Sequence record: NC_041871.1
Direction: 5' to 3' (one strand)
From: Escherichia phage Murica
Length of the DNA: 64,000 nucleotides
In this document: piece by piece, positions 1 to 64,000 of the stretch
Position numbering within the stretch: the first letter of the stretch is position 1
How the letters are laid out: every line of letters begins with the position of its first letter
Translations under genes and position numbers: made by a program
Notes under the pieces: model-generated
Databases searched by the model: none
Told to the model about the DNA's origin: nothing
What the model saw: only the letters and a program-made list of their open reading frames with translations

Positions 1-149
1 CAGTTAATCAGTTGGCTAAGGTGAATAAGATCACCAAGGGTATGGCAGAGGCGTATTACCGAGACTGCTTTGCAGAGTGGCGTGAGCTTAGTAAAGTTCC
101 AGAATGGAAGACTGACTTTTCGTGGATAGAGGGTTACCTTGATGGCTAA
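1..149 (+). CDS. hypothetical protein, 3' end only (gene begins left of window)
   Basis: Frame open from window edge to TAA 147-149; stop overlaps next start (ATGGCTAA). Confidence 0.35.
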   Translation, partial: VNQLAKVNKITKGMAEAYYRDCFAEWRELSKVPEWKTDFSWIEGYLDG

Positions 150-432
150 GAAACCTGTAAAAGAGAAATTTGATAAGACAGCTTTTGTATTCGATACACC
201 TTTGGACGATATCATCAGAGGTATGCAAGCCTTGTATCGGAAGTCTGAATCTGAGCAGCTGTCGGAATCAGAGCTTTACTGGTTAGGTTGGTGGGAGCTT
301 AATCTACCTAAAGCTGAAAGCTCTGATCTAAAAACCGTTAAAACGTGTGCCCAAGAAAATGCTGCACTTGGAATTTACCACAAAAGAAAAAGATCAACAA
401 AAAGCTCTCCAAGAAAGACTAAAAAGTCTTGA
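142..432 (+). CDS. hypothetical protein with basic C-terminus
   Basis: ATG 142 preceded by GAGGG; C-terminus KRKRSTKSSPRKTKKS; no recognisable motif. Confidence 0.5.
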   Translation: MAKKPVKEKFDKTAFVFDTPLDDIIRGMQALYRKSESEQLSESELYWLGWWELNLPKAESSDLKTVKTCAQENAALGIYHKRKRSTKSSPRKTKKS

Positions 433-458
433 CAAATGAGTCTCTGATCTGATATTAT
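429..458 (+). promoter_or_regulatory. sigma70-like promoter
   Basis: TTGACA (429-434), 18-nt spacer, TATTAT (453-458), upstream of ATG 492. Confidence 0.5.
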
Positions 459-491
459 CAGTTAACTATTTATTAACTAGGAGAACTAGGT

Positions 492-800
492 ATGCTTAAA
501 ATTTTTATTGTTGAAGATAAAGATATCGTCCAGTTGTATGCAAACGAGAATCACAAAGGTATGATTCTGAAGAAGGCAAAAAACCTTCATGAAAACACAA
601 TTCAACCGGGTGATGTAATTAAGATCTGTGGTTATATGATACCAGACTCCTTGATGAAAATAACCCACCACTGGGGGTCTAATCCGTTCCTTTTTGAAAA
701 GTATTGGGATGTTGAGTCACTTATTGCAGAGAGTGATGATGCATTTCATTACAGCATCCAACCATCTTGCAGAATAACTAACAGGAGGGGCTTTGAGTAG
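492..800 (+). CDS. hypothetical protein
   Basis: ATG 492 with AGGAGAA SD; 102 codons. Confidence 0.5.
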   Translation: MLKIFIVEDKDIVQLYANENHKGMILKKAKNLHENTIQPGDVIKICGYMIPDSLMKITHHWGSNPFLFEKYWDVESLIAESDDAFHYSIQPSCRITNRRGFE

Positions 801-1932
801 AGAATATCCACTTATTGAATCTGTAGATTGTCTTGCTGATCTTCTCGAACCTGACGCTATAGTTTATTATGACTTCGACCAGGTTGCATATCAAGCTGCG
901 GCAAGTTGTGAAAAAAGGACAATTGAGGTAACACACAAAGCCTCCGGACGTAAGAAGATGTTTAAAACACGAACAGAGTTCTGGGGTCGGCAGAAGAACA
1001 CCGTTGGTGGTTGGTTAAAAGCTGAGAATACCAACCGTGAAGCCGCATGTAAAAAGTCTGGTAAGGAGTTTATTCCGTGGACACGTGAAGATTTTGATGT
1101 CTTGGATATACAAACACCTGACCCTGTAGAGAACTGCTTGCACACAATAAAATGTAAGGCAAATGCAGTTCTTAACTATCTTGGTATTCCGGAAGAGCGA
1201 TGCGTCGGGGTGTTGGGAGGCACAGGTAACTTCAGACTAGATCTTCCAATGCCGGAAAGATACAAAGCCAACCGTAACAATACCCTTCGACCACTGCTGC
1301 TTGGAGATGCAAGACAGTATCTCCAAAAGCAGTATAATGCTCAAGTGATCAACGGTATCGAGGCTGACGACTGGTTAGCTATCCAGCAATTTGAAGGTTG
1401 GAACCACTACCAAAAAACAGGTAAGTTCAACAAGTTTATTATCTCTATTGATAAGGACCAAAGAACACTACCGGGGCTTGTGTTCGATCCTATGCGAAAC
1501 GATAAGGGAGATTTTGTAAGGGAAACCCCTATGCTGATCGATAACGGTATGGGGAACATCTTCATGAAGCCTAATGGAGAGGTTGGTGGTTACGGAATGC
1601 TGTTCTTCGGATACCAAATGCTGTGTGGTGACTCTGCTGACAATATCAAGCCGTATCAAGGACTTATCGGTAAAGGTAAGTTCGGGGATGCCTCAGCATT
1701 CTACCTGCTGTCTCAGTGCAGCACTCCAAAAGAGATGTGGGTGGCTATTATTGATCAGTACAAGAAGTGGTTCCCGAAAGGTGTTGTTAAGTATACTGAC
1801 TTCAATGGTATTGATCGTAGAATTTCCGTAGGTCAATGGATGAGTATAATTTTTGACTGTTTGTATATGAAGCGAACATTCAATGATCAAACAAAACTTG
1901 TTAACGTTCTTAGAAATGTTGGAGCAATTTGA
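793..1932 (+). CDS. 5'-3' exonuclease / flap endonuclease, T4 RNase H-like
   Basis: Acidic clusters YYDFDQVAY, INGIEADDWLA, ISIDKDQ parallel T4 RNase H IDFSQIA, DKYEADDHIA, SSDGD; TTG start 4 nt after AGGAGGGG. Confidence 0.7.
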   Translation: MSREYPLIESVDCLADLLEPDAIVYYDFDQVAYQAAASCEKRTIEVTHKASGRKKMFKTRTEFWGRQKNTVGGWLKAENTNREAACKKSGKEFIPWTREDFDVLDIQTPDPVENCLHTIKCKANAVLNYLGIPEERCVGVLGGTGNFRLDLPMPERYKANRNNTLRPLLLGDARQYLQKQYNAQVINGIEADDWLAIQQFEGWNHYQKTGKFNKFIISIDKDQRTLPGLVFDPMRNDKGDFVRETPMLIDNGMGNIFMKPNGEVGGYGMLFFGYQMLCGDSADNIKPYQGLIGKGKFGDASAFYLLSQCSTPKEMWVAIIDQYKKWFPKGVVKYTDFNGIDRRISVGQWMSIIFDCLYMKRTFNDQTKLVNVLRNVGAI

Positions 1933-2255
1933 TGACTAAAAATTCTGTAGATAGTGCAATTATGGAAGCTGTTTTTGAGGATGATCATACAACAGGGACC
2001 ATTAAAACAAAAAATACATTTATTGTTGCCACAGGTATGTGGCGGTTGTATGAAGATGACACTATTGCATACATCTTGTATACTGATGATTACGCAGATG
2101 ATCGTGTATGGTCTGCTGTGTTAAAAGAGGATTGTGAGCTGATTGAGGGCGAGCGGCTATGCATGTTTACCAGCGTGGAAACAGACGTTAAGCTTTGCTC
2201 TCTTGTGCTGTTCAAAGACAAAGCTTATTCCCCAGATGAAGAGGAAACAGTATGA
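1932..2255 (+). CDS. hypothetical acidic protein
   Basis: ATG 1932 after GGAG; track start 1929 is TTG one codon upstream. Confidence 0.45.
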   Translation: MTKNSVDSAIMEAVFEDDHTTGTIKTKNTFIVATGMWRLYEDDTIAYILYTDDYADDRVWSAVLKEDCELIEGERLCMFTSVETDVKLCSLVLFKDKAYSPDEEETV

Positions 2256-2881
2256 GAGAAAGACTGCTGTCTATAGATCAGTCTCTTACCCACACAGCCT
2301 GCGTTGTATGGGACGATGGAAAGCCTGTTCATAAGGTTGTGTTACGAACTCAAAGCTCATCTGCAAAAGAAAAGAAACCAGGGACGGTTTCTTTTGCAAC
2401 AGCTGCTGAGCGTATTGACTGGATCTGCAAACAGGTCAGATATTATATCCACACGCACGGAGTTGACACCGTGGTTATGGAAGGGCTTTCCTTTGGATCA
2501 CGCGGGGATGCCACACGTGAACTGGCCGGGTTGTTTTACGGTCTTGAAATTATGCTTTGGGATGCCTTAGCTGATTGTGCAAATGACGGCCTGTTTAAGG
2601 TCCACACAGTGACACCAACAACTGCCAAAAAGTTTGCTCGTAGTCATCTTCCTGAAGAACTTGCTTTTGAGGAGAAGAAAAAGCTTGACAAAAAGACAGG
2701 TAAAGAGCATACTGTGAAGAAACCTGTTACAATGGATAAAAAGTTGATGGTTAAGGCCTGCGAAGTATCTGAACCTGGGTTCCTAGACGGGATCAATTTG
2801 GTACAAGGTAAGGCCGATCTCGCAGATGCTTATTGGATAGGCAGGGCTCATCTGGAGGGATTATCGCAAAGCGTAAAATAA
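2252..2881 (+). CDS. putative RuvC-like Holliday junction resolvase
   Basis: LSIDQS..ACVVWD and VVMEGLSFG resemble RuvC catalytic Asp/Glu motifs; GAGGAAA SD. Confidence 0.4.
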   Translation: MRERLLSIDQSLTHTACVVWDDGKPVHKVVLRTQSSSAKEKKPGTVSFATAAERIDWICKQVRYYIHTHGVDTVVMEGLSFGSRGDATRELAGLFYGLEIMLWDALADCANDGLFKVHTVTPTTAKKFARSHLPEELAFEEKKKLDKKTGKEHTVKKPVTMDKKLMVKACEVSEPGFLDGINLVQGKADLADAYWIGRAHLEGLSQSVK

Positions 2882-3438
2882 GAAAGAAAGCTGTCAAAGC
2901 CCCAGTTCATAACGGGTGGTTAAAAGATTCTAAGGACATAGCCAACTTTCGAAAAGAATTGTCAGAGGAGCAGGATGGTCTTGATCCGATCTTGTGCGAG
3001 CCACTTCGTAAGCCTTGTTTAGATCATGATCATCTGACTGGTCGTTGCAGGGGTGTTTTGTCTCAATGCACTAATACCTTTGAGGGGTATGTGCTTAAAT
3101 ACTGGATGAAATACTGTAACGAGTATACAGATTGCAGTTTATCAGAGGCGTTGCGCCGGATGGCTGACTATTTGGAGAAAGACTACAGCGACTTCCCACT
3201 CCACAAAAACTACAGAGATGATATGACAAAGTTCTTGAGGAGATGCTCTAAAGCTACGATTATTGCACGAGCAGAATCAGATCTCAATCTTGTCATTAAT
3301 CCGGAGTGCACCAAGCATGAGGCTATTGAGTTCTACATGCAGGAGTTTATAAAGAAAACTGAGGAGAGAGATTTCTATGGGGATGAAAAAGGTATTCAAT
3401 CCTTGCGACTCAGTCCTGATCAGGATGAAATACCGTAA
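2833..3438 (+). CDS. endonuclease VII family protein
   Basis: CLDHDHLTGRCRGVLSQCTNTFEG matches T4 endo VII LDHDH..GKVRGLLCNLCN core; start uncertain (TTG inside upstream gene). Confidence 0.7.
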   Translation: MDRQGSSGGIIAKRKIRKKAVKAPVHNGWLKDSKDIANFRKELSEEQDGLDPILCEPLRKPCLDHDHLTGRCRGVLSQCTNTFEGYVLKYWMKYCNEYTDCSLSEALRRMADYLEKDYSDFPLHKNYRDDMTKFLRRCSKATIIARAESDLNLVINPECTKHEAIEFYMQEFIKKTEERDFYGDEKGIQSLRLSPDQDEIP

Positions 3439-3598
3439 CTGGAAAGGTGTTGTTGCAGATCGCTGCGTTACTGAGCCTAATTTATGGTTTGGCTCTACAG
3501 AGTATCATAAAGAAGAGCAGTGGTTGATGCGTGCCTTCGATGTAGACAAGGGCGAATATCGTGACTTCGCTTTAAAAGACATTCTTCAGTTTTACTAA
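3377..3598 (+). CDS. hypothetical protein
   Basis: ATG 3377 after GAGGAGAGAG; overlaps 3' end of endo VII gene in another frame. Confidence 0.4.
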   Translation: MGMKKVFNPCDSVLIRMKYRNWKGVVADRCVTEPNLWFGSTEYHKEEQWLMRAFDVDKGEYRDFALKDILQFY

Positions 3599-3610
3599 GG
3601 AATCTTAACG

Positions 3611-4594
3611 ATGATGACAAAGTTAACTCTTGAGCAAATTTTAACACTAAAGCAACAGGGATACACTAATAGACAAATTGCTCGTGAATTTTTAGGCCGT
3701 GAGTCACGTGAGAGCTGGATCCGACTACAGCTTAAACGTGCACAAGATAATATGTCAGAGATTGTAGGAGAAGCAACGGAGCGCTTCCTTGAAGAGCACA
3801 AAGGTGCTAAAGTTTGGGTGTATGATACAGAGACATCCCCAACAAACGGCTGGTTCTTTGGGCACTATAAGACCAACATTCAAACCTGCGGTATTGAAGT
3901 TATGCCCTATATGCTAACTTTCGCAGGTAAGTGGTTAGACAGCCCTAGTGTGGTTGACTGCGCTCTTCCAGATTACAAAATGTGGGATGAAGATATTCAC
4001 AATGATCTCGAATTGATTCAGGATTTGTGGTATTATCTGGATAAATGCGATGTCGCAGTAGCCCACAATTCAGGTTTTGACTGCGGGTGGGCCAACCAAC
4101 GATTTGCATTTCACGGGTTGCCTCCAACAAGCCCTTACAAAGAGGTTGACACCCTTAAAATGATCAAGAAGGCATTCCGTTTGAATGCAAACACTTTGGA
4201 GTATGCATGCAAATACTTCCAACTGGCCCGACAGAAACTGATTGATCACACATTTGAAATGTGGATCAAGTGTGTCCATGGCGATCTTGAGGCATTTAAA
4301 CAGATGCGAGAGTATAATGTTGGTGATATCCTGTCTCTGGAAGGACTGTATTTGCTGGCTCGCCCGTTTGCTAAGCAGCACCCAAACATGTCATTGTACT
4401 ACCAAGACGAGGAGCCAAAGGTTCGTTGCCCACGCTGTGGTGGAGAACACTTTCACGAGGAAGAAGCTTTGGCATATACTCAGCTGAGTGCATTTAAAAC
4501 ATACCGCTGTGAAGGTTGTGGATCTGTTGTTCGTGACCGTAACAACATCCGTACCAGAGAAGAAATGAAAAACACCCTGATTCAGATAATCTAA
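3611..4594 (+). CDS. DEDD-family 3'-5' exonuclease with N-terminal HTH and C-terminal zinc ribbon
   Basis: Exo motifs VYDTETS, VAHNSGFDCGW, YNVGDILSLEGLY; HTH LTLKQQGYTNRQIAREF; CPRCGG...CEGCGS. Confidence 0.6.
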   Translation: MMTKLTLEQILTLKQQGYTNRQIAREFLGRESRESWIRLQLKRAQDNMSEIVGEATERFLEEHKGAKVWVYDTETSPTNGWFFGHYKTNIQTCGIEVMPYMLTFAGKWLDSPSVVDCALPDYKMWDEDIHNDLELIQDLWYYLDKCDVAVAHNSGFDCGWANQRFAFHGLPPTSPYKEVDTLKMIKKAFRLNANTLEYACKYFQLARQKLIDHTFEMWIKCVHGDLEAFKQMREYNVGDILSLEGLYLLARPFAKQHPNMSLYYQDEEPKVRCPRCGGEHFHEEEALAYTQLSAFKTYRCEGCGSVVRDRNNIRTREEMKNTLIQII

Positions 4595-4602
4595 CAATTA
4601 TA

Positions 4603-4630
4603 GGGAGGCTTGCGCCTCCCTTTTCCTTTT
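4603..4630 (+). terminator. intrinsic terminator
   Basis: GGGAGGC-ttgc-GCCTCCC stem then TTTTCCTTTT. Confidence 0.6.
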
Positions 4631-4639
4631 GGAGGCACT

Positions 4640-5458
4640 TTGAGCAAGAAAGAGTCCAACGACAAATATTACACAAACCCTAAGTATGCAGAATATCTTG
4701 TTGGTAAAGTAAAAGACAAGTATGGGAATTGTGCATACGTTGAGCCTTCTGCTGGAAGGGGTTCTTTTTCAAAACTATTTTCAGAGATACTGTCGTACGA
4801 TCTAGTACCAGATCCTGAATTTGAAGGACCAACACAGTGCATTCAGGCAAACTTCTTGGAGGTGCATCCTAAGGCAGATGTCTTCATAGGTAACCCACCA
4901 TTTGGCAAGAATTCATCTTTAGCTTGCAAATTCTTTAACCATTGTGCATCATTGCTAGAGCTTGGCGGGGCTATAGCCTTCATCTTGCCACGGACATTTG
5001 AAAAAATATTTTTTGCAAACAAACTGGACATGTCTATGCACCTTGTCTACAGCGAAAGGTGCCCTAAGAACTCGTTTTTACTTAATGGCAAACCTTACGA
5101 CGTGCCATGTGTTTTCCAAATTTGGGAGAAAAAGGCGTGCAATAGGGATCCTGTAGAGATTGGAGAGAATAAGTTATTTTCTTTTAGCACACCGGATGAC
5201 TACGACTTCTGTGTAAGACGTGTTGGGTATAACGCTGGAAAAGTATTGGGTGATGATGATCCAAAATCTGAAGAATCTACGTATTTCATAAAATCTTTAG
5301 TTGACGGTGTTGACAGAGTGTTTGCTGAATGCTATTCTTCTTTTCAAGAAGAAGCAGGTAAGACTGCTGGAATGAAGAGTATAGGCAAGAAAGAACTACA
5401 ATACATTTTGGAGACCTGGTATGATCAAAAGCATAGACTTGACAAAAGAACTTACTGA
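4640..5458 (+). CDS. DNA N6-adenine methyltransferase (TaqI-like motif order)
   Basis: Motif I VEPSAGRGSF then motif IV FIGNPPFGK; TTG start 4 nt after GGAGG (track start 4610 lies inside the terminator). Confidence 0.6.
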   Translation: MSKKESNDKYYTNPKYAEYLVGKVKDKYGNCAYVEPSAGRGSFSKLFSEILSYDLVPDPEFEGPTQCIQANFLEVHPKADVFIGNPPFGKNSSLACKFFNHCASLLELGGAIAFILPRTFEKIFFANKLDMSMHLVYSERCPKNSFLLNGKPYDVPCVFQIWEKKACNRDPVEIGENKLFSFSTPDDYDFCVRRVGYNAGKVLGDDDPKSEESTYFIKSLVDGVDRVFAECYSSFQEEAGKTAGMKSIGKKELQYILETWYDQKHRLDKRTY

Positions 5459-5879
5459 TGCAAAAGCTTTTGGTGAGACAGCGGTACAAAGAGGCCAGGC
5501 GATGGGACTGGCACTACCTTTCGTCTTAAAAGAGCACTTTACAGATTTTCAACTTATCAAAGGTGATAAGGGAATGCTTATCCTGGAGCATAAGTTGAGT
5601 AAGAAACGCTACAAAGTTGTTTTTAATTCTAAAGCCCCAACAAAACTTGGATTCAGAACTTACAATCTCAACCCATCCTATACTAAGGGTGTTGGAAGGG
5701 TAGAACAACAGCATTTCAGCGCTAGAGCTTCTTTAGCTCCTTTGATGCTAAATTTCTCAGGGGTGGCTTTAGGATACCTTGATAAGAAAAGAGTTCTTCA
5801 TGTCCGTTTCACAGACTTTGTAACGCTTTTAGCTAACAACGAAGTTGATGAAAAGGGACGTGTAAAAACAAACTTCTAA
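5421..5879 (+). CDS. hypothetical protein
   Basis: ATG 5421 after GGAGACC; 152 codons. Confidence 0.45.
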   Translation: MIKSIDLTKELTDAKAFGETAVQRGQAMGLALPFVLKEHFTDFQLIKGDKGMLILEHKLSKKRYKVVFNSKAPTKLGFRTYNLNPSYTKGVGRVEQQHFSARASLAPLMLNFSGVALGYLDKKRVLHVRFTDFVTLLANNEVDEKGRVKTNF

Positions 5880-5906
5880 TAACGCATAGTATGATTGGAG
5901 ACTACA

Positions 5907-6098
5907 ATGACACTAAAGTTAACAATTCCAGACAGCTTTTCAGAAAACTTTATCCCAGAAATGATGGGTAAGATGCGATCATTGCTTGATCAGATTGAGG
6001 AAGCTGTTTGGGAAGACGATGCTGTAGTGGCTAACGAGCTAGTAGATAAGTGTAAAAGTATTATTGATGCAGTTGAAGAATACCACGGAGGTTTTTGA
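5907..6098 (+). CDS. hypothetical protein
   Basis: ATG 5907 six nt after GGAG. Confidence 0.4.
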   Translation: MTLKLTIPDSFSENFIPEMMGKMRSLLDQIEEAVWEDDAVVANELVDKCKSIIDAVEEYHGGF

Positions 6099-6712
6099 TG
6101 GATATTATTGTTCTTAACGCCCCACCCAGCAGTGGTAAGGATCACATTGCAGATCTCTTGTTGGAAGCTATTCCTAACTCACACCACCGTGAGGTTAAGG
6201 AGATGCTCTTCAGTGTGGCAATTAAGGCAGCTGGTGTAACTCCTCAACTCTGGAATGCACTTTATGACCGCCACTACAAAGAAGATCCTTGCCCTTTCTT
6301 AATGATAGACGGCAAGCATGTTTCTCCGCGAGAGTGGATGATCCATTGTAGTGAAAATCTGATTAAACCTATCTTTGGTGAAGATGCTTTCGGTAAGGCC
6401 GCAGTCACATCCTTGAAGAAAGATTTCCCTAAAGGTAAAGGGGTTGTTGTTTACTCCGATGGTGGATTCAAAGAGGAGCTGGCATGCCTTAGTGAGTACG
6501 CATACAGCACAGGTGGAGATCTGTTGTTGTTCCGTATTCACCGTGTAGGATATGACTGGGGAAATGATTCCAGAACCTATCTAAGTCTGGAAAAGAACGG
6601 AATAAAAGGGGTTGAGTTTGATGTTGTAAACCCTGAAGGTGCACCTTGGGAGTGTGCATCGGAGATTGTGTGCAAGTATATTGATGCTAAAGAGGCCCAA
6701 GAAGAATGTTAA
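6098..6712 (+). CDS. deoxynucleoside monophosphate kinase (T4 gp1-like)
   Basis: LNAPPSSGKDHIAD aligns with T4 dNMP kinase LSGVKRSGKDTTAD; GGAGG SD. Confidence 0.65.
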   Translation: MDIIVLNAPPSSGKDHIADLLLEAIPNSHHREVKEMLFSVAIKAAGVTPQLWNALYDRHYKEDPCPFLMIDGKHVSPREWMIHCSENLIKPIFGEDAFGKAAVTSLKKDFPKGKGVVVYSDGGFKEELACLSEYAYSTGGDLLLFRIHRVGYDWGNDSRTYLSLEKNGIKGVEFDVVNPEGAPWECASEIVCKYIDAKEAQEEC

Positions 6713-7299
6713 TCGGAATTGATGTAGATCTGACACTGGTAGATTCAGGAACAGCATGGTGGGAGTGGTTGGAGCGTTTGTATGGTCCAGCCAGTAAGAC
6801 AGTAGCTAAACCTTCTAATGGGCTAATGTATTACGATCTGTCAAAGTATTGGCCTGATCGTCCCAAAGAAAACATCATAGGACCTTTTGATTTCTGGAGT
6901 GATCCGTTCCTCTACGACTTCCTTAAGCCTGAAGAGGGGGCTATTGAGGTTATGAAAGATTTGGTGGCTCGTGGTCACAAGCTTGCATTTATCTCGGTAT
7001 GCAAGAAAGGTCACCTTGCATCTAAATCAAGGTTCTTAAAGCGTTGGACCAGTGATTTTATGGATCTGGACGATCACACCCAAGGCCACGGCTTCTACGC
7101 CACACATTTCAAAGGGAATGTGGCTGTAGATGTTATAATTGACGACAGGCATGAATACCTGAACCAATTCGCTTCACGACCTGAAGTTATTAAAATCCTA
7201 AAAGATACACCTTATGAGCAATTCGAGGAGTTAAAGGTCAGTGTTGACTATACCGCTAATAGCTGGTATAAAATAGGAAAATTTTTAGAAGGTATTTGA
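6706..7299 (+). CDS. HAD-superfamily phosphatase, putative deoxyribonucleotidase
   Basis: N-terminal DxDxT motif (GIDVDLTLVD); sits in nucleotide-salvage cluster. Confidence 0.5.
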   Translation: MLIGIDVDLTLVDSGTAWWEWLERLYGPASKTVAKPSNGLMYYDLSKYWPDRPKENIIGPFDFWSDPFLYDFLKPEEGAIEVMKDLVARGHKLAFISVCKKGHLASKSRFLKRWTSDFMDLDDHTQGHGFYATHFKGNVAVDVIIDDRHEYLNQFASRPEVIKILKDTPYEQFEELKVSVDYTANSWYKIGKFLEGI

Positions 7300-7300
7300 A

Positions 7301-7501
7301 ATGGGCAGATGTTCTAAAGGTGGCGATCCTGTAGTCAGATACGGTGACTGGCTAGAGGTGTATGATCTAGGAGGTAAGCTAGTGTATGCCTCCAGGATCA
7401 CCCAAGACATGTGCTCCGATATGTTCAACAGATACCTTGCATTTAAGGCCAACATAAACCCAGACGAAATTTCCAAAATTAAAACAAGGAGAGCTAAATA
7501 A
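7301..7501 (+). CDS. hypothetical protein
   Basis: 66-codon ORF with purine-rich SD. Confidence 0.4.
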   Translation: MGRCSKGGDPVVRYGDWLEVYDLGGKLVYASRITQDMCSDMFNRYLAFKANINPDEISKIKTRRAK

Positions 7502-8484
7502 TGCTAAAACTGTGCACTGCAAAGATCATTGCTGACAGCATTTCCGAGAAAGGTAAGCGCATCACCACTTTTGAGCTAGAGTATCCTCGAATTATTCACT
7601 CAGAGCTTATGACGCACCGAGTGTTCAGCCGAAACGCCATGTCTTCCCGTGCAGTGCCTGTCGGAAAGATGCTGCAACAGATTGTGGAGAATCCGGCAAT
7701 GCCAGTTCGCTTCGGTGTAAATAAGCGAGGAATGGAAGATGGTGGGGAACACGATCAAAAGATCCGTGTAGAGTACACTGATATGGAGCTAACTCCGGAA
7801 GAGTTTTGGAAAGAAGCTGCAAAAAACGCCGCTTGGCATGCAGAGAAGTTTGCCCTTGCTGGTTACCATAAGCAAGTATGTAACCGCTTAGTGGAGCCTT
7901 TTCAGCGCATGAAAACAGTTGTAACAAGCACCGAGTGGAATAATTTTTTCCACCTCCGTTGCTGGCACGATGCGGATCCTACGATTCAGATGTTAGCTAA
8001 TTGTATGTGGGAGGCTCTTGTGAATAGCACTCCTGAAATCCTTAAACCGGGTCAATGGCACACTCCATATGTAGAGCACGTTTATTTGGACGGGGAGTTT
8101 AACTACGCTGTACGTGACACAGAAGGAAAGCTCTGCATTCTCGATACTAAAGAAGCTCTGTCTATCAGTGCTAGTTGCTGTGCACAAGTATCTTATCGAA
8201 ATATTGACAGCACGTTTGAAAAGGCAGACAGTGTGGCTAAAAAATTGATTGGTGGGGATCGTATTCATGCAAGCCCTTACGAGCACCAGGCAACACCTAT
8301 GGATCACGATAACGCAATGGAACGTTTAAACTACTACCTGTCTTCATGTGAAATCACACAAGACATCAGTACTTGGCAGGAAGGTGTAACCCATCAAGAC
8401 CGTGATGGTAAATTCTGGTCTGCCAACTTTTGTGGGTGGGTTCAGCACAGACAACTGCTTAATAACCACTTCGTGAAAGGTTAA
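7501..8484 (+). CDS. thyX: flavin-dependent thymidylate synthase ThyX
   Basis: ELMTHRVFSRNAMSSR fits ThyX RHRxxSxxxxSxR signature; NNFFHLRCWHDAD; AAGGAG SD. Confidence 0.75.
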   Translation: MLKLCTAKIIADSISEKGKRITTFELEYPRIIHSELMTHRVFSRNAMSSRAVPVGKMLQQIVENPAMPVRFGVNKRGMEDGGEHDQKIRVEYTDMELTPEEFWKEAAKNAAWHAEKFALAGYHKQVCNRLVEPFQRMKTVVTSTEWNNFFHLRCWHDADPTIQMLANCMWEALVNSTPEILKPGQWHTPYVEHVYLDGEFNYAVRDTEGKLCILDTKEALSISASCCAQVSYRNIDSTFEKADSVAKKLIGGDRIHASPYEHQATPMDHDNAMERLNYYLSSCEITQDISTWQEGVTHQDRDGKFWSANFCGWVQHRQLLNNHFVKG

Positions 8485-8513
8485 TCCTATCACAGCGATA
8501 GGTAACTTTTGTG

Positions 8514-8566
8514 TTGACTAATAGTATTAGATAATCTATAATAATGGCTCACTTTGTTGGTGAGCC
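8514..8566 (+). promoter_or_regulatory. sigma70-like promoter with downstream stem-loop
   Basis: TTGACT (8514-8519), 17 nt, TATAAT (8537-8542); GGCTCAC-N7-GTGAGCC at 8546-8566. Confidence 0.55.
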
Positions 8567-8582
8567 AGAAATGGAGACAGAT

Positions 8583-9044
8583 ATGAGTAATGTTATGATT
8601 CCTAAAAAGACATTTATTTCAGTTACTTTGGATTTCCTATCTACCGTTCCCGGGTTTAACGTTCGCACACGAAACGGTCTCCGAGCTGCACTCTTTGCCG
8701 TAGGGTTTGATTTAAAAAGTATTGATGTTCTTCGTGGAAAAAACGTTCGATGCAAAAATAAGCCAACACATTATCGAAAGGCAGATGTATTTGCTGGTGT
8801 CATGCGTGCAGACTTTAGATACCCGCAAATGTATAACGGTGTAGATATTTTAGATGTGGATAAAGCACCTGGTGAGGCAATGCTTGTTCAAGATCTTCCG
8901 TATGATATTCCTGTAGAGGATCGTGTTAATGTAAGAAAGTATACAAAACAATCTGAAAAGGCTGAAGATATTCATATTGTTGATGAACCTTTCAATTTTG
9001 AAGATCTGCATCGCCTGGAAAAATTATTCGGTATTGAAAGCTAA
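8583..9044 (+). CDS. hypothetical protein
   Basis: ATG 8583 six nt after GGAGA; track start 8544 overlaps the -10 box. Confidence 0.5.
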   Translation: MSNVMIPKKTFISVTLDFLSTVPGFNVRTRNGLRAALFAVGFDLKSIDVLRGKNVRCKNKPTHYRKADVFAGVMRADFRYPQMYNGVDILDVDKAPGEAMLVQDLPYDIPVEDRVNVRKYTKQSEKAEDIHIVDEPFNFEDLHRLEKLFGIES

Positions 9045-9054
9045 GGTGGTGAAG

Positions 9055-9285
9055 ATGAGTCATAACTCCAAGTGGAAGGATCTTGGTTTTGCAAGTCGGT
9101 CAGAGTATGTTGGTTGGCTTTGGTTCAACGGCCTGACAAACGATATTAAAATGTATGATGATGTTTATTATGACGAGTATACAGGCAAAATTATAAATAT
9201 CTCTGTAGAAGAGGATACCTTTATCCAGCAAGATACTGATACCTGCCTTGATAAATACGTTGATGAAGTGGAGGAAGCAAATTGA
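9055..9285 (+). CDS. hypothetical acidic protein
   Basis: ATG 9055 after AAGGTGGTGA. Confidence 0.45.
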   Translation: MSHNSKWKDLGFASRSEYVGWLWFNGLTNDIKMYDDVYYDEYTGKIINISVEEDTFIQQDTDTCLDKYVDEVEEAN

Positions 9286-11597
9286 TCACCAAGGTAATTA
9301 AAAGCAACGGATGTGAAGTGGCATTCGATCCAGAACGTTTAAATAAGGCAGCTATTTTCGGTGACGACGGTAACGGCAATTGGTCACATATTGCACTGGA
9401 TGCATACAAACGACTGTATGATGGATGTACAACCAAAGAAGTTAACCAAGCTATCATAGACTCCTGTGTTAGCCGTAAAGACGAAGCACATTCCCGTATG
9501 GCTGGTCGTGTTCTTATTGGTCAGATTTATAAAGAGGCTTTTGGAGGGTTTACAAAGATCCCTTCCTTACCATCATTTTACAACGACATGGTTGAGAAAG
9601 GGTATTGGGAGGATATGGGATATAGCTTTACCGAGCTAAACACTTTAGACGCTGTTATTGACCACAGTAAAGATCTCGGTTATGGCTATGCAGTCCTTAA
9701 ACAGTTTCGCGACAAATACGGGATCAAGGATACTCTTAAAGACACCTTGTTTGAATCTCCCCAGATGATGTTTATGGGGATAGCAATGGCTGTCATGAAG
9801 AATATGCCGAAAGAACGTCGTATCAACGATGTTGTAAAATTATACACTTATCTGTCCGACTTAAAGATCAATGCCCCGACACCGTACTTAAACGGGCTGC
9901 GCACAGGTAAGACAGGGTATGCATCTTGTTGTGTAATAAAAGCTGACGATACAGCAAAATCTATTGGTGTGGCACGTGAAGTTGCGTACACAATGACGGT
10001 TAACCAAGCAGGTATCGGCTACTATTTATCATCAAGATCTGCAGGTGATGGTGTTCGCGGTAACACTATTAAACACATGGGTAAGATTCCATATTATCGA
10101 GGTATTGACGCTGGGGTTAAGGAGAACAGGCAACAATCACGTGGCGGTTCTGCAACAGTATCATTCCTTGCACTAGACCCGCAGATTGATGAGCTAATCC
10201 GCTTGAGAAACCCTATGACTGTTGCTTCAAAAAGAATCAACACCATGGACTACTCCATCGGTATTAATAGGTCGTTTATCAACCGTGTGGCTAAGAATTT
10301 AGATTGGATGCTTGTTTCTTATAAGCACGCTCCTCAACTGCATGAGGGTATCTTCACCATGTCTATGGAGGAGTTTGATGCAGAGGTTGATCGTATTGCT
10401 AAAGATGACAGTATCCCTAAAACATGGATCCGAGCCAGAGATCTTGCTGTTGAACTGATCACGCAGCGTACTGAGGTGGGAAGGCTGTATGTATACTGGA
10501 CAGATGAGATGAATAGACATACACCTTTTAAAGATGTGATCTATTCAAGTAACCTGTGTGCAGAAATAGCCCTCCCTACAAAAGGCTATTCAGATATGCG
10601 TAATATCTTCAAGTACGATGCTGATGATGGAGAGGTTGCATTGTGCTTCCTGTCATCTCTTGTAGCTGGAAGGGTTACTCCAGAGGAGTATGAGGATGTT
10701 GCATACTACACGGTGCTTATGATTGACAATGTTATGGAAATCATGACATATCCGTATGAAAATATGGAAAGCACAGTTAAAAAACGCAGATCCATCGGGG
10801 TTGGCCTTACCAATGTTGCACATTTTATTGCCAGCCACAAGGTTACTTACGGATCTCCTGAAAGTAAACAGCTTGTTCACGATCTTGCAGAACTTCACAG
10901 CTACAGCTTGCATAAGGCAAGTTTACGGTTGGCAAAAGAGCGTGGTGTCTGCGAGTGGATGCATAAAACAAAATATCCAGAAGGTTGGTTACCAATCGAC
11001 ACCTATAACAAAGAGGTCGATAGCGTGGTGAAAGATCCTTCTCTTAAACAGGATTGGGAAGGGTTACGTAAAGAAATTATTGAAAATGGTGGGCTACGTA
11101 ATAGCGTTCTTGAAGCATATATGCCTAATGAAAGCTCTTCGCTGGCAACAAACACCACTAACGGGGTTTATCCTGTCCGTGAGCACATTATCTTTAAAAA
11201 GTCGCCACAAGGGCAGGTGCTGTTTATCGTTCCTGACTATGATGAGTTGAAAGAGTATTACACCTCGGCTTGGGACGTTGATACTAACGACATGATCGAT
11301 ATGTATGCTGTGATTCAAAAATTTACAGGTCAGGCAATCAGCGCGGATTTATACATAGATTACACCAAGTTGAAAGATGGTAAAATTTCAATGAAGGAGC
11401 AGCTAGGGTACCTTATCCGTGCCACTAAATTCGGGATGAAGACATGGTATTATTTAAACTCCAGGGTTGGTGCTGGTGACTCATTGGCAGAGGAACTTCA
11501 TGCCAAGAAACAGGCTGAAGATGAAACCAGAAAGAACTACCCTTTGATTGCAGATAGTTCGGTTGAAGATCCGTATTGCGAAAGTTGTGCACTATAA
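9282..11597 (+). CDS. nrdA: ribonucleoside-diphosphate reductase alpha subunit
   Basis: ATP-cone N-terminus; NLCAEIALPTK...EVALCFLSS and C-terminal CESCAL align with E. coli NrdA; TTG start. Confidence 0.95.
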   Translation: MITKVIKSNGCEVAFDPERLNKAAIFGDDGNGNWSHIALDAYKRLYDGCTTKEVNQAIIDSCVSRKDEAHSRMAGRVLIGQIYKEAFGGFTKIPSLPSFYNDMVEKGYWEDMGYSFTELNTLDAVIDHSKDLGYGYAVLKQFRDKYGIKDTLKDTLFESPQMMFMGIAMAVMKNMPKERRINDVVKLYTYLSDLKINAPTPYLNGLRTGKTGYASCCVIKADDTAKSIGVAREVAYTMTVNQAGIGYYLSSRSAGDGVRGNTIKHMGKIPYYRGIDAGVKENRQQSRGGSATVSFLALDPQIDELIRLRNPMTVASKRINTMDYSIGINRSFINRVAKNLDWMLVSYKHAPQLHEGIFTMSMEEFDAEVDRIAKDDSIPKTWIRARDLAVELITQRTEVGRLYVYWTDEMNRHTPFKDVIYSSNLCAEIALPTKGYSDMRNIFKYDADDGEVALCFLSSLVAGRVTPEEYEDVAYYTVLMIDNVMEIMTYPYENMESTVKKRRSIGVGLTNVAHFIASHKVTYGSPESKQLVHDLAELHSYSLHKASLRLAKERGVCEWMHKTKYPEGWLPIDTYNKEVDSVVKDPSLKQDWEGLRKEIIENGGLRNSVLEAYMPNESSSLATNTTNGVYPVREHIIFKKSPQGQVLFIVPDYDELKEYYTSAWDVDTNDMIDMYAVIQKFTGQAISADLYIDYTKLKDGKISMKEQLGYLIRATKFGMKTWYYLNSRVGAGDSLAEELHAKKQAEDETRKNYPLIADSSVEDPYCESCAL

Positions 11598-11603
11598 TTT
11601 TAA

Positions 11604-11623
11604 AGGGGCTTCGGCCCCATTTT
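11604..11623 (+). terminator. nrdA-nrdB intergenic hairpin
   Basis: GGGGC-ttcg-GCCCC then ATTTT. Confidence 0.45.
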
Positions 11624-11636
11624 AGAGGTTAGAATA

Positions 11637-12725
11637 ATGGCTGTATTTAATGCTGAGAACACCGCTCATAAAACTGGTGACTATCCGCTGTTTCTAGGAC
11701 AGCAAATGGGTATGTATGACTCTATCAACAAAAAATATCCACAACTGTTTGAACTATACAAAAAACAAAAAGAGCAAGATTGGGCAGAGGATGAAGTGGA
11801 TTTGTCGCAATCTATTTCAGATTTTGTAACATGCTCCAAGTCAACTTATGACGTGATGGTGCAGACCTTGATGTGGCAATGGGAGGCTGATAGCGTTGCG
11901 GCAAGATCGATCATCTGCCTCTTTTCACCATTCATCACTAATAGTGAGCTTTTCACTCTATTGATGAAACAGTCAGAGATTGAAGTTCTTCACGCACTAA
12001 CTTACTCAGAGATTGTTAGACAATGCCTCCCAAATGCCCGTGAGATTATAGAAGAGATTCAGGAAAACCAAAACGTTCTGAGCAGATCTGGCGTTATTGT
12101 CAAATACATGCAAGAGCTTGAGGTTATTGGTGCAAAATACCGACTGGATCCTTCTAGTGTTGAAGAAGATATTGTGCGGAAATGCATTCTTAGAGCGCTT
12201 TTTGCACTTTTAGCCCTGGAAAGTATTGAGTTTATTGCAAGTTTTGCATGCACTTTCGCAGTAGCTGAACAGGGTATCTTTGTTCAGGTGGCGCAGCTTG
12301 TTCAAAAAATCATGCTTGACGAAATGCTGCATTCGAAAGGTGATTTTGCCATCATTGATATCCTGCTTAATGATCCCGCATGGGAGAAAAGCTTCCTTGA
12401 GATAAAGGGGGAGTTAAAAGAGATTCTTGATGAAGTACGAACCAAAGAGTACGGTTGGAGTGACTATATTTTCAGCGAAGGAAGAGCGATTATAGGTCTT
12501 AACTCACCGTTGCTTAAAGAATGGGTTGACTATAACTGCTCACCGATTTATGATTACTACGACATCGACAAAGACTTTGTGCCGCCAACAAAGGACCCGC
12601 TACCGTTTATGCAGGTGTGGATGAAACCTTCATTGCAACAGACGGCAAACCAAGAAATGTCGAACACTGACTACCGCGTCAACACAACTGTTAATGACGC
12701 TGAAGAAGAAATTTGGGAGTTTTAA
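11637..12725 (+). CDS. nrdB: ribonucleoside-diphosphate reductase beta subunit
   Basis: Follows nrdA; 362 aa with di-iron carboxylate helices (EVLHALTYSE); GAGGT SD. Confidence 0.85.
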   Translation: MAVFNAENTAHKTGDYPLFLGQQMGMYDSINKKYPQLFELYKKQKEQDWAEDEVDLSQSISDFVTCSKSTYDVMVQTLMWQWEADSVAARSIICLFSPFITNSELFTLLMKQSEIEVLHALTYSEIVRQCLPNAREIIEEIQENQNVLSRSGVIVKYMQELEVIGAKYRLDPSSVEEDIVRKCILRALFALLALESIEFIASFACTFAVAEQGIFVQVAQLVQKIMLDEMLHSKGDFAIIDILLNDPAWEKSFLEIKGELKEILDEVRTKEYGWSDYIFSEGRAIIGLNSPLLKEWVDYNCSPIYDYYDIDKDFVPPTKDPLPFMQVWMKPSLQQTANQEMSNTDYRVNTTVNDAEEEIWEF

Positions 12726-12728
12726 TAC

Positions 12729-13007
12729 ATGAGCTGTGAAAAATCTTTTTTCTTTATTATTTACGGTAAAGATAACTGCCCACATTGTGTAAGAGCAAAA
12801 GAATTTGCAGTCAGTAAAGGTCTGCCTTTTGTATATAAGACACTTGGCGAGGGTTACACAAAAGAAGAGCTTATTGAGAAGTGCAGTCCAATCGTACCCA
12901 GAACGTTGCCGCAGATCTTCTTAGAAAGCAATCTTGAAAGTGTCCATATAGGCGGTGCCGACGATTTCATCTCTTTTGTTAAGAATGGTTTTGGAGAGAA
13001 AAAGTGA
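12729..13007 (+). CDS. glutaredoxin (T4 NrdC-like)
   Basis: CPHC active site; LPQIF...HIGGADDF matches T4 glutaredoxin. Confidence 0.8.
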   Translation: MSCEKSFFFIIYGKDNCPHCVRAKEFAVSKGLPFVYKTLGEGYTKEELIEKCSPIVPRTLPQIFLESNLESVHIGGADDFISFVKNGFGEKK

Positions 13008-15127
13008 AAGTTGTAAAACGGGACGGTAGAGAAGAGGTCTATAACGGAATTAAGGTGATCAAGGCGGCAGAGTCCGCCTTACTTGAGTCTGGACATACTG
13101 AAGAAGAAGCTTACCGGATCGCTTGTGCGGTTAATGAAGTTGTTGCTAACAATCTACCAACCGACCAGTGCACAATCTCTGTAAAAAATATCCATATCCT
13201 TGTTGAAGATGCTCTTATGGATATGGGTTTAAAATGTGCAGCCAGAGAATACATCCAGTATAGACAGACAAGAGATAATAACAGAGAGGCAGGTGGAAAA
13301 CTGCTTGCAGATATTAGTGGCTTCTTGGATCGAACTTGTGATGAATTTACAAAAGAAAACGCAAATAAGCCTACCAATCATGTACACACTCATCGTGACC
13401 TGCTTGCAGGCATCCTTAGCAAACACCTTGCATCAACACAGATCCTGCCAGACCGTGTCTCAGAAGAGCACAATAAAGGCTTCATCCATGTGCATGATCT
13501 TGACTACTTGATCAGTCCGTTAACAAACTGTTGTTTGGTAAATTATCCAGATATGTTGGAAAACGGATTCAACATTGGTAACGCCCATGTCAGTAAGCCG
13601 AAGTCAATAGGGGTTGCAACAACAATCCTTAGCCAAATCTCTAGTGCGGTAGCTAGTGCTCAATATGGGGGTCAGACTATGAGCCATATTGATCATTATC
13701 TGGCACAGTATGCTGAGGCGACTTATGAGAAGAACCTTAAATTTTGCCAGGAACATTGGTTGCCAGATGCTGAGACTGTTGCAATGCAGATGACAGATAA
13801 AGACGTATTTGACAGCATGCAGACTTTACTCTATCAAATCAATACGTTAACTTCTGTCAACGGGCAAACCCCATTCATCACATTAAGTTTAGGTCTGGAC
13901 ACCTCAGTCTTTGGTAGAATGATTACCAAAAACTACTTGAAAGTCCACAAAATGGGTCTTGGTGAAGAACGTATCACACCTGTGTTCCCTAAAGTGTTGT
14001 TCTTCCTAGAAGAGGGTGTCAACATGAACCCTGGAGATCCTAACTATGATTTGAAACGATTAGCTCTGGAATGCTCTGCAGAGCGGATTTATCCTGACTT
14101 TGTTTCTGTTCCACTAAATCGTAAAGTGACAGGCTCGACAGATGGCAAAGTAACGAGCATGGGTTGCCGGAGTTTTCTTAGCAAATACAGTGACTTGGAA
14201 ACAGGCGAGGAGAAATATCTTGGCAGATTTAACTTAGGCGTTGTTAGCCTTAACCTACCAATGATTGCGGCAAAAGCTAAGACGGAAGGTGTTGATTTCT
14301 TTGCAGTTCTTGACGAATACTTGGATCTTGCATACGAGGCTCACCTTGTAAGGGTTAACCGTCTAAAAGGAACAAAGGCAGGGCAGAACCCCATCATGTG
14401 GTGTGAAGGAGCTCTTGCTCGCCTGGATCCTGAAGAGAGTGTTGATAAACTCTTCTATGACGGGTACGCTTCCATCAGTATTGGGTATATTGGTGTGTAT
14501 GAAACCTGTCAGATTTTGGGTAGAGAGGGTGACAAGGCTTTAGCTCTTGGAATCCTTCAGCACATGAGAGATGCTTGTGAGCGATACAAGAAGGAAAGTA
14601 GACTAGCGTTTAGCTTGTACGGCACTCCTTCTGAGAGTCTATGCTATAAAGCTGCAACCTGTCTGGATCGTGAATATCCGGAAGTGTTGAAGCACGAGCA
14701 TGAATATCTCACCAACAGTTTCCATCAGCCAGTATGGATAAATAGCTCTCCTTTTGATAAGTGGGAGTATGAGGAAGGTTTTGCTATGATCTCCTCTGGT
14801 GGCAACATCGGATACGTAGAGACACCTAACCTGAAAAACAACTTGGATGCTTTAGAGGCTCTTGTTGACTTCGGGTATAAACACATTATGTATTTTGGTA
14901 TTAACCAACCTGTGGATAAATGTCTCAAGTGTGGTTTCTCTGGTGAGTTCAGTGCAACAGCTAAAGGGTTCTGCTGCCCTGCGTGCGGATGCCACGATGA
15001 ACAATATATCTCAGTGATCCGAAGAGTGTCTGGATATCTTTCCAGTCCTAACTCCCGTCCTTACAATAAAGGTAAGCAAGCGGAAGTTATCGAGCGAGTT
15101 AAGCACTACGGAAGTTGTGGTTGCTGA
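13004..15127 (+). CDS. nrdD: anaerobic ribonucleoside-triphosphate reductase
   Basis: HRDLLAGILSKH, NGQTPFITLSLGLDTS, C-terminal Cys cluster and glycyl-radical RVSGYLSSP align with E. coli NrdD; GTG start. Confidence 0.95.
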   Translation: MKVVKRDGREEVYNGIKVIKAAESALLESGHTEEEAYRIACAVNEVVANNLPTDQCTISVKNIHILVEDALMDMGLKCAAREYIQYRQTRDNNREAGGKLLADISGFLDRTCDEFTKENANKPTNHVHTHRDLLAGILSKHLASTQILPDRVSEEHNKGFIHVHDLDYLISPLTNCCLVNYPDMLENGFNIGNAHVSKPKSIGVATTILSQISSAVASAQYGGQTMSHIDHYLAQYAEATYEKNLKFCQEHWLPDAETVAMQMTDKDVFDSMQTLLYQINTLTSVNGQTPFITLSLGLDTSVFGRMITKNYLKVHKMGLGEERITPVFPKVLFFLEEGVNMNPGDPNYDLKRLALECSAERIYPDFVSVPLNRKVTGSTDGKVTSMGCRSFLSKYSDLETGEEKYLGRFNLGVVSLNLPMIAAKAKTEGVDFFAVLDEYLDLAYEAHLVRVNRLKGTKAGQNPIMWCEGALARLDPEESVDKLFYDGYASISIGYIGVYETCQILGREGDKALALGILQHMRDACERYKKESRLAFSLYGTPSESLCYKAATCLDREYPEVLKHEHEYLTNSFHQPVWINSSPFDKWEYEEGFAMISSGGNIGYVETPNLKNNLDALEALVDFGYKHIMYFGINQPVDKCLKCGFSGEFSATAKGFCCPACGCHDEQYISVIRRVSGYLSSPNSRPYNKGKQAEVIERVKHYGSCGC

Positions 15128-15130
15128 TTC

Positions 15131-15162
15131 TTGACAAAAGCCACAAGGATGTGGCATATTAT
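15131..15162 (+). promoter_or_regulatory. sigma70-like promoter with palindrome in spacer
   Basis: TTGACA (15131-15136), palindrome GCCACAAGGATGTGGC (15140-15155), TATTAT (15157-15162). Confidence 0.45.
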
Positions 15163-15190
15163 TGACACACAGTGAGCTAGGAGGTGCAGT

Positions 15191-15307
15191 ATGTCATCAG
15201 GTATTTATAAAATTTGCAAGTGCGGCTGTAGTTGCAATCTTCGTTGGTGCAAGGCACTAGACGATTTTATTTGGCATTGCCCTAAATGTGATGCGGAGTA
15301 TCTATGA
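15191..15307 (+). CDS. cysteine-rich miniprotein (38 aa)
   Basis: MSSGIYKICKCGCSCNLRWCKALDDFIWHCPKCDAEYL; AGGAGG SD; stop overlaps nrdG start. Confidence 0.5.
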   Translation: MSSGIYKICKCGCSCNLRWCKALDDFIWHCPKCDAEYL

Positions 15308-15777
15308 ACATTGTCGGATACGCAGAAATATCTTACACCGAAGGGCCAGGTATTAGAACTGCCTTGTGGGTATCTGGGTGCCCACACGCTTGCCCTGGTT
15401 GCTTTAATCAGGCATTTTGGTCAAAAGATAAGGGGAGGGAGTTCACTGAAGAAGACTTGCAAAAAATCTTGTCAGGTTTAGATAACCCGTCTGTGTGCGG
15501 TATCTCTCTGCTGGGTGGAGAACCCTTAGCATACTATAATGAGCCAGATATTATTAGCCTGATGGAGAAAATTAAGGAAAAATTTGGTGACAAGAAAACT
15601 ATTCTTGTATATACTGGGTTCACATTTGACCATATCTCTAGTGATGTTCTTAAACTGGCTGATATCATCATTGACGGTAAGTATGTAAAAGATTTACCAA
15701 CCAAGAAACCGTTCCGAGGCAGTGATAACCAAAGAATGTTTAAAAAAGTATCAGGCGGTTGGGTTCAGGTAGACTAG
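15304..15777 (+). CDS. nrdG: anaerobic ribonucleotide reductase activating protein (radical SAM)
   Basis: GPGIRTALWVSGCPHACPGCFN aligns with E. coli NrdG. Confidence 0.95.
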   Translation: MNIVGYAEISYTEGPGIRTALWVSGCPHACPGCFNQAFWSKDKGREFTEEDLQKILSGLDNPSVCGISLLGGEPLAYYNEPDIISLMEKIKEKFGDKKTILVYTGFTFDHISSDVLKLADIIIDGKYVKDLPTKKPFRGSDNQRMFKKVSGGWVQVD

Positions 15778-15780
15778 TTG

Positions 15781-15810
15781 TTGACAAAGCTTTGTTTAGA
15801 TAGGTATAAT
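15781..15810 (+). promoter_or_regulatory. sigma70-like promoter
   Basis: TTGACA (15781-15786), 18 nt, TATAAT (15805-15810); palindrome CAAAGCTTTG overlaps -35. Confidence 0.5.
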
Positions 15811-15841
15811 TATCGTAAAATGAAAGCAGAGGAGGTGCCAA

Positions 15842-15955
15842 ATGGCTAAAAAAGCCTTGAAGAAGGCGTACAAGAAAGAGATTGCGCTTGAGCTTAAGAA
15901 AAAACACAAGCGTGAAAAGAAACATCATGAAGATGAAGAGGGGGTGCAACAGTGA
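15842..15955 (+). CDS. lysine-rich miniprotein (37 aa)
   Basis: MAKKALKKAYKKEIALELKKKHKREKKHHEDEEGVQQ; GGAGGT SD. Confidence 0.45.
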   Translation: MAKKALKKAYKKEIALELKKKHKREKKHHEDEEGVQQ

Positions 15956-16302
15956 CACAAGAACGTATCGATTTGGCTAATAAGTTTGTAGATCTCATTT
16001 TGCCACGGTTAGTTACTCAACATGCAGATGCTATTTCTACTAATCTTGATGGCTTACGCCTAATGCTGAATCGCACAGATGACCCTCGTATTCGGGCTGA
16101 TTTAGAAGCCTCTGCCAACAAACTGGAAAAGTTCTTGCAAGTAGACACGCAAGAAGCCTTGCACAAGATTATGGTGGAAGGTTTCTCTAAAGAATTTACC
16201 ATTAAAGAGCTTAAGGAGCTGATCCACCAAGAAGAGATGAATATCCGAGTTCAGGCTGTTGCAAGCAGCATGGAAGCGGCTATTGAAAAACTGTTGCAGT
16301 AA
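15952..16302 (+). CDS. hypothetical protein
   Basis: GTG start overlapping upstream stop; 116 codons. Confidence 0.45.
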   Translation: MTQERIDLANKFVDLILPRLVTQHADAISTNLDGLRLMLNRTDDPRIRADLEASANKLEKFLQVDTQEALHKIMVEGFSKEFTIKELKELIHQEEMNIRVQAVASSMEAAIEKLLQ

Positions 16303-16340
16303 AAGTACTTGGCACATCTCAATCTGAAAGGAGTCCCAAC

Positions 16341-17129
16341 ATGGGTCGAGCTAAAGAAACAAAACGCATGCGTGATGAAGCTAGAGAGGCTCGCAAATCT
16401 GATCGCCTGCGTAAGGCTGCTGAGAAATTTGCTGACGAAAGAGAGCACACCGCTCCAGCTCTCCGACCAATGAATAAGAAGCAGCAAAAGTATCTTGATT
16501 ATCTAGGGTCACGTAAGATTATTATTGTAAACGGTGTGTTTGGATCCGGTAAGACATTCATGGCATCTGCATATGCAGGTGATCTTCTGCGTAAGAACGA
16601 GATTGATAAGATTATTGTTGCACGTCCTTACGTTCAGACAGGAAAGACTTCAGGATTTAAACCTGGAAATGCAATGCAGAAACTGTGGCCCTATCTTCGA
16701 AGCATGATGGACACGATTTGTCGTCGTGTTGGCAAAGGTGCTTTTGCCGCAATGCTGGGAGACGGTCAGAACAGCCGTATCGAGATTTGTGAAGTTGAAA
16801 GCATTCGTGGTCGTAGTTTCGATGAGCGATGCTTTGTCCTGATTGACGAGGCACAGCAAACTAACCCTGAAGAAATGTTGTCAATTATCACAAGGATCTC
16901 TGATCAAGCCACCCTTGTAATTATGGGTGATAATAGCCAACGTGACATCCCTGGTAAATCTGGCCTTGCATGGGTGACGGATTTCTTTACTCGTCATCCA
17001 GATCCTGAGGTTGGAATGATCAGCTTTGATAGTCCAGACGATGTCGTTCGTTCCGGGTTGGGTCGTCAGATCGCACTCAATCTTATTGATGATCGTGCAA
17101 ATCATATTTGGACCCCTGTTTCCGAGTAA
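16341..17129 (+). CDS. phoH: PhoH-like ATPase
   Basis: Walker A GVFGSGKTFMA, Walker B FVLIDEAQ; AAGGAG SD. Confidence 0.75.
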   Translation: MGRAKETKRMRDEAREARKSDRLRKAAEKFADEREHTAPALRPMNKKQQKYLDYLGSRKIIIVNGVFGSGKTFMASAYAGDLLRKNEIDKIIVARPYVQTGKTSGFKPGNAMQKLWPYLRSMMDTICRRVGKGAFAAMLGDGQNSRIEICEVESIRGRSFDERCFVLIDEAQQTNPEEMLSIITRISDQATLVIMGDNSQRDIPGKSGLAWVTDFFTRHPDPEVGMISFDSPDDVVRSGLGRQIALNLIDDRANHIWTPVSE

Positions 17130-17134
17130 TACAG

Positions 17135-17155
17135 AAGGGTGGTTATTCCACCCTT
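17135..17155 (+). other. stem-loop after phoH (no U-tract)
   Basis: AAGGGTGG-ttatt-CCACCCTT. Confidence 0.35.
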
Positions 17156-17173
17156 AAATATCTAAAACAGTTG

Positions 17174-17202
17174 TTGACAAATAGGTAAGCTTTAGATATT
17201 AT
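17174..17202 (+). promoter_or_regulatory. sigma70-like promoter
   Basis: TTGACA (17174-17179), 17 nt, TATTAT (17197-17202). Confidence 0.5.
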
Positions 17203-17230
17203 TATCGGACAAAACAGAGAGAAGGACAGT

Positions 17231-17542
17231 ATGGCTACAATACAAGAGAAACTGAATAAAATATACTGCCTGTTTGTCTATAACGGCGAGACAATTTTGG
17301 CAAATAAGGGATCCAAGAATGTGTGGACCAAGGACAGCGGTGGTAATATAATTAACTTAGCGTTGCTACGTGAGCGCCGACACAGATTCTTTATCGAGTC
17401 TAGAATTATTGAAAGCAGCACTTGCTACAGAACAGGCGATAAAGTAATTGTTGACAATGATACGTGGTATGTGGTAGACTGGCAATCATTGAGTTGTGAT
17501 GCTTCTGACAATCGTAAGTATTCCATAGTGATTGCTAAATAA
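17231..17542 (+). CDS. hypothetical protein
   Basis: ATG after AGAGAGAAGGA; 103 codons. Confidence 0.5.
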   Translation: MATIQEKLNKIYCLFVYNGETILANKGSKNVWTKDSGGNIINLALLRERRHRFFIESRIIESSTCYRTGDKVIVDNDTWYVVDWQSLSCDASDNRKYSIVIAK

Positions 17543-17602
17543 AGGTAAATGTGAATCAGGTTTAAATAAATAGCTTTCAACTTCCAATATTAAGGATTTC
17601 TC

Positions 17603-18652
17603 ATGAATTTAACACCTCGCAGAACCATGGTACACGGCATGAAAGAAAAACAGAACGGTTTCGAACCTATGAGTAATAAAATGTTTGGTATGCCGGGCGG
17701 TATCATGGAAACATACAGCTACCCAACACCTGTTGTTGACCACGTTCTTTATATCGACGATTTGGAAGACTTACAAGATCATATGTCTCGCCTGCAGACG
17801 ATCCGTATGGCTCAGCCTGAAGAAAGCATTCGAGTGATCATTAACAGCCCTGGTGGTTGCGTGCACATTGCGATGGCTTATCTGCAGGCATTCCGCGAGT
17901 CTCAGGCAAGCGTTGTTGCACATGCTGAAGGAATGTGCTGCTCTGCGGGAACAATCTTATGGCTGGGTTGCAAAGAACGCACTGTGGCTCCGGACACAGA
18001 GTTTATGTTCCACTACTATCAAGGTGGCACTTATGGTAACGGTGTGAACATGAATACTCAGGTCAGCTACTGGAAAAAACGTTTTGAACGCCTGATTGAA
18101 AAATACTACGGTGGGGTGCTGACAGAAGATGAGATCGCATCCATCACAGCTGGTGGCGAAGTGTGGTTGGACGGAGAAGAGCTGGCAGCACGCACTGGAG
18201 CTATTATTCTGGATGAAGGCAACATACAACGCATCCAGAACGGACAAAAACCGAAAAAGCTTCTGGCAAAAGGTGATGAAGAAGGCGTGTTAGGTGAAGC
18301 AGGTCTCCCGGAGATTCACCAGTGCACATCTTTAGATGAGTTAGTTCATGCTGTTGAATCTGCAAAAGCGGGTGGTTCGAAAGGTGATGTTCACACTGTG
18401 TTCCTGAATCTGCAGATGGAAAGTGGCGAGACCGTCAGAATTGCCCTGGGTGAGATTACTTCAGAAGATCTGCAGAGATTCTCTGTCGTTGAACTTCAGG
18501 ATATTCTGTCTCAATTGAAGACTACTCTGAACGGCGGTGAAGAGGTTAAGGTGAAAGATAAGACTCGCAAGCGTCTGGTGGACAATATTATTAAAACAGC
18601 AAAAGAGCTCAATGAAAAAATCCTGGGTGCAGGAATTGTCGAAGAAGCTTAA
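17603..18652 (+). CDS. ClpP-family serine peptidase-like protein
   Basis: INSPGG, Ser in MCCSAGT, His in FMFHYYQGG parallel ClpP INSPGG / AASMG / MIHQPLGG; about 150 extra C-terminal residues. Confidence 0.55.
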   Translation: MNLTPRRTMVHGMKEKQNGFEPMSNKMFGMPGGIMETYSYPTPVVDHVLYIDDLEDLQDHMSRLQTIRMAQPEESIRVIINSPGGCVHIAMAYLQAFRESQASVVAHAEGMCCSAGTILWLGCKERTVAPDTEFMFHYYQGGTYGNGVNMNTQVSYWKKRFERLIEKYYGGVLTEDEIASITAGGEVWLDGEELAARTGAIILDEGNIQRIQNGQKPKKLLAKGDEEGVLGEAGLPEIHQCTSLDELVHAVESAKAGGSKGDVHTVFLNLQMESGETVRIALGEITSEDLQRFSVVELQDILSQLKTTLNGGEEVKVKDKTRKRLVDNIIKTAKELNEKILGAGIVEEA

Positions 18653-18663
18653 ACATTAATTCT

Positions 18664-18688
18664 AAAGCCCTCTTCGGAGGGCTTTTAT
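18664..18688 (+). terminator. intrinsic terminator
   Basis: AGCCCTC-ttcg-GAGGGCT then TTTTAT. Confidence 0.6.
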
Positions 18689-18703
18689 GATCTGGAGATT
18701 TGC

Positions 18704-19237
18704 ATGACTTGTGCTAGAAAACCTGATGAACAACGTAACGCCTACGATGAGTATGTGACACCGGAGTGGTGTGCAGAAGGGCTGTATGACCTTATTCAGT
18801 TCCCAGAAGACTGGACCTACTTAGAGCCTTGCAGGAATAGTGCCTCAGGTGTGTTCTACTCCCGTATGCCGTTAGGATCTGCATGGGGAGAAATACAAGA
18901 AGGTGTTGACTATCTGAATACAGAATACAACCATGTTGACTGTATTATCACCAACCCACCATACAGCCTGGCTCGTGAGTTTGTAGACAAGGCGTTGAAA
19001 GATGCTGACGTAGTTATTATGCTTTTGCGTCTTAATTTTCTGGAAAGCAAAGCCAGATTTGAATGGTGGCTTGATAATGCACCTACTACTGTGATCACAA
19101 TATCTAAGCGTCCATCATTTCAATCAAACGGCAGAACTGACGGGCAAGCATATGCATATTTTGTGTGGGATAAGAAAAACCGTTTAGACTTGCCGCCGTT
19201 TATGTGGTTGGCACCCCCAGAGGTAGACCTGAAATGA
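18704..19237 (+). CDS. DNA N6-adenine methyltransferase, phage Dam-like
   Basis: YVTPEW N-terminal motif and IITNPPYSLAREFV catalytic motif. Confidence 0.65.
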   Translation: MTCARKPDEQRNAYDEYVTPEWCAEGLYDLIQFPEDWTYLEPCRNSASGVFYSRMPLGSAWGEIQEGVDYLNTEYNHVDCIITNPPYSLAREFVDKALKDADVVIMLLRLNFLESKARFEWWLDNAPTTVITISKRPSFQSNGRTDGQAYAYFVWDKKNRLDLPPFMWLAPPEVDLK

Positions 19238-19518
19238 AAATGAGTGCTAAGGACAAATTACACCATCTAGCGCTAAAACGCCCTGTAACGCTCCCTGACG
19301 AACTTAACTCCATTTATGATGCGATTGTAGGGGAGATACAAAATAAAGCGTTAGCAGGCTTTCTGGGGTGCGGATTTTCGATAAATCTACCCTCGCATCT
19401 CTCAGATTACTTCCCGCACATTGTTGGAGATTTAAGGGCAGGAGGTCTGCAGGTAGATGTTGTTGGCATCTCCCCAGAGAAAAATAATACGGTTGCCTAC
19501 TTGACAGTAACCTGGTAG
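19234..19518 (+). CDS. hypothetical protein
   Basis: ATG 19234 overlaps upstream stop (ATGA). Confidence 0.45.
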   Translation: MKMSAKDKLHHLALKRPVTLPDELNSIYDAIVGEIQNKALAGFLGCGFSINLPSHLSDYFPHIVGDLRAGGLQVDVVGISPEKNNTVAYLTVTW

Positions 19519-19554
19519 TTGTGTATTGTTGTTTTCAACAAGAGGGGGTCATTT

Positions 19555-19794
19555 ATGTACAAGTCATTTTCAATCTACTCAAGACAGGCGAAACACTACA
19601 CAGAGATCCTGATCACTCAGAAAAAATCTGTGGAAGGTGAGTGGGAATATCACCATAAAATGTTGCGTCCAGACTGGGTTTTTGATAGACTTATTGCTAT
19701 GATCCCTCTCGGAGAAGTATACCCTCTGACAGCCCATCGCGATGCTTGGGATTTAATTGATTACATAGATTCATTTAAGGAGCCTAGATTATGA
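19555..19794 (+). CDS. hypothetical protein
   Basis: ATG 19555 six nt after GAGGGGGT. Confidence 0.45.
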   Translation: MYKSFSIYSRQAKHYTEILITQKKSVEGEWEYHHKMLRPDWVFDRLIAMIPLGEVYPLTAHRDAWDLIDYIDSFKEPRL

Positions 19795-20189
19795 AGATTG
19801 AGATTACTAAAGAAGGTAAGAAAGTGTCCGGCAACTATGCAACAGTAATTCGGGATTTAATGTTTGAAGCCACCAAGATCGGTACATCTAAAGTTGGTCA
19901 AACTGTTAGTGTGAAAAGTAATATCTCCACAGGAGAGAAGGTATTCATTGTGGTCAAAGGGCAGGATCCCGTGGAAGGAACAGTGGGCCGAGGTGGCTAC
20001 CTGTGCATTTCTGAAGAGCCGCGTATGTTAGTGGCTGACGCTACTATGGGTGGGAAACGTGTGTGCGAGGCGGATGAGGTAATGATTATCCAACCTGTTG
20101 ATCCAGATGACCCAGCAACTTGGGTGGTAGGAAATGAAATCTTCTCTTTAGAAGAGTTATCCTTCCCAGCACCGCGCTCTGTTCAGTAA
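19791..20189 (+). CDS. hypothetical acidic protein
   Basis: AAGGAG SD; MKIEIT N-terminus. Confidence 0.5.
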   Translation: MKIEITKEGKKVSGNYATVIRDLMFEATKIGTSKVGQTVSVKSNISTGEKVFIVVKGQDPVEGTVGRGGYLCISEEPRMLVADATMGGKRVCEADEVMIIQPVDPDDPATWVVGNEIFSLEELSFPAPRSVQ

Positions 20190-20226
20190 TAATTTATCTT
20201 ACCAGGGACGGTAGGTAGGAGGTAGC

Positions 20227-20460
20227 ATGAAAGTTAAATTTCTTACAGATTTAGGGTACCCTTCCTTGGTTGACTGTGTTGGTAAAATTGTGGAAGCAAA
20301 ACGGCTATCTGCAAACGAGAATGTTGTCCTGGTTAAAGGGAAGGATTTACTAGCTGCAGGTGCAGAGTCTGGCAGGATCTCTCCTGATTATATGTATTAC
20401 CTATCTTTAAGTAATCTGCCAGAGCGAGGCGGTAAAGGCCTTGAAGTTGTGGAGGAGTGA
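20227..20460 (+). CDS. small acidic protein, KGxDLxAAGA paralog family
   Basis: MKVKFL...VKGKDLLAAGA...GLEVVEE; AGGAGG SD. Confidence 0.55.
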   Translation: MKVKFLTDLGYPSLVDCVGKIVEAKRLSANENVVLVKGKDLLAAGAESGRISPDYMYYLSLSNLPERGGKGLEVVEE

Positions 20461-20465
20461 CAGGT

Positions 20466-20990
20466 ATGCTTCTGATTAACTGGGAAGACCTCTATGGGGA
20501 CAAAGACCCTGTTGCGTTTGTTGATCGTAGGTGGAGATACACTGAAGAACAACTGGCGGCAAAAAATTTAACTGCAAAACGCAGAAAGATCATCCAGTGC
20601 AAGTACAAATACGCACAGTTTGCTGCAAAAGTGTCTCCACAAATCGAGAGCTTTGTGCTTAAATTGTATGACGAGTACCTCAAATTCAAATTGGATTTTG
20701 TGCAGGTGTACCGTGCACAGGTACGACCAGATACCAACATATGTAGATGGAAGGTTGTTTGTGAAGGTAAAGATTTGCCGCTCAGCTTGACAATTGAGTG
20801 GCGTTATGGGTATCATGAGTGTGGTCTGTATGATATTTGGGATGTCATTGTAGATCCTGCTAAGCATCTGAACACAGAGGAGCTGGAATATATCAATAAG
20901 GTTATTCTCGATATGTTTTTCAGCTACACACATGAAAACTCTGAGAAAGAACGGGATAATTTTCTTGACACCCTCAGCGACCATTTGTAG
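20466..20990 (+). CDS. hypothetical protein
   Basis: ATG 20466 eight nt after GGAGGAG. Confidence 0.5.
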   Translation: MLLINWEDLYGDKDPVAFVDRRWRYTEEQLAAKNLTAKRRKIIQCKYKYAQFAAKVSPQIESFVLKLYDEYLKFKLDFVQVYRAQVRPDTNICRWKVVCEGKDLPLSLTIEWRYGYHECGLYDIWDVIVDPAKHLNTEELEYINKVILDMFFSYTHENSEKERDNFLDTLSDHL

Positions 20991-21020
20991 TATACAATTT
21001 AACCTACAAAGGGAGGACCA

Positions 21021-21248
21021 ATGAGTATAAATGTTGTGCTAATAGGTTACCTGGTAATGTCCGTTATAACAGCGGTATTCTTGACAGGTGTATGCATCGT
21101 GTCCAGACGAAGGGTGAAGTTTGATGATTTTATCACCATCATCACTGCTGCACCTTTTTGGCCTGTTGTTATCTTCATCGTAATAATGTGCCTAGTTGAT
21201 TACTACAAGAATATCAGGAAGGAGAGTAGGGATGGAGACCGCACCTAA
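21021..21248 (+). CDS. small membrane protein (two hydrophobic helices)
   Basis: GGGAGG SD; hydrophobic segments LIGYLVMSVITAVFL and FWPVVIFIVIMCL. Confidence 0.5.
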   Translation: MSINVVLIGYLVMSVITAVFLTGVCIVSRRRVKFDDFITIITAAPFWPVVIFIVIMCLVDYYKNIRKESRDGDRT

Positions 21249-21384
21249 AACTATCTATACTGTTCTTAAAGAGATTGCGTTCTACGCAGATCTTAGCCAG
21301 GCACCTTTATGGGAAAAGAGCATGTATTTAAAATGGTGCGTTAATTTAGGGAGACCTTCCAGTGTTTCAAGCCATGTTTATTGA
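21232..21384 (+). CDS. hypothetical protein
   Basis: ATG after GGAAGGAGAG; overlaps upstream gene end. Confidence 0.35.
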   Translation: METAPKTIYTVLKEIAFYADLSQAPLWEKSMYLKWCVNLGRPSSVSSHVY

Positions 21385-21467
21385 GATGCTATCTGGGATA
21401 TTGTTACTAGTAGCCATCTTAGGTGGTGCAGTTCTGATGTATAACTATCTTGAAAAAGGAGACAGCA

Positions 21468-21653
21468 ATGGTAAAAAATAAATCTTTAGAGCAGGCTGAA
21501 AACCTTCTCCACGAGCTGGTAAAGGAGTGGAAAGTTGAATACTCAGATTTTAATGCACGAGAGGGTGAAGATTATTGGCCTACGGAGCGCTCAGAGGGCG
21601 AATGGTATCAAGATTTTATAGAGTGGTTATATCAGACGTGCGATGAGGGGTGA
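21468..21653 (+). CDS. hypothetical acidic protein
   Basis: ATG 21468 six nt after AAAGGAGA. Confidence 0.45.
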   Translation: MVKNKSLEQAENLLHELVKEWKVEYSDFNAREGEDYWPTERSEGEWYQDFIEWLYQTCDEG

Positions 21654-21655
21654 CG

Positions 21656-22120
21656 ATGTTTGTTAAATATGTAAAAACGTGCCTCAACAGTCTTGGCAGA
21701 GAGCATTGGTACACCTTGCTTGAAAAAGGGGAAATTTTAACAAAATCTGGAAAGATAACTTTGATACCTCTTGATAGTAAAGGTAAAGACCCGTCACGAC
21801 TTGTTATAGATGATTACGTTACAGGTGTGACGTTCGAGGTCTCTGTGGAGAGGTTAATACGCAGAGCTGGCGGCCCTTATGACCGAAGAGAGTATGTTTT
21901 CGATTCCGTTACAGAGATGGGGGAGCATCCGTCTTTAATGTTCAGGATGGTAATCAGAGATATGAGGTCATCTATAGATAGGATCGTAAAGGACATTAAG
22001 GAACCTTTTAGAGTAAAAGTTAAGAAGTTTTTCGATTCTAAGATTAACATACTCGCCGTTGCACTAGGTGTAGTTCAACTTCTGTTAATTTTGCACTATT
22101 TTGAACTACTATTTAAGTAG
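21656..22120 (+). CDS. hypothetical protein with C-terminal hydrophobic helix
   Basis: ATG 21656 after GAGGGG; C-terminal ILAVALGVVQLLLIL. Confidence 0.5.
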   Translation: MFVKYVKTCLNSLGREHWYTLLEKGEILTKSGKITLIPLDSKGKDPSRLVIDDYVTGVTFEVSVERLIRRAGGPYDRREYVFDSVTEMGEHPSLMFRMVIRDMRSSIDRIVKDIKEPFRVKVKKFFDSKINILAVALGVVQLLLILHYFELLFK

Positions 22121-22123
22121 TAG

Positions 22124-22150
22124 TTGAGATATGGCACAAAGGATGTGCCA
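22124..22150 (+). promoter_or_regulatory. promoter-like element with palindrome
   Basis: TTGAGA (22124-22129) then palindrome TGGCACAAAGGATGTGCCA (22132-22150); weak -10. Confidence 0.3.
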
Positions 22151-22182
22151 TAGTGAAATAAACTAAGAAAGAGGTAGAGAGA

Positions 22183-22530
22183 ATGCCAAAGATTAAAACG
22201 TTATTACTGTGGGTAGCTGTTTTAGCTTTTATAGGGTACTGGACTTGGGAAACTGAATTAAAAGATATCGGATATACCAGTCTTGAGAGCAAGGCGTGCA
22301 TTGGCATAACCGATGCGTTCAGGCAAAATGCTATGGATCACGAATGTGTTGATGCAGATATAGATGAGAAACTGTCTAAGGACAAAGATTTTTACCATGG
22401 GCATGCTTTACTTGATAGTGGTGACACTGTAGAGTTCTGGTCGTGGTTTCGTGAAGATGGAACAATAAAAACAGCAGTAAAGATCTCTAACAAAGAGTTA
22501 ATGCTGTTGCAGCAAAAGGAGGCTCAATGA
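22183..22530 (+). CDS. hypothetical protein with N-terminal hydrophobic segment
   Basis: AAGAGGTAGAGAGA SD; LLLWVAVLAFIGYW. Confidence 0.5.
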   Translation: MPKIKTLLLWVAVLAFIGYWTWETELKDIGYTSLESKACIGITDAFRQNAMDHECVDADIDEKLSKDKDFYHGHALLDSGDTVEFWSWFREDGTIKTAVKISNKELMLLQQKEAQ

Positions 22531-22814
22531 TCTGGATATCCTATGCTGATGGCACCATGCTGTATACTGCAGGTACCAGATATGAAGTTCAGGAGAACGA
22601 TAAAAAATTTATCGTAAAAACATTTGACAAGGACGACAACCTTTTGCTAGAATTGACTTACAAAGTTGGAGAGGTATCCAATATCCAGTTGGATTGTGGT
22701 CATAAAGATAATCCACTCAAAAAACCTGGAGTAGGTAAGGCTTCAGAAGAACGTCTGTCTCGTATTGCAGAAAGCGTTTCTCCCCAAAAATCTAAGAAGA
22801 GGACTAGAAAATGA
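22527..22814 (+). CDS. hypothetical protein
   Basis: ATGA overlap with upstream gene; AAGGAGG SD. Confidence 0.45.
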   Translation: MIWISYADGTMLYTAGTRYEVQENDKKFIVKTFDKDDNLLLELTYKVGEVSNIQLDCGHKDNPLKKPGVGKASEERLSRIAESVSPQKSKKRTRK

Positions 22815-23005
22815 AAAACTTACGTTTTAACACTTATTACTACAACACATTGAATGATTTGTATTATATTGTTCGAAGTAAAAGTCCTGAAACAGTCCTA
22901 TTCTGCCGCGAACCTTTCAAAGGGGAGGAAGTAGAGTCTGAGATGAATGTTAGCCAGATCACCTCTTTGTTGCTCTCAGGCGCAATGGAAGAAGCAATAT
23001 TCTAA
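22811..23005 (+). CDS. hypothetical protein
   Basis: ATGA overlap; AGAGGA SD. Confidence 0.4.
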   Translation: MKNLRFNTYYYNTLNDLYYIVRSKSPETVLFCREPFKGEEVESEMNVSQITSLLLSGAMEEAIF

Positions 23006-23023
23006 ACCAGGCAGGAGGGTTTT

Positions 23024-23212
23024 ATGAAGCACTATTGCCTGTCTGGTAGAATGGGTGCAGATTGTGATTGGGTTTTCTTAAAACTTGTCAGCATTCGAGA
23101 GTTCATCCCAGAGGAAGAGCAAGAAAGCGAGCTGATGTCATGGATCAACCATTACGGTAACACTTTTCGGCATGTTAAGGTAGAAGAGTTGCCAAGCGAG
23201 GCTGAATTATGA
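23024..23212 (+). CDS. hypothetical protein
   Basis: GGAGGG SD. Confidence 0.4.
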   Translation: MKHYCLSGRMGADCDWVFLKLVSIREFIPEEEQESELMSWINHYGNTFRHVKVEELPSEAEL

Positions 23213-23505
23213 AACTTTTTGAGTGGTTTAAAAAGTTTAAATATAAAGCTGTAGCCATCGTGCCGTGGTCCATTCAGTGGGTTGATGAAGGTGGTCTACC
23301 GATACCTGGTGACAAAGATACTGGGTACTGGATTATGATGGAGAACGGGTTTGGAAAGCGAAAGTATACGTGCACAAACTCTACTCGATCTGCACTTAAT
23401 AGAGTGCCCGGTTACAAACTTATGGTTGTGTGGAAAATGTCAGGCGTGCCTCCAGCCAATGCTCAATTTCTTACTGACAATCCGACCACGGTAGAGGGAG
23501 ATTGA
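23209..23505 (+). CDS. hypothetical protein
   Basis: ATGA overlap. Confidence 0.45.
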   Translation: MKLFEWFKKFKYKAVAIVPWSIQWVDEGGLPIPGDKDTGYWIMMENGFGKRKYTCTNSTRSALNRVPGYKLMVVWKMSGVPPANAQFLTDNPTTVEGD

Positions 23506-23789
23506 TAATGAAAAAGATTAACAGTAGTGAAGTAGAGTTTAAACTTGTCGGAAAAGGCACTTACTGGGAAGTTCGTCAAAAGGTATATTTGTTCGGTCTT
23601 ATTCCCTACTGGTCTAAATTCTACTGGGGAGCTAACGAGTTGGGAAGATATGCCACCAAATCAATGGCACTTATTGGTATAGCAGAGTACATTGCAGCCC
23701 GAGACAGGGTTGGAACCACTTATTACTACACTGCTGACGATATTCGTAACAGTGTTTACGTCCCACAACCACCTGATGGAGACCGTTGA
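23502..23789 (+). CDS. hypothetical protein
   Basis: GAGGGAG SD. Confidence 0.45.
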   Translation: MIMKKINSSEVEFKLVGKGTYWEVRQKVYLFGLIPYWSKFYWGANELGRYATKSMALIGIAEYIAARDRVGTTYYYTADDIRNSVYVPQPPDGDR

Positions 23790-24013
23790 TGAAAGTTAAA
23801 GTTTTAGATTCAAGCTTCTATATTGGTCAGGAGCCTTTAGTAGGAAAAGTGTTTACTGCTGTCCCTAACGAAGATTACCCTGACCTTTTAAAAATAAAAG
23901 GAGCAGATCTTATTGCCGCTGGTGCATCTCAGGAATGCTTTGACAGTCAGTGGACCTATAACTTTGCCCTAGGTGAGGATGTAGAGGTAGTGGAGGACGA
24001 TCATGAAGGTTAA
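23789..24013 (+). CDS. small acidic protein, KGxDLxAAGA paralog family
   Basis: MKVKVLD...IKGADLIAAGA...DVEVVED. Confidence 0.55.
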   Translation: MKVKVLDSSFYIGQEPLVGKVFTAVPNEDYPDLLKIKGADLIAAGASQECFDSQWTYNFALGEDVEVVEDDHEG

Positions 24014-24257
24014 AATTCTTGATTCTAACGTCTACTTGGGGCAATCCTTCCTGAATGGAAAGGTCGTTCCTGCGGTATACTTTGAAGGGTTGCCGTGGGA
24101 TGATCCTGTGCGGCAACATCACAATTATGTAGGCCACAACGTGGTGTTTATCTTGGGATCAGACCTGATCACCGCTGGTGCACCTGAATATTATTTCGGG
24201 GAAGAGTCCTACTATGCCTTTGGGGTAGGGTCAGATGCAGATATTGTAGAGCTGTGA
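24003..24257 (+). CDS. small acidic protein, KGxDLxAAGA paralog family
   Basis: MKVKILD...LGSDLITAGA...DADIVEL. Confidence 0.55.
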   Translation: MKVKILDSNVYLGQSFLNGKVVPAVYFEGLPWDDPVRQHHNYVGHNVVFILGSDLITAGAPEYYFGEESYYAFGVGSDADIVEL

Positions 24258-24269
24258 TGGGTAACCGTT

Positions 24270-24668
24270 GTGAAAAATAAACTGTTTAAAGTTACAATGA
24301 AAATTCGCGGGGCTTGGAGCGTAAAGCAAGGGCGTATTCCAGAATTTGAGAAAGACTTCTACGTAGTCTCCACCTCTGAGGAGGCTGCATGCTGGCAGGC
24401 TGGCTATGCCTATGCAAGAACCTGGTACGAAGGATACCAGACTGGGGGCTATGACGGAGAAATTATCAGCAAGGGTGTAGAAGAAATTAATGTGTTGACA
24501 AGTGAAAAAGTTTTTGTTATAGTGCATCCAGATTCCAGAGTGAAGCATTACTGGAATGCCAGAACAAAAACTTGGACACCGTTTGCAGATTCTGCTACGC
24601 CACTTTTAAACCAGAAAGCTCTTGACTCTGCCCCAAGTTATGGGGTTGTTGAAGAAAAGCTAAACTGA
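24270..24668 (+). CDS. hypothetical protein (paralog of 26479-26874)
   Basis: VFVIVHPDSRVKHYWNARTKTWTP resembles KFVMRHPHSNIAYYWDVLNNEWTP; start uncertain. Confidence 0.45.
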   Translation: MKNKLFKVTMKIRGAWSVKQGRIPEFEKDFYVVSTSEEAACWQAGYAYARTWYEGYQTGGYDGEIISKGVEEINVLTSEKVFVIVHPDSRVKHYWNARTKTWTPFADSATPLLNQKALDSAPSYGVVEEKLN

Positions 24669-24685
24669 AACAGTGAGGTGTCACC

Positions 24686-24976
24686 ATGATGGATTTAATT
24701 CTAAATATTGATAACGCAGGAGAGTTTAAAGACGATGGTGTAACAAGCATGGACAAACCCTGCTCTGCTAAGGTTGACTCAAAATGGACCTACAAGTTTG
24801 ACGGAGAGATCTTCGCAAATGATGAGAAGGTTGTAGATGCTGCAGCCATTTTAAACGCTCTAGGGTACGACCCTGTGAATTCTTTGATCAAGGATCCTGT
24901 TGAGTTTGCAGAGTATGTTCGAAAAATGGCAGATCTTGCTGTGGATATTTTAAAAACTATCGACAACAAGCTGTAA
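24686..24976 (+). CDS. hypothetical acidic protein
   Basis: GAGGTG SD. Confidence 0.45.
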   Translation: MMDLILNIDNAGEFKDDGVTSMDKPCSAKVDSKWTYKFDGEIFANDEKVVDAAAILNALGYDPVNSLIKDPVEFAEYVRKMADLAVDILKTIDNKL

Positions 24977-24982
24977 AAACTG

Positions 24983-25011
24983 TTGACACAACGCTTCAGA
25001 TTTAGTATCAT
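24983..25011 (+). promoter_or_regulatory. sigma70-like promoter upstream of hpf homologue
   Basis: TTGACA (24983-24988), 17 nt, TATCAT (25006-25011). Confidence 0.45.
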
Positions 25012-25060
25012 TGTTTTCAAAGAGAGATAGTTATTCCCTCTTCCTTAAAAGGAACACGTT

Positions 25061-25360
25061 ATGCAAATTGAAATCACTGGCAACAATGTAGAAATCACAG
25101 AAGGTATGGTATCTTTTATTTCCCGCAAAATGTCCAAGCTGGAGCGTTTACATCCCTCTGTTAACTATGCACGTGTGAGTGTAAAAGTTGAAAATGATCA
25201 CCAGGAAGTTATGGCGTTCATTTTTGACAATTCTGGAAAAGAAGTTATTGCCAAGGCTAAAGGCAGTGATGCTTACGAGGCAACTGACCGTATGGTAGAT
25301 GTTGCAGCACGTCAGCTGGCTAAATGCGGTGGAAAGAAAGGTAAGGGGAAGGCAAAGTAA
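25061..25360 (+). CDS. hpf: ribosome hibernation promoting factor homologue (HPF/YfiA family)
   Basis: MQIEITGNNVEITEGM...VSVKVE...AKGSDAYEATDRMVDVAARQLAK parallels E. coli HPF MQLNITGNNVEITEAL...VVLKVE...AIDGLIDKLARQLTK. Confidence 0.85.
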   Translation: MQIEITGNNVEITEGMVSFISRKMSKLERLHPSVNYARVSVKVENDHQEVMAFIFDNSGKEVIAKAKGSDAYEATDRMVDVAARQLAKCGGKKGKGKAK

Positions 25361-25389
25361 AGATTGACTTTGGAGAATGAGGTGCTACA

Positions 25390-25491
25390 ATGGGTGTGAT
25401 TAAGAAATTAGTCCCAAATGTAGAGATTGCATGCTTTGAAATTATGTTTGCAATCGCAGTTGTAGTTAATGTGTTAGGTTACGGCTATTAA
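25390..25491 (+). CDS. hydrophobic micropeptide (33 aa)
   Basis: MGVIKKLVPNVEIACFEIMFAIAVVVNVLGYGY; GAGGTG SD. Confidence 0.3.
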   Translation: MGVIKKLVPNVEIACFEIMFAIAVVVNVLGYGY

Positions 25492-25517
25492 TATCAAATA
25501 ATTGAGGAGACCTCTAA

Positions 25518-25787
25518 ATGAAAATTAAATTATTCCAAACTGAGCTGGCAGACAAAAATTGTGGACTGGTTGAAGGCATGATTGTTGAAGCACAACCAGT
25601 GGACTATATGAAGGTGGTTCGTGATGCCCTAGGTGAAGGTTTTGATCTGATGGAGCCAGCTCTGCGAGAAGATGTTATCGAGATGGCTAAAAAGCACACA
25701 CCTGAAGGTTTGGTGGTGTTTGTTGCACCGGGTAACGGAGAAGAGTTGATTGTAACTCCTGATGTGTATGAGATTGTAGAGGAATAA
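25518..25787 (+). CDS. small acidic protein (family-like, ends YEIVEE)
   Basis: MKIKLF...VVFVAPGNGEELIV...DVYEIVEE. Confidence 0.5.
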   Translation: MKIKLFQTELADKNCGLVEGMIVEAQPVDYMKVVRDALGEGFDLMEPALREDVIEMAKKHTPEGLVVFVAPGNGEELIVTPDVYEIVEE

Positions 25788-25878
25788 TCCTGCTTGGATT
25801 AGCATACTTCCTCGCTAAGGAAGATTTGTAATTATTTGTGGGAAAGGAGTCCCAATCTCTTACCAGAGGTGATACTAT

Positions 25879-26142
25879 ATGATTGTTTATTTTAAAACTT
25901 CAGGTGGATACCCTGATTCTCAAAGCTTGATCGGAAAAACGTGCACAGCATACTCACCTCTTGATGAGGAGGTAAGCGATATTTTACGAAATATGTATCG
26001 GATTGACCCCCAAGAAGCCTTTGATCAAAACCTTGTATTTGTCAAGGGCTCAGATATGAAGTCTTTGGGAGCATTCCCTGAAGCAGATGATGATGCCGTT
26101 TATTCGTTCATGACTCCTTTTGAAGCTATGGTTGTTGGGTGA
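25879..26142 (+). CDS. small acidic protein (family-like)
   Basis: LVFVKGSDMKSLGA resembles family KGxDLxAAGA motif. Confidence 0.45.
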   Translation: MIVYFKTSGGYPDSQSLIGKTCTAYSPLDEEVSDILRNMYRIDPQEAFDQNLVFVKGSDMKSLGAFPEADDDAVYSFMTPFEAMVVG

Positions 26143-26146
26143 TAAT

Positions 26147-26479
26147 ATGAAAGTACGCTTTATTGGTGAAACAATTCCTGTGCATCTCCGGTCGCCTGAG
26201 GATTCTGCAGATCTTGCATCTCAAAAGGCGAGAGGTTATGATAAGAAAGTAACCTCAACCGATGTAGTGCTTGAGGCTACTAGTCTACCTGACCCTGCTG
26301 CATTCTTTAATCATTATGGGTACTATTTCAGCAATCTGATGAATATCGGTGAGCTTGTGTTTATTAGTGGTGGAGAAATTGTTAGCAAGCTTGGCGGCGA
26401 TCCGGATATCTTTCATGAAACCTGTCCTTTTGCATTTGTGGTAGGTTCAGATGTGGAAGTTATTGAGGAGGTGCGGTAA
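26147..26479 (+). CDS. small acidic protein (family-like)
   Basis: MKVRFIGE...LVFISGGEIVSKLG...GSDVEVIEE; track start 26120 lies in upstream gene. Confidence 0.45.
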   Translation: MKVRFIGETIPVHLRSPEDSADLASQKARGYDKKVTSTDVVLEATSLPDPAAFFNHYGYYFSNLMNIGELVFISGGEIVSKLGGDPDIFHETCPFAFVVGSDVEVIEEVR

Positions 26480-26874
26480 TGGTAAGCCTATACCGTGTTG
26501 AGTATAGCTCAGATACTGTATACAACGTAAGAAGCAAAGATCGCAGCGACAGAGTGCAAGAAATGTATGTTCTTGCCGACAGTCCGTTATCTGCAGCGTT
26601 CAAGGCAGGGGCTCTTGCATCTCGTTGGAAATTTGAAGGTGGATCTTTCTATGAAGAAACCCTTGAAGATTCTGTTGTTATTTCTTCTGTAGAGGTTTCA
26701 GATGACTACGAAGGGAAAAAGTTCGTAATGCGGCACCCACACAGCAACATTGCGTACTACTGGGATGTTCTGAACAACGAGTGGACCCCAGATCTTCAGA
26801 AGGCTACTGTGCTAACACCGTTTTTGGCAGATAAGTTCCCACCAGAAGGTAATTTATCCGCACTGTTTCAGTAA
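26479..26874 (+). CDS. hypothetical protein (paralog of 24270-24668)
   Basis: Shared RHPxS...YW...WTP block; GAGGTG SD. Confidence 0.5.
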   Translation: MVSLYRVEYSSDTVYNVRSKDRSDRVQEMYVLADSPLSAAFKAGALASRWKFEGGSFYEETLEDSVVISSVEVSDDYEGKKFVMRHPHSNIAYYWDVLNNEWTPDLQKATVLTPFLADKFPPEGNLSALFQ

Positions 26875-26882
26875 TTTTCTTG

Positions 26883-26923
26883 CACACAGGTGTTGACAAC
26901 GCCAACCCTGTGTGAAATAATAC
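26883..26923 (+). promoter_or_regulatory. sigma70-like promoter flanked by inverted repeat
   Basis: CACACAGG (26883-26890) ... TTGACA (26893-26898) ... CCTGTGTG (26907-26914) ... TAATAC (26918-26923). Confidence 0.4.
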
Positions 26924-26953
26924 CTTCATCTTAACAAGACAGGGGACCGATTG

Positions 26954-27211
26954 ATGAAGATTAAATTGAAAAACCTTGAAACGGCAGAGATTCAGGACGG
27001 TGTTGATTTCCGTTCTAAAGATGGTGACATCTTAGAGGTAAATATTCCAACCTACGAGCTGATTAAAGGTTTTGGCAACGTTCCGGAAGAGGATATTACA
27101 GAAATTCTTATGATGTTGATTCTTGACGGAACTGTGTTTGTAGGTGAAGGTGAGAACGCTATTGCAATCCCAGGCCATTTTTATGAAGTAGTTGACGAAG
27201 AGGTGCTGTAA
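26954..27211 (+). CDS. small acidic protein (family-like)
   Basis: MKIKLKNL...HFYEVVDEEVL. Confidence 0.5.
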   Translation: MKIKLKNLETAEIQDGVDFRSKDGDILEVNIPTYELIKGFGNVPEEDITEILMMLILDGTVFVGEGENAIAIPGHFYEVVDEEVL

Positions 27212-27562
27212 ATGAAAGTAGAAATTACCGGTTTTGATGTGAATGTGGTTCCGGAAGATATTTTAGCTAAACTTCCAGAAGGTTTTGGTAACGGCGTTGT
27301 GGTGGATGCTGTTCCTCCTACCAAAGACATTCTGCTGCAGTATGGTGTAGCAGAGGAAGATGTCGATAAAGTTCTTACAATGATGGCAATCGATCGTGTT
27401 GTCGTTGTTAAAGGTCTCGATAATTTTGAGAGTGATCCCCTGATTATTCGTGGAGATGACTACAAAATCATCGATAATGAAGGCCAAGAGTTCTATGAAC
27501 CTTGTGCAGAAGATATTCTTAACTTATTACTGGAAGCAGGTACCGAAGAGGAGGACGAATAA
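27212..27562 (+). CDS. small acidic protein
   Basis: MKVEITG...; GAGGTG SD. Confidence 0.5.
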   Translation: MKVEITGFDVNVVPEDILAKLPEGFGNGVVVDAVPPTKDILLQYGVAEEDVDKVLTMMAIDRVVVVKGLDNFESDPLIIRGDDYKIIDNEGQEFYEPCAEDILNLLLEAGTEEEDE

Positions 27563-27891
27563 TGAAGATTGACCCGTTACTGAAGGCTCGTGCAGAAAAA
27601 GCGTACACCATTAAGCTGACCAACCTGGTTCCTACTTGTCATCCAGATGTAGGTTGGCCTGAAGGTCTGGTAGAGGGGACTGTAACAGCTGCATACCTCC
27701 CTAACATCAAATACCTTATGGAAATCTTGGAGCTGGATGAGGAAACGGCAGAAGAGTTCCAGTTGGACATGAAACAAAGTGGGACTCTGGTTATTCACGG
27801 GTGGTATAATACTAAAGACGCAGAAGACCCTCTTGTAACTTCTAATCTGGCATATGAAATCTTAGGACCTTTGAACCTGGGGGAAGACTAA
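27562..27891 (+). CDS. small acidic protein
   Basis: GAGGAGG SD; start overlaps upstream stop. Confidence 0.5.
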   Translation: MKIDPLLKARAEKAYTIKLTNLVPTCHPDVGWPEGLVEGTVTAAYLPNIKYLMEILELDEETAEEFQLDMKQSGTLVIHGWYNTKDAEDPLVTSNLAYEILGPLNLGED

Positions 27892-28178
27892 TGAAAGATC
27901 TGGTTAAGATTAAGATTAAAGATACCAACGGCGAACTCAGCCATTTTGGAATTAATGATGGTGACGAGCTGATCGCACACCTGCCTACCAAGGAAGTTGT
28001 AAGCAAAGCAGTTGCCGGAGAAGAAGATGCAATGCAGGCTGCAGGTGTGGATGAAAACTATGTAGCCATGTGCATGTGCCGAGACCAGGTTGTTCTGTAT
28101 AAAGCGTATCGACCAAACGGAGCCACGGAGTGGCTTGTATTCCGACCCGAAGGATATGAAATCTTAGAGGCACTATGA
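27891..28178 (+). CDS. small acidic protein
   Basis: GGGGGAAG SD; start overlaps upstream stop. Confidence 0.5.
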   Translation: MKDLVKIKIKDTNGELSHFGINDGDELIAHLPTKEVVSKAVAGEEDAMQAAGVDENYVAMCMCRDQVVLYKAYRPNGATEWLVFRPEGYEILEAL

Positions 28179-28258
28179 TAAATCTTGCCAAGGTTGCAAC
28201 GGCACTGTTAATTATTTGCTGGTCAGTAACCTTAACACTGTGTCTTGTATTTCAGTAA
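28175..28258 (+). CDS. hydrophobic micropeptide (27 aa)
   Basis: MINLAKVATALLIICWSVTLTLCLVFQ; ATGA coupling to upstream gene. Confidence 0.3.
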   Translation: MINLAKVATALLIICWSVTLTLCLVFQ

Positions 28259-28267
28259 GGTGCTTAT

Positions 28268-28531
28268 ATGAACATCCTGATGTGGGTTGTAGCAGTGGCG
28301 TTTGTTGCATGTTTTTGCTGCTGGGTTGCGGTGAGGATTTCTGTAGCTACCCTTCGGAAGTTGGGGTTCTCAGAGTGGGATATTAATATCCTTTCTTTTC
28401 GCAATGAAACAATCTCAGCCGCCCTGCTCTGTAAGAAATTCAAGTGGGAACCTTGCGAGGTCATGAACTATCTAAGAACGGGAGATATCCCTGAAAGATT
28501 TAAAAAAGTTCTTGACGACAAGGATAAATGA
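28268..28531 (+). CDS. membrane-anchored small protein
   Basis: N-terminal MNILMWVVAVAFVACFCCWVAV; AAGGTG SD. Confidence 0.5.
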   Translation: MNILMWVVAVAFVACFCCWVAVRISVATLRKLGFSEWDINILSFRNETISAALLCKKFKWEPCEVMNYLRTGDIPERFKKVLDDKDK

Positions 28532-28559
28532 TAGTATAGTGACTAACAAGAGGTGAGGA

Positions 28560-28700
28560 ATGACTGATTTTACTGAAGCTTTAATGATGGCCTTGTCTGT
28601 TTTAGCGCTATCGGTGTGTTTTGGGGCGTTATTCACATCTCTGGTTAAAGTTTTACATACAGTATTATTACCCAAGGAGCGCAGTAATGACGAAGATTGA
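28560..28700 (+). CDS. hydrophobic micropeptide (46 aa)
   Basis: MTDFTEALMMALSVLALSVCFGALFTSLVKVL...; AGGTGAGG SD. Confidence 0.4.
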   Translation: MTDFTEALMMALSVLALSVCFGALFTSLVKVLHTVLLPKERSNDED

Positions 28701-28938
28701 CTTAAATGCTGGAGACCATGTTGTTGTCAAATGCATCGGAGATTATCTTGGATTCACAATCGGCAATACTTACGAGGCGGTAGTGGCGAAGGTTTACCAT
28801 GATAAAGTCCTCAGTCTTGTATTTGACTGCGATGATGATGGGGATGACCGATACGTCTGTGAGGTGCTGGCACGAGACGATAGTGAAGACCAGAAATTCC
28901 TGGTTATTGAACTGAACGGTATTTTTGTAGAACGTTAA
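28687..28938 (+). CDS. hypothetical acidic protein
   Basis: ATG 28687 after AAGGAG. Confidence 0.5.
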   Translation: MTKIDLNAGDHVVVKCIGDYLGFTIGNTYEAVVAKVYHDKVLSLVFDCDDDGDDRYVCEVLARDDSEDQKFLVIELNGIFVER

Positions 28939-28966
28939 TTTAAAACAACATAAGGAGACTCTTACT

Positions 28967-29272
28967 ATGGCTAAATCTAAAGTTGAACTGTTCACCTCTC
29001 TTCCTTCTGACACTGCAGAGCGTGATCGCCTTCGCAAAACAATCGAAGAACTGGTAGAACTCCAACTTCAGATTAAAGATCTGAAAGATGCCATTAAGGA
29101 TATCATTCTCGTTGAGAAGCAGGATCACCTGTATTCTCCTAAATTCATCAAATCTCTGGTGGCTACCGAGTTCGATATTCGCTATGAGGCTGAAAAACGT
29201 CGCGCTAAAATCGAAGAAGAGGTTGAGCACATGTCTGAGGCAGACATTCTGTTCAAACGCTCTGTAGAATAA
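28967..29272 (+). CDS. hypothetical coiled-coil protein
   Basis: AAGGAGA SD; charged heptad-like sequence. Confidence 0.5.
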   Translation: MAKSKVELFTSLPSDTAERDRLRKTIEELVELQLQIKDLKDAIKDIILVEKQDHLYSPKFIKSLVATEFDIRYEAEKRRAKIEEEVEHMSEADILFKRSVE

Positions 29273-29278
29273 TGACAA

Positions 29279-29305
29279 AGAGAGGGGCTTGGGCCCCTCT
29301 TTTTA
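29279..29305 (+). terminator. intrinsic terminator
   Basis: AGAGGGGC-ttgg-GCCCCTCT then TTTTT. Confidence 0.65.
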
Positions 29306-29327
29306 CTATCTATGAAGGAGATTTGAG

Positions 29328-29654
29328 ATGGGTATACCAATCACTGTAAAAGAATTGAATGAGCGTGATGCAGGCGGTCTATGGCCTGCACGAAAAATCC
29401 GCTGCGTCTATATGAAAGAGAATCTTGAACATCTTGATCAACAGATCAAGGTCGGTGATATTTTTGAGGTCTTCTATTCCAATCGTCGTAACTGGGAAAC
29501 CATTCAACCTTCTGGTTTTGTTCTTGCCAAACTTGACACTGGAGAAGTGATTATCCCTGGGTTGGATATTGTCTTCGAAATTATCCAGGAGTGGGATCCG
29601 GATAAGATTAGATACGAAGAGTTATTCGGTAAAGGTATTATCAAACCTGTGTGA
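29328..29654 (+). CDS. hypothetical protein
   Basis: GAAGGAGA SD. Confidence 0.5.
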   Translation: MGIPITVKELNERDAGGLWPARKIRCVYMKENLEHLDQQIKVGDIFEVFYSNRRNWETIQPSGFVLAKLDTGEVIIPGLDIVFEIIQEWDPDKIRYEELFGKGIIKPV

Positions 29655-29662
29655 GGTGGATT

Positions 29663-29962
29663 ATGTCTACAAAGGCGGCTAAATACTCCTACATGCCATC
29701 AACCTCTGCAGAGGTAGACTTTAGTTTCGATGTGTTTCCACTGTTTGAGGTGGTTCTGGCATACCCAACAATACTATCTACTCCTGAATCACTTGTACCT
29801 GTTAAGTTGCAGAACGCTATGCATTCTATGCACTACAACAATAAATGTAGGCACAGATGGTGTCAGGACGAGGAAAAAGATTTGGATAGTTTGAGGGATT
29901 TTGACAGTCACCTTTTGACACCTTTCAGCTACTCCAACCTTGATAAGCCCTCATGGGTATAG
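29663..29962 (+). CDS. hypothetical protein
   Basis: ATG 29663 after GAGGTGG. Confidence 0.45.
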   Translation: MSTKAAKYSYMPSTSAEVDFSFDVFPLFEVVLAYPTILSTPESLVPVKLQNAMHSMHYNNKCRHRWCQDEEKDLDSLRDFDSHLLTPFSYSNLDKPSWV

Positions 29963-29986
29963 CAAAATATCAAATTTAAGACACCT

Positions 29987-30013
29987 AGGACGCTCTGTGG
30001 CGTCCTTTTCTTT
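29987..30013 (+). terminator. intrinsic terminator
   Basis: AGGACGC-tctgtg-GCGTCCT then TTTCTTT. Confidence 0.6.
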
Positions 30014-30175
30014 ATCTGGTGCACGATTGCATACCTTGGACAGATAATCTCGTTACAGAGCGTTTAAGAGCTTTCTACAAACAAGTCTCTCTTTCGAGCG
30101 TAGCGAGAACGCACGTCCGTTTTGACCAAAATCACCATACGCTCGGATTTTAACCAAACCCTCGCGGCGTTGCTG

Positions 30176-30204
30176 TTGACACATTACCGCTCCCGTGATA
30201 GTAT
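30176..30204 (+). promoter_or_regulatory. sigma70-like promoter with extended -10
   Basis: TTGACA (30176-30181), 17 nt, TGaTAGTAT (-10 at 30199-30204). Confidence 0.55.
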
Positions 30205-30236
30205 CCACACACAGTTTGGAGAATATGGAATACACA

Positions 30237-30326
30237 ATGAGAACATTGTCTGAAGTTTTAGTGGTGATCCTGATGATCATTACTTCCATAGCGGCTGTTG
30301 CCGGAATACTCACGGGTGGAACATGA
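30237..30326 (+). CDS. hydrophobic leader micropeptide (29 aa)
   Basis: MRTLSEVLVVILMIITSIAAVAGILTGGT; stop overlaps next start (ATGA). Confidence 0.3.
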   Translation: MRTLSEVLVVILMIITSIAAVAGILTGGT

Positions 30327-30535
30327 TCAACACACATGCACCTGAAGAGACATCCAAAGGAGTGACCATATGTCCCTTGGCTGAGCCAGTTAGAGAGGAA
30401 AACTTAGATTCTGAGGACTCTTCATCTTCGTCCCAGACAGATCCTGAGGCTGATGACCTGACGTGGGAGGACATCGTAGATATCTGGTTCTCTATTATGC
30501 CTGAGCACGAAGAGTTCAGAGGTGGTAGACTATGA
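30323..30535 (+). CDS. hypothetical highly acidic protein
   Basis: Ser/Asp/Glu-rich (DSEDSSSSSQTDPEADD); GGGTGG SD. Confidence 0.45.
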   Translation: MINTHAPEETSKGVTICPLAEPVREENLDSEDSSSSSQTDPEADDLTWEDIVDIWFSIMPEHEEFRGGRL

Positions 30536-30655
30536 AGCACCGAGCCCACACAGGTTCCTCATGCTAAAGCATGGCCTGAAGAGGCAAACGTGTATAATTC
30601 CTGTGCATTGTGACGTATAAAACCCGTTCACACTCTCATTTCCAGAGGAGATTTT

Positions 30656-30871
30656 ATGAAGATAGAAATATTTGGTGGAGCTGACAACACTCGTGGCCTG
30701 ATTTACCTGGAATTCGATGAATCATACCTGCCAGAGGTGTTAAATATAGACTCTGTTGCTGAGGCTTTGGGAGTAAACCCTAAAGAACTCCACTCTTGTG
30801 CTGAGATCGATGGTTGGGAAGAGACCATGAACATTGATTTCAGTGAAGTAGAGGATGAACCGCTGGACTGA
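30656..30871 (+). CDS. small acidic protein
   Basis: MKIEIFGG...; GAGGAG SD; last + strand gene before the noncoding region. Confidence 0.5.
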   Translation: MKIEIFGGADNTRGLIYLEFDESYLPEVLNIDSVAEALGVNPKELHSCAEIDGWEETMNIDFSEVEDEPLD

Positions 30872-30962
30872 CACACAATTAGCTGCCCGGCTAAAGTGCT
30901 GGAGCACCTACAATACATCTTTCAACTAAATTTCCCACCACCACAATCACTTACCTTCCACA

Positions 30963-31025
30963 CATGACTGTTTGCTTGTTTAGTGAGCAGTCATGCCTTG
31001 ACATTCTTGCCTATCCTGATAAAAT
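30963..31025 (+). promoter_or_regulatory. sigma70-like promoter with upstream inverted repeat, firing into ORF-free region
   Basis: CATGACTG (30963-30970) / CAGTCATG (30988-30995); TTGACA (30998-31003), 16 nt, TAAAAT (31020-31025). Confidence 0.45.
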
Positions 31026-32349
31026 TAAGTTCTTCTCTTTTCTTTTACCGAGTAATTCGGGTTTTCTGTTCTCTTCGGTTTGAAGGGGTATGGAGATACA
31101 CCTGAGTGAACATGGTGAACAACCGAACATTTGGCTATGGCATTAGCATGGCGAAGCGGACGGGTGACGAAAGAGGGGCCGGAGGACACCAGTCACTGCC
31201 ATATGATATATGGGTGATAACCTGAAGAGTCTGAATAAGTGTTTAAGTACCAGTCAGAGGAAAAGGTGAATGGTAGCCGAAGGGGGAGGGGGGTTTCTTG
31301 TATCTTTAATTTGTATATTATGTATACACTCGTAAACCAATCTCATCTGAATCTGTTTACCACACAAAGTAGATAGGGACAAATATCACCTATTAAACTT
31401 GAATTATTTATAGAAAATACCACAACACCACTTAAGTCTTTGATTTTACACACAAATCCTACAGATATTCAACCTCTATATTTAACATATTCATAACATA
31501 TTCCATACTCTACCTGTCTGATCAATTTACCCAACCACATCCTCCATATTTTCCCTGTCTGTACCACCCCTGCCCCGCCGGGAGTCCCGTCATATCTGGC
31601 TTTCCAGCAAATATCACACCCACAAATATCATTGCCTGAAGAGGGTTTCATCCCATAGTACATGCCTTACCTGAAGAGCGCTTCATACACCACGTAAATT
31701 TTTTAATTTACCCCCCCTCCCCGCCGCCGGAGTGGTCGGCTTTTCCCACACAGGCCTGAAGAGTCAGCCAGAAATATCTGAACAGGTCCAGTTATACCAC
31801 GATTTTGACCTGACCGACAGGAGTGCTGCCAGGCGGACGGAATGGGAATACTTCTCATTCTTATAATAATTCTCAAATATCGAGGCAGTGAGGCAAATTA
31901 ATAGGTGAGGCCGTTCACACAGTGGCACAACATTTGCAATCTATTTTGTGAGGGTGAATGAGAATACCTATCATTGTGAGAACTGTTATCATTACGGGCA
32001 ATTTAACATAATACCCATTATGCGCACCACTGGCGATCCATACAGGGATTGATAACATGAGTTACAGTTTACGCATATAACAATCATATTTCTTACTATT
32101 TGTGTGGGATATAGTTAGCAGCCGATAGATTAGATATTGACCTGTGGACTTCCAACCGTCTAGACGTCTAAACGCCCACACAACAAGGATTATACATACA
32201 TTACTGAATGTAAACAGGGCCGCAAAAATGCTACCATACCAGATTGTAAATTTTTCATGCAGCACTTGACAAAGAGGAGAAAAACTTGTCTGACACAATA
32301 TGACATACTGGGCACATTAAACACACTTTAGACTTAATTGACATGCCTG

Positions 32350-32469
32350 ACTGTTTACGCTGTCACTATTCACGCTATTACTATTCACTCCCTTTACTGT
32401 TCACGCTCTTACTGTTTACATGCTTAATGGTTTACATGACCAATAGTTTACATAGCTAACTATTTACAT
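32350..32469. repeat. iteron array: 8 direct 11-bp repeats at 15-16 bp period
   Basis: actgtttacgc, actattcacgc, actattcactc, actgttcacgc, actgtttacat, atggtttacat, atagtttacat, actatttacat starting at about 32350, 32365, 32380, 32396, 32411, 32427, 32443, 32459. Confidence 0.8.
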
Positions 32470-32481
32470 GGAAATGATAAG

Positions 32482-32762
32482 CCATGCCATTCGTTTGCAT
32501 GATAACTATTAGCAAGTTAATAATCTTTCGCTGGCTATGCCAGGTGACCTTTGGTCACCCCTTCGGGTGTTTCTATGACATAATATAAAAGCAGGGCAAC
32601 TATTAGAAGATCTATAGTTGCCTTGCTTGTTATGTCATGATTAACTAAATACAAGGCAACTATGATCTGATTAATAGTTTGCAAACAAACTATCACGGGG
32701 GGTGATGGTTACTGCTTTTATATTATGTCGCGACTCCGTCGCGCCATGCCATTCGTTTGCAT
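32482..32762. repeat. nested direct/inverted repeat complex
   Basis: 19-bp direct repeat CCATGCCATTCGTTTGCAT (32482 and 32744); 18-bp inverted repeat TGACATAATATAAAAGCAG (32576) / CTGCTTTTATATTATGTC (32712); palindromes GGTGACC-ttt-GGTCACC (32543-32559) and GGCAACTAT-N10-ATAGTTGCC (32595-32622). Confidence 0.75.
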
Positions 32763-33388
32763 AGTTGCCTTATTGTTACAGATAAAATAATTGTATTGTT
32801 AATTATTTCTTATCTTTCTCTTAGTCATCTAATGATTCCAGTCAGTATAGTAATGTACAGTAAACATTAGACGACTAAAGATTTATATGCTTATAATAAC
32901 TTACAGTGACAATTTCGGACTGTTTACGAAAAATGTTGACACCTGAGCCGATTTATGTTATGCAGTTTACACGAATAATTATTTTATGCAGGTATTGACT
33001 ATTCCGTTATTCTATGGTCGGAATAAATACTTAGCAGTCTATAGAATGGTGACGCTACGTGAATTCTGGAATTTAGTGGCTATAGTTATACCCGATTTTT
33101 CACGTAGAACACGCTTTTGTGGTTATGTAAGTGTATGACTTATAAAGATTTTTAGTTGTTGACAAGACACTGAAGATATGCATCAGGTTAAATTTTGTGC
33201 AATAGCTGCATTACGTGCAATTTTGGAAGGAAAAACGTGTAAAAATGGCCCTGCTACCACACAATGAAAGATTATGCAATAGCTATTTTATATGTATGTT
33301 TGTACAGTGTGTGGGATTGATGGCTAGTCAATTATTCCACTTGCCAGGTGGGGACGTTTGTGGTAGGAGAAATACAGACAAAAAGAAA

Positions 33389-33406
33389 GGGGCCTTTTAA
33401 AGCCCC
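33389..33406 (-). terminator. terminator closing the - strand arm
   Basis: GGGGC-cttttaaa-GCCCC with U-tract on - strand (complement of AAAAGAAA 33381-33388). Confidence 0.5.
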
Positions 33407-33425
33407 TGATAGTTTAGTTAAGAAA

Positions 33426-33845
33426 TTATAATGATTCGTATATTTCATAGATTCGATTTGCCAGGTCGTTACGGTAGCGGAATTTTTCCTCACGTTTGAT
33501 CATCAGATCTTTAAAGCCATATTCTTTAAGCACTTCATTAACTTTATGGCGGCATACCTTCATATTATCCTGTGCGTCACCAATAAACTTGTTGCTATGG
33601 TGCATGGCTTTAATTTCTTCTTCCAGGACCAGGGCAACTATGCGGACCGGATCAAGCTGATAGGCGGTAACATCAATGCGGCATTGTAAACGGCTTTTTA
33701 CGTCTGCCACCGGATATACTGCAACCTCTTCCCCGTCAACATTGACAATAATTAGTTTACCATCGATTTCGAATCCTTTCGCCGCCGGACCGTGACAAAA
33801 AGCGTTATCAAAGCTATATGCCGGATTATTAGATTTAATGTTCAT
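33426..33845 (-). CDS. hypothetical protein
   Basis: ATG with AAGAGGT SD; 139 codons. Confidence 0.5.
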   Translation of the reverse strand: MNIKSNNPAYSFDNAFCHGPAAKGFEIDGKLIIVNVDGEEVAVYPVADVKSRLQCRIDVTAYQLDPVRIVALVLEEEIKAMHHSNKFIGDAQDNMKVCRHKVNEVLKEYGFKDLMIKREEKFRYRNDLANRIYEIYESL

Positions 33846-33894
33846 GGTGTTTTTACCTCTTAGTTAATTTTCTTACAACTTCCCTTCAAAAAAG

Positions 33895-33923
33895 AATATA
33901 GCAAAACTGCCGATCCTTGTCAA
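33895..33923 (-). promoter_or_regulatory. sigma70-like promoter (- strand)
   Basis: On - strand TTGACA (33918-33923), 17 nt, TATATT (33895-33900); -35 sits in palindrome CCTTG-gttga-CAAGG. Confidence 0.45.
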
Positions 33924-33990
33924 CCAAGGATAGCATAATTTTTATGTGATCAAGGGGCTTTATTGCCCCCTGATCGTGCAACTTGTTGTA

Positions 33991-34254
33991 TTATTTGTTA
34001 CTCATCCAGTTTTCCCAGGCTGCCTGATAATCTGCCTCACTGCGGCGGATCTCTTCTTGCTCTTCAAGTCGGATCTCTTCTTCCAGGTACCCCAAGATAT
34101 CGGCTTTCTTGGTCTGGCGTAACATCCAATCATCTTTTTTACGGGTAAAGATCTTATATGCTTTCTCGCAAACCTCTTTTTTGCTACCTTTTTGGACTTC
34201 AAGAACTTTGTAGGCCATGTACTGAACTAGTTTAAGCTGATCAAGACGTTTCAT
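33991..34254 (-). CDS. hypothetical charged protein
   Basis: SD AAAGAGGT; 87 codons. Confidence 0.5.
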   Translation of the reverse strand: MKRLDQLKLVQYMAYKVLEVQKGSKKEVCEKAYKIFTRKKDDWMLRQTKKADILGYLEEEIRLEEQEEIRRSEADYQAAWENWMSNK

Positions 34255-34314
34255 GATGTTTACCTCTTTGTGTGGTTCTGATTAGTGGGCCTCCCGGCCC
34301 GTGTCATTATCTTA

Positions 34315-34587
34315 TTACTTACGGCGGCAGAATTCAAGCGTTTTTAATTGATAATCTTCCTCAGCCTGGAGTACAACCGCCTCGATCATTTCGTTGGCAT
34401 TGTTGAAGCCATACCCTTTAGCGAACTCGTCCGCACCACCTTCGTGATCATGTTCTGCGTTCATCGCTTCCACAAAATGGAATTCCAAATTGTTGAGGTA
34501 GGGGCTTGATGTGCCGTCTTCTTTTTCGATGAGATCCCAAATAGCATTAAAACGTGATTCGACTTCTTGATTAATCCAGCTTGACAT
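34315..34587 (-). CDS. hypothetical acidic protein
   Basis: SD AGAAGAGAGGAAA; 90 codons. Confidence 0.5.
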   Translation of the reverse strand: MSSWINQEVESRFNAIWDLIEKEDGTSSPYLNNLEFHFVEAMNAEHDHEGGADEFAKGYGFNNANEMIEAVVLQAEEDYQLKTLEFCRRK

Positions 34588-34641
34588 AGTGTTTTCCTCT
34601 CTTCTGGTTGTTGTGTGGGCACCTTTGCCCCTTCAAGATAA

Positions 34642-34670
34642 ATGTTACCCCACCCCATGGCAGATGTCAA
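34642..34670 (-). promoter_or_regulatory. sigma70-like promoter (- strand)
   Basis: On - strand TTGACA (34665-34670), 17 nt, TAACAT (34642-34647). Confidence 0.4.
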
Positions 34671-34693
34671 CGGTTTTTATAGTTCTTATATGA

Positions 34694-34718
34694 CAGGCAG
34701 GCCTGGTGATTGTCTCCC
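34694..34718 (-). repeat. copy of GGGAGACAATCACCRGGCCTGCC motif
   Basis: 24/25 identical to 44166-44190 in inverted orientation. Confidence 0.7.
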
Positions 34719-34805
34719 CCTGTTCCCAAGTGCCGCCCGTTTAATAAGAATAGCAAAAGGGGCCGAACAAGTCAACCCCAAAATCAGTACCAAAACACTT
34801 TTTAT

Positions 34806-35117
34806 TTATACGGTCCGGTCATTGGCCTTTGTCCAGGACCTGGCGATCCGTTTCCCAGTCACCTGGAACGGAGACTGCATTGTGTGTAATGAATCCAGCG
34901 TAAGGGAGGACCGTTTACGGCGTATCTTCAGGATCGCCAATGTATTGTCCATCTCACGGCCAGGTCCTGGGCGGTATGGAGTGCCTCCAGCGTTAAGGTT
35001 GATGATCTCATGTATTGAGATCCGGCGTTGTTTTGCTTCCGCATCTTTGAAGATAGCCAGCGGTGGCGCTATACGTTGCCGATACCAATCTAAAACGGTT
35101 GGCGTAATAGCGATCAT
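34806..35117 (-). CDS. hypothetical protein
   Basis: ATG after AGGGGT; 103 codons. Confidence 0.45.
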   Translation of the reverse strand: MIAITPTVLDWYRQRIAPPLAIFKDAEAKQRRISIHEIINLNAGGTPYRPGPGREMDNTLAILKIRRKRSSLTLDSLHTMQSPFQVTGKRIARSWTKANDRTV

Positions 35118-35305
35118 ATTTTACCCCCTATGTAGTCAGGTCGGTTTTTCTCTGTCATGCGCTTTAGCAATTCGTGCATGTTACTTATAGCTTGTAGTGT
35201 ATCCTCTTCCAGGCTTGAATCAACATAATCAGGATCGTCTATGACCTTTCTATGATTATGATAACGCAGTACCGCCAATACCTTTCTAACTTGTTCAGTA
35301 TTCAT
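35114..35305 (-). CDS. hypothetical protein
   Basis: 63 codons; stop overlaps downstream start. Confidence 0.45.
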   Translation of the reverse strand: MNTEQVRKVLAVLRYHNHRKVIDDPDYVDSSLEEDTLQAISNMHELLKRMTEKNRPDYIGGKI

Positions 35306-35321
35306 TTTACATCTCCCTTAC

Positions 35322-35612
35322 TTATTGTTGGCGGTTTACGTAAGCTTTACCGTTTACCGTCATCGGCAAATCTTCCAGGTCTGGATCTTCCTTAAGGTCG
35401 CGAGCAAGTTCACCGCACCGGATACCCTCGAATCCGTAGTACTCTGTTGTACCGTCATTAAAAGTTTTAGTGGCAAGGCATAAGCGATAAGTAACCCCGA
35501 TTCGATTGACGGCATGAATATCCGTTAGATTAACCTCTTTTGCCAGCTCATTAGCCATTGCAGGCGCACTAAGTCCAACAACCAGGGCAACCACTGCGAT
35601 CATCTTTTTCAT
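35322..35612 (-). CDS. secreted small protein with Sec-type signal peptide
   Basis: MKKMIAVVALVVGLSAPAMA then NE: basic n-region, hydrophobic core, AxA cleavage motif. Confidence 0.55.
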   Translation of the reverse strand: MKKMIAVVALVVGLSAPAMANELAKEVNLTDIHAVNRIGVTYRLCLATKTFNDGTTEYYGFEGIRCGELARDLKEDPDLEDLPMTVNGKAYVNRQQ

Positions 35613-35703
35613 TGTGCCTATCCTCTTTCTGCTACGTTTAAGGCGGCGGTAACCGCCTGTTTATGATTTGTTGGTTAATTTTCGGGTATCGGTATAAATT
35701 AAA

Positions 35704-35919
35704 CTATGCGGTACGCTCAACTATAACAACGGTTTGGGGGATCTCCCCTTCCACCACTAGTAAGGCCTTTTTCTGCGTGATAGATATCTTTACCCGTTGC
35801 AGCGTGGCGGTGAAGTCTTTCATTTCGTCACGCGGTGTTTTAGTGCAGTACCAGATCTCAGGCTTGCCGATCTGTAAGTTGCGTAAAAATTCTGTTTTGC
35901 CCGTTTTGTTAGTGATCAT
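35704..35919 (-). CDS. hypothetical protein
   Basis: ATG after GAGGTTGG. Confidence 0.45.
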   Translation of the reverse strand: MITNKTGKTEFLRNLQIGKPEIWYCTKTPRDEMKDFTATLQRVKISITQKKALLVVEGEIPQTVVIVERTA

Positions 35920-35928
35920 TTGCCAACC

Positions 35929-36033
35929 TCACCCGATACCGTTGGAAGACAAGATCATATTAGACATGGTTGCAATCAGGCCAATACCCAGGGCAATAAT
36001 CAAGATCGCTGCATCGATTAATTTCTGTTTCAT
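35929..36033 (-). CDS. hydrophobic micropeptide (34 aa)
   Basis: MKQKLIDAAILIIALGIGLIATMSNMILSSNGIG. Confidence 0.35.
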   Translation of the reverse strand: MKQKLIDAAILIIALGIGLIATMSNMILSSNGIG

Positions 36034-36110
36034 GGTGTTTATTCTCTTCTGTTAGTAACCTTATTCATGGGGCCGCTACCACAGCCCCAGGGTAAGGCGG
36101 CTATGTGCTT

Positions 36111-36356
36111 TTAGTGTTTCATTCCAACCATCGCGGCACGGATCGCCGTAGTGCTGTACTTGAAGCCGTCCGGGGTCTTATCTTGTCCGGTTAGCTCCAG
36201 AAAAAGCATCATATCCCGCGCCGCATCATTACGATTAGCATTAGCGTTAATAAAGCCTTGGGCCAACCGGTACAATGACTCATCGTTATTAATCCAAAGG
36301 CTTACATTCCAATGAGTTTTGTTTTTGTAACCGTTATAACCTTTATTGCTTTTCAT
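36111..36356 (-). CDS. hypothetical protein
   Basis: SD AAGAGGT; 81 codons. Confidence 0.5.
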   Translation of the reverse strand: MKSNKGYNGYKNKTHWNVSLWINNDESLYRLAQGFINANANRNDAARDMMLFLELTGQDKTPDGFKYSTTAIRAAMVGMKH

Positions 36357-36448
36357 GGTGTTTACCTCTTCTTTGTTCCGGGGTGGCGGATCATTCTACC
36401 ACCTTATGTATTATGCTTTGTTAGATGGTTGTTTGTTGTCAAACTATT

Positions 36449-36628
36449 TTAACGATAATCATCGTACGCTTTATTAACCTGGCGAATATAACATTCAAAA
36501 GCTAGATCAATAGATTCATATTCACGGATATACTCACCATAGGAAACCACATACATTTCTATAGCTTCCTCATATGCGAGGAGAATAGAATCTAAGCCTA
36601 CGATCTCGGTCTTTGCAATAATAGCCAT
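36449..36628 (-). CDS. hypothetical acidic protein (59 aa)
   Basis: MAIIAKTEIVGLDS...; AAGAGGA SD; below track length cutoff. Confidence 0.4.
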   Translation of the reverse strand: MAIIAKTEIVGLDSILLAYEEAIEMYVVSYGEYIREYESIDLAFECYIRQVNKAYDDYR

Positions 36629-36713
36629 GATTTTTATCCTCTTTGTGGTTGGTGGGGCTTGTTGCTCCCTTTGATTTATATATTACAGTTTTATATGGTC
36701 ATGTCAACTATTT

Positions 36714-36941
36714 TCAAAAAAAAAATTTTTCTGCTGTGATATTCTTCCCGGTAGGGTTCGCTACTTTCAAAATTTTATCATGCACTGGACGCCCAAAAGA
36801 ATAAGCGCCGTACACAGTAAACCAATAATCGCCGTCAGGTTGTACTATTACCGCCGCATATGGTACGCCTTTTTCGTTTTTGCTGACAAAATAGATCACA
36901 TTGCCATTAATAGCCTCAGCGCGTTTAATTTGTTCCATCAT
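36714..36941 (-). CDS. hypothetical protein
   Basis: 75 codons; 3' end runs through an A10/T10 tract encoding FFF. Confidence 0.45.
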   Translation of the reverse strand: MMEQIKRAEAINGNVIYFVSKNEKGVPYAAVIVQPDGDYWFTVYGAYSFGRPVHDKILKVANPTGKNITAEKFFF

Positions 36942-36995
36942 GATGATTTACCTCTCTTTATTTTCATAATTGGGGCCTTTTCGGCCCCGCCAGGT

Positions 36996-37280
36996 TTATT
37001 TATTGATAGCGTGCAGCGGGAAAGCTACGCCAGGTTGATAAATAACCTTTACAACCTCATCAGGACAAAAGAAGTTGCAGAACTCACCGCAGTAGGCCTC
37101 ATCCTCTTTCAACTCTTCATTAACATACTCAAAAAAGTAGTCGATGCTTGGATAATCCTGGCCGGGATTATAGTCAACCATCGTTAATAATAACTCTTGA
37201 TCATTCCGTAGGATATGCATACCCGCTTTTAAGTATTTTGCTTCCATTTCTACTACATCGCCAGCGGTAACAATAGCCAT
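36996..37280 (-). CDS. hypothetical acidic protein
   Basis: 94 codons with SD. Confidence 0.5.
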   Translation of the reverse strand: MAIVTAGDVVEMEAKYLKAGMHILRNDQELLLTMVDYNPGQDYPSIDYFFEYVNEELKEDEAYCGEFCNFFCPDEVVKVIYQPGVAFPLHAINK

Positions 37281-37482
37281 GATTTTAACTCCTATCTATC
37301 TGGTCAATGATTGGGGGCCTCCCCCCTCGACAACTCTTATTATCCATATTGTCGGGAATGATGCAAGTACTTCTTTAAAAATTTTTTAAGCGCCTTAGGG
37401 CCGTTGTAACGTCAAAACAATAAAGGCTATGCGATTGCATAGCCTGCTAGTGTTTAGGTCGCTGTAGGCCCTGCCTGGGGCC

Positions 37483-37833
37483 TTATTTTGCATTCTTGCC
37501 TGTATTGCCGCCACGGTACCAGCGTTTGCGGTGAAAATGGTAATAATCCCCCTCGGCATTAAACATCAGATGATTTTCAATAACCAGCTTACGAAGGTGG
37601 GCCGGATCTTGTTCCATTCTTGCCAGATTCCGGCGGCTGTTACGTAAACGGATAAATTCCATATTCAGGCCGTTGATTGCAGCATGGATGTTAAAGTAAC
37701 CACCTTTGAGACGTTCACGCATGGCGTTAAGCTCAACACAATATACAGATTTCTCACAAATCAAGGTATTAGCTAGGGCGCGGACCTGGGCAAGGGGGTT
37801 AAGCTCATTAAGGTAATATAATTTAACTTTCAT
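37483..37833 (-). CDS. hypothetical basic protein
   Basis: 116 codons. Confidence 0.5.
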   Translation of the reverse strand: MKVKLYYLNELNPLAQVRALANTLICEKSVYCVELNAMRERLKGGYFNIHAAINGLNMEFIRLRNSRRNLARMEQDPAHLRKLVIENHLMFNAEGDYYHFHRKRWYRGGNTGKNAK

Positions 37834-37850
37834 AAAATCACCTGTTGAAA

Positions 37851-38159
37851 TTAGTTTGAGAAAACATCGTTCACAATAGCGATCACAATGCCGCTCACCT
37901 TGTCACGGTCAACAATGCACAAATCACCATAGATCATGTGGTAGTCTGGATGATCTTTCACAGAATAGTCAATAAGTGTTTTCTTGTCATCCAGCTTCGT
38001 AACTTCCATTCTCATAACGATATGAGAATCATCAAAGGCATTATTCCGAAAAGTCATAGCCTGACCGCCAGGGCACCCAGTGATCTCCACTTCCACACCA
38101 TCTACGATCTGACCATCAAAGAAATAAAGATTATTAGCCTGGATAAACATGTCTATCAC
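37851..38159 (-). CDS. hypothetical protein
   Basis: AAGGAGTGA SD; downstream of 44-bp repeat copy A. Confidence 0.5.
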   Translation of the reverse strand: MIDMFIQANNLYFFDGQIVDGVEVEITGCPGGQAMTFRNNAFDDSHIVMRMEVTKLDDKKTLIDYSVKDHPDYHMIYGDLCIVDRDKVSGIVIAIVNDVFSN

Positions 38160-38196
38160 TCCTTGTTAACTGCGTGGTATTTTAACAGGGTTTAAA

Positions 38197-38240
38197 TTTA
38201 CTTTATTGATGGCCCTGGAGTCAAGGCCATCTAAAAATAA
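38197..38240 (-). promoter_or_regulatory. 44-bp repeated intergenic cassette, copy A
   Basis: TTTACTTTATTGATGGCCCTGGAGTCAAGGCCATCTAAAAATAA; on - strand carries TTGACT inside palindrome GATGGCC-N10-GGCCATC, then TAAATT 18 nt downstream. Confidence 0.55.
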
Positions 38241-38243
38241 ATT

Positions 38244-38444
38244 TTACAGGCCTACAATCTCTTTGATTCGTTTAACCGCTGCCTCAGCGCCTTGGGGGTA
38301 AAAATTATGGTAACCAATCACGCGAGTGATACTAATCGCCGTTTGATGATCTTCATAGTCGCCCTTGAAGATTTCTTGACCGTCAATCAGCACGGCAATT
38401 TTTTCTTCTTTTTTGAAGTTAATAACGCGGATATTGTTGCTCAT
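38244..38444 (-). CDS. hypothetical protein
   Basis: 66 codons; SD AAAGGAGAAA. Confidence 0.5.
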   Translation of the reverse strand: MSNNIRVINFKKEEKIAVLIDGQEIFKGDYEDHQTAISITRVIGYHNFYPQGAEAAVKRIKEIVGL

Positions 38445-38545
38445 TTTGTTTCTCCTTTCTGGTTTTTGTGGTGGTGGGGATTAGCTCCCCCCGTTGATTG
38501 TTATTATCCACATTCCGGACCGGATTGCAACACCCCGGAAGAAAA

Positions 38546-38559
38546 TTTTTTTTTTTTTT
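38546..38559. repeat. T14 homopolymer tract
   Basis: 14 consecutive T on + strand beside hairpin GGCCCCC-atgatc-GGGGGCC (38567-38586). Confidence 0.8.
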
Positions 38560-38590
38560 AAAGATAGGCCCCCATGATCGGGGGCCGTTA

Positions 38591-38710
38591 TCAGTTACTT
38601 ACAGCGATAAAATACATCCCTACGCCTAACAATATTTCAAGGGCGATGATCTCAAGCCATACCATAGCACGGCGCGCCTTATCGGTGCGGGGCTTATCCT
38701 TGGTTGTCAT
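38591..38710 (-). CDS. hydrophobic micropeptide (39 aa)
   Basis: MTTKDKPRTDKARRAMVWLEIIALEILLGVGMYFIAVSN; SD AGGAGGGAAGGGGGAG. Confidence 0.4.
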   Translation of the reverse strand: MTTKDKPRTDKARRAMVWLEIIALEILLGVGMYFIAVSN

Positions 38711-38730
38711 CGTCTCCCCCTTCCCTCCTG

Positions 38731-38952
38731 TTAGCAGTTACGTGGTTTGCAATGGCCCCCAGGAGTATTATCACCACGCACATTGCAAGAAAAATTATCT
38801 CTGTCGTTGTTCGATCCATTGTTATAAAATTCCTCAAGATCAGGCCTGAAAATAAAGCGTTCGTTATTGAATCCGTCACGCCAGGCGGCTGGCTTCAAAT
38901 CTTCACTAAAGGGATTAATTAACGTGGCATTATTTAAACGGTTGGCCCACAT
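38731..38952 (-). CDS. hypothetical protein
   Basis: ATG after GAGAGGAA; track start further upstream. Confidence 0.4.
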   Translation of the reverse strand: MWANRLNNATLINPFSEDLKPAAWRDGFNNERFIFRPDLEEFYNNGSNNDRDNFSCNVRGDNTPGGHCKPRNC

Positions 38953-39301
38953 ATTTTCTATTCCTCTCAAATAGGCGATCCGCCTCAGTTAAACATATCT
39001 CATGGGCTTGATCTCTGGTTTTAGCCTCATCAAAAACCTGTTGTGCCAGGCTGCAGCGTAGGGAGACTGGAAGATCACTATAATAGGCGTTGACAAACGT
39101 TTGAGCGTCGTACAGGTCTGAAAATACTTTACCCTTTCTATTATTCCCCTTGTCAACAATTGCAAGGATAACCAATACAATAGTTGCGACTACCCCCAGG
39201 AAAATAGATATAATAAACCATAAAAAGGCGGATCTTCCCATCTTGCCAGCGATCCAGGCGTTAAACAAGGCAACCAATACAGCCAAAATAATAAATTCCA
39301 T
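38930..39301 (-). CDS. small membrane protein (two hydrophobic helices)
   Basis: MEFIILAVLVALFNAWIAG and FLWFIISIFLGVVATIVLVILAI; AAGAGG SD. Confidence 0.5.
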   Translation of the reverse strand: MEFIILAVLVALFNAWIAGKMGRSAFLWFIISIFLGVVATIVLVILAIVDKGNNRKGKVFSDLYDAQTFVNAYYSDLPVSLRCSLAQQVFDEAKTRDQAHEICLTEADRLFERNRKYVGQPFK

Positions 39302-39337
39302 TCTATGTACCTCTTTTACAGTTCTGATTAACAATAA

Positions 39338-39355
39338 GGCGGCAAATATGCCGCC
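39338..39355 (-). terminator. intrinsic terminator (- strand)
   Basis: GGCGGC-aaatat-GCCGCC; on - strand followed by UUAUUGUUAAUC. Confidence 0.45.
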
Positions 39356-39365
39356 TGTTACCTGA

Positions 39366-39746
39366 TTAAAAATTATCGCCGTAAATCTTTCCGCTTTCTA
39401 CCCATACCACCACGCGAGGCATACTATCCCACACGTCTTGTTTTAGATTGAGCGCGTGCAATTCTTCGGTGGTGCTCATACCGGGCACGGGCTGATTGTA
39501 TACTGCAAAACGACCGCCTGCATAATCATAGGCCAGGGTTAAATCACACTGGATCATCTTTTTGATCATGGCATTAAGCATGGCGTTAGCCGCATATTGA
39601 TCACGTTTTAAAGGCAACTCTTTGATTAGTTTGCGATAGTTTTCGATATGGTCGCACACTGTTTCACGTGGAAGATCTTTCATATCCTCGCGAAAGGTAA
39701 CCAGGTTAAACATAACGGTGTCAATGGCTTTAGTGGTGCTTTTCAT
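39366..39746 (-). CDS. hypothetical protein
   Basis: 126 codons. Confidence 0.5.
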   Translation of the reverse strand: MKSTTKAIDTVMFNLVTFREDMKDLPRETVCDHIENYRKLIKELPLKRDQYAANAMLNAMIKKMIQCDLTLAYDYAGGRFAVYNQPVPGMSTTEELHALNLKQDVWDSMPRVVVWVESGKIYGDNF

Positions 39747-39834
39747 GATGTTTTCCTCTTTGTTTTGTGTGGGGCAAACGTCTTGCCCCTTGAGTTTTAA
39801 TATAGCAGGTTTTTAGGTTATTGCAACACTTTAT

Positions 39835-40458
39835 TTATGAAAAAGTCATCTCGCCATATTCATCCACATCAAACCGCCAATCATTGGCCTCGATAAGGCC
39901 GATCAGGTTTTCGGTAGTAAATTGTTCAAGATAAGCTTGCTCCAGGTCTACGTAAACCTTGCGGGATAGCTCCCGTACCGTCTCGGTGATCAGCTCTTCC
40001 AGCTCTTCAACTTTGTCCTCTTGCTTGGTGGTCAGGTCTAGCCAATTAGTATCGATGCACCCTCCTATTGTGTTTTCGTGGTGATAATGGCTAAACGGGA
40101 TACGTTCAACACTGGCTGATAGTTCGCCATCGTGCATTGTGCCGAACAAGTGACGAATTGATCGGAACTTGGTCAGGGCCTTTACTTTACGCAAGAATTT
40201 TTCTAAATCCACGTTTTCCGCACTGATTGACGCGCCGTCACCCTGGCACCAAAAGCCTGACCAATGTACTTCGGTATCTTCAAGGCCATACTCTGGAAAA
40301 ACATATTCTTTATAGTATTCAATTACACTTTCTGCAAAAAAGTTATCCCCGCTGTGTTCTTCTCTTTCGCGTACCATTTCAATGGCTTTTTCTTTTTGTT
40401 CGTCGGTCAGCACGTCGAAAGATAAATTGTAACCTGTGGTAATGTTAACGGTGGTCAT
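39835..40458 (-). CDS. hypothetical acidic protein
   Basis: 207 codons; GGAGAAAA SD. Confidence 0.5.
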   Translation of the reverse strand: MTTVNITTGYNLSFDVLTDEQKEKAIEMVREREEHSGDNFFAESVIEYYKEYVFPEYGLEDTEVHWSGFWCQGDGASISAENVDLEKFLRKVKALTKFRSIRHLFGTMHDGELSASVERIPFSHYHHENTIGGCIDTNWLDLTTKQEDKVEELEELITETVRELSRKVYVDLEQAYLEQFTTENLIGLIEANDWRFDVDEYGEMTFS

Positions 40459-40533
40459 GATATTTTCTCCTGTTTTCTTTGTTAGTGGCGGGAAGTTTTC
40501 CCGCCTATGTTTTTTAATTATACTTATTGAGAT

Positions 40534-40794
40534 TTACTTGTCAACACTATTTTTTAAATTATTGTGGCGCAAAATGTTTAAAATCTTCTCAACGTCATCA
40601 ACACGGCGGCAATTTTTAAACGCTACCAATTGCCCCATGATTTTAATCACTGGGCGGCCTTGCCAGTGCCCCTGAAGAAAGCGCGCCTTGACTTTATCGG
40701 TGGAACTATCACGCCACCAAATAGCCTTGTTGTTGCAGTAGTAAAAATTATTCAGGATAACATCAACTTTATCAAAATTTTTTAATTTACGCAT
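40534..40794 (-). CDS. hypothetical protein
   Basis: 86 codons. Confidence 0.45.
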   Translation of the reverse strand: MRKLKNFDKVDVILNNFYYCNNKAIWWRDSSTDKVKARFLQGHWQGRPVIKIMGQLVAFKNCRRVDDVEKILNILRHNNLKNSVDK

Positions 40795-41012
40795 GGCGTT
40801 TACTCCTTTCTCTCTTTGATGTGGTTAGTATAGCTAACCTGTTGACGATGTCGATGATATTTTTAACGCCACAAAACGGCCCTGGGCGATGTTTTCAGGT
40901 TAAAGGGGGCGATTGCATAGGTGGGGGCCTTTTTGGCACTTATAGGGCCAACCAGGGGCGCTATTCGTAGGATAGAAATAAAAAGCCCCGCACAATGGCG
41001 GGGCGTTGGTTG

Positions 41013-41210
41013 TTATTTGTCTTTATGGCGGTATCGTTCTGCCTGTCGTTCACGTTCCAAAAGCAGGCCCGGTAATTTGCGATCATAGTGATTCCTCCAG
41101 ATCTTCCCGAACCTTTTCGGCTTATTCAGTTTATTGTTACGCTGGCGGCGTTCCGGCAGCTCTTCGGAATCGTGGGGGCGCTTTACAATTTTTTCGAAAT
41201 TAATTTTCAT
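41013..41210 (-). CDS. hypothetical strongly basic protein
   Basis: Arg/Lys-rich 65 aa. Confidence 0.45.
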   Translation of the reverse strand: MKINFEKIVKRPHDSEELPERRQRNNKLNKPKRFGKIWRNHYDRKLPGLLLERERQAERYRHKDK

Positions 41211-41554
41211 AAATTTCCCCCTTTACTGATTTCAATATTTGCCTGAATCGCCCGGATACGCCGTTTTATAACCTCCTGATCCTTGCAATCATATCCCCAA
41301 AAGTCTACGATCTTTGCGCCTCCGGCCTTTAGGCGGTATAGTGTTTCTTGCATCTTGTAAGCTGGGATCGGTCGCGGTGTTACCTGGTCGCCTCTCTCAT
41401 CTTTGTACTTGATTATGTAGTCTTCGTTGTCGTTGAATACCCAAAATGGGTATTCTGTGAGCGCGTTGCTATCTTTTTCGTTTTTAGATTGGATCTTGTT
41501 TACAATTAAAGCCGTAGCAATAGCGCCAATAATAAAACTAGCCCCGCTGATCAT
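41207..41554 (-). CDS. membrane-anchored protein
   Basis: N-terminal MISGASFIIGAIATALIV hydrophobic helix. Confidence 0.5.
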   Translation of the reverse strand: MISGASFIIGAIATALIVNKIQSKNEKDSNALTEYPFWVFNDNEDYIIKYKDERGDQVTPRPIPAYKMQETLYRLKAGGAKIVDFWGYDCKDQEVIKRRIRAIQANIEISKGGNL

Positions 41555-41628
41555 GTACTTTCTCCTTTCATGGTGTTAATAAATTATCTTTATAGATGGC
41601 CCTGCAGCCAGGACCACCGAAAAAATAA

Positions 41629-41874
41629 CTATTTCACAATGCCTACAAAACAGATCCCGCCTTCACCTATATAAGCAATATCGGTCACTTTGTAGTTGGT
41701 CAAGATCTGTTTATTCAGATCATTAATAAAATCGGTCATTGCGTTGGTGTAGTTGTCTTCCGTATCTAAGGCATAATCCCAGGTGTAAACCTTTTTACGT
41801 CCGAAGCCTTTTACCATGATACGGGCGCTTTTGGTGTTGGTAGGGGCATAATATTTGGTGATTAGTGCTGCCAT
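41629..41874 (-). CDS. hypothetical protein
   Basis: 81 codons; downstream of 44-bp repeat copy B. Confidence 0.5.
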   Translation of the reverse strand: MAALITKYYAPTNTKSARIMVKGFGRKKVYTWDYALDTEDNYTNAMTDFINDLNKQILTNYKVTDIAYIGEGGICFVGIVK

Positions 41875-41917
41875 GGTTTTAACTCCTATGCATTAGTTCA
41901 GTGTTAACAGTATAAAG

Positions 41918-41961
41918 TTTACTTTATTGATGGCCCTGGAGTCAAGGCCATCTAAAAATAA
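41918..41961 (-). promoter_or_regulatory. 44-bp repeated intergenic cassette, copy B
   Basis: Identical 44-bp core to copies A and C. Confidence 0.55.
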
Positions 41962-41963
41962 TC

Positions 41964-42305
41964 TTACTCGTTTTCTTCCAGCTCCGCAAGCTCTTCTTTT
42001 GCTTCTTCCAACTCTGTCTGCAATTCCTGGTATTCTTCATCGTCCTCAATATCCAGGCTGTCGATGTAGTCGCTAAATCCGCAGCGGTAAGCGATAGGAT
42101 CTAGCTCCTTGAGGATACGCGACGGAAGAAAAGAAATGTTTCCGATCATAATTTCGCCGTAGATCTCGTCCAACCATTCATCATAGTTTTCGTCGTACTT
42201 GTCCTCGTCGATTTCAAAGTTATCGATCTTGTCCTCAAGGTCTGCGATCTGTTTTTTCAGTGCGGCAACCTGAATAGCTTTTTCTGCGGCGGTCATAGTA
42301 GTCAT
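41964..42305 (-). CDS. hypothetical highly acidic coiled-coil protein
   Basis: Very Asp/Glu-rich (EDKIDNFEIDEDKYDENYDEWLDE ... ELEEAKEELAELEENE). Confidence 0.5.
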   Translation of the reverse strand: MTTMTAAEKAIQVAALKKQIADLEDKIDNFEIDEDKYDENYDEWLDEIYGEIMIGNISFLPSRILKELDPIAYRCGFSDYIDSLDIEDDEEYQELQTELEEAKEELAELEENE

Positions 42306-42384
42306 GGTGTTTTTCTCCTTTTGTGTGTTCTGGGAAGTTTTCCCGTTTATGTGTTTAGTATACTGATCTAAGTTAGCTTGTCAA

Positions 42385-42504
42385 TTAAAAGTTTAAGAAA
42401 AATTTTGCGACACTGTTGGCGCTACCCATCAACATTTGCGCCAGGATGTAACCAATGATGCAAACGATAATAGTTACCTTTGTGTGCTGGCGTGTAGTAC
42501 TCAT
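42385..42504 (-). CDS. hydrophobic micropeptide (39 aa)
   Basis: MSTTRQHTKVTIIVCIIGYILAQMLMGSANSVAKFFLNF; AAGGGGG SD. Confidence 0.35.
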   Translation of the reverse strand: MSTTRQHTKVTIIVCIIGYILAQMLMGSANSVAKFFLNF

Positions 42505-42538
42505 CTTCAAGCCCCCTTTTTAGCTTAACTGGGATTAG

Positions 42539-42582
42539 TTTACTTTATTGATGGCCCTGGAGTCAAGGCCATCTAAAAATAA
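42539..42582 (-). promoter_or_regulatory. 44-bp repeated intergenic cassette, copy C
   Basis: Identical 44-bp core. Confidence 0.55.
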
Positions 42583-42584
42583 AC

Positions 42585-42980
42585 TTAGTAAGTTTTCAGT
42601 ACTTTCCCGTCCAGTCTGTCAAGCTGGATCTCGATAGCTGCAGAAAACCTATTATAAACCACATCGCCCATGGAGTCCAGCCAATCTATGACGTTATACA
42701 CCTGCTCTTTATTCTTGCAAGTCCGGATCCGTTTCATTACGTAAGACGGATCAATATTAGTGCTCTCGTTGTTGTGGTCATGCGCCTGGCCTGCTGCATT
42801 AGTTATAGATTTTACAACCACCTGAAAGGGCTTTAAGGTGCCTTTTGCGTTCATCTCACGCGCTTTTGCGGCGCGGTTGTTATATGTTACACAACGGCGG
42901 CAAATGTTGACCAAATGCATATCAATAATTTTTTCATCGTTTGCCAGTTCGTTCATGATGCGGCGTACGTTCTTATTCAT
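42585..42980 (-). CDS. hypothetical protein
   Basis: 131 codons. Confidence 0.5.
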   Translation of the reverse strand: MNKNVRRIMNELANDEKIIDMHLVNICRRCVTYNNRAAKAREMNAKGTLKPFQVVVKSITNAAGQAHDHNNESTNIDPSYVMKRIRTCKNKEQVYNVIDWLDSMGDVVYNRFSAAIEIQLDRLDGKVLKTY

Positions 42981-43062
42981 GATCTTTTTCCTTTGTGTTG
43001 GCGGGAAACATTCCCGCCTTTTGTGCCTAGTTTACTTGAATTTTGCAGCGTGTCAATGATTT

Positions 43063-43461
43063 TTATTCGTGGGCGCATGTTACAATGTGCTTTTTATAGC
43101 CTAGATGATCAGCAAGTGCCGACAAAAACTCTTCTTCATAGATCCAGCCGTTGGCAGTGATCCCCATAGCATTTAATGCGCTCTCAAGTGCTGCGTTAGC
43201 TTTATCATAACCGTATCCGCTGGCCTTGCCGCCAGTATAACCGTACTTATTGTTCTTGCTGTCGTGCATCCAAAAGACGCAATAATGAGTATTACCGCTG
43301 GAGGCGGCATAATACCGGATCTCAGCTACTTCGTGCAAATTATTGTCATCGTCCAGGCCCACCAGATTATAAGCCTTATAAAATCCACGATCACGGCGGC
43401 AGTTCTTGACATCAGAAAAAGAAAAGTCCGCATTATCAAAATTAAAGGTGGTGGTTTTCAT
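43063..43461 (-). CDS. hypothetical protein
   Basis: 132 codons. Confidence 0.5.
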   Translation of the reverse strand: MKTTTFNFDNADFSFSDVKNCRRDRGFYKAYNLVGLDDDNNLHEVAEIRYYAASSGNTHYCVFWMHDSKNNKYGYTGGKASGYGYDKANAALESALNAMGITANGWIYEEEFLSALADHLGYKKHIVTCAHE

Positions 43462-43525
43462 GATTTTATCCTCTTAGTGTCTTTTGTGCTTTTAGTGTAT
43501 TTGGTGTCGTACTATATGTCAATAC

Positions 43526-43723
43526 TTATTTTTTATTAAACCAGTGGTTGATCTGGCCTTTTGTCAGGGCGCAACGATTAAGCTGTTGCCGGGTATAGCT
43601 CTGACCACGACGGAATTTATAAAGGCCTTGCCCGTTGTTGATGGTTACATCCACCCGGCAAATCACTTGATCCGTGACCACCTGGCGAGTGTTGCGACGT
43701 ACTTTGATTCCGTAGGCGTTCAT
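43526..43723 (-). CDS. hypothetical basic protein
   Basis: 65 codons. Confidence 0.45.
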   Translation of the reverse strand: MNAYGIKVRRNTRQVVTDQVICRVDVTINNGQGLYKFRRGQSYTRQQLNRCALTKGQINHWFNKK

Positions 43724-43967
43724 GATTTTTTATCCTCTTTGTTAATTAGTGCGGTGTTGTTCACCTTGCGATAATAAGAATAACAAGAACTGCCCGAGCT
43801 GTCAACCATTATGTAAAATTATTTTTTTGGGTAGAATTCTCCAGCCGCCACCCCTGCCAGGTTTGCAAGCTTTCACTCTCCCACCTGGTCAGTTAGGTCC
43901 TGCTAGGGCTGGCCCCGCCAGGTTGCAGCAGTTGACGCACTATGTTAGAAAAATTTTTTGAAAAGTG

Positions 43968-44098
43968 TTGACAACGGCCCCACCAGGTGGCACAATATAC
44001 CTATCGAAAGGACGGCAGGCACCGGTGACGGGGGAGACAACCACTGGGGATGGGCGCTGCATAAAATGAGAACGGTTATCATTATCATTTAAAAATTT
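43968..44098 (+). promoter_or_regulatory. promoter plus GC-rich motif unit A (candidate small RNA locus)
   Basis: TTGACA (43968-43973), palindrome CCACCAGGTGG (43980-43990), GGGAGACAACCACTGGGG (44032-44049), then AAATGAGAACGGTTATCATT. Confidence 0.35.
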
Positions 44099-44111
44099 AT
44101 GCAAAAAATCC

Positions 44112-44230
44112 TTGCTTTCTTTGTCCTGTGTGATACTATAATAACAAGCCGGGGCAACAGGGGCCGGGAGACAATCACCGGGCCTGCCCGTTATTCTGCA
44201 AACGAGAATGATTATCATTCAAAATTCTAA
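44112..44230 (+). promoter_or_regulatory. promoter plus GC-rich motif unit B (candidate small RNA locus)
   Basis: TTGCTT (44112-44117), TATAAT (44137-44142), GGGAGACAATCACCGGGCCTGCCCG (44166-44190), then AAACGAGAATGATTATCATT. Confidence 0.35.
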
Positions 44231-44824
44231 ATGAGAACTCCTCGCATTTAATAAATTTAATTAGCACGCTAATTACACTCCGTAACAATTTACTATAAAA
44301 TAGTATCCACTAAAATATTCCCATATAGAAATTTTAAAAATCCATTTCTGAAAACGAAAAATCGATTTCGTCCCTAAAAATTTCAGGCCTAGATCCGGAA
44401 CGATTTCCAGAAAATCCGATTCAGAAAACGAAAAACAGATCGAGTACTGAGAAATTTATCGAGAAAAATTTTCAGAAAATCCAAGCCCTGAAATGAAAAG
44501 TAGATCGAGTACCTGGAAAGCTGCACCGCAACTTCAAGATAGTGGTTAGATTGTTACCATAGAAGGTCAAGGGTAAGTGGAGGAAGTTCTAGTAGAGGGA
44601 GGTTAGCATGTGTGGGAAATCTATAATGGTGGCCTGGAATATGGTGCAAACGATAGGATGAGTTATTCAGCTTGTCGCGCCTACTCTGAAAAATCCATTT
44701 TAGTTTTCGATCCATTTTCTGATTTTCTAAGAATTTTAAAATATCCGGCCCGGTGAAATATCAAAAGGAGGAAATCCATTTTAGAAATCCTCCTTATACT
44801 TGATATGCCAGGAATTTTCAAGTA

Positions 44825-45154
44825 TCAGCTGTCTTTGTTTTTAGGTTTGTACATGCGCAGAGGTATGGTCTTTGTAACATTCCATTTCCTCAACCCTTCC
44901 CAGCTCCAGTTGTGGGCGTGATACCCGGTTATGCATGCACTGCTGGCGTGATCATAAGCATAAGAGAACGCTATGTGCACCAGGTGGGGCCAGTCCTTCC
45001 ACGGCTGTGGACCGTAAGCCTTTCTCCAACACCGACACAAACTAATTGTCTCAAGAATAGGGAGAATAACAATTCCATATACCACCACCAGAATGGTCAG
45101 TGCAATGATTGTCAGGAAGACATACCCTGCAGTTGAAATGATGATCTCTGTCAT
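44825..45154 (-). CDS. small membrane protein
   Basis: Hydrophobic IISTAGYVFLTIIALTILVVVYGIVILPIL. Confidence 0.5.
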   Translation of the reverse strand: MTEIIISTAGYVFLTIIALTILVVVYGIVILPILETISLCRCWRKAYGPQPWKDWPHLVHIAFSYAYDHASSACITGYHAHNWSWEGLRKWNVTKTIPLRMYKPKNKDS

Positions 45155-45354
45155 TTGTCGTCCCCTTTCTTACGAATATAGATGTGAGAGCCTGCCTGTA
45201 TATAAATTTCTCGACCATCCTCTGCAAAGATATGAAATACACGATCACCTTCGTACTCGATACGAGATATCTTCATAATGGTCTTTCCACCTGGGATACG
45301 GATCTCGTCCCCCACAGCGATGTTCCATGCAGATTTAAGCTTAAACATCTGCAC
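45151..45354 (-). CDS. hypothetical protein
   Basis: 67 codons; overlapping start/stop. Confidence 0.45.
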   Translation of the reverse strand: MQMFKLKSAWNIAVGDEIRIPGGKTIMKISRIEYEGDRVFHIFAEDGREIYIQAGSHIYIRKKGDDK

Positions 45355-45586
45355 CCTCCTTTGGGAACTTGAACTCTGGCATAGCCATATACGCTACAAC
45401 AGGGTTGTGATCAAAGTAGAACTGACCGTTAATTATCCCGGTTTTGTCCACATAGTTACCAGATCCTGCAAGAACAACCTCGCAAGCTCCGAAATCCACA
45501 TTGCCATCCTCATCAGCCATGGCTACGATATACTTTCCAAGAGGCATGTTTTTAACGCCGTCTACAAATGTCCACTCTGTGTTCAT
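45341..45586 (-). CDS. hypothetical protein
   Basis: 81 codons. Confidence 0.45.
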   Translation of the reverse strand: MNTEWTFVDGVKNMPLGKYIVAMADEDGNVDFGACEVVLAGSGNYVDKTGIINGQFYFDHNPVVAYMAMPEFKFPKEGADV

Positions 45587-45595
45587 ACTTTACCC

Positions 45596-45928
45596 TTAAG
45601 GTAGCCAGTAAACAATCTCACCTTTCAGCTTCATATCGTTTCCAACATAAATTTCCCAGCCATCCATCTTAGCAACTGTAGGCCCAAAGTCATCCGCACC
45701 CCTTACCTCTTTCCAGGCTCCGTAGTCAGGTTGCCAGATATAGAATCCACCTTCTTTGTCCCATGCTCCGTACACTACGTTTAACAAGTTTCCCATTGCA
45801 ACAATGGTGGGCCGTGGGAATAATACATCTACAGATGCGCCACAATTTCGGGTATCTTTTAAGTTGCAATCCCAAAAGATGTCTGCCAGTGTGGCGGCGA
45901 TAGCTTTACGTCTTTCCAAAGTTACCAT
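45596..45928 (-). CDS. hypothetical protein
   Basis: 110 codons. Confidence 0.5.
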   Translation of the reverse strand: MVTLERRKAIAATLADIFWDCNLKDTRNCGASVDVLFPRPTIVAMGNLLNVVYGAWDKEGGFYIWQPDYGAWKEVRGADDFGPTVAKMDGWEIYVGNDMKLKGEIVYWLP

Positions 45929-45938
45929 GGCACGATAC

Positions 45939-46130
45939 TCACTTGTTGTTAAGAAGTTCTAAAACTTTCTGTTTTACTTTATCAAGATCTGTTGATTCAA
46001 AAACTGTGCGATATCCCCAACTTTGCCCGTAGGAGTGACTGCAATCCCCGTAGCACCATTGCTCAATTTGATAGTATTCAAGGAAGGGGTGCTGTCTAAC
46101 TATGATACCATCCCGGTTAAAAATTACCAT
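45939..46130 (-). CDS. hypothetical protein
   Basis: 63 codons. Confidence 0.4.
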   Translation of the reverse strand: MVIFNRDGIIVRQHPFLEYYQIEQWCYGDCSHSYGQSWGYRTVFESTDLDKVKQKVLELLNNK

Positions 46131-46193
46131 AATACATCACTCTCTGTTAGTTTATGCATATATTATACACTGCAGTTTTCAGATGTCAATCTT

Positions 46194-46388
46194 TTACAGG
46201 TTACTCCAGTATAATCGGCATTTACATTTTGGGCAATGAGGTTCTTTTATGTAATAACCATCAGTCTTTGGAACACTTTTTGGTGCAGTTTTAAGATTGT
46301 ACCTGGTAAAACATCGGAAGCAGGTTACCTCTCCCACCTGTTGATCGTTGATCCACTCACCAGAGTAAAGCTCTTTCTTGTTTCTCAT
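46194..46388 (-). CDS. zinc-ribbon miniprotein
   Basis: CFRC...CPKCKC; ATG after GGGAGAG; track start further upstream. Confidence 0.45.
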   Translation of the reverse strand: MRNKKELYSGEWINDQQVGEVTCFRCFTRYNLKTAPKSVPKTDGYYIKEPHCPKCKCRLYWSNL

Positions 46389-46640
46389 AATTCTCTCCCA
46401 AATCCTCTGCAATCTTATACCAAAATCTCCAGCCAGAAAGCACACGGGAACACCTTGAGGATTGAATATTTACTTGGCTCGGAAGTTCTTTTTCCGTATG
46501 GTAGGTAGAAATACCCCCCCTGCAGATTCGAATATAGCTCCTTCGGTTGTATCTACCACAGCAAGAATTAAGATTTTAGTCTCCACAGTGCTCTCCTCTC
46601 TTAGTTGTTGTGGAAACTATATCACCTCAGAAGATGGTCG

Positions 46641-47099
46641 TCAACACTTTTTGTACTCTACTACAACCACATCAATATCTGTGGTTGCAAGATTAATTAC
46701 ATCTTCTACATGTTCCCACTTTAGACCGCCAATACCGCATCCAATTTTAGGAATGTAGAACGGCAATGACACACCTTTGAATACCTCGTTGACTCGCTCA
46801 AAACCTTTCATTATTGAGAAGTATTCAGCATTGGGCCCTGGGTAGAACTGGGTATACAGGTTGATTCCATATACGACCCTGTTCTTGGCAAAATGCTCCC
46901 AACAAGAAAACATACCCAGCTTGTCCAGATTACCATAGGCAGTCTCTTTGTCGGCTGCCAGTGCTTGAGGGAACTCACGGGCAATATCTTTCGCTATGCC
47001 TGCACCCATTGTATGAAAGCAGTTACAACCGTGGATCAGGTGACCAGCACCGCTCTTAAAAAGGGAGATTAAATCTCCCGCTACAGTATCAATAATCAC
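46641..47099 (-). CDS. macro domain protein (ADP-ribose binding / hydrolase fold)
   Basis: HGCNCFHTMGAGIAKDI fits macro NxxxxxxxGxGVAxAI motif; YIPKIGCGIGGLKWE fits second glycine-rich IGxGxxG motif. Confidence 0.75.
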   Translation of the reverse strand: MIIDTVAGDLISLFKSGAGHLIHGCNCFHTMGAGIAKDIAREFPQALAADKETAYGNLDKLGMFSCWEHFAKNRVVYGINLYTQFYPGPNAEYFSIMKGFERVNEVFKGVSLPFYIPKIGCGIGGLKWEHVEDVINLATTDIDVVVVEYKKC

Positions 47100-47514
47100 G
47101 GTATGTCAGCTCCTCTTCCGCAATTTCAAAAAACTCATCCCAACCTTGTGGCATATTTGAGTTGCCGAAGTGGCTTTCATAGTAAAGGTTCTCACCACTT
47201 GGGAGATAGAAATCTGTTACCTCGTAGAATCCACAATCGTCGCACTCGCCTTCTTCAAACTTGGCCTCAACCTTAATACCTAGGAAGGTGAAAAGTTTAT
47301 GGATATCTTCAGTTTCGAACTCCCAGTAGATATTGTTTTCCGCATCGGTGTAGAACTGGATCAGCAGACCATTATCCAGTTTACCAAAATATTCTGTGAA
47401 GTAACTACCTTCCCAGAAATCTTTATGACAAATAATATCCATGCGCTTGCCCATGATAAAGGTGTGGGCGTTTTGGGCATCGTCACGAATCAGTTTTGGC
47501 ATTTCATAGATCAT
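47089..47514 (-). CDS. hypothetical acidic protein
   Basis: 141 codons. Confidence 0.5.
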   Translation of the reverse strand: MIYEMPKLIRDDAQNAHTFIMGKRMDIICHKDFWEGSYFTEYFGKLDNGLLIQFYTDAENNIYWEFETEDIHKLFTFLGIKVEAKFEEGECDDCGFYEVTDFYLPSGENLYYESHFGNSNMPQGWDEFFEIAEEELTYRDY

Positions 47515-47582
47515 CTTAGTTCTCCGGGTTCAACAGGTGGTGGTGCTACAGGAAGATCATAAAACATAGCTATCACAGTCTC

Positions 47583-47780
47583 TTACACAGGAATTGCTTC
47601 AAACAGGCCGTTATCTATACCGTCCTTCAGATAGAGATTATATTCTATGTCGGTATCTGTATAAAGGGCAGCATCCAGCATTCTATCTGTGAGTCCATCC
47701 ATTGGGTGGAGAAACCACCACCCACGCCAGTCAAAGTAACAGCCTGGTGCATCTTCTCTTACACGGATTCGATAAATCAT
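47583..47780 (-). CDS. hypothetical protein
   Basis: 65 codons. Confidence 0.4.
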   Translation of the reverse strand: MIYRIRVREDAPGCYFDWRGWWFLHPMDGLTDRMLDAALYTDTDIEYNLYLKDGIDNGLFEAIPV

Positions 47781-47876
47781 GGGCAGTGGCCTCCTGTTAG
47801 TTATACATCCCAGTTTTCTTCGTTCATCACGTCCTCCCGTTCTATGAAGTTATAATTGCACACCTTTCCACCTGTG

Positions 47877-48293
47877 TCAACAGAAAACTTCAACAAACTC
47901 TTCCACAGTTTTAATGTCGTGGGAAAAAGGTTTACGGCTATAACGGGCAATAGCACTATCAACCACCGCCCGGTACTCCAAATCTTCAGAATATTTCATG
48001 AAGCATTGCAGCGTCTCTGGGCAGATAGCTAAATAGCTCCACCACCCTTCTTCAGATTGGTAGTCGAATCCCATACTTTCCAACCATGAAGCATATACTC
48101 CTGCACCCTCAAGCCAGTGAGTATTTTCATCCAGAAACTTGTTAATAGACATGTGAGCTTCTAAGCATTTATCCAGCTCTTTTCCGTTAACCAGCCACGC
48201 ACTGACCGTGGCGCATCCAAGGTCTACAGATTGAGTTGACAGGTTGTATTGGTCATAGTTCTCAGGTTTAACAATGATATCTTCTAATGTCAT
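47877..48293 (-). CDS. hypothetical protein
   Basis: 138 codons. Confidence 0.5.
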   Translation of the reverse strand: MTLEDIIVKPENYDQYNLSTQSVDLGCATVSAWLVNGKELDKCLEAHMSINKFLDENTHWLEGAGVYASWLESMGFDYQSEEGWWSYLAICPETLQCFMKYSEDLEYRAVVDSAIARYSRKPFSHDIKTVEEFVEVFC

Positions 48294-48310
48294 TTTTTAG
48301 ATCTCCTTAT

Positions 48311-48340
48311 ACAAAAATGCCCCACCCTTTCAGGCAGGGC
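48311..48340 (-). terminator. intrinsic terminator (repeated sequence, copy 1)
   Basis: GCCCCACCCTTTCAGGCAGGGC on + strand; on - strand GC stem with G-U pairs then UUUUUG. Confidence 0.5.
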
Positions 48341-48355
48341 TATGTTAACTAAATG

Positions 48356-49582
48356 TTAAAATGGGATGTCATCATCAAAGACGTACTGTGCTGGATTCTG
48401 ATCCATTGGGTCATCTTCCGCATCATTTACAGGAGGAGCGTCTACAGTGTTTTGCTGTGGAGCTGCTTCCTGTTTGGCAGCCTGAGGTTCTTGATGGTCA
48501 GTGGACTCAGCACCGTTCTTGATCCAATCGTACAACGGCTCAGCTAGATTAGTCAAGACATCTTTTGCTTCTGCAGTAATTGCCACTGCAAAATCATCAA
48601 CTTTCGTTTTCTTGTCAATACGGCGACAAGCGTTCAACACCGCATTACCGACACTGGCACCTACTTCATCTTCAGTTCGGTTGGTGGCTTGAGCATACTC
48701 TTTCTTAAGCTCAATGGTGACTACGTGCAGTGTTTTAGCCACGCCCAGTGGGTCGTCTACCTTAAACCCGCGATCCAGGATGATCTGCAACGCATTGATG
48801 CTATGCCCCGTTTCCACACCGATAGGGTCGTAAGAGGATTTACGCTTGCCACCAGAGCCTTGAGTGCCGTTCTCTGCCTTAGGAGGATAGGCCTTGAAAC
48901 CACTGATAATGTTTCCGGTGTCTTTGTCAACAATGGCTGCAACACGACCACCTACCACCAGGTCTTTAAGCTGCTCATCAGTTACAACCATAGCACCTTC
49001 GCCAATCTTGTGGTCATTAACAGTAACCACGTTGCCAACAATCTGAGTCACATCACCATAGATGCGTAAAACGTCCTGATTGGCATTCTGCTGAGGTTTC
49101 TGCTTCTGGCCTTGTGATTGTGCACCTTGTTGCTGTTTTTGCTGCTGAGTCGCTGCTGGAGCCTCTCCTGCACCCAGCTTGACCATCTTAGCCAGTGAGC
49201 CTTTGTAATAGGTCTTACCGTTATGCTCGTTTGCCTTCAAAGGAATATTTACGATCCATCCCGGCGTTACGGTTTCCCACTTGTCATCAATTTTAACAGA
49301 GACAGAGTCTTGATGACCAGGTTTAAGCAGCTTATCACCCATGCTGATCCAAACTTCTTCACCACCTTGAAGCAGGTTATCAGAGGAATCCAGTTCAGAA
49401 ATCAGTAAAGAGATGGTGTGGCTGGATTCAATTTTCTTACCTTGCCACACAGTGGTTTTAATACCTGTTGTAGGATCAGCACCTTTGATAGGCTTGATGC
49501 TGACACGTTTAATCATGCCGTGAGCCAGTAAAACAGTTTCACGCGGATTCATCGGGTTAGCGAATTGTTGAATAACGCTCAT
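48356..49582 (-). CDS. SSB-like protein with bacterial SSB-type acidic C-terminal tail
   Basis: C-terminus ...YVFDDDIPF identical in form to E. coli SSB DDDIPF; Gln/Gly-rich linker; next to replisome genes. Confidence 0.5.
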   Translation of the reverse strand: MSVIQQFANPMNPRETVLLAHGMIKRVSIKPIKGADPTTGIKTTVWQGKKIESSHTISLLISELDSSDNLLQGGEEVWISMGDKLLKPGHQDSVSVKIDDKWETVTPGWIVNIPLKANEHNGKTYYKGSLAKMVKLGAGEAPAATQQQKQQQGAQSQGQKQKPQQNANQDVLRIYGDVTQIVGNVVTVNDHKIGEGAMVVTDEQLKDLVVGGRVAAIVDKDTGNIISGFKAYPPKAENGTQGSGGKRKSSYDPIGVETGHSINALQIILDRGFKVDDPLGVAKTLHVVTIELKKEYAQATNRTEDEVGASVGNAVLNACRRIDKKTKVDDFAVAITAEAKDVLTNLAEPLYDWIKNGAESTDHQEPQAAKQEAAPQQNTVDAPPVNDAEDDPMDQNPAQYVFDDDIPF

Positions 49583-49947
49583 TATTTGTCTCCTTGTTCT
49601 TCGTTAGTGTTTGCCGTGTGTGCAAACCCTGCTTGAATTAATTTGTCCTGAACTTGAGCCAACAGCCCCATTGCAAAACTTGTGGTCCCAGAGAGGGCCA
49701 TCAGCATATCTCGTTGTTGAGCTACCCAACCTAAGGCATAGTCCAAACGACGATATTTTTCTTCTTCACGCAGAGCTTGAAATAATTGTTCAGCCTCTGG
49801 TTGTTGTGTGAGCTCCTGAAGTCTTCCCATGAAAGAAGAAAGCACTAGTAGAAGAGACACTTGATCTTTACTTAACCCTAAGAAAAATTCTTGAGGTTGT
49901 TCTTGCTCGTTCATCGCAACCGACGCTTGATCGTTCATTTGTTCCAT
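49582..49947 (-). CDS. hypothetical protein
   Basis: 121 codons. Confidence 0.45.
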   Translation of the reverse strand: MEQMNDQASVAMNEQEQPQEFFLGLSKDQVSLLLVLSSFMGRLQELTQQPEAEQLFQALREEEKYRRLDYALGWVAQQRDMLMALSGTTSFAMGLLAQVQDKLIQAGFAHTANTNEEQGDK

Positions 49948-50030
49948 TATGGAATCTCCGATTTTATTTGAACAACATAGAAGGAGACACTATTTTAGCA
50001 TCCCCTTCTGCAAATTACAATAGGTATTTG

Positions 50031-50276
50031 TTAGCCAATCACTTCGAAAGTTCCCCAATTCCCGTCCAGCAGGCAGGTGATCGGATCCCCATCGTCGTCA
50101 AAGATTTCAAAGTTTTCAGCATCCAGGATGTGGCCCTCGAACACAATACTTTCGTCGCCACCACCAGAAATAACAGCGTATTCCTTACCTTGAGTCAAGT
50201 TTTGACACCCTTTGCCACCAAAACCTACTTCAACACAACGTACTTTCTGTCCTGCGCGAGCAACTACTTCAGTCAT
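50031..50276 (-). CDS. hypothetical protein
   Basis: 81 codons. Confidence 0.45.
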   Translation of the reverse strand: MTEVVARAGQKVRCVEVGFGGKGCQNLTQGKEYAVISGGGDESIVFEGHILDAENFEIFDDDGDPITCLLDGNWGTFEVIG

Positions 50277-50293
50277 CTTAAGGTCTCCTGATA

Positions 50294-50596
50294 TTAATCG
50301 TCAAGTTCAAAATAGATTTTAACAGCTTCATCAAAGATTGGAATCCCAATGTTGTTGATAAGCTGCCAAACTACCATATCTTTACCTGGATCTGGGAGAA
50401 TGTCAACCTTTCTCCATGCGCTGTATATCCAGTTCGGACCACCTTCTGCACTAACTGGCAGATTTTCACCAGCCTCCTGCAGATACTTATACAGCAAAAG
50501 ATATTCTGGATACTCTAGAACACTGTCCTCTGTAGTATATAGCAGTTCACGGTATACTTTTAAGAACCCTGCTGGGGTAATGTTTTCAGTCTTCAT
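50294..50596 (-). CDS. hypothetical protein
   Basis: ATG after GGAGAAG; track start 50614. Confidence 0.45.
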   Translation of the reverse strand: MKTENITPAGFLKVYRELLYTTEDSVLEYPEYLLLYKYLQEAGENLPVSAEGGPNWIYSAWRKVDILPDPGKDMVVWQLINNIGIPIFDEAVKIYFELDD

Positions 50597-50978
50597 TTGC
50601 CGCTTCTCCTGCATTCATCAGGTCTGCCATAGCGTCACCTACGAAGAGAACAACCACATCGTTGACAGCGTCAGCATCATCTTTATTGACGTTGCTGAAT
50701 TTAGGACACACCGCAATGATCATATAGACACCGTTACCAACCTGAACTGTCCGTGTGGTGCACATCATGGCGGTATTTGTGCCTTCTTTGAAGGCGAAGC
50801 CTTGAAGACGCTCCTCTAAAGTGTTACCGGTAGATTTCAGAAGCGCCAGCTCGTCCAAGGCATAGATGATATCTCCGGAAGTTAGTGTTGCCTTTCCATC
50901 AGACACCATAATAACTCCATCAGCACCGTCAAGCTTAGAGGCTTCAAAGATATCAATATCCCAAATATTTTTCATCAC
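50586..50978 (-). CDS. hypothetical protein
   Basis: 130 codons. Confidence 0.45.
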   Translation of the reverse strand: MMKNIWDIDIFEASKLDGADGVIMVSDGKATLTSGDIIYALDELALLKSTGNTLEERLQGFAFKEGTNTAMMCTTRTVQVGNGVYMIIAVCPKFSNVNKDDADAVNDVVVLFVGDAMADLMNAGEAANED

Positions 50979-51295
50979 GCTTCCTCGTCGTCTAAAGAGT
51001 TGAAGATTTCACCGAAGTATTCTAAGACTTCTAGCTCCCGTGTGGTGCAGAAAACACAGTCACCGTTGTCATCCTCGATAACGGCCTCTTTACCCAGCAC
51101 ATCTACTTCAAGTTTATCGTTCAACAGGACAGCCCCTGTGTAAACTTTGTCGGCTGTGCAGTCCCGAAAAGCAGAGTCTTTCTCCAGATAGTCTGGCTTA
51201 ACCTTGGCTTTAATTCGTTGGTATTGTTTGGTCATTGCTGTGGTCCCCTTTCGTTTTGATAGGGCCATTATATTAGGCTCCATCACTGTTGTCAA
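50975..51295 (-). CDS. hypothetical protein (paralog of 51299-51553)
   Basis: Shared AFRDCT / AFKDCT and DDNGDCVFCT / DDEGDSVWCT blocks. Confidence 0.5.
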   Translation of the reverse strand: MTTVMEPNIMALSKRKGTTAMTKQYQRIKAKVKPDYLEKDSAFRDCTADKVYTGAVLLNDKLEVDVLGKEAVIEDDNGDCVFCTTRELEVLEYFGEIFNSLDDEEA

Positions 51296-51298
51296 GTA

Positions 51299-51553
51299 TT
51301 AATGTTCAGGTTTTACAAAAACTACTTCATTAACAGTGCACCAGACAGAGTCTCCTTCATCATCTTTAAAGGTAAGGCACTGTGCTGAGTTTTCCAGCTC
51401 ATCGATCTCTTCTTGTGATAAAGGGGCCCCTTCTTCCAGGAGGGCTTTTACCAGAGGGTTCTCACAAAACTCTGCTTCATAAATTGCACCGACTGTGCAA
51501 TCTTTAAAAGCTCGGTCATTTGCAACGCATTCTGACTTCAAAGTAATTTTCAT
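51299..51553 (-). CDS. hypothetical protein (paralog of 50975-51295)
   Basis: See paralog. Confidence 0.5.
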   Translation of the reverse strand: MKITLKSECVANDRAFKDCTVGAIYEAEFCENPLVKALLEEGAPLSQEEIDELENSAQCLTFKDDEGDSVWCTVNEVVFVKPEH

Positions 51554-51629
51554 CTTAGCAGTCTCCTTAGTTATTTAAAAATCAACACTCTGTTTGTGCG
51601 AAGCATCTTATATCTAATCTTACTTCTTG

Positions 51630-52001
51630 TCAATGGCTATTTTCAATCAGCCACACAGGGTCTAGGTAAATTTGTTGGCGTGTTGCCCAATGACAAACTT
51701 CATTGTACATCTGAATCTCTTTGTCAGTCAGTTCACGAATAGGCTCATCTATACCCTCATTTTTGTGGTAATCCCAGTCGGCATCGATTTCCCACAACCA
51801 TGACTTGTTGTCACCACGCTTACGCACACAGAAGTCACCGGGACGGCCTGCCAATGCATTTAAGAACTCGTTCTCCGCTCGCTCCTGAAGAATACTAAGG
51901 AGCAAAACGTTGGAGCATGACCGTAAAATATGCTTCAGCTCACAATCATCAATCTCAACTTCAATACGTTGTTTGACTGTGTGGGTACCTTTTACTAACA
52001 T
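51630..52001 (-). CDS. hypothetical protein
   Basis: ATG after AGGAGGT; track start 52028 lacks SD. Confidence 0.45.
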   Translation of the reverse strand: MLVKGTHTVKQRIEVEIDDCELKHILRSCSNVLLLSILQERAENEFLNALAGRPGDFCVRKRGDNKSWLWEIDADWDYHKNEGIDEPIRELTDKEIQMYNEVCHWATRQQIYLDPVWLIENSH

Positions 52002-52011
52002 CCTACCTCCT

Positions 52012-52206
52012 CTAAACGAACTCTGCAAGAGTTGTGTTGTTCACTGCACCGCAGTAAATGGAGTATCCCAGCCCATTAGAGTGCAGAAACCACGGCGTGC
52101 CGAAATTATCTTTCACGTAGACATCACCGTTGTTTGTAAAGGGCCAATATTCTTCCCCAAGGGTAAAATACCTATTCATACCTTCAGCAAGATACTTTAC
52201 TTTCAT
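52012..52206 (-). CDS. hypothetical protein
   Basis: 64 codons, coupled start. Confidence 0.45.
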   Translation of the reverse strand: MKVKYLAEGMNRYFTLGEEYWPFTNNGDVYVKDNFGTPWFLHSNGLGYSIYCGAVNNTTLAEFV

Positions 52207-52430
52207 AGGTCCTCTTCAACAACTACAAACTTGGCAAGCAAAGTGGTTCCGTAGATATGATACTCACCGTTTGCCAGGTGAGAGATATACCAGGCAACCC
52301 CTTCCTCGTCTTTAATCATTTTGTTTGCACGAGCTTTATCGTAATAAACCTCGTAGGTCTTTCCTTCTTTAAAGAAGGACAGGTCTGTCATCTTTTCTTC
52401 TACAAAAGTAGCTTTAACCAAAGTTGTCAT
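52203..52430 (-). CDS. hypothetical protein
   Basis: 75 codons, ATGA coupling. Confidence 0.45.
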   Translation of the reverse strand: MTTLVKATFVEEKMTDLSFFKEGKTYEVYYDKARANKMIKDEEGVAWYISHLANGEYHIYGTTLLAKFVVVEEDL

Positions 52431-52711
52431 TGATCGGTCTCCTTCTTGTTAAGTCTGAATACTGCAATAATAGCATTCCCAAGGTGCAGTGTCAAATCAT
52501 TTCCAAGATACCACAACATTCCACGGTCATCTTTAATGAAAGGGTAACAATCTGGTGCCTTCCAGACATTGTACACTTTCCCAACCTGAAAGAAATCAGG
52601 CCCTGTTGGGATTTTGGTGCCAGGCCACACTTGAGATACCTGAACACACTCCACCTGCATAATAACAGGGATAGTCATAGATGTAAATGTTTTTGTTGGT
52701 TCTACTACCAT
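52427..52711 (-). CDS. hypothetical protein
   Basis: ATG after AAGAGGGGA just past polymerase stop; track start 52801 overlaps polymerase. Confidence 0.45.
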   Translation of the reverse strand: MVVEPTKTFTSMTIPVIMQVECVQVSQVWPGTKIPTGPDFFQVGKVYNVWKAPDCYPFIKDDRGMLWYLGNDLTLHLGNAIIAVFRLNKKETDQ

Positions 52712-52760
52712 AAAAATCCCCTCTTTGCTCAACAGCACCTCCCTGTGCTGATAGTTTACA

Positions 52761-55538
52761 TTAGTGACAATCACCCCAGTTCCGACCACACAAGTATTCA
52801 CCTGTGATCTGGAATGGAACGCCCATCATTTTAGAAGCTTGCCAGAAGCAATGCACCACCATTTCACCCACAGGGCTCCAGATAAGTTCAAGCTTTCCGT
52901 CATCGTTCAGGATAGGATCGTACACCGTGTTTCCGTCTCTGTCAACCACTTCGTTTCCGTTTTCATCCTTGCGTGCCTTTTTGTACTTATGACCGTCAAA
53001 CACATGAAGTTTGGCCTCCTGCTCTGCCTTAAATGCTTCCAATTCTTCAATTGTGTCGAAGGTGTACACAGTCTTATACTTAGGCGTGTCAGGGACCTGA
53101 AGTTGGTACTCATCATGGTAATAAATAATACGACGAACACCTTCATCGTACCACCCACGCTTCACCATTTGGTGGTGCATGAGTATCCCAACTAAGTCAC
53201 ACAACGATGCACCACCATTTTGTTGGTATGCATTAAGTAAAGAGTGTTTAGATCGGGTCCAGATAGCATGACCATCAAAAGAGTAGATAAACTTCTTACC
53301 CGTTGCTTCCCAGAATTTCTCCAGATCCTCTTTACGCCCTTTAAGACCAGGGTTGGCATCCCAAAGCGCATCGATTACCCTTTGCCCCAACTCTGGGGAG
53401 ATATCCAGCATGTCTGCAACTTTATCTTTTTGTGCCCCATACATAACCCCGTACGTGATAGGTTTACCGTCGTTACGAGACACCTCTCTACCTGCTACTT
53501 TCGTATATGCCTCAGCATTGTTTTGGTGGGCATCCCCGTTACTTACAACATCGTAATACAGGCCGTTGTCGAACTCAAAGGCACCCCAAGCCCCGATAAG
53601 CTGCTCTAAGTTGGACCCGTCAATACCGATCTCAAAGTATCCTGGAGGAACACCCCACAGACTGCGCATCTCTTTACCCATAACCACTTTAGGAGATGGT
53701 TTAGGCATGTTTGCACAAATACTGTGTTTCTGTCGGGAAGTGTTTGTTAATCCAGAACTTTTAGCAGGAAGCTTATGGTCAATCTTCAAACGTGGGTGAT
53801 TAAGAAGACCAGTATCAACCTTATCCTCCTTGATTGGATCAAGGACCGATCTGCGGTTTCGCAATGATAACCACAAGACAATATCTTTAGCCATCTCTCC
53901 GTTCAATTTTTCAAGATTTGGGCATAGGTGTCCAAACGTATCTTTCAGCTGCGGAGAAGTAATAAGTGCTCTGGCTTTTCTACGTATTTTCCCGAATACT
54001 TCCTTTTTAATCCTTTCGGAGTTAGGAAAGCTTCGGAACTTGTGCACGGTTGTCTGAAACTTAGCATCAGTTTTGTTCCAGAAGTTGATAATCAGGTCAC
54101 AATACTCTGACTCTAAAAGCTCGTCCATGTATGCATATACTCGTGCATCAACATCTGCATCAGGTAGAGCTTTCTTCTTGCTGTCTTTAGTTACATCCTT
54201 AGTTCTCCACATTGTCGGAAGCCAACCAGCACTGATCAGGTATCGCTTAATGTCGTCCTGATTGCTGATTTTCATAGGTATCTTGCAGTCCGGCATTCGC
54301 TTCTGCTGTAGATCACTTATTGCCTGATCCATCAGCTCTTTAGGTAAAGGTTGTGGTGTGGAAGTGCCCTTAATATAGCCTCTCAAGAAATCAGCCATCT
54401 TATCAGGGTCTTTGCAGCCCATCTCTTCACACCATTTTATCCCCATCTTGCTGACATCTCCTGTGGAGGTAAATGCTCGCTTAGGCGGGGCTTTGAACTC
54501 CAAAGCACTCATGTCCACAGGATAGCCAAGCTTATCTTTTAACCATTTCCAACCATTGTTGGAGATTGTCCCATCTTGGTTAAACGGCTTTTCAGGGAAC
54601 TTGGGCCGCTGAGACATTGACAGCTCTTTTAAAGGAAGTTGAGGTTCAACACGATCAGCGATTTCTTTCATCCACGCATCGCAACGGTCACGTAAAGCAA
54701 TAGCTCCATCTATGTCGAAGTATACACCCTGACGGGCCTGCAGCTCCATCAGGAAGTGCTGCAGCATGCCTCGGCGTAATGCGTTCTTCCAGGTGATTTT
54801 CTTGAACCCTTTCGGCTTCTCTTTGGCTGGATCGTACATAAAGTTCTGCATGTCAGATTTGCCGTAGAATACACCTTTTGATTCCGCTACCAGCTCTTTC
54901 CAGAGCAGCTCCTGGATGATAACGTCCTCGAATACACGATCCACATACTTCCACAACGGAAGATCGCGCCAGTCATCAATTTGAACTTTCTGGTTACCAA
55001 GGGCGTAGCCCCATGCCATAAGGCCGTGAGGACCAACAGGCTGCATTTTCTTAGTAACCGGGTTGAATACAGAGTCCGGACAACCTTTTGGTAAAGGGCG
55101 ATCAGGCCACAAGATTCTGCTCATCGCCAACGTATCAAACAGGTTAACCTGGTGGTCGTTGATAGTCCCCATGCATTTAGGATCACGGAACATATCAAAA
55201 TGAATACCGGATAATCTTTCCATCAGCATAAAGTCATAACTGTAGCAGTTATGGCAGTTCAAAGCTGTTGGTGACCAGTCGGAATTGCCTGTAAGCCAAC
55301 CTTCCAACTCCGAAAAATCTGCTATGCGAACTTCAAAATCTTTATGAAGAGTTTTCTTTGCCAGAATAAAGTTCTTAGCCTTCTCTATATCCTCTTCGGA
55401 GTAGTGTGTGCGGTCATTTAGAGGAAGGAACAGCATAAAACGGTTCTTATTCAGCTCTTTAAACAGGCCGCAGTGATAATAAAGATCTGGATCTTCCAGC
55501 AAACCGGATGACTCAAAGTCGAACGACCACATGCTCAT
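52761..55538 (-). CDS. family A DNA polymerase with 3'-5' exonuclease domain
   Basis: Exo I FDFESSGL; pol motif A EIGIDGSNLEQL, motif B RNDGKPITYGVMYG, motif C YYHDEYQ; AAGGAGA SD. Confidence 0.85.
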   Translation of the reverse strand: MSMWSFDFESSGLLEDPDLYYHCGLFKELNKNRFMLFLPLNDRTHYSEEDIEKAKNFILAKKTLHKDFEVRIADFSELEGWLTGNSDWSPTALNCHNCYSYDFMLMERLSGIHFDMFRDPKCMGTINDHQVNLFDTLAMSRILWPDRPLPKGCPDSVFNPVTKKMQPVGPHGLMAWGYALGNQKVQIDDWRDLPLWKYVDRVFEDVIIQELLWKELVAESKGVFYGKSDMQNFMYDPAKEKPKGFKKITWKNALRRGMLQHFLMELQARQGVYFDIDGAIALRDRCDAWMKEIADRVEPQLPLKELSMSQRPKFPEKPFNQDGTISNNGWKWLKDKLGYPVDMSALEFKAPPKRAFTSTGDVSKMGIKWCEEMGCKDPDKMADFLRGYIKGTSTPQPLPKELMDQAISDLQQKRMPDCKIPMKISNQDDIKRYLISAGWLPTMWRTKDVTKDSKKKALPDADVDARVYAYMDELLESEYCDLIINFWNKTDAKFQTTVHKFRSFPNSERIKKEVFGKIRRKARALITSPQLKDTFGHLCPNLEKLNGEMAKDIVLWLSLRNRRSVLDPIKEDKVDTGLLNHPRLKIDHKLPAKSSGLTNTSRQKHSICANMPKPSPKVVMGKEMRSLWGVPPGYFEIGIDGSNLEQLIGAWGAFEFDNGLYYDVVSNGDAHQNNAEAYTKVAGREVSRNDGKPITYGVMYGAQKDKVADMLDISPELGQRVIDALWDANPGLKGRKEDLEKFWEATGKKFIYSFDGHAIWTRSKHSLLNAYQQNGGASLCDLVGILMHHQMVKRGWYDEGVRRIIYYHDEYQLQVPDTPKYKTVYTFDTIEELEAFKAEQEAKLHVFDGHKYKKARKDENGNEVVDRDGNTVYDPILNDDGKLELIWSPVGEMVVHCFWQASKMMGVPFQITGEYLCGRNWGDCH

Positions 55539-55596
55539 ATACAGTTCTCCTTAAAGGGGAGGCGGTTGTACTACCCCTCCCACTCTTTGTTAAACA

Positions 55597-57675
55597 TTAA
55601 AAAGGTGTTTCATCATCCTCAAAACCAGGGACCGGATCAGAGGATGGATCATCGTATTGGAGGTCTTCCTGCGTGTCAATAGGCTTGACAGTGGGTGTTA
55701 CAACCTTATCAGCCACAACCTTGCCCATAGGTGTTTCTACAACTGCATGCTCCTGATCCTCAAACATAGCCTGAGGTCTCCAAACAACCTCCCCACCTTC
55801 TCCGTCTGTAAACATCTGCATTTCTTTGTCCCAGTACCAATTACTGGCATCATGGAACTTACCTGTATGCGGATCCATAACTAAAGTGTCAGCAATACCT
55901 AAAGTTTTTGCTGGACGGTTTTTAAGACCTACCAGACGGACACGTCCACGAGAACGATCCACCATTTCTTCGGCCTCGACACCTATGACTACCCAACTCA
56001 ACTGTTCAAGCCCAGCCGATCCTCGCAAATTCTCTTTTCGCACAGGATACCAGAAAGGTAATGGGTTACCATCCTTGTCCTTAGGGGGCACAATCTCTGT
56101 ACGTTTGAGGTGAGCGATCACCAAGATAAACACGTTAAACTGCTTACAAAACGCAGCCAGTTGGGTCATAGCCATGTCCAGTTCTTTTCGCTCATCCTTA
56201 ACATTAAGCCCTGAAATTACCATGGACAGGTGATCCAGCACAATATAACGACAATGGTACAGGCAAACCATTTGCTTAAGCTTGGTAATCAACTCGTCCA
56301 CTGGAATAGACCCGAAATGTTTGAACACTTTGATTTTTCCAGCTTTTGCCCATGATTGGTGAATCTCTGCGTGTTCTTGATCAGTTAAAAACTGGCTAGG
56401 ATCTTCAACAAACTCTTTAACATCAAACCCTAACTGGTTTGCATACAAGGAGTTAATTGCTTCCTCTGGGTCCTCCTCAAGATGAATCATGCATAGACGA
56501 TCATCCTCTTCATAGTCATCGGCCTTCGGGCATGTCGGGTCCATTAGGTATCTTGCAATACAGTGTTCCAGTTTTTTAGCCACGGTTGTTTTACCGCCGC
56601 CTGATGGACCTGTAAGCATTACAAGTGTCCCTTTGTGCAAGCCTTTTAGCATTTTTTGCAGTTTTGGGAACTCTGCACTGATATCTACCCCGTTGGAAGT
56701 CTTTTTCCGCAAAGACTCGATAGAGAAGTCTTCTAAATCCGACACAGCATCAGGCACATATTTAACAGGGTGCCGGAACATGTTGACAATATCTTCCAGC
56801 TTTTTAGCCTTCAGCATGTCTCGGATATCTTTTACACCGTCAGGGTCATTTACTTCACCAGGGTATTCTACGTGGTAAACGTTATCAGCCATCAAAAATG
56901 CTGCGATATTGTGCGTGGCCTCAACACCTTTAATGACGTGTTTTTGCTTCTCTACCTCGTTAGCTGCATCGTTATCCATTGCCAGCACAACTGTTCCATA
57001 GCTACGGATAAACTTCTCATTGTTTGCAAAAGTATCTACTGCGTTTGCACATCCACAGTTAATTCCAACAAAAGGCAGGCAGGGTTTTCCTGCCAGATCA
57101 CCACCGTTGATAACTGCGTCGATCCCGTCCTGGACCTCTTTAGCCCACTGCTTCACCTTTGCCGGGGCTTTAGCGTTGGTGAGAATCCCTTTTACTTGTA
57201 TCTGATATGCAGCCTGCCATGCTGCAATAACATCACCTTCTCCCTCACAAACGTTAATCTGCTTACGGTTGTTGGAAGATGCACACAGCTTTTGACCAAA
57301 CATCTGGGAGTTGGCCTTTACGATGCCAACAACGGAGAAATGGCCCCTTTGCTCTTTAGGAATAGTCCAGTCACGCTTTTTGAAACCAGACAGATTTCCG
57401 TAGCGGTCGTAATATGGGAAATATGTTGCAGTGACTGTCACACCGTCTTCTTGGGACAATGCTGATCGCACACCAAAATATTGTGCAGCCATCAGACCGA
57501 TATTTTGTTGTGGGACAGGGACAATTTTAGTATTTTCTAAAACAGTCTCTACAGTTTCAACTTCTTTTTCATCACGATAGTCTCGTTTCACACTTCCCCC
57601 ACTTTTATACTTAGTTGCTTTCGGGTTTGGCTCACCGAAACGGTTGTATGCAGATGCCATAAATTTACTTCCCAT
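55597..57675 (-). CDS. primase-helicase (TOPRIM + DnaB/gp4-type helicase)
   Basis: TOPRIM VCEGEGDVIAAW and LAMDNDAANE; Walker A LTGPSGGGKTT; Walker B YIVLDHLSM; C-terminal acidic tail ending EDDETPF; no N-terminal zinc finger. Confidence 0.8.
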   Translation of the reverse strand: MGSKFMASAYNRFGEPNPKATKYKSGGSVKRDYRDEKEVETVETVLENTKIVPVPQQNIGLMAAQYFGVRSALSQEDGVTVTATYFPYYDRYGNLSGFKKRDWTIPKEQRGHFSVVGIVKANSQMFGQKLCASSNNRKQINVCEGEGDVIAAWQAAYQIQVKGILTNAKAPAKVKQWAKEVQDGIDAVINGGDLAGKPCLPFVGINCGCANAVDTFANNEKFIRSYGTVVLAMDNDAANEVEKQKHVIKGVEATHNIAAFLMADNVYHVEYPGEVNDPDGVKDIRDMLKAKKLEDIVNMFRHPVKYVPDAVSDLEDFSIESLRKKTSNGVDISAEFPKLQKMLKGLHKGTLVMLTGPSGGGKTTVAKKLEHCIARYLMDPTCPKADDYEEDDRLCMIHLEEDPEEAINSLYANQLGFDVKEFVEDPSQFLTDQEHAEIHQSWAKAGKIKVFKHFGSIPVDELITKLKQMVCLYHCRYIVLDHLSMVISGLNVKDERKELDMAMTQLAAFCKQFNVFILVIAHLKRTEIVPPKDKDGNPLPFWYPVRKENLRGSAGLEQLSWVVIGVEAEEMVDRSRGRVRLVGLKNRPAKTLGIADTLVMDPHTGKFHDASNWYWDKEMQMFTDGEGGEVVWRPQAMFEDQEHAVVETPMGKVVADKVVTPTVKPIDTQEDLQYDDPSSDPVPGFEDDETPF

Positions 57676-58429
57676 TAATTCTGCTCCTTACTACAGGCTC
57701 GTTTGCTAAGAATACGGCTTTTGCCCAGCCACGTGGTGTGAGGCTTCGGATCATCTTCGTTCTTGCACTCTTTCCACCCAGCTTGGCGTGTTGCATGGAA
57801 TACCCGCTAACCGCGTCAACTATTTGCTGGACAGGTTTTGTGGCCGGGATTATAAATCCATTACCTATCCAGCCGCAAGTTATTTTTGGATAGGCATCAC
57901 GTGGAGCTATAAATTCAGGAAACCAGGGGTTTACATCATCCTCCGGTAAATACCCGCCATAGTCAGAAGGATGAAAACGGTAATCAGGTTTGCGCCACAG
58001 TGTGGACATAACACCAACAGGATTCTCTACATGCCACGGGCAATCGTAAATCTCTCCCAGCTCTTCCGCAACCCGAGCATCCTTTACAGCATTAATTTGG
58101 ATCAAAGGATCCTTAGCCAGCTTTTTCTTAAAATGTGCAGCACCTGATACCGCTAAATGCGTGCACGGAGGAAATGCAAGAACAAAGTCCGGAGCTGGGT
58201 ACATGCAGAAAGTTTCCTGAGGGAACCATGGATCAATCCAATAATCTACATAGTGAATATTTGGATGATCGGTGATCACCTCTGCATAACTGCCGTGGTC
58301 AGCACCTTCTGCGTTAAAGCACAGGCACAGATATCCAGCTTTTGCCCAGTCAATGACTGCACCGCCAGATCCGTCAAATAGACTCCACACAACACCTTTG
58401 TGGTAGTGTTCTTTATAGATAAATTTCAA
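57665..58429 (-). CDS. putative DNA (cytosine-5)-methyltransferase
   Basis: Motif I LFDGSGG, motif IV FPPCTHLAVSG, motif VI HVENPVG; TTG start 7 nt after GGAGA (track GTG 58459 lies in terminator). Confidence 0.6.
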   Translation of the reverse strand: MKFIYKEHYHKGVVWSLFDGSGGAVIDWAKAGYLCLCFNAEGADHGSYAEVITDHPNIHYVDYWIDPWFPQETFCMYPAPDFVLAFPPCTHLAVSGAAHFKKKLAKDPLIQINAVKDARVAEELGEIYDCPWHVENPVGVMSTLWRKPDYRFHPSDYGGYLPEDDVNPWFPEFIAPRDAYPKITCGWIGNGFIIPATKPVQQIVDAVSGYSMQHAKLGGKSARTKMIRSLTPRGWAKAVFLANEPVVRSRINGK

Positions 58430-58445
58430 TTTGCTGTCTCCTAAT

Positions 58446-58474
58446 GCAAAAAGCCCCACCCTTTCGGGCAGGGC
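58446..58474 (-). terminator. intrinsic terminator (repeated sequence, copy 2)
   Basis: GCCCCACCCTTTCGGGCAGGGC, one base different from 48319-48340; U-tract on - strand. Confidence 0.5.
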
Positions 58475-58480
58475 CTAGTG

Positions 58481-58963
58481 TTAAACCCGGATACCTATTG
58501 TATACTCGGTGGATACCAATGTCAAATCTAAATTTAAAATTTCTTGCATCTCATAGTATGCATCCAGGGTGAGATACATTTCCCCATCCTTTTCTACATA
58601 CTTGTCAAGGTGTTTGAGGCACTTTGGATAACTATTAAGGGCAGCCTTTAGGCACTCAAACTCTGTGCTGTTGATGAATCCTTCCATCTTGGCTACCCGT
58701 TCTGGGGTAACGATAGCACTGTAGTGAGATTTAGCTTCCTGAATGCAATGGGTCCAAGCATCAACTTTCTCTTCGAAAAGTCCGAAGAACTTCTTTTTGG
58801 TGAGCTTCAGATTCTTTAAGTGCTTAAGCACTCGGTTGCCGATCACAGATACATCACGAAACTTAAAGATCACTTTGTCAATATCCTCGCGGCCTATTTT
58901 TACAAAGCAAGCCTCGCACATTTCAGGAGAGGCATAACCTACTTTCCACATAAAATCTGACAT
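58481..58963 (-). CDS. hypothetical protein
   Basis: 160 codons. Confidence 0.5.
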   Translation of the reverse strand: MSDFMWKVGYASPEMCEACFVKIGREDIDKVIFKFRDVSVIGNRVLKHLKNLKLTKKKFFGLFEEKVDAWTHCIQEAKSHYSAIVTPERVAKMEGFINSTEFECLKAALNSYPKCLKHLDKYVEKDGEMYLTLDAYYEMQEILNLDLTLVSTEYTIGIRV

Positions 58964-58975
58964 AACACTCTCTCC

Positions 58976-59371
58976 TTATTCCTGAAAAGCAACGATATCA
59001 TATGCACTTACCAATGATTCCGGTGAAGAATGACTCCAGTCCAGGTTATCAGAGTATCCAGCGTGCTGTGCACCGCTACGTAGTTTGTATTTTACCCACT
59101 TACCTGGTGCAGGGTTTTCACCACCTTCCCATGCTTCCCAGTCTTCTGACAGGCCGTCCTGAGAGCAGTCATCCACTTCACTGATAATCTTAGGGTTTGG
59201 CACCAAGATCCCTGCAGGCTCCTCCTTCCGGATAAGTGTCCACACAGCGTAGGTGTCTGAGCAGGCGCATGATAGCAAAGTATATCCACTATTTAGAACT
59301 TCTGCAAGCTCTTGTTCAGCATCTTCCAATTTGGTTAAGTGGTATTGGATAATCTTCACACCTGTAATCAT
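58976..59371 (-). CDS. hypothetical protein
   Basis: 131 codons. Confidence 0.5.
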   Translation of the reverse strand: MITGVKIIQYHLTKLEDAEQELAEVLNSGYTLLSCACSDTYAVWTLIRKEEPAGILVPNPKIISEVDDCSQDGLSEDWEAWEGGENPAPGKWVKYKLRSGAQHAGYSDNLDWSHSSPESLVSAYDIVAFQE

Positions 59372-59715
59372 CAGAAACCTCCCACTTCTTCAGCAAATGC
59401 AGCTGCTGTCGTCGCTGCATCCAGATAGGACTCTAGTTCACGGGCTGCACGTTTGTAAATTGAGTGGCGCATATCGTTTGGCAATTGGTGGAAGTCCACC
59501 TCTTCACCGTTGTGGTAAACATGCACATCGGTAATTTGTCTAAATCCGTAATAGTCAACATCAGAATCACGGCACTCTGGGTCTGGCAACTGGACAACTG
59601 CCTGAGCTTCCACAGTGAACATATCGTCAAGTTCGAAATCGATTTCAAAAGTGTATGGTTTATAACATTTCATCATTTGATTGTACTCTTTATTGATCAG
59701 ACTTATCTTTCGCAA
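59371..59715 (-). CDS. hypothetical protein
   Basis: 114 codons. Confidence 0.5.
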   Translation of the reverse strand: MRKISLINKEYNQMMKCYKPYTFEIDFELDDMFTVEAQAVVQLPDPECRDSDVDYYGFRQITDVHVYHNGEEVDFHQLPNDMRHSIYKRAARELESYLDAATTAAAFAEEVGGF

Positions 59716-61015
59716 TTAAGGTCGGGGCAAGTTTGTAATAACGGAAGCCACCACCACCTTGCCAGTTTACAGACTTAGAAATACCACCTTGATCTTCACC
59801 ATCGATCACTTTTTCCAAGCGCGGAATAATATGGGTATGACAATGATCACCTAGCTCGATTGAGATCCAACGTCTTTTCATCTTGTGAGCTACAGCAGCA
59901 GTAGTTCCCGAACCACCGAATGAATCCAATACCAAATCGCCTTCTCGCGTACACATTTCGAAAATTCGCTTCAAAAGCGCTTCTGGTTTTTTCCCATTTT
60001 TGAAACTAACGCCGCCTTCATTTGCTATTCCATTCCAACTAATGTCTGTCCAAACATCAGTTATTAGTTCCGCAGGTTGCATATCACCGTCAATTTCCAA
60101 AAGCCTGTTGGAGTAAAAGACCATTTGCCTACCATTTACGATATAAAATCCTTCAACATCTTCATTTGGATGTACATAAACCTTATCCCTATCTTTCTTT
60201 GACTTCTCGATAGTTTCTTTTCTCTTTATTTTAGCACCACCGCCGATTGCAACAGATTGAAATACACGTTCTGCATTATCAATTGCGAATTGTGCTAATT
60301 CATCATCGAATGTATCAGGCAGTTTTTTCTTGGCCTCTTTTGCATCTTTATAGCCATTGGCCTTTGCAAACGCATCGGCAATACCGCACCACGTCCAATT
60401 TTTATAATGGTCATCCGGGTTTAATAGGTATTTGTTATATCCTGTATCATACCCTTTAGGTATATAGATTTTGTTAAGCGGTTTCTGGGTGCGATCTTTT
60501 GCATATACAAGCAAAAAGTTTGCTGTGGAGAAAACTGTGGCTCCTGTTGCCTTAAATCCCGAAGGGGAATTTGTGGTCATCGATATGGTATTTAACTGAT
60601 TTGCACGACCAAAAATCTCGTCCATCAAAACTTTTAAATACGCCATTTCGCAATCATCTAAGTGAACGAATATTACCCCATCATCACTTAGAAGATTACG
60701 AATTATTTCTAACCTATCCCTCATTAAGCCCAGCCAAATGGAATGCTCAAGGCTATCATCGTAGTGCTCAAAAGCCCTTCCAGTATTGAATGGTGGGTCT
60801 ATGTAAACACACTTCACTTTGCCTGCATACTCTTGCTCTAGCGCCTTCAATGCTAATAAGTTATCTCCAAAAATCAGTTTATTATCAAAAATATCGTTTT
60901 CAGTCACTTTCTGGCTGTGGTAAGACTTGCTAGAATCTTCTAACAAAATGTGCGGCTCTAACTTTTTGCGCTCGTTTTTACCTATCCAGGTTAGTTCTAA
61001 TTTGGTTTTACTCAT
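59690..61015 (-). CDS. DNA N4/N6 methyltransferase, type III Mod-like
   Basis: YIDPPFNTG (motif IV) precedes FGGSGTT (motif I); N-terminal ELTWIGK; AAGGAGAG SD. Confidence 0.75.
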   Translation of the reverse strand: MSKTKLELTWIGKNERKKLEPHILLEDSSKSYHSQKVTENDIFDNKLIFGDNLLALKALEQEYAGKVKCVYIDPPFNTGRAFEHYDDSLEHSIWLGLMRDRLEIIRNLLSDDGVIFVHLDDCEMAYLKVLMDEIFGRANQLNTISMTTNSPSGFKATGATVFSTANFLLVYAKDRTQKPLNKIYIPKGYDTGYNKYLLNPDDHYKNWTWCGIADAFAKANGYKDAKEAKKKLPDTFDDELAQFAIDNAERVFQSVAIGGGAKIKRKETIEKSKKDRDKVYVHPNEDVEGFYIVNGRQMVFYSNRLLEIDGDMQPAELITDVWTDISWNGIANEGGVSFKNGKKPEALLKRIFEMCTREGDLVLDSFGGSGTTAAVAHKMKRRWISIELGDHCHTHIIPRLEKVIDGEDQGGISKSVNWQGGGGFRYYKLAPTLIAKDKSDQ

Positions 61016-61076
61016 CGTTTGGTGCTCTCCTTAGTTTTTGTGGGGAGGAGTGCCTCCCCTTTATACTCACATCTTA

Positions 61077-61418
61077 CTACTCAAGGTCTTCAGAGTCAAG
61101 CTCAAAAAGAATCAAACTGTGCATACCTGCAGAGAGATTAACACACCCTGCAACAATAAGGGTTTGATAGTAAGGTTCAGCACCCTCGATGTCTTCGTTA
61201 AAATCCACAACAAGATAGTCACCTTTGTTAAAGGTGTATTTGTCCGATGTAAACGCAAAACCTGCCCAGTCCCCTACTGCAGGATCTTTATCAGTCACCT
61301 TTGTCAGCAGTAGATCTTTTTCACGAGATCTTTTAGTAAAATCGTGAATCACAACATCCTTCTCTTCAGGAGTTGGATTGCCACACACGTAGTTAACTAT
61401 ATTTCTCCACAAACTCAT
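61077..61418 (-). CDS. hypothetical protein
   Basis: 113 codons; stop coupled to helicase gene. Confidence 0.5.
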   Translation of the reverse strand: MSLWRNIVNYVCGNPTPEEKDVVIHDFTKRSREKDLLLTKVTDKDPAVGDWAGFAFTSDKYTFNKGDYLVVDFNEDIEGAEPYYQTLIVAGCVNLSAGMHSLILFELDSEDLE

Positions 61419-62785
61419 ACGTCCCCCTCTTCTGCTCTGGTTTCAAAATCTTTCCTGACAATTTTGTCTAAGTCAGGAAAGGTTGTATTGTAAAACTCTA
61501 CTACTCGCGGGTCAACAATAATGTCAACTTCTCTTAGTGGACGCAACAAGTTTATTCCTTGTATTGTCTTAACTCGACTCAAAGCAACATACGTCATCCC
61601 AGGAGAGAAAGCTCCGTTCTTTCCAAGGTCCAGGTTGTAACAATCTAGCGTAAGTCCTTGACTTTTATGAGATGTTACGGCGTACCCAGATTTCAGAGGG
61701 AGTTGCTTGTATGATCCAATCACTACCCTCTCTATAAACTTCTCCATCTTCCTTTCTGCAATGTTGTATCTCTGAGATGGCTTATACTCGTTATTCTCCC
61801 ACAACCTCTGCTCTATGTCAACCTGTGTTCCATCTTCAAGCTCTACCACCACCGCCTTGTTCTTAAATTTAACAATTGTGGCACGTGTTCCGTTGACATA
61901 ATAAGGTACTTTGTGCGTCGGGTCAACATCGTTGGCGGTTATCATAACTTTCATGCCAATTTTCAACTTCATCTCCTGCTCTACTGGCAGGGTGGAGGGA
62001 AACTTACCCTTCATTTCACCAGTGTATACCTTCTCTGGGGCGTTGATGGCATCATAGAACCTCCTGTTCACCTCTTCTGCTTGTTTGTTGGTGGCGCAAA
62101 TTGTGAGAGCATCGGTTGGTACACCACCTTTGTAACAGCGAGCATTAAGTTCTGCTACAACCTCTTTTATGCGACGACCCTCACGAACACAGTTGAGCAT
62201 TGTGGCAAATCGAATAGACTCCTGTCGGAACTGATCTATTAGGGCTATGTTGTGGAGGTCAAGCTCTTTCCAAGATTCGGTGTAGCAACACAGGTCCGTA
62301 TGGTAGAAGTTGAAGTAGGCTTCCTTCTCCATAGAAGAGACAACAGGAGGTGCCTGGTAAAAATCGCCAAACAATATGACCTGTATGCCTCCGAAAGGTT
62401 TGTCATTTTTTCGAAGGAAGCGGAGTTTCCTATCCATCTCTATAAACTTATCAGCACGGATCATAGAGATTTCATCGATAATTAGGATGGTAAATGCCTT
62501 GCTTTTCAAAGGCTTTGCTGTTTTTGCCCTTATTGCGGTCCAGTCCGACTCCATGCTCACACCTGCTGCAAGATCGAATGTTCGGTGTGCTGTTGCTCCA
62601 TTAACGTTTAAAGCGGCTACCCCTGTCGGGGCAACCGTTATGCAAGAGTCTCCATACATTGACTGGATCATGTTGATGAGATACGTCTTCCCACAACCTG
62701 CAGGTCCTGAAACGAAGACATTCTCACCGCTCATGATTGCAATGAGGGCAGCATCTGTGCCTACGTCATACTGCCCTTTTTCCAT
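61415..62785 (-). CDS. SF1 DNA helicase, Dda/RecD-like
   Basis: Walker A VSGPAGCGKTY, motif Ia VAPTGVAALNV, Walker B IIDEISM; GAGGAGG SD. Confidence 0.8.
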   Translation of the reverse strand: MEKGQYDVGTDAALIAIMSGENVFVSGPAGCGKTYLINMIQSMYGDSCITVAPTGVAALNVNGATAHRTFDLAAGVSMESDWTAIRAKTAKPLKSKAFTILIIDEISMIRADKFIEMDRKLRFLRKNDKPFGGIQVILFGDFYQAPPVVSSMEKEAYFNFYHTDLCCYTESWKELDLHNIALIDQFRQESIRFATMLNCVREGRRIKEVVAELNARCYKGGVPTDALTICATNKQAEEVNRRFYDAINAPEKVYTGEMKGKFPSTLPVEQEMKLKIGMKVMITANDVDPTHKVPYYVNGTRATIVKFKNKAVVVELEDGTQVDIEQRLWENNEYKPSQRYNIAERKMEKFIERVVIGSYKQLPLKSGYAVTSHKSQGLTLDCYNLDLGKNGAFSPGMTYVALSRVKTIQGINLLRPLREVDIIVDPRVVEFYNTTFPDLDKIVRKDFETRAEEGDV

Positions 62786-63990
62786 TACGCCTCCTCGTAG
62801 ATAATGTCGATGATGTTACCATCACGGTCAACTACGTATTCAATCGGATCGCCATCTTTGCGTGATTCCGGTGCTGCTACGATTTCGTAGCGGCATGCAC
62901 GGCACTTAGCACTGTTGTGTTGGTATGGCACACTAACCACATCCGCAGGGTCAACCATAACCATCATTACAGTGCCATAGCCCGCTGCATACTCTTTGCT
63001 GGCGCAGTGCAGGCCATAAGAACACGCAGCTTCCGGATCATCTTCTACAAAGTTACGAGGCATGGACACAAAAGCACCCTGGTATTGTGGAACTTTACCG
63101 CTGTGCCAATCCACCCACCTGCTCCCGTTAAACTGAACCCCCTTATAGCAAATGATTCGACCATCTTCTGCAACCTGAATGTCATTAGCCTGCATGAAAT
63201 CGTAGAGCATGTTCACAGATTTTGCAGACGGGTTGCGTAGCAGACGGACAAGGAATTTAACATATCGGTCGTCCAGTGTTCCATCTACATAATCTTCCTC
63301 AATTTTCTTTGCAATGGTGGATCGCATCTCTACACCGTAGTAGTAGAGCTTACCATCTTTCATGATCAGGTTGTCTGCAAGTGTGGTGAACTCATTCTTG
63401 CGTTCCAGCCAGACAAGGATTTCACCAATTGCCTCATCATATTCCTGAACAGAAATATGGTCGAAGACTTTCTGGTAAACTTCCTCACTTTCGCTGCGGC
63501 GAATTTCAAAAATGCCTTCGTTGCAGGTGATCTGGAGGAGTTCCCCGCAAATAACTACCAAAGGCTCGATGCTTCGAGACTGTTGCTGAGACACACTGCT
63601 CACTACTTCCAGCACCGGATCTTTGACTTCTACTAAAGGTTCTTCTGACTTGATTGCTACCCCAGTGAACCCCACACCGTGAACAACACACAGTGGGTAT
63701 ACCACGCCCCAACGTTTAACGGAACCTTCACCTGAATCTAAGATCATGGCGTACTTACCGTTGTCTTCCAGTCCGTAGCGGAATAAACGGGCCTCTTCGC
63801 GGGTTTCAAAATCCTCACGGGTATAGCAGACACTGTCTCGGTCAGGATCAAACAGCTCTGGGGCACCTACTGCCAGTGTCCATGTTGTAGTACCTTTCTC
63901 AATAGCACATGTGAAACCCTTCTTCTCAAGTTCTGCACGGCGGTCGCGTGCTTCTTTACGAGTTTTGAAATGTTCGTAGATGAAAATCAT
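62785..63990 (-). CDS. hypothetical protein (401 aa)
   Basis: GGAGA SD; first gene of - strand arm in window; C-terminal CRACRY; no motif recognised. Confidence 0.5.
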   Translation of the reverse strand: MIFIYEHFKTRKEARDRRAELEKKGFTCAIEKGTTTWTLAVGAPELFDPDRDSVCYTREDFETREEARLFRYGLEDNGKYAMILDSGEGSVKRWGVVYPLCVVHGVGFTGVAIKSEEPLVEVKDPVLEVVSSVSQQQSRSIEPLVVICGELLQITCNEGIFEIRRSESEEVYQKVFDHISVQEYDEAIGEILVWLERKNEFTTLADNLIMKDGKLYYYGVEMRSTIAKKIEEDYVDGTLDDRYVKFLVRLLRNPSAKSVNMLYDFMQANDIQVAEDGRIICYKGVQFNGSRWVDWHSGKVPQYQGAFVSMPRNFVEDDPEAACSYGLHCASKEYAAGYGTVMMVMVDPADVVSVPYQHNSAKCRACRYEIVAAPESRKDGDPIEYVVDRDGNIIDIIYEEA

Positions 63991-64000
63991 AGCTGTCTCC

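Follow-up and report, generated by a model that had tools for sequence, protein, structure and literature searches.

A folded, covarying repeat element beside the direct terminal repeat of Vequintavirus chromosomes

Described elements near chromosome ends and replication origins

The mechanism by which direct terminal repeats (DTRs) are generated is acknowledged to be poorly understood, and nearly all knowledge of it derives from T7 and T3. Packaging of T7 DNA needs cis sequences at the concatemer junction; short-repeat arrays reportedly abut the terminal repeat of this phage, and a hairpin intermediate is said to have been proposed for concatemer processing. Compact folded elements are also familiar from other replicons. 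The pRNA of phi29 is encoded near the left genome end; its 5' and 3' ends pair in a closing helix, a multi-way junction bears two hairpins, and its structure is kept by covariation as the sequence diverges. In the oriV of RSF1010, a large palindrome comes after the iterons, and its single strands form ssi hairpins, and CTX-phi attP(+) is an imperfect palindrome of about 150 nt, one strand of which folds as a Xer substrate.

The window studied here (the whole stretch of DNA analysed, 64 kb) belongs to an rV5-like phage of the genus Vequintavirus, and the gap that holds the element described below was labelled only "non-coding" in the rV5 paper. Like T7 and T3, Vequintavirus has short exact DTRs with fixed ends (458 bp in this case), and the element can be likened by position to the cis sequences beside the repeat that are needed for T7 packaging. 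T7 and T3 are nevertheless unrelated to the present phage, a 137-kb myovirus without a phage RNA polymerase, so that the link between T7 RNA polymerase pausing and terminase cannot apply here; in contrast to the T7/T3 sequences, the element is a multi-hairpin of 150-230 nt with a closing stem of 16-21 bp on the left-end side of the junction. The phi29 pRNA is matched in size (120-230 nt), left-end position, closing helix, junction and covariation by the element, whose RNA form is hypothetical. Vequintavirinae, on the other hand, use a terminase to package DNA from concatemers, do not possess a terminal protein, and show no G-U pairs in the closing stem. As in RSF1010, iterons precede a palindrome with strand-specific folding, but these iterons are not conserved together with the element, no primase or initiator is linked to it, and it lies subterminally between converging transcription units. 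Lambda cos is similarly a unique cis site beside the chromosome end with several short repeats in both orientations; unlike cos, our locus has no IHF consensus, its pairing rather than its 9-mer is conserved, and the ends are 458-bp repeats instead of 12-nt cohesive ends. CTX-phi shares with it a one-strand-folding palindrome of about 150 nt in a phage with a dif-like XerCD site, but here the closing stem rebuilds no XerC/XerD site, and the phage is a lytic dsDNA myovirus.

Chromosome ends and anatomy of the locus

In the records of HdK5, YN3 and Gotham the two ends have the same 458/459-bp sequence, which maps exactly to 31832-32290 of the window, and the bov10K2 record begins at the same nucleotide as this DTR. 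A terminal redundancy of 458 bp, with ends deduced from abrupt read stops, has been published (PMC6563267), as have 459-bp repeats with one start shared by all virions (PMC7471380). In addition, the DTR of KPP-1 was mapped independently and classed as 'T7-type' by PhageTerm, and its boundaries are homologous to those in the window. These fixed ends conflict with the conclusion of several groups, also obtained with PhageTerm, that Vequintavirus genomes are circularly permuted and packaged by the headful mechanism. The 'non-coding' gap of rV5 contains the physical chromosome ends. The earlier note had advised a comparison with terminal or pac regions, and this proved informative: given the mapped DTR, the element lies 190-470 bp inside the left 458-bp repeat of a phage whose chromosome ends are fixed as in T7. 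From the inner DTR boundary to the start of the left inverted-repeat arm, the distance is 286 bp in the window and 309 bp in KPP-1; a fixed spacing was considered and rejected, as this distance ranges from about 170 to 310 bp across phages.

Transcription units converge on the gap, the cumulative GC skew reaches its maximum there, and on either flank the last gene is already followed by a good terminator, at 31048-31060 (+) and at 33407-33388 (-). Comparison of the 10 flanking ORFs with Pfam and PHROG did not reveal an initiator-like protein, and the sole rV5 protein annotated as 'replication initiation protein', gp075, is encoded about 40 kb away. Pfam and PHROGs likewise offered nothing usable on neighbouring DNA-binding proteins, and an 87-aa neighbour called 'FtsK' in some records shows no FtsK-gamma similarity. 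No DnaA or IHF consensus occurs in 31800-33430, and the AT content rises to 73-83% at 32760-32820, after the module.

The DTR itself contains a dif-like site, which agrees with E. coli dif (sequence verified against PMC3025954) at 26 of 28 positions, with both arms identical. It is ordinary duplex DNA 550 bp from the folded element, and every one of the 17 Vequintavirus loci inspected keeps it, as do four other lineages. The element had been proposed as a possible resolution site, a label that does not apply to 32482-32762: the best dif match in this interval has 10 mismatches, which is the background level, and a Xer site rebuilt by the folded stem in the manner of CTX-phi was rejected on the same score. 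It is the site about 450 bp upstream of these coordinates that is genuinely dif-like.

Table 1. Positions in the window of the features in and around the element
Feature	Position	Strand	Remark
Direct terminal repeat (DTR) of the virion chromosome	31832-32290		Context, outside the studied element
dif-like XerC/XerD site, GGTGCGCATAA TGGGTA TTATGTTAAAT	32001-32028	-	Inside the DTR
Array of ~10-bp TGACAY-type repeats	32291-32349	+	Starts exactly at the inner DTR boundary
Iteron array, 8 units ACTRTTYAC, 15/16-bp spacing	32350-32471	+	Left of the element, outside it
Left 20-bp direct repeat (DR20-L), GCCATGCCATTCGTTTGCAT	32481-32500	+	Exact
Hypervariable left segment	32501-32576	+	Three hairpins inside
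Hairpin CTGGCtatGCCAG	32531-32543	+	Precedes the two GC hairpins; missed by the earlier note
GC hairpin GGTGACCtttGGTCACC	32543-32559	+	In the hypervariable segment
GC hairpin CACCCcttcGGGTG	32556-32569	+	In the hypervariable segment
Left arm of 18-bp inverted repeat (IR18-L), GACATAATATAAAAGCAG	32577-32594	+	5' half of the closing stem
Hairpin A (dyad 1, GGCAACTAT-N10-ATAGTTGCC at 32595-32622)	32589-32628	+	Stem extends to 15 bp; GATC in loop
Hairpin B (dyad 2, GGCAACTAT-GATCTGATTA-ATAGTTtGC)	32646-32683	+	Imperfect
Hairpin C, AACTATCAC-GGGGGG-GTGATGGTT	32688-32710	+	Directly 5' of IR18-R; missed by the earlier note
Right arm of 18-bp inverted repeat (IR18-R), CTGCTTTTATATTATGTC	32712-32729	+	3' half of the closing stem
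GC-rich spacer hairpin GCGACTCCGTCGC	32730-32742	+	Between IR18-R and DR20-R; missed by the earlier note
Right 20-bp direct repeat (DR20-R), GCCATGCCATTCGTTTGCAT	32743-32762	+	Exact
Fifth half-site ATAGTTGCC (32761-32769) with flank	32760-32778	+	Possible alternative pairing partner

The features of the locus are collected in Table 1. The direct repeat that brackets about 260 bp in the earlier description is real, but measures 20 bp instead of 19, with 262 bp from start to start; only 0.01 chance matches are expected, even with 3 mismatches allowed. The 18-bp inverted repeat, described as about 115 bp apart, is also present, its arms being 100% complementary with 117 nt between them (0.09 chance matches expected). 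Both GC hairpins exist, but they overlap by 4 nt and are thus mutually exclusive, and the conservation data below do not favour them. Of the recurrences claimed for the half-site, exact copies outside dyad 1 stand at 32655 (+) and 32761 (-), while the copy near 32677 is imperfect (ATAGTTTGC at 32674-32682, with one extra T). Exact GGCAACTAT 9-mers number four in 175 bp, compared with six on both strands of the whole window, and no other GGCAACTAT cluster exists anywhere in the rV5 genome of about 138 kb. DR20, IR18 and the four exact half-sites are far beyond chance. Hairpin B has alternative pairings, either nested with hairpin A or with 32760-32778, which is 84% complementary to 32646-32664 over 19 nt. 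Both dyad spacers contain GATC. Regulation by Dam through GATC was considered and set aside. The genome is rich in this tetranucleotide (1.5 times expectation), which is just scarcer in the gap; that two of the four copies there fall in dyad loops is only suggestive.

The iterons reported next to the element were found as eight units. Their copy number differs between phages; the array is absent from V18 and unrecognisable in KPP-1. A derivation of the dyad half-sites and of DR20 from iterons by divergence was dropped, as an iteron weight matrix does not score them. The TGACAY-type array is hypervariable in copy number as well (pi about 0.47).

Conservation, covariation and strand-biased folding

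The core of the element (32575-32769) was found in 116 of 118 Vequintavirus records and is missing from FV3 alone. It is a real, strongly conserved single-copy cis element; the earlier note would have yielded to a lack of conservation in related genomes, and the opposite was found. It is the least variable DNA of the region: pi is 0.027 in the core and 0.0045 at the right junction, compared with 0.077-0.089 across the DTR, the neighbouring non-coding DNA and the closest gene. IR18-L is invariant in 17 Vequintavirus sequences, and half-sites 1-3 and 5 are invariant while their spacers vary, whereas the fourth half-site varies between T and A with no compensating change. The left segment, in contrast, is hypervariable, with 48-113 nt of content that is unrelated between Vequintavirus genomes (pi = 0.52), and the two GC hairpins within it are not conserved and absent from most relatives. 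All 116 records are collinear over arms and interior, as are the 17 inspected sequences, that is, a single orientation is found and no inversion. A hairpin-like mini-insert of about 30 bp sits at different positions in rV5-type phages and in YP-6. FV3 retains one direct-repeat copy (DR20-R) with a clean junction, the whole element being gone. As this phage was propagated, the element is not strictly essential, unless a sequencing artefact accounts for the deletion. Palindromes that lie between direct repeats are classically prone to deletion, and the retention of the core in nearly all records despite such an architecture counts as evidence of selection.

As the core is almost invariant within Vequintavirus, covariation cannot be assessed in this genus alone. 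More distant relatives were found by a DNA junction pattern, TGTCGC-N7-9-TCGCGCCA, to which the spacer hairpin belongs and which crosses genus boundaries; a route through the flanking proteins had been given up, since KPP-1 does not share them. The skeleton of the element, with no alignable sequence, is present in PVP-SE1, KPP-1, Av-05, A7_1/A73 and an uncultured relative (L069). Across these lineages the closing stem occurs in nine arm variants, and 11 of its 18 pairs have changed on both sides. Altogether 98.8% of the cells are paired, with no one-sided change, values reached in none of 500 shuffles, although the loci of the set had been chosen for a perfect inverted repeat of 10 nt or more, so that the share of paired cells is biased upward. 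None of the 162 cells is G-U. The KPP/PVP-SE1 group adds covariation in hairpin A, in hairpin C and in a nested stem. A positional analogue of hairpin A directly follows the left arm in KPP-type phages (CGATCA..TGATCG, co-varying) and in L069; for hairpin C, co-varying analogues are found in KPP-type phages (ATGATAA/TTATCAT, ATGCGA/TCGCAT and ACGATA/TATCGT), and L069 carries AATAACAC-GGGGG-TGTTATT. Direct-repeat pairs of different sequence occupy the same positions in L069 and A7_1/A73.

The 9-mer GGCAACTAT is specific to Vequintavirus, and sister genera carry unrelated palindromes at the same positions. Since the halves of these palindromes co-vary, they point to base-paired stems and not to a fixed protein recognition sequence. 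The suggestion that the symmetric sites mainly bind dimeric proteins therefore finds no support in the sister genera; the dyads are probably mainly the stems of a conserved single-strand fold. Searches for the motif elsewhere gave nothing comparable. When the species genomes of 185,579 bacteria and archaea were scanned for the dyad, 27 matches turned up in unrelated taxa, about the number expected by chance and none of them enterobacterial. The sole matching plasmid record, which might have indicated a plasmid origin, is a mis-filed phage genome, and six GGCAACTAT sites in an unrelated 58-kb viral contig (L043) were judged to be a coincidental origin-like region beside that contig's own primase-helicase.

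Structure prediction, which the earlier note had asked for, separates the two parts of the region: 32577-32729 is one nested palindrome that folds far better than shuffled sequences on either strand (z = -9 to -10), while the segment with the GC hairpins folds no better than its shuffles (z = -0.5). In each of 12 elements from five lineages, the fold of the + strand is more stable than that of the - strand, by a mean of -9.8 kcal/mol. G-U pairs and one A-U to G-U change in the inner helices occur on the + strand only, as does the G-T wobble of hairpin C. A conserved structure with compensatory changes fits single-stranded DNA and RNA equally. The closing stem free of G-U, together with the lack of a cross-lineage promoter directly upstream, favours a stem at the DNA level. 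No conserved sigma-70 promoter was found directly upstream of the element. The motif TTGACW-N12-TAYG is enriched on the + strand (7 found, 0.64 expected), with one copy at 32338, upstream of the element, and a copy conserved about 170 nt upstream in the KPP/PVP-SE1 group. Rfam gave no credible match, either for 30500-34500 of the window at E up to 1 or for the five other lineages at E up to 0.1.

Competing explanations and their consequences

With somewhat less than even confidence, we favour the view that the locus may be the Vequintavirus version of a subfamily-wide cis element for chromosome-end processing or packaging. One DNA strand, or its transcript, would fold into a multi-hairpin structure in which IR18 would form the closing stem and hairpins A, B and C the arms of a three- or four-way junction, with the GC-rich spacer and the flanking 20-bp direct repeats completing the module. 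Such an element might mark the left end for terminase at the initiation or termination of packaging, and/or a displaced + strand might snap into a hairpin that helps to regenerate the terminal repeat from concatemers. Observed are the anatomy of the element, its conservation, covariation and strand bias, and its place with respect to the mapped ends; its part in packaging or end processing is inferred, and single-stranded DNA may be the active form. Several observations count against this view, namely the propagation of FV3 lacking the element, the variable distance to the DTR and the reports of permuted genomes. Moreover, the folding advantage of the + strand and its promoter-like motifs fit RNA equally well, and 5'-3' resection of the left end should leave the - strand single-stranded, and not the + strand.

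A rival reading is a structured non-coding RNA gene of about 150-230 nt, read rightward (+) from the left end, whose closing helix would pair the 5' and 3' ends of the RNA. This RNA would act in trans, for instance in regulation, as a decoy or, like phi29 pRNA, as a cofactor of packaging. We regard this as possible, if unlikely. Besides the strand bias, it would account for the inner-helix G-U pairs confined to the + strand, the covariation of several helices, the enriched TTGACW-N12-TAYG motif with its upstream copies and the U-rich sequence after the module, and the phi29 pRNA is likewise encoded beside the left genome end. It agrees less well with the empty Rfam searches in the window and the five other lineages, with the absence of a conserved sigma-70 promoter directly upstream, in a left segment that varies greatly between genomes and holds terminator-like hairpins in the window, and with the lack of a clear intrinsic terminator after the element. 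A closing stem free of G-U is unusual for an RNA helix, and a perfect RNA duplex of 16-21 bp would be an RNase III substrate. The narrower proposal, that an unrecognised Vequintavirinae-wide structured RNA from the left end could serve in packaging or end recognition, as the counterpart of phi29 pRNA in a terminase-using myovirus, has only a slight chance of being correct. The locus might instead be part of a replication origin, in which the iterons would bind an initiator and the folded + strand would act as an ssi or primosome-assembly signal, as in RSF1010 oriV. The eight iterons immediately to the left, the AT-rich stretch after the module and the uniqueness of the element in the genome suit such a role, and forks moving out from the iterons would have the folding strand as their lagging-strand template. 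KPP-1 and V18, however, have the folded element and no iteron array, FV3 lacks the element, and the region is one of converging transcription units at the cumulative GC skew maximum. We consider an origin quite unlikely, and the 'origin auxiliary sites' of the earlier note are weakened because the iterons are not conserved outside Vequintavirus, DnaA and IHF boxes are missing and no initiator gene lies nearby, gp075 being far away.

A platform of duplex DNA for dimeric sequence-specific proteins, in line with the earlier note, carries a low probability. Such proteins, which could be the small subunit of terminase, a repressor or one resembling partition proteins, would occupy the direct repeats and the inverted-repeat arms as well as the GGCAACTAT dyads. 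Four exact GGCAACTAT copies alternate in orientation and a fifth lies outside the closing stem, which is more than a hairpin needs; the invariance of half-sites 1-3 and 5 among varying spacers and the GATC in both spacers are also in its favour, and the co-variation of the direct repeats between lineages suggests a protein that reads both copies, as they are unable to pair with each other. Yet GGCAACTAT is missing from the homologous elements of other lineages, whose unrelated palindromes co-vary as stems, 19 bp separate the centres of the half-sites, the fourth of these drifts and no candidate binding protein is encoded nearby. An operator regulon was rejected too, since neither 9-mer nor iteron clusters occur elsewhere in the genome of about 138 kb. 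It is very unlikely that the element is a bidirectional terminator or insulator that would keep the converging units out of the DTR, with the inverted-repeat arms as the U-rich tails of hairpin C (+) and hairpin A (-). There is a terminator-like call at 32688-32710 (+), the Alma record annotates a - strand terminator over dyad 1, and the rV5 authors expected bidirectional terminators between genes 163 and 164 and found none; but good terminators are already in place on both sides, the U-rich arm is not beside the hairpin in A7_1 and KPP-type elements, and U-tracts do not need perfect covariation over 16-21 bp. Barely tenable, and already largely refuted, is a small selfish insertion (a MITE-like element, an integrated mini-circle or an invertible segment) with a 20-bp target duplication and FV3 as the empty site. 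The perfect flanking direct repeats, the internal inverted repeats, the precise one-copy configuration of FV3 and the shifting position of the mini-insert would fit it, whereas the inverted repeats lie within the element, at 76 nt and 13 nt from its direct repeats, with no duplication beside them. Each genome has a single locus, which is syntenic, ancient across genera and in the same orientation in every record; the direct repeats co-vary, and no gene for a recombinase lies next to it.

The box that had been left unexplained as 'non-coding' in rV5 is now recognised as the chromosome terminus, and beside its DTR lies a compact folded element, supported by covariation, that is common to a large and therapeutically used subfamily with hosts among E. 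coli, Salmonella, Klebsiella and Cronobacter. The DTR also turns out to contain a dif site of host type, likewise conserved. The folded element, the direct repeats and the dif core offer mutation targets for studying circularisation, replication and packaging of DTR genomes, and the engineering, rebooting and correct orientation of Vequintavirinae genomes depend on these elements.

Anatomy and conservation of the repeat element

All of the features that an earlier note had listed here, namely a 19-bp direct repeat, an inverted pair, GC hairpins and a dyad, were found in the sequence, although the direct repeat proved to be 20 bp long and further hairpins had been overlooked. The half-site recurs exactly at about 32655 and 32762 as described, whereas the copy at about 32677 is imperfect (ATAGTTTGC, 32674-32682); likewise, the two GC hairpins exist (32543-32559 and 32556-32569), but overlap each other by 4 nt. 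Beyond its four exact copies in the element, the 9-mer GGCAACTAT occurs twice in the 64-kb window, and no second cluster of it was found in the entire ~138-kb rV5 genome. The stretch 32577-32729 is a single nested palindrome, and either strand, folded as RNA or DNA, gives z values of -9 to -10; the segment with the two GC hairpins showed no gain in folding over its shuffles (z = -0.5).

Features of the terminal region (positions in the window; virion order in brackets; DTR, direct terminal repeat; DR20 and IR18, copies and arms of the direct and inverted repeats)
Feature	Position	Strand	Remark
C-rich repeats CCACCCCTGCCCC and ACCCCCCCTCCCC	31564-31581 and 31710-31727		
GCCTGAAGAG, three copies	31634, 31669, 31754		also in A7_1 and A73
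DTR (1)	31832-32290		
Dif-like site GGTGCGCATAA TGGGTA TTATGTTAAAT	32001-32028	-	inside DTR; from a control scan for dif
10-bp TGACAY repeats (2)	32291-32349		start exactly at inner DTR boundary
Eight iterons, 15/16 bp (3)	32350-32471		
TTGACW-N12-TAYG, four copies	32338-32359, 32936-32957, 32995-33016, 33159-33180	+	cluster directed inward from left end
Direct repeat GCCATGCCATTCGTTTGCAT, 20 bp: DR20-L (4), DR20-R (8)	32481-32500 and 32743-32762		chance expectation 0.01; variable segment (5) and palindromic core (6) follow DR20-L
Hairpin	32531-32543		overlooked earlier
Inverted repeat GACATAATATAAAAGCAG / CTGCTTTTATATTATGTC (IR18-L, IR18-R)	32577-32594 and 32712-32729		perfect; 117 nt between arms; chance expectation 0.09
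9-mer GGCAACTAT, exact	32595, 32614, 32655, 32761	+, -, +, -	
Hairpin C	32688-32710		overlooked earlier
GC hairpin GCGACTCCGTCGC (7)	32730-32742		overlooked earlier

The window belongs to an rV5-like Vequintavirus phage, for which 118 related records were matched. Across 13-17 genomes, alignment shows hardly any variation in the block that runs from IR18-L to the fifth half-site and takes in dyads 1 and 2, hairpin C, IR18-R, the GC hairpin and DR20-R. Nucleotide diversity (pi) is 0.027 in the core and 0.005 at the right junction, compared with 0.077-0.089 in the DTR, neighbouring non-coding DNA and nearest gene, and reaches about 0.5 in the repeat arrays and in the segment from DR20-L to IR18-L, which is hypervariable among Vequintavirus genomes (48-113 nt, unrelated content). 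The two GC hairpins of the earlier note are not conserved, being confined to the window, rV5 and C2 types. Of the 118 records, 116 retain the core, which has one orientation throughout; the lack of conservation in related genomes that the earlier note had named as a refutation was not seen. In FV3 only, the iterons are followed by a single DR20 and then by downstream sequence, with a clean junction. A palindrome between direct repeats is a classic hotspot for deletion or template switching, and the FV3 gap is therefore either an artefact or a natural deletion, in which case laboratory growth would not require the element; that the element is kept in all others implies selection.

In rV5-type phages (L001, an rV5 locus, 4837-4869, and ~10 other records), a ~30-bp GC-rich mini-insert (..CCTCGAGACGAAGGCTATGCCTGAG..) follows dyad 1, and a similar sequence lies directly after DR20-L in YP-6 (L010 ~1915-1960); it looks like a tiny insertion, perhaps mobile or templated. 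Eighteen MG0656xx records labelled 'Campylobacter phage', several UNVERIFIED and none annotated, show 90-97% identity to E. coli Vequintavirus here; they are probably assigned to the wrong host, or else represent contamination.

The same skeleton in other lineages

A7_1 and A73 are syntenic with the window, but have practically no alignable DNA in the gap. There, a direct repeat of 15-18 nt (CCATACTCTGGCAAT) encloses an inverted repeat of 16 bp without mismatches (GACACTATAAAACGAG), after which come a spacer rich in GC and a junction that has homology to that of the window (..TGTCGC..TCGCGCCA..); as in Vequintavirus, the right part is invariant and the left segment variable. KPP-1 shares this junction and has an inverted repeat of 21 bp, also perfect, that lies 309 bp inward of its mapped DTR, and a scan of viral contigs for the junction pattern recovered 8 more elements on contigs of ~98-148 kb, including those of Salmonella phage PVP-SE1, Escherichia phage Av-05 and an uncultured lineage (L069). 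A73 (L056; reverse-complement 1160-1320 of 5101-7400) has a third direct-repeat copy within a 55-nt duplication, separated by 48 nt, exactly at the wrap of the record's gene numbers from 264 to 1; this duplication could be real or an assembly overlap.

Arm sequences are lineage-specific, and within each element the two arms are exactly complementary. Among 9 variants of the closing stem, both partners had changed in 11 of 18 pairs, Watson-Crick pairing held in 98.8% of cells and one-sided changes were absent, pairing figures that carry the caveat that a locus was included only if it had a perfect repeat of 10 nt or more; none of 500 shuffles and no slid register came near these values. Besides the closing stem, the KPP/PVP-SE1 consensus fold has a nested stem of 13 bp and two hairpins, one right after IR-L and one right before IR-R, with compensatory changes such as ATGATAA/TTATCAT, ATGCGA/TCGCAT and ACGATA/TATCGT, and in L069 AATAACAC-GGGGG-TGTTATT is the counterpart of AACTATCAC-GGGGGG-GTGATGGTT in the window. 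Since arms and inner hairpins co-vary, while GGCAACTAT is absent from the elements outside Vequintavirus, it is the base pairing within one folded strand that is conserved, and the dyads, formerly taken for symmetric protein sites, are hairpin arms judging by covariation across lineages.

The + strand fold is stabler than that of the - strand in all 12 elements from 5 lineages (mean -9.8 kcal/mol; consensus fold, -77.8 vs -68.0 kcal/mol), because G-U/G-T appositions occur on the + strand; this predicted bias argues for a strand-specific single-stranded form.

An unrelated 58-kb viral contig (L043, IMGVR_UViG_3300037721_000035) holds six exact GGCAACTAT sites at 4780-5180, in a region that also has GGTTGCC/GGCAACC repeats and a long run of A and T only; an 861-aa ORF resembling a primase-helicase lies on one side of it and an SNF2-type helicase on the other. 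The region is probably the origin of that phage, and the shared 9-mer looks coincidental.

The chromosome end and the possible role of the element

The element lies in a ~2.6-kb gap without genes, towards which gene blocks converge from both sides. In the rV5 genome paper this gap is shown merely as a 'non-coding' box, where the authors did not find the terminators they expected; the box is the physical chromosome end. Terminal redundancies of 458 bp were reported from abrupt read ends for vequintaviruses EdH4 and HdK5 (Korf et al.), and 459-bp terminal repeats with one packaging start for Gotham (Dias et al.). The HdK5, YN3 and Gotham records each begin and end with one and the same 458/459-bp sequence, mapping to the DTR of the window, and the bov10K2 record begins at the very base where the DTR starts; the terminal repeats differ by 4-6% among records and were therefore determined independently. 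Klebsiella phage KPP-1 (Mydovirus) has a DTR of 514 bp, mapped from coverage and by PhageTerm ('T7-type'), and the sequences at both of its boundaries show homology to those at the two DTR boundaries of the window. Some reports describe Vequintavirus genomes as circularly permuted; we regard these as less specific than the fixed-end data, yet the conflict remains. Many GenBank records of Vequintavirus are not oriented to the DTR ends.

Terminators of the two converging transcription units flank the DTR (31048-31060, +; 33407-33388, -). The TGACAY(A/T)(A/T)T repeats have a period of ~10 bp, and how many there are depends on the phage; at its outer end, IR18-L has 9 nt (TGACATAAT, 32576-32584) that match a unit of this type, with weak statistics (9 motifs in the window vs ~4 expected). 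Separate repeats occur in the unique region of the right end, immediately left of the DTR, and the complements of the C-rich ones contain GGGNAGGG, the FtsK KOPS consensus. GATC is over-represented in the genome (357 in the window vs 240 expected); the terminal gap (30900-33450) holds 4 sites vs ~14 expected from the genome density, two of them in the loops of dyads 1 and 2 (32609, 32664).

Our preferred reading, held tentatively, is that the element is a cis-acting folded signal of the left chromosome end that serves end metabolism. Once folded, it could be recognised by terminase at the initiation or termination of packaging, and/or its hairpin could help to regenerate the terminal repeat from concatemers. 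What was observed is the anatomy, the single occurrence within the genome, strong purifying selection, covariation, the bias towards one strand and, for the two lineages whose ends have been mapped, a subterminal location; the link to packaging is what we infer. A structured RNA would be a rather unlikely alternative: the closing stem contains no G-U and no conserved sigma-70 promoter was found directly upstream, which would lean towards DNA, and Rfam returned no match for the window or the other lineages. It would gain from the promoter-like TTGACW-N12-TAYG, enriched on the + strand (7 in the window vs 0.64 expected) and conserved as TTGACA-N12-YATGCTCAA on either side of the element in the KPP-1/PVP-SE1 group (KPP-1 locus L057, ~2698-2725 and 3090-3115). 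The motif could be an unconventional promoter, leaning towards RNA; its 12-bp spacing is shorter than sigma-70 promoters normally have and resembles that of promoters that depend on an activator, such as the T4 middle type.

We consider it improbable that the iterons and an adjoining priming hairpin of the ssi type form an origin, as the iterons are not conserved along with the element, DnaA and IHF boxes are absent and no initiator gene lies nearby. A divergent promoter zone near 66 kb in rV5 is a more conventional origin candidate than subterminal iterons. This zone is adjoined by rV5 gp075 (L054, another rV5 locus, 15308-15658 = rV5 65308-65658, outside the window), annotated 'replication initiation protein' and with a GntR-like N-terminus. 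Still more doubtful is the duplex protein platform proposed in the earlier note; the repeated identical 9-mer and the direct repeats, which co-vary though unable to pair with each other, speak for it and suggest that at least one protein reads the module. A bidirectional terminator is very unlikely, and a mobile insertion or inverton has the smallest chance of all.

By analogy, the nearest known systems would be the T7/T3 concatemer-junction signals (in T7, repeat arrays and a proposed hairpin intermediate), phi29 pRNA, RSF1010 ssi hairpins, lambda cosB and the folded attP of CTX-phi. Of the traits tested for membership, the element has only a place beside a DTR and a conserved structure. A literature search found no paper describing it, and we would class it with the terminal cis elements of DTR phages.

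A dif-like site inside the direct terminal repeat

The dif-like site agrees with E. coli dif (sequence verified in PMC3025954) at 26 of 28 positions, both the XerC and XerD arms being identical, and nowhere else in the window is dif matched with fewer than 10 mismatches. All 17 Vequintavirus loci examined have the site unchanged, and it is kept in A7_1/A73, the KPP-1 type, Av-05 and PVP-SE1 (L055/L056, L057, L061, L071), with an invariant XerD arm and lineage-specific central hexamers. It was also the sole stretch in which A7_1 and A73 showed nucleotide similarity to the window, and in KPP-1 (L057 2230-2257) it lies within the mapped DTR. No paper linking Xer with these phages was found in the literature searched.

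An 87-aa protein close by (33991-34254, -) is named 'DNA translocase FtsK' in some records (isim, nomine). It showed neither FtsK-gamma nor other significant similarity to Pfam and PDB sequences, and the name therefore seems to be a propagated error, which matters given the neighbouring dif-like site.

Because the dif-like site is conserved within the DTR, host XerCD could recombine both terminal repeats, and may circularise the incoming genome or resolve multimers in a lytic myovirus. The site is possibly more remarkable than the repeat element itself.

Follow-up and report, generated by a model that had tools for sequence, protein, structure and literature searches.

The window analysed here is a stretch of 64,000 nucleotides of Escherichia phage Murica (NC_041871.1). 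A scan of the window detected the 44-mer TTTACTTTATTGATGGCCCTGGAGTCAAGGCCATCTAAAAATAA at exactly three positions in a region of early genes (copies A, B and C, hereafter the canonical copies; Table 1), where chance alone would give none; no match occurred in 100 shuffled sequences. The first-pass annotation of this DNA had reported three identical copies, and their identity was thus confirmed. No further match appeared at three or fewer mismatches. The first-pass annotation had missed a diverged fourth copy (copy D, 71% identical, at 41582-41632). The minus strand carries every gene around the cassettes. The canonical copies start 2-3 nt past the TAA stop codon of the upstream gene (38246-38244 for A, 41966-41964 for B and 42587-42585 for C); the distance of 3 nt given earlier was exact for the first copy only. 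At four different genes, a constant 0-3 nt separate the cassette from the stop codon, the stop codon precedes the A/T-rich stretch TTATTTTT, and the ribosome-binding site and ATG of the next gene lie 28-44 nt downstream of the cassette.

Table 1. Positions of the cassette copies, their parts and the neighbouring features in the window.
Feature	Position	Strand	Description
Copy A, full hairpin	38190..38247	-	Cassette 38197-38240; between 66-aa and ~100-aa genes; covariance model 80.2 bits; -25.2 kcal/mol, z -4.5
Copy B, full hairpin	41911..41968	-	Cassette 41918-41961; between 113-aa and 81-aa genes; covariance model 80.9 bits; -23.5 kcal/mol, z -5.6
Copy B, upper stem	41952-41943 / 41938-41929	-	
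Copy B, loop	41942-41939	-	ACUC
Copy B, lower stem	about 41961-41954 / 41925-41918	-	
Copy C, full hairpin	42532..42589	-	Cassette 42539-42582; between 131-aa and 39-aa genes; covariance model 81.9 bits; -25.6 kcal/mol, z -5.9
Copy D	41577..41634	-	Starts at TAG stop of 81-aa gene; covariance model 69.7 bits; sense -25.5 kcal/mol, z -4.2
131-aa ORFan	42585..42980	-	Upstream of copy C; promoter 43056-43029; phrog_13245, function not known
81-aa ORFan	41629..41874	-	Copy B upstream, copy D downstream; phrog_3199, function not known
115-aa ORFan	41207..41554	-	Downstream of copy D; canonical operon terminator 41004-40985
66-aa ORFan	38244..38444	-	Upstream of copy A; promoter 38530-38503; operon terminator 37445-37424
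621-bp repeat unit	41962..42582	-	One cassette, 39-aa gene, sigma-70 promoter with 5' stem-loop, 113-aa gene
39-aa gene	42504-42385	-	Inside 621-bp unit
Sigma-70 promoter	42384-42357	-	Inside 621-bp unit; carries 5' stem-loop
113-aa gene	42305-41964	-	Inside 621-bp unit

Each operon that holds copies starts from a near-consensus promoter and closes with a canonical terminator, a hairpin plus U-tract; these operons run from 43056 or 42384 to 41004 and from 38530 to 37445. As judged from these signals, the cassettes would lie inside polycistronic transcripts, between cistrons, with no U-tract terminator before the operon end. The eight neighbouring genes all fall into PHROGs of no known function, and the gene content of the region differs between close relatives.

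On the minus strand, TTGACT lies between GATGGCC and GGCCATC and is followed 18 nt on by TAAACT or TAAATT, an arrangement present as originally described. The arms of the 7-bp palindrome noted there are real, but the pairing is far longer. The sense RNA of every copy shares one fold: an A-U lower stem of 10-11 bp is separated by a 2x3 internal loop from a G-C upper stem of 10 bp, which includes a U.G pair and is capped by a tetraloop. The A/T-rich flanks of the cassette pair together to form the lower stem, which overlaps the upstream stop codon, and the G-C stem begins 11-12 nt past the stop. The hairpin overlaps both the -35 and the -10 candidates. No U-tract follows it on either strand (tails AAUAAAGUAAA on the sense strand and UAAAAAUAA on the other). 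No Rfam family matched the cassette, and the hairpin was described in none of the annotations or papers that we found.

The same two-stem fold was obtained for all 46 distinct copies, which came from 22 genomes. The mean fold energy of these copies was -23.9 kcal/mol for the sense strand versus -14.7 kcal/mol for the antisense strand, with the sense strand better in 45 of the 46, and hairpin energies ranged from -21 to -32 kcal/mol across copies. When 39 distinct copies were aligned, 96.7% of the paired cells were compatible with pairing, versus 35-55% when the partners were slid. The covariation score was 0.163 versus 0.100 in shuffled alignments (none of 500 reached the observed value) and at most 0.055 when slid; the shuffle control overstates the significance of this score, because the sequences are closely related and much of the signal comes from the single split between copy D and the canonical copies. 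Four lower-stem pairs were altered on both sides in a compensatory manner (GC/AU/GU, UA/UG/CG, UA/AU/GU/GC and AU/UA). The upper stem was paired in 99.7% of cases and every change but one went via G.U; its pairing therefore holds on the sense RNA only. Further, variable columns were more frequent among unpaired than among paired positions (7/9 versus 15/42; Fisher p = 0.03).

Copy D has CTGGCT or CTGGTA where the canonical copies have TTGACT. Its arms, GGTGGTCC and GGGCCATC, no longer form a DNA palindrome, and RNA pairing is found on the minus strand only, through G.U pairs. The copy D hairpin was nevertheless retained in all 19 genomes examined by means of G.U pairs and compensatory changes, with energies of -22 to -32 kcal/mol for the sense strand versus -7 to -15 kcal/mol for the antisense strand; the antisense fold in the window reached -11.3 kcal/mol (z -0.1). 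The -10-like hexamer of copy D drifts (GATAAT, GATAGT, GACAGT), and the opposite arm changes to compensate. In the canonical copies, the spacing between the -35 and -10 candidates is 19 nt in copy A of phage WM and 20 nt in copy C of an IMG/VR vequintavirus, and the hairpin is kept in both. Because copy D keeps the hairpin without TTGACT and indels shift the spacing to 19-20 nt, the RNA structure, rather than a promoter-operator, appears to be the selected feature.

The cassette family was confined to Vequintavirus, the rV5-like coliphages to which Murica belongs, with four members per genome. Copies C and B have a start-to-start spacing of 621, and the 621-bp module is carried by 111 of about 119 records. 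Five vequintaviruses (ime, magaca, ECP26, phiWec189 and IMG/VR 2051223002) lack precisely this module, and all five deletions have an exact hybrid junction in which the upstream flank of C is joined to the downstream flank of B. Among these C/B junctions, the flanking gene shows at least two allele backgrounds. The copies are thus recombination points at which a small gene module is lost; because three of them are identical over at least 44 bp, they act as portable homology. V18 and Mangalyan carry hybrid D cassettes, flank identities switch across cassettes, and crossovers within or beside the copies bring different alleles of the adjacent ORFans together. The loop variants TCC, ACC and TTC each occur at all three canonical sites, and copies at the same site in different genomes were no more alike than copies at different sites (1.03 versus 1.10 differences).

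The cassette resembles elements already known from T4-type phages, the promoter-early stem-loops (PeSLs) of RB49/phi1, T4/PST and KVP40/nt-1 (Arbiol et al., 2010, PMC2839356; Comeau et al., 2014, PMC4122927). Like a PeSL, it is a short cassette that recurs between genes of an early region rich in ORFans, and its layout runs from a stop codon within A/T-rich sequence through -35 box, stem-loop (overlapping the -35 box in one PeSL subclass), -10 box and Shine-Dalgarno sequence to the ATG; both show copy-bounded indels with chimeric junctions as well as degraded copies. Unlike the PeSLs, the present cassette occurs in a different phage lineage, the Vequintavirinae, with four copies per genome only. 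Its promoter part is a weak candidate and is absent from copy D, its hairpin is long and consists of an A-U and a G-C part instead of a short GGGG...CCCC stem, and covariation at the RNA level marks the hairpin as the selected part.

In geometry the hairpin is also similar to sites R0.3, R0.5, R1, R1.1 and R1.3 of the T7 early region, at which RNase III reportedly cuts between genes (Dunn and Studier, 1983). When the T7 early intergenic regions were folded, the upper stem measured 9-13 bp, G.U pairs included, the loop had 3-5 nt, and an internal loop parted the upper stem from a lower stem beginning at the upstream stop; energies were -15 to -26 kcal/mol. Each of the two phages thus has its own family of hairpins that recur between early genes read by host polymerase and start at the upstream stop. 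In both, two stems are parted by an internal loop over about two helical turns, the upper stem has about 10 bp including G.U, the loop is small, folding energies are similar and no U-tract follows. In contrast to the T7 sites, in which the internal loop is about 4x5, the internal loop here is 2x3 and the lower stem is nearly pure A-U. The cassette and the folded T7 sites had no common motif, and no sequence similarity to T7 or T3 sites was found. A third group of comparable elements is the REP elements of E. coli, which act as intercistronic stabiliser hairpins in operons. They too are repeated palindromic elements past stop codons within operons, without a U-tract, and can protect upstream mRNA and promote recombination, but the cassette is phage-specific, has four copies and is unrelated to the host REPs. 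Identity with a host REP or BIME was ruled out, as no cassette match was found in 5,426 complete E. coli genomes.

The first-pass annotation had regarded the cassette as a reused sigma-70 promoter with a built-in operator. Transcription would then start 6-9 nt past TAAACT/TAAATT, giving the downstream ORFan a transcript of its own, perhaps regulated by a dimer that binds the inverted repeat. An A/T-rich, UP-like stretch precedes TTGACT-18-TAAACT/TAAATT, one subclass of T4-type PeSL has its stem-loop over the -35 box, and nearly all canonical copies keep TTGAC unchanged (the exception is TTGAT in a divergent IMG/VR copy C), with a sixth position that takes all four bases, as a -35 box would lead one to expect; a promoter role would account for this constancy as well, which counts against the RNA-element reading. 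Further, copy A of HMD-6 has a 1-nt loop deletion together with a 1-nt insertion, so that the spacing stays 18. However, with its non-optimal spacer the sequence scores 9/12 in a consensus scan, and 49 such matches in the same 14-kb region versus 31.8 expected by chance place this score at chance level. The cassette is missing from the 33 promoters listed by the rV5 authors, and the variable spacing and the lack of both box and DNA palindrome in copy D speak against promoter and operator alike. The half-sites lie 17 bp apart, centre to centre, which would place the halves of a dimer on different helix faces, and a regulon under one dimeric regulator is a weak idea with four sites per genome. 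We therefore did not retain the promoter-operator claim and regard an internal promoter as an unlikely account of the element, although the three canonical copies may have weak promoter activity.

A transcription attenuator in the PeSL sense, in which the stem-loop partly stops or pauses RNA polymerase and distal genes are expressed less, seems less likely again. The position directly past the stop codon and the stable G-C upper stem would suit it, and the drop in reporter expression caused by the stem-loop of one RB49/phi1 PeSL was similar in size to that caused by rrnB T1. The missing U-tract argues against it, as do the annotations of EdH4, Alma and rV5 and a terminator scan, all of which call the nearby U-tract terminators but not the cassette; further, the downstream genes have no other promoter and would be silenced by efficient termination. 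An intrinsic (rho-independent) terminator was rejected, since the tail of the G-C hairpin has no U-tract and the scan calls the neighbouring true terminators only. The clear recombination products and the shuffling of variants among sites could instead point to an element at the DNA level only, a linker present in several copies, or a selfish repeat, maintained by its recombination, perhaps via a cruciform or single-strand hairpin, with no RNA role; the PeSL authors speculated on a recombination protein that recognises the stem-loop. We consider this improbable. A double-stranded linker requires no pairing, yet copy D, too diverged to recombine with the others, has kept its hairpin, and the restriction of G.U pairs to the transcribed sense strand is a prediction of selection on RNA. 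Control of translation termination or coupling, with the hairpin hindering the terminating ribosome or acting as an RNA operator bound by a phage protein, has the slightest chance of these readings. It would accord with the constant stop-to-cassette gap and the overlap of the lower stem with the stop codon, and E. coli REP sequences near stop codons reportedly interfere with the terminating ribosome (Liang and Deutscher, Mol Cell, 2015). This placement is not diagnostic, because the RNase III hairpins of T7, like the PeSLs, also start at the stop codon. We identified no candidate RNA-binding protein, and no neighbouring gene has a known function.

We therefore favour, with a probability of about 45%, a PeSL-like intercistronic hairpin with the geometry of a T7 RNase III site, which would serve mRNA processing or stability and double as a recombination linker. 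Host RNA polymerase would transcribe the early operon from a strong sigma-70 promoter, and the sequence past the upstream stop would fold into a hairpin of about 21 bp that acts post-transcriptionally, as a processing or stability signal in the style of the T7 early genes. RNase III may cleave the internal loop, or the hairpin may merely block 3' exonucleases; in either case, a stem-loop would protect the end of the upstream cistron, and the fates of the two cistrons could differ. The three canonical copies may also gain a weak internal promoter from their -35/-10-like hexamers, as PeSL cassettes do, but these hexamers are not what is conserved. At the DNA level, recombination between C and B removes the 621-bp two-gene module. 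An RNA-processing site had been raised in the first-pass annotation as a secondary idea; as a prediction, it agrees with the evidence that a sense-strand structure is conserved in polycistronic early transcripts. As each genome has only four sites, any gain for the phage may be small.

More speculatively, and in our view doubtful, the cassette could be an independently arisen RNA-processing signal of Vequintavirus, with T7-like sites for RNase III (or a phage nuclease) that shape early mRNA stability and that also serve as a linker for excising two-gene modules, possibly as mini-circles, and for exchange between phages. If so, a post-transcriptional signal would be tied directly to modular genome evolution.

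The rV5-like phages are widely used in E. coli biocontrol and therapy and are part of the BASEL collection, and their early regions are annotated merely as strings of hypothetical genes. The cassette copies account for a recurrent difference in gene content between isolates and extend the PeSL idea, that regulatory cassettes are recombination linkers, beyond T4-type phages. For a phage that depends on the host RNA polymerase, the hairpin is a small candidate signal of mRNA processing that can be tested readily. The region also has classic PeSL-style units, in which a consensus promoter is followed by a Gn-loop-Cn stem; the early region shows an organisation by two kinds of repeated regulatory cassette.

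The first-pass annotation had described a 44-bp cassette repeated between early genes, and we recovered it exactly at three sites (copies A, B and C; 0 occurrences in 100 shuffles). No further match with up to three mismatches was found in the window. Around the copies, every gene lies on the minus strand. The stop codon of the preceding gene is 2-3 nt ahead of each copy, a gap first given as 3 nt throughout, and the next start codon follows 34-44 nt after the copy ends. Searches for repeats and for degenerate palindromes revealed a diverged fourth copy (copy D, 71% identical), which abuts the TAG stop codon of an 81-aa gene. A covariance model built from the cassette copies identified four cassettes in the window and, run with default filters, four in the complete rV5 genome, all within approximately 4.4 kb. 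Diverged members beyond A, B, C and D were detected neither in the window with the filters off nor in the whole rV5 genome with default filters.

Coordinates of the cassettes and of neighboring features in the window
Feature	Position	Strand	Remark
Copy A	38197-38240	-	
Copy B	41918-41961	-	
Copy C	42539-42582	-	
Copy D	41577-41634	-	41582-41632 in the repeat and palindrome searches
Module between C and B	41962-42582		621 bp
Promoter + stem-loop unit	43056-43000	-	
Promoter + stem-loop unit	42384-42331	-	
Promoter + stem-loop unit	40544-40487	-	
Promoter + stem-loop unit	39826-39771	-	
Promoter + stem-loop unit	38530-38470	-	promoter 38530-38503
Promoter + stem-loop unit	36707-36650	-	
Promoter + stem-loop unit	34670-34615	-	
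Operon-end terminator	41004-40985		
Operon-end terminator	37445-37424		
Terminator hairpin beside 13-T run	38586-38567		
13-T run	38548-38586		stretch that includes the run and the hairpin above; 13 A on the - strand
Allelic leader + gene after copy A	37851-38190	-	
81-aa ORFan	41629-41874	-	between copies B and D
47-nt direct repeats	44337-44522		spacing 74 and 65 nt
GC-skew and GC-content change	~30000-34000		

When the minus strand was folded as RNA, every copy formed a lower stem, a 2x3 internal loop, an upper stem and a tetraloop. The lower stem (10-11 pairs, mostly A-U) is built from the A/T-rich cassette ends and a few site-specific flanking bases, among them the final bases of the upstream stop codon. 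The upper stem is G-C-rich and 10 bp long (GAUGGCCUUG/CAGGGCCAUC), with one U.G pair. The hairpin energies of the window copies ranged from -23.5 to -25.6 kcal/mol (z = -4.2 to -5.9). The plus strand folded much more poorly, and that of copy D did not fold (z = -0.1). The comparison was extended to 72 copies from 22 genomes, comprising 46 distinct sequences. All 46 adopted the same fold, and in 45 the sense strand folded better than the antisense strand (mean energies, -23.9 vs -14.7 kcal/mol). In coding-strand RNA, the cassette is a hairpin. In copy B of phiWec193 (locus L031), a G-to-U change breaks the U.G pair; this was the sole stem-breaking variant seen and the sole copy without a better sense fold. 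Copy D of Alma (locus L002) has one additional base in each upper-stem arm and still folds (-21.8 kcal/mol).

When 39 distinct copies were aligned without gaps, 96.7% of the pair cells were paired, compared with 35-55% after the partners had been shifted by 1-3 columns. Covariation scored 0.163 vs 0.100 in shuffles, and 0 of 500 shuffles reached this value. This score is limited by the relatedness of the sequences: many covarying cells stem from one split, that between D and the canonical copies A, B and C, although several independent changes are present among D orthologues. Four pairs of the lower stem were altered on both sides, and intermediates were seen across phages (U-A, U.G, C-G and A-U, G.U, G-C). 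The upper stem was 99.7% paired, and its changes went via G.U with one exception. Variable columns made up 7/9 of the unpaired but 15/42 of the paired positions.

The cassette had been read as a reused promoter whose -35 box lies within a palindromic operator for a dimeric regulator. The hexamers are present but weak: TTGACT-18-TAAACT/TAAATT matches the consensus at 9/12 positions, a level reached 49 times in 14 kb vs 31.8 expected. In copy D, the -35 position is occupied by CTGGCT, CTGGTT or CTGGTA in 19/19 genomes, the -10-like hexamer drifts while the opposite arm changes in compensation, and the arms form no DNA palindrome. Further, natural indel variants space the two hexamers by 19 and 20 nt but retain the hairpin. 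These four points speak against selection for a promoter-operator. The hexamers may nevertheless confer weak promoter activity, because almost every canonical copy has an unchanged TTGAC (a divergent IMG/VR copy C has TTGAT instead) and the 18-nt spacing survives one pair of indels.

Other candidates were rejected. An N4-type hairpin or single-strand promoter does not fit the stem and loop sizes and would need a virion RNA polymerase, which rV5-like phages are not known to possess. Total dependence on the host polymerase is stated in the Certrevirus paper. An intrinsic terminator was rejected as well: the 3' tail of the cassette is AAUAAAGUAAA, with no U-tract, and both a terminator scan and other annotators (EdH4, Alma and rV5) were silent. 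The cassette-bearing operons have near-consensus promoters upstream of the cassettes (43056, 42384 and 38530) and end in hairpin-plus-U-tract terminators; the phage evidently employs canonical terminators where transcription should stop. A host-derived REP-like repeat was also rejected, because a search of 5,426 complete genomes of E. coli gave 0 matches. Between a further canonical terminator hairpin and the promoter at 38530 lies a 13-T run, which may be an UP element or a slippage-prone tract.

The hairpin is similar in its geometry and position to the repeated RNase III sites found between early genes in T7, an analogy without sequence homology to those sites. This comparison used only our own folds of the T7 early intergenic regions (the T7 RefSeq record carries no RNase III features). 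The closest described system is the promoter-early stem-loop (PeSL) of T4-type phages, a repeated cassette that combines the stop codon of the preceding gene, set in A/T-rich sequence, with an early sigma-70 promoter and with the Shine-Dalgarno sequence and start of the following gene; its stem-loop takes one of five positions, of which one is over the -35 box (PMC2839356, PMC4122927). PeSLs lie in hyperplastic regions rich in ORFans, and both indels and mini-circles arise through them (PMC2839356, PMC4122927). The cassette shares their layout, location and recombination, but it does not clearly possess a strong promoter and its stem-loop is of another kind. We conclude that the cassette is a real, conserved and previously unannotated element. 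It is best regarded as an intercistronic, PeSL-like cassette of Vequintavirus that forms an RNA hairpin and probably affects the processing or stability of mRNA.

In the same region, seven of 12 strong promoters are followed, approximately 10 nt past the -10 box, by a Gn-loop-Cn stem-loop. These units, whose sigma-70 promoters match up to 12/12 consensus positions, share the classic RB49/phi1 PeSL layout. Their transcripts carry the stem-loop at the 5' end (GGCGGGAAAACUUCCCGCC is one example, at -14.6 kcal/mol), followed by ACACAAA...AGGAG...ATG. Such RB49-style units are apparently undescribed for rV5-like phages; the rV5 annotation lists several RB49-like ORFs in this region.

The region is 93-99% identical to approximately 120 coliphage genomes of the rV5-like genus Vequintavirus (best, LL12, 98.7%). 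A BLAST search with 71 nt around copy B matched 119 records, all Vequintavirus and mostly at three places apiece. A pattern scan of IMG/VR returned 19 loci, with true members on two vequintavirus contigs only. The sole other covariance-model match (L012, 27 bits), outside the vequintaviruses, folded no better than shuffles (z = 0.02). An Rfam search down to E = 5 returned no family, only sub-threshold noise. The cassette is not among the 33 promoters and 20 terminators of the rV5 genome paper, nor is it annotated in the rV5, EdH4 or Alma records, and we found no published transcript data for vequintaviruses in the literature. Seventeen GenBank "Campylobacter phage" records (MG0656xx, UNVERIFIED, host C. 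jejuni) were 95-100% identical to E. coli vequintaviruses here and are probably mislabelled or contaminant genomes.

A single hybrid cassette, with the upstream flank of C and the downstream flank of B, was found in ime, magaca, ECP26, phiWec189 and one IMG/VR contig, and all five lack the module between C and B (a 39-aa gene, a promoter and a 113-aa gene). The module is present in 111 of approximately 119 records. Its loss is seen with at least two alleles of the flanking gene and looks derived, because the most divergent vequintavirus retains the module, with a diverged copy C. Hybrid D copies were found in V18 and Mangalyan, and flank identities change partners across the D and A sites. Further, each of the loop variants TCC, ACC and TTC is present at all three sites, and copies from the same site in different genomes resemble each other no more than copies from different sites do. 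Strict concerted evolution, in which paralogues are more alike than orthologues, was not found (1.05, 1.03 and 1.10 differences); the copies are simply interchangeable among sites. At the level of sequence, the cassette demonstrably behaves as a recombination linker.

Downstream of copy A, at least two leader and gene alleles occur among related phages (loci L003-L010), splitting approximately 20 nt past the cassette (TTTAAACCCTGTTAAAATA, then CCACGCAGTTAACAAGGAG or ATCAGTGCAAAAAGGAG). The 81-aa ORFan has homologues with 30-46% identity in unrelated phages, namely slur01-like E. coli siphoviruses, Pseudomonas KIL-like myoviruses and Klebsiella podoviruses, and is a small gene travelling horizontally. 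Elsewhere, the GC skew changes sign at approximately 30 kb and the GC content falls to 0.37 at 32-34 kb, presumably where the rightward transcription units meet the leftward ones, and the "non-coding" gap reported for rV5 between genes 163 and 164. Three imperfect 47-nt direct repeats (AAAATCCATTTCTGAAAACGAAAAATCGATTTCG...) occupy a stretch with no long ORFs.

Follow-up and report, generated by a model that had tools for sequence, protein, structure and literature searches.

Comparison with known systems

The put elements of phage HK022 are RNAs of about 70 nt that form two stems in a V shape and occur as two copies, putL and putR (PMC9378689). The element described here has in common with them a predicted folded nascent RNA directly after host-type early promoters, encoding no protein, and the presence in one genome of several paralogous copies that belong to different transcription units. 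It differs in being about 55 nt long with one closing stem, and units 1 and 2, its two copies at the main locus, head no operon; homology to put was rejected after putL had been extracted from NC_002166 and no likeness in sequence or architecture was visible by eye. With the boxB of the P22 and lambda nut sites the element shares the ability of its U variants to form a short apical stem closing a GACAA pentaloop, which we take to be the P22 boxB loop sequence. The GACAAAC variants, however, lack the closing pairs, and no N-like protein was identified. Since the loop is possible in only some variants and no boxA-like sequence was found within 1 mismatch, a nut site (boxA plus boxB) was also rejected.

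Transcription-dependent origins are known in the T7 primary origin (promoters 1.1A/1.1B plus an AT-rich region), T4 oriF and oriG, ColE1 RNA II and the activation of lambda ori. As in these, tandem promoters here lead into an AT-rich, repeat-containing non-coding stretch and then a G-rich segment; the apparent differences are the host sigma-70 promoters, the 5' RNA domain, the Fur operators and the 62-74-bp iterons. The iteron-type origins of lambda, P1, P4, F and pSC101 are similar in having at least three direct repeats, an AT-rich ORF-free region and interspersed host-factor sites. In contrast to them, no initiator gene was recognised among the nine genes scanned around the gap and the host-factor site is of the Fur type, while DnaA boxes and IHF sites, which are not obligatory for lytic phages, were found neither in the gap analysed here nor as conserved sites in nine related gaps. 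According to the rV5 paper, a primase-helicase of the T7 type is encoded in this phage family.

The putative Fur boxes agree with known ones in matching the 19-bp consensus GATAATGATAATCATTATC at 15-16 of 19 positions, in their 15-19-bp palindrome and in the metal-uptake context in which the same sequence is found in bacteria. They differ in belonging to a non-coding control region of a lytic phage, in lying at about +50 to +75 instead of in the classic position over the -35 and -10 elements, and in being coupled to a structured RNA and iterons. In the literature we found no description of such a module, no Vequintavirus transcriptome and no report of Fur sites in lytic phages.

Location and conservation of the locus

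The phage is a Vequintavirus (rV5-like). In the window -- the whole stretch of DNA that was analysed, 64,000 nt -- the 1.1-kb gap between 43724 and 44824 is flanked by minus-strand genes on both sides and contains no credible ORF. As the earlier note had described, it holds two adjacent plus-strand units, each with a promoter, a GC-rich core and a tail; these form the upstream end of a larger conserved module, in which promoters, RNA and Fur boxes are followed by iterons. The predicted features are as follows.

43777..43805 (minus): leftward early promoter TTGACA-17-TATTCT, from the promoter scan; equivalent of rV5 P195A
43968..43996 (plus): unit 1 promoter TTGACA-17-CACAAT with extended -10 TG (10 of 12 matches, TG present)
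44015..44060 (plus): unit 1 structured RNA domain, core at 44032-44048; fold z = -2.28
44064..44086 (no strand): Fur box 1, AAATGAGAACGGTTATCATTATC; 25.6 bits with the phage-box matrix, 16/19 to GATAATGATAATCATTATC
44113..44142 (plus): unit 2 promoter TTGCTT-19-TATAAT, preceded by an A/T-rich tract; read from the sequence
44142..44199 (plus): unit 2, orthologue of the conserved 'RNA B', with an outer stem enclosing GGGAGACAAUCACC; model R1
44200..44222 (no strand): Fur box 2, AAACGAGAATGATTATCATTCAA; 32.4 bits, 15/19 to the Fur consensus
44229..44251 (no strand): weaker third Fur-like box, AAATGAGAACTCCTCGCATTTAA; 17.9 bits
44319..44520 (no strand): three imperfect direct repeats (iterons); repeat search, family D1
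44521..44680 (plus): G-rich stretch downstream of the iterons (51 G, 22 C; GC skew +0.40)
44766..44797 (minus): hairpin AAGGAGGA...UCCUCCUU, then a U-rich run on the minus strand; by folding

The promoter at 43777..43805, whose equivalence to P195A comes from rV5 Table S4 (PMC3606486), is predicted to restart minus-strand transcription at the left edge of the gap, and the hairpin at 44766..44797 likely terminates the leftward gene 44825-45154 and closes the gap on the right. When the nine genes around the gap were scanned against PHROGs, eight fell into PHROGs of unknown function and one, 46644-47099, into a phosphatase PHROG; no replication gene adjoining the gap was found among them.

By blastn across the gap, unit 2 is the only part conserved in Phapecoctavirus, Mydovirus, Seunavirus, Certrevirus, Henunavirus, Avunavirus and Plateaulakevirus. 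Its identity is 72-88% in other genera of the Vequintavirinae, in Phapecoctavirus and in one Aeromonas phage, where the flanking DNA has diverged, and each orthologue lies inside a 0.6-1.4-kb ORF-free gap with minus-strand genes on either side. In other genera the small plus-strand ORFs at the left end of the gap show no homology among themselves, except for the pair Mt1B1_P17/Av-05. The same locus in other genera also encodes a second conserved structured RNA, 'RNA A'. Rfam gave no match in the window at the gathering threshold, none on the units at E up to 10 and none on three related loci. An ARAGORN search found no tRNA and did not bear out the 'tRNA-Met' feature that overlies the orthologous element in OY978796. 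In a plasmid collection the only matches were a mislabelled Vequintavirus genome and bare Fur boxes.

That the units are part of a translated protein, encoded by the minus-strand ORF 43940-44218, has a practically negligible probability. There is an ATG-started ORF of 92 aa, which is annotated in FFH2 and ECML-10 and appears as a hypothetical protein in several GenBank records, though it is left unannotated in LL12. A relative with 92.7% identity (L071), however, has two in-frame stop codons, and the ORF is therefore not a conserved gene, as the earlier note had suspected. Together with the 1-nt indels that separate orthologous elements of different genera, this break makes the GC-rich block non-coding; a third copy of the element is intergenic, and conservation tracks the RNA and operator pattern, not codons. 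The ORF as a protein is effectively refuted by the stops, the indels and the intergenic copy, and its annotation over the element in public records is very probably spurious.

Three copies of the element

The core occurs 3 times in the window against 0.21 expected, a number reached in 0 of 100 shuffles, and the tail AAYGAGAAYGRTTATCATT gives 5 matches against 0.14 expected, being exact at 44065 and 44201 with two weaker adjacent copies at 31957 and 31975. The core sites and the features of the third copy are:

44032-44048 (plus), 44166-44182 (plus) and 34702-34718 (minus, 1 mismatch): core GGGAGACAAYCACYGGG; motif search
34692..34737 (minus): copy 3 of the RNA element; model R1 match of 21.6 bits, E 0.001
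34642-34670: promoter TTGACA-17-TAACAT, rV5 P168, on the other side of copy 3

Unit 2 matches model R1 at 45 bits (E 3e-10), while unit 1 is a diverged paralogue of RNA B with a weak covariance-model match at 44024-44052 (13.4 bits, E 0.2); its outer stem, GCAGGC.CCG paired with UGGGC.GCUGC, encloses the core at 44032-44048. The third copy had been given as 24/25 identical; the actual figure is 23/25 against unit 2, with differences at positions 15 and 24 of the 25-mer. The minus-strand promoter that was said to stand beside it is there (TTGACT-17-TATTCT at 34775-34747) but lies within a terminator-like hairpin at 34779-34759. Copy 3 sits in the leader of a 90-aa early gene, itself in a PHROG of unknown function, between the terminator/promoter hairpin at 34747-34779 and the P168 promoter. 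Its orthologues in L131, L146, L153, L161, L169 and L087 likewise lie within mRNA leaders, and those in L153, L161 and L087 also have a Fur-like box after the RNA; in the window the Fur box of copy 3 has decayed, and a gene rather than iterons comes after it. This placement in an early-gene leader would suit a cis-acting element no less than a trans-acting small RNA.

Predicted folding of the GC-rich block

The GC-rich block can be read, with moderate confidence, as a plus-strand RNA domain of about 55 nt beginning at the transcription start. Its outer stem encloses the conserved GAGACAAnCACC, an apical sequence that is invariant in the three paralogous copies and across many genera. The stem is 88.5% paired among 13 orthologues and 85.3% among 25 distinct sequences, against 24-56% for slid partners, and the alignment has pair exchanges such as AU:9, GC:8, GU:4 at column pair 7-53 and GC:11, GU:5, AU:3 at column pair 10-50; stem cells include 25 G.U as opposed to 11 A.C. 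The z-score of the unit 2 fold is -2.31 on the plus strand versus -0.47 on the minus strand, and z-scores of single sequences lie between -3.6 and +0.4. In a mixed alignment of 18 paralogous sequences RNAalifold predicted no consensus structure, after which an alignment of orthologues only and a covariance model (R1) were used instead. The structure and covariation analysis proposed in the earlier note therefore gives a well-paired stem but modest covariation: double, compensatory changes are seen in only 2 of 8 outer-stem pairs, and about 20 of 500 shuffles (about 4%) reach the observed score. Pairing at 85-88%, together with a few compensatory changes, gives the fold moderate support.

Because the stem's 3' strand shows sequence conservation of its own, a DNA site could account for part of the signal. 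The block might then be a double-stranded operator for a phage early regulator or initiator, consisting of GAGACAAnCACC and TGCCYG 5 bp apart just downstream of the promoters, with the stem incidental. Core and 3' strand are indeed more conserved than the inner helices, whose registers differ among the copies; the +25 to +50 position would suit a repressor or roadblock; AATCACC is common to the core and the iterons of phage L015; and the core weakly resembles TGTTCACC, which we take to be the P4 iteron. Such an operator is nevertheless improbable, as complementarity is kept with quite different sequences (AUAGCGGG/CCCGCUAU, AUGGCA/UGUCAU, GGCAGGC/GCCUGCC, GCGGGCA/UGCCCGC), the excess of G.U over A.C is on the plus strand, and the motif is found in phages so different that a common regulator is unlikely. 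As a new family, the RNA motif lends itself to curation.

Promoters and transcript ends

In other genera the -35 and -10 hexamers and the interval between them and the element are retained, while nothing of the spacer sequences is conserved, and the promoters of unit 2 orthologues are conserved in position; by this phylogenetic footprint the plus-strand promoters appear to be real. The unit 2 promoter is absent from the list produced by a scan for 16-18-bp spacers because its spacer is 19 bp. Large phages unrelated to this one also have similar motifs after sigma-70 promoters.

No intrinsic terminator was found after unit 1 or unit 2 (43968-44330 scanned), including the stretch between unit 2 and the iterons, nor any terminator or U-tail after the three copies, and 44215-44330 folds at only -10 kcal/mol. 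A discrete RNA of 80-150 nt is consequently not predicted by the sequence, and transcripts would be expected to continue into the three iterons and the G-rich stretch. The earlier note's candidate small RNAs have kept their own promoters and a plus-strand RNA structure, but end in no terminator, and the supposed tail appears to be an operator of the Fur family; discrete small RNAs, which the sequence does not support, are less likely.

The small-RNA view taken there, put here as independent trans-acting RNAs of about 55-80 nt, one per promoter, is unlikely. Their 3' ends would have to arise by processing within the unpaired AU-rich strand that follows the stem, by Rho or by a Fur roadblock, and the conserved GAGACAAnCACC would serve as a seed or as a loop to which a protein binds. 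The promoters are strong and conserved, a 5'-terminal stem would protect the transcript, the apical sequence is invariant as described, RNA A provides a second structured RNA at the same locus, and 44231-44318 has the composition of a Rho-loading region. Besides the missing terminators, this view has against it that copy 3 and its orthologues lie within mRNA leaders, that there is no Rfam family match, and that no target was found: complementarity of the core to E. coli 16S, 23S and 5S rRNA and spacer tRNAs is at most 9 nt and inconsistent among variants, and the window has no sites complementary to the core besides the copies themselves.

A second possibility, distinctly unlikely, is a put-like cis-acting RNA, in which the nascent fold would bind polymerase and make it resistant to pausing, to Rho-dependent and intrinsic terminators and to roadblocks, enabling it to cross a long untranslated region bound by Fur and at the iterons, as well as the early operons. 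A long non-coding E. coli transcript would otherwise be exposed to Rho. This possibility draws on the fixed short distance of the element from sigma-70 promoters in every lineage, on its several copies in different transcription units, as with putL and putR, on covarying stems with invariant unpaired bases, and on the position of copy 3 directly after a terminator-like hairpin. The missing resemblance to putL and the lack of a boxA speak against it, as does the region that units 1 and 2 must cross, which has no terminators except the hairpin at 44766-44797.

The tail as a probable Fur-type operator

From its sequence, the tail appears to be a DNA operator of the Fur family, not an RNA tail. 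The box at 44068 matches GATAATGATAATCATTATC at 16 of 19 positions and that at 44204 at 15, the known ent/fep sites matching at 15-16, and box 2 contains a 15-bp perfect palindrome, GAATGAT-T-ATCATTC. In many bacteria the exact 17-mer precedes genes for the uptake of iron and zinc; it lies outside any long ORF (at least 200 aa) at 106 of 120 bacterial loci, and 15 of 20 adjoining proteins are ZnuA, CobW, FeoB, TonB-dependent receptors, Peripla_BP_2 or Fe3+-binding. Applied to 26 kb of the E. coli ent/fep region, the phage-box matrix gave 4 hits, all 4 in the fepA-fes and fepB-entC intergenic regions. A Fur-repressed minus-strand promoter over box 2 (TTGAAT-18-CAGAAT), weighed by eye, was rejected: its -10-like hexamer is lost in Klebsiella phages, L086 and L016.

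The boxes might have no local role and act only as a decoy, replicating phage DNA titrating Fur and so de-repressing host iron uptake, with the iron feeding the phage's iron-dependent enzymes. That Fur boxes present in many copies titrate Fur is well established in the laboratory, as in the FURTA assay. High-scoring boxes in the window do cluster in two non-coding zones, and many phages unrelated to one another carry arrays of 2-5 boxes, but there are only 2-3 strong boxes at this locus, and a box stands directly after the RNA element at two different loci in many genera. This fixed position argues for a local function, and a pure decoy is very improbable. In other phages the arrays adjoin iterons, and in L015 they adjoin perfect DnaA boxes.

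Iterons and origin-like context

The iterons have a 62-nt unit and start at 44319, 44393 and 44458, 74 and 65 bp apart from start to start; GATCGAGTAC ends two of the three. Tandem Repeats Finder did not detect them, as they are too divergent, while a separate repeat search did. The iteron region is AT-rich (35% GC), within an overall 27-35% GC for 44231-44520. The part at 44231-44318 is C-rich and G-poor (17 C, 7 G), resembling a Rho-loading region. Repeats of the same kind are present in all related genera, and the order of promoter, RNA-B-like motif and iterons recurs in the unrelated phages L134 (328 kb), L129, L165 and L137. The rV5 genome paper sought an origin by skew and did not locate one, finding skew shifts only where the direction of transcription changes. 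By analogy with described origins, we take the segment to be a phage replication-control region; that it is a transcription-activated or transcript-primed origin, like the T7 primary origin, would be a guess.

A possible Fur-gated leader

The best reading of the locus, though one we hold at somewhat less than even confidence, is a Fur-gated leader cassette feeding an origin-like region. A rightward host sigma-70 promoter would fire against the flanking early genes, and the first 55 nt or so of the transcript would fold, the outer stem pairing the 5' end with ...UGCCYGYYAU and enclosing a middle part that varies and an apical part on which GAGACAAnCACC is exposed. Directly downstream, at about +50 to +75, would lie the operator for the host iron sensor Fur, and beyond it transcripts would run on into the three iterons and the G-rich stretch. 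A terminator at one end of the segment and a restart promoter at the other would shield it from leftward early transcription. With iron present, Fur-Fe2+ on the operator would limit read-through, leaving a short RNA protected by its 5' stem; when Fur is not bound, polymerase would go on into the iterons, or into early genes in the case of copy 3 and its orthologues. The repeats, their conservation across genera, the promoter footprint, the plus-strand pairing with some covariation, the Fur-family tail and the order of the parts are observed here; transcription itself, Fur occupancy, a roadblock effect and origin function we infer from them.

The GAGACAAnCACC...UGCCYG family extends from rV5-like phages to jumbo phage contigs of 180-350 kb. 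There is some chance, which we put rather low, that it marks an undescribed and widespread module in which a sigma-70-driven RNA and Fur operators gate the entry of transcription into an iteron origin by iron status; if so, replication and early expression of lytic phages would depend on the iron status of the host. We know of no established replication origins or early circuits for the rV5-like, PVP-SE1-like and phAPEC8-like therapeutic phages, and the locus is a concrete origin candidate for them. It also suggests that many lytic phages sense the iron state of their host through Fur. Iron limitation is the usual condition in the gut and in infected tissue, so that such a link to Fur would bear directly on the efficacy of phage therapy there.

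Repeated units and their promoters

The GC-rich core GGGAGACAAYCACYGGG, which an earlier note had placed in two tandem + strand units and a further copy in the other orientation, is present at 44032 (+), 44166 (+) and 34702 (-), three matches versus 0.21 expected. The tail described for both units is exact at 44065 and 44201, with two weaker adjoining copies at 31957 and 31975 (5 matches versus 0.14 expected). Copy 3 agrees with unit 2 at 23 rather than 24 of the 25 positions first compared. With a covariance model, exactly three copies were found in the 64 kb: unit 2 (45 bits), the ortholog of a conserved promoter-driven element here called RNA B; copy 3 (21.6); and unit 1 (13.4), a diverged paralog.

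Both promoters proposed for the units are there. That of unit 1 is near-consensus, TTGACA-17-CACAAT with an upstream TG, while that of unit 2, TTGCTT-19-TATAAT, has a long spacer and was hence missed by the promoter scan. Comparison of 12 orthologous upstream regions, anchored at the RNA B start, revealed a retained -35 TTG, -10 xAtaxT and start context (C)ACAT(A/G)GC around 16-17-bp spacers that are unrelated between genera; judged from this alignment, the RNA B promoters carry the footprint of working sigma-70 promoters. Directly 5' of the -35 in several genera (L004 1440-1475 and L111 1128-1150; L-numbers denote the phage sequences compared), and also 5' of the promoter following the copy-3-type cassette in L161 and L087, lies TTTGTAAAG-N3-GTAAAG, a possible UP-like element or activator site.

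Genomic setting and conservation

Units 1 and 2 lie within a 1.1-kb gap, 43724-44824, that is nearly empty in the LL12 annotation, in a region where - strand ORFs extend between about 33 and 64 kb. The segment is flanked by

43805-43777, - strand: leftward restart promoter, from the promoter scan
44766-44797, - strand: terminator-like hairpin of the upstream leftward gene, from folding

and therefore appears insulated from early leftward transcription, with rightward promoters of its own. The restart promoter and the one preceding the 90-aa gene next to copy 3 are the counterparts of rV5 promoters P195A and P168, respectively (PMC3606486). The contention that the ORF across the units is no real gene was borne out: the - strand ORF 43940-44218, annotated as a hypothetical protein in ECML-10 and FFH2, has two in-frame stops in the 92.7%-identical L071 and is thus very probably spurious. 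Orthologous elements of other genera are separated by 1-nt indels; the element is non-coding.

By megablast, 120 phage records, mostly Escherichia phages, match 43700-44900 at 80-99% identity; the matching phages whose taxonomy was checked (FFH2, LL12, ECML-10, rV5) are Vequintavirus. Sensitive blastn yields 262 records matching 43940-44260. Beyond Vequintavirus the alignment is limited to the unit 2 segment, approximately 44164-44255, at 72-88% identity, in Phapecoctavirus, Mydovirus (Klebsiella and Proteus phages), Seunavirus (PVP-SE1), Certrevirus, Henunavirus, Avunavirus and Aeromonas Plateaulakevirus. In every record fetched, this match lies in an ORF-free gap of 0.6-1.4 kb flanked by - strand genes. 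The + strand order in the related gaps is promoter-RNA A, promoter-RNA B, 1-4 palindromic boxes and iterons, with a third promoter after the boxes in some phages; there are three iterons of about 75 bp each, ending in GATCGAG(A/T)AC in most genera, and a purine- or G-rich stretch ends several gaps (e.g., ABPH49, Av-05).

Some database labels around the element deserve comment. Sixteen "Campylobacter phage" records (MG0656xx) match the 1.2-kb Vequintavirus query, with 94-97% identity among the matches listed, and so appear mislabelled. The E. coli "plasmid" CP057073.1 (137,565 bp), 98.3% identical to the 121-bp unit 2 query, is probably a Vequintavirus-like phage genome. OY978796.1 has tRNA-Met, tRNA-Ile and tRNA-Lys features around the element, none of which ARAGORN confirms.

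RNA A, a second conserved promoter-driven element just 5' of RNA B in other genera, reads GCCACCCCACGGCG...GGCGGGGCUAAC...GGAAGGUGGAUCGCCGGUAG; it is absent from the window, where unit 1 occupies its place. RNAalifold predicts 17 pairs, three with compensatory changes, and there is no Rfam match. Its members are

L004 1330-1425
L005 1375-1470
L111 1020-1115
L110 1025-1110
L112 1035-1115
L113 965-1050
L003 1310-1400

The GC-rich block as a proposed RNA structure

The predicted 5' end of the transcript pairs with the stretch just 5' of the tail: AUAGCGGG/CCCGCUAU in PBES02, PcCB7V and L086, AUGGCG/CGUCAU in L053 and Mt1B1_P17, AUGGCA/UGUCAU in ABPH49 and AUGGCG/UGUCGU in L016, with copy-3-type paralogs forming GGCAGGC/GCCUGCC (L131) and GCGGGCA/UGCCCGC (L161). 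This 8-bp outer stem is 88.5% paired in 13 orthologs, versus 24-56% with slid partners, and 85.3% paired across 25 distinct sequences aligned by the covariance model. Double changes occur in two of its pairs; about 4% of shuffles score as high as the alignment; G.U cells number 25 versus 11 for A.C; and, for units 2 and 3, folding is stronger on the + than on the - strand (z = -2.3 and -2.0 versus -0.5). The inner helices have no common register between copies, RNAalifold found no structure in the mixed alignment, and single-sequence z-scores run from -3.6 to +0.4. With these limits, the pairings, counts and strand bias give moderate support to a structure whose variable interior, closed by the outer stem, presents the invariant GAGACAAnCACC.

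Rfam returned nothing on the units at gathering or permissive thresholds, nor did ARAGORN on the element. Membership in put was rejected after comparison with HK022 put (the cis-acting antiterminator RNAs putL and putR), as was membership in nut and in every Rfam family. Nor does the RNA fit the classic, terminator-ended small RNAs, no intrinsic terminator having been found after units 1 and 2.

The tail as a putative Fur operator

The tail, first taken as part of the RNA unit, is better read as a DNA operator of the Fur family, on the basis of its palindrome, its bacterial contexts and a matrix scan. It includes the perfect palindrome GAATGAT-T-ATCATTC. About 100 IMG/VR contigs from widely differing phages carry the exact 17-mer GAGAATGATTATCATTC, often within arrays of 2-5 similar palindromes. 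It is also present in at least 120 bacterial genomes, ranging from cyanobacteria to Paenibacillus, Massilia, SAR86 and Acinetobacter, where 106 of 120 loci lie outside any long ORF, usually <100 bp from a gene start. In a Pfam scan, 15 of 20 adjoining proteins were metal-uptake components (five ZnuA, CobW, FeoB, two TonB-dependent receptors, four Peripla_BP_2 and two Fe3+ binding proteins). A matrix built from 18 phage boxes gave four matches of at least 12 bits in 26 kb of the E. coli K-12 ent/fep cluster, all in the fepA-fes and fepB-entC intergenic regions, which are classical Fur-controlled promoters. The window boxes score 25.6 and 32.4 bits with this matrix and agree with the Fur consensus at 16/19 and 15/19 positions, respectively; by sequence, the tail qualifies as a Fur box and is a predicted Fur-family operator. 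Some of the bacterial loci, several in number, precede genes for zinc uptake that are controlled there by the Fur-family regulator Zur; since Zur boxes of E. coli differ in sequence, Fur is the fitting regulator for an E. coli host.

Additional Fur-like boxes, scoring 13-18 bits, are at 31838-31862, 31956-31993 and 33421, in or beside an ORF-free zone at about 30-33 kb where + and - gene blocks converge; by position it appears to be the same zone as the 2.6-kb ORF-less region of rV5, 104013-106618 (PMC3606486). A promoter-like + strand site, TTGTGA-17-TATCAT (31946-31974), overlaps the box at 31956.

Copy 3 and the cassette

Copy 3 lies between two promoters:

34779-34747, - strand: terminator-like hairpin GGGGTTGACTTGTTCGGCCCC followed by TTTTGC, with embedded promoter TTGACT-17-TATTCT
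34692-34737, - strand: copy 3
downstream: promoter TTGACA-17-TAACAT (rV5 P168), then the 90-aa early gene

The hairpin with its promoter is kept in the Certrevirus-like orthologs L153, L161 and L169 and in Klebsiella phage L087. In L153, L161 and L087 the RNA is followed by a Fur-like box, some 250-300 nt of non-coding sequence, a promoter and a gene. Two loci per genome thus carry the RNA together with a Fur box; in the window, the one belonging to copy 3 is degraded. RNA B with its Fur box thus looks like a cassette. The 347-kb contig L010 has, at 1200-1420, two convergent units on opposite strands facing each other across about 60 bp, each reading ...CCTG(C/T)CTGCTAT... and then a Fur-like box.

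Iterons and origin-like context

Three imperfect direct repeats with a 62-nt unit, missed by Tandem Repeats Finder, occupy 44319-44520, with start-to-start distances of 74 and 65 bp. They read GAAAATCC...CTGAAAAYGAAAA..., two of the three terminating in GATCGAGTAC, and iterons of this kind are found in all the related genera. Right after them, 44521-44680 is G-rich on the + strand (51 G, 22 C; GC skew +0.40), which might help rightward transcripts to form R-loops; a comparable purine-rich segment is present in several related gaps.

The pattern GAGACAANCACCNNNNNTGCC was used to find more RNA-B-like members in unrelated contigs; non-coding, promoter-proximal ones occur in L134 (328 kb), L151 (183 kb), L165 (94 kb), L129 (87 kb) and L137. 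In L134, L129, L165 and L137, lineage-specific iteron arrays lie within 50-180 nt 3' of the motif, and L137 carries five Fur-like boxes. Because the RNA motif and Fur boxes associate with iterons, the iteron region is read, by analogy, as origin-like.

In unrelated IMG/VR phage contigs, arrays of Fur-box-like palindromes also adjoin iteron arrays in non-coding regions:

L015 4550-5000 and 6700-7000
L093 10600-11800
L067 9050-9700
L107 4600-4800
L026 200-500
L020 2950-3170
L033 5360-5810
L028 1450-1670
L137 1810-2200

L015 has several perfect DnaA boxes (TTATCCACA) beside its Fur-box arrays. Phage origin-like regions may commonly include Fur-type sites. Vequintavirinae-type gaps lack conserved DnaA and IHF sites, and the genes scanned nearby suggest no replication role, all but one being of unknown function and one having a phosphatase-family match. 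In rV5, skew shifts were described only at changes of transcription direction (PMC3606486).

Possible mechanism

The locus appears to combine three elements of kinds already known: a leader RNA close to its promoter, an operator for a host factor and a region of iterons. Literature searches found no description of the locus or of Fur sites in control regions of lytic phages, and no Vequintavirus transcriptome, so that the combination and the RNA family seem to be described nowhere in the literature searched. The T7 primary origin, T4 oriF/oriG and ColE1 RNA II are transcription-activated or transcript-primed origins, which the arrangement would resemble. The phage family encodes a T7-type primase-helicase (PMC3606486).

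Early in infection, host RNA polymerase would initiate at the promoters of units 1 and 2. The transcript would fold over its first ~55 nt, so that its 5' end is sequestered by the outer stem, and the invariant apical sequence may contact RNA polymerase (as put does), a phage protein or a trans target. The polymerase would next meet the predicted Fur operator, at about +50 to +75. With no intrinsic terminator, unblocked transcripts should extend through both the AT-rich iterons and the G-rich segment. Fur-Fe2+ on the operator would limit this read-through, and the result, origin firing or, for the copy-3 type, expression of the early genes downstream, would depend on iron.
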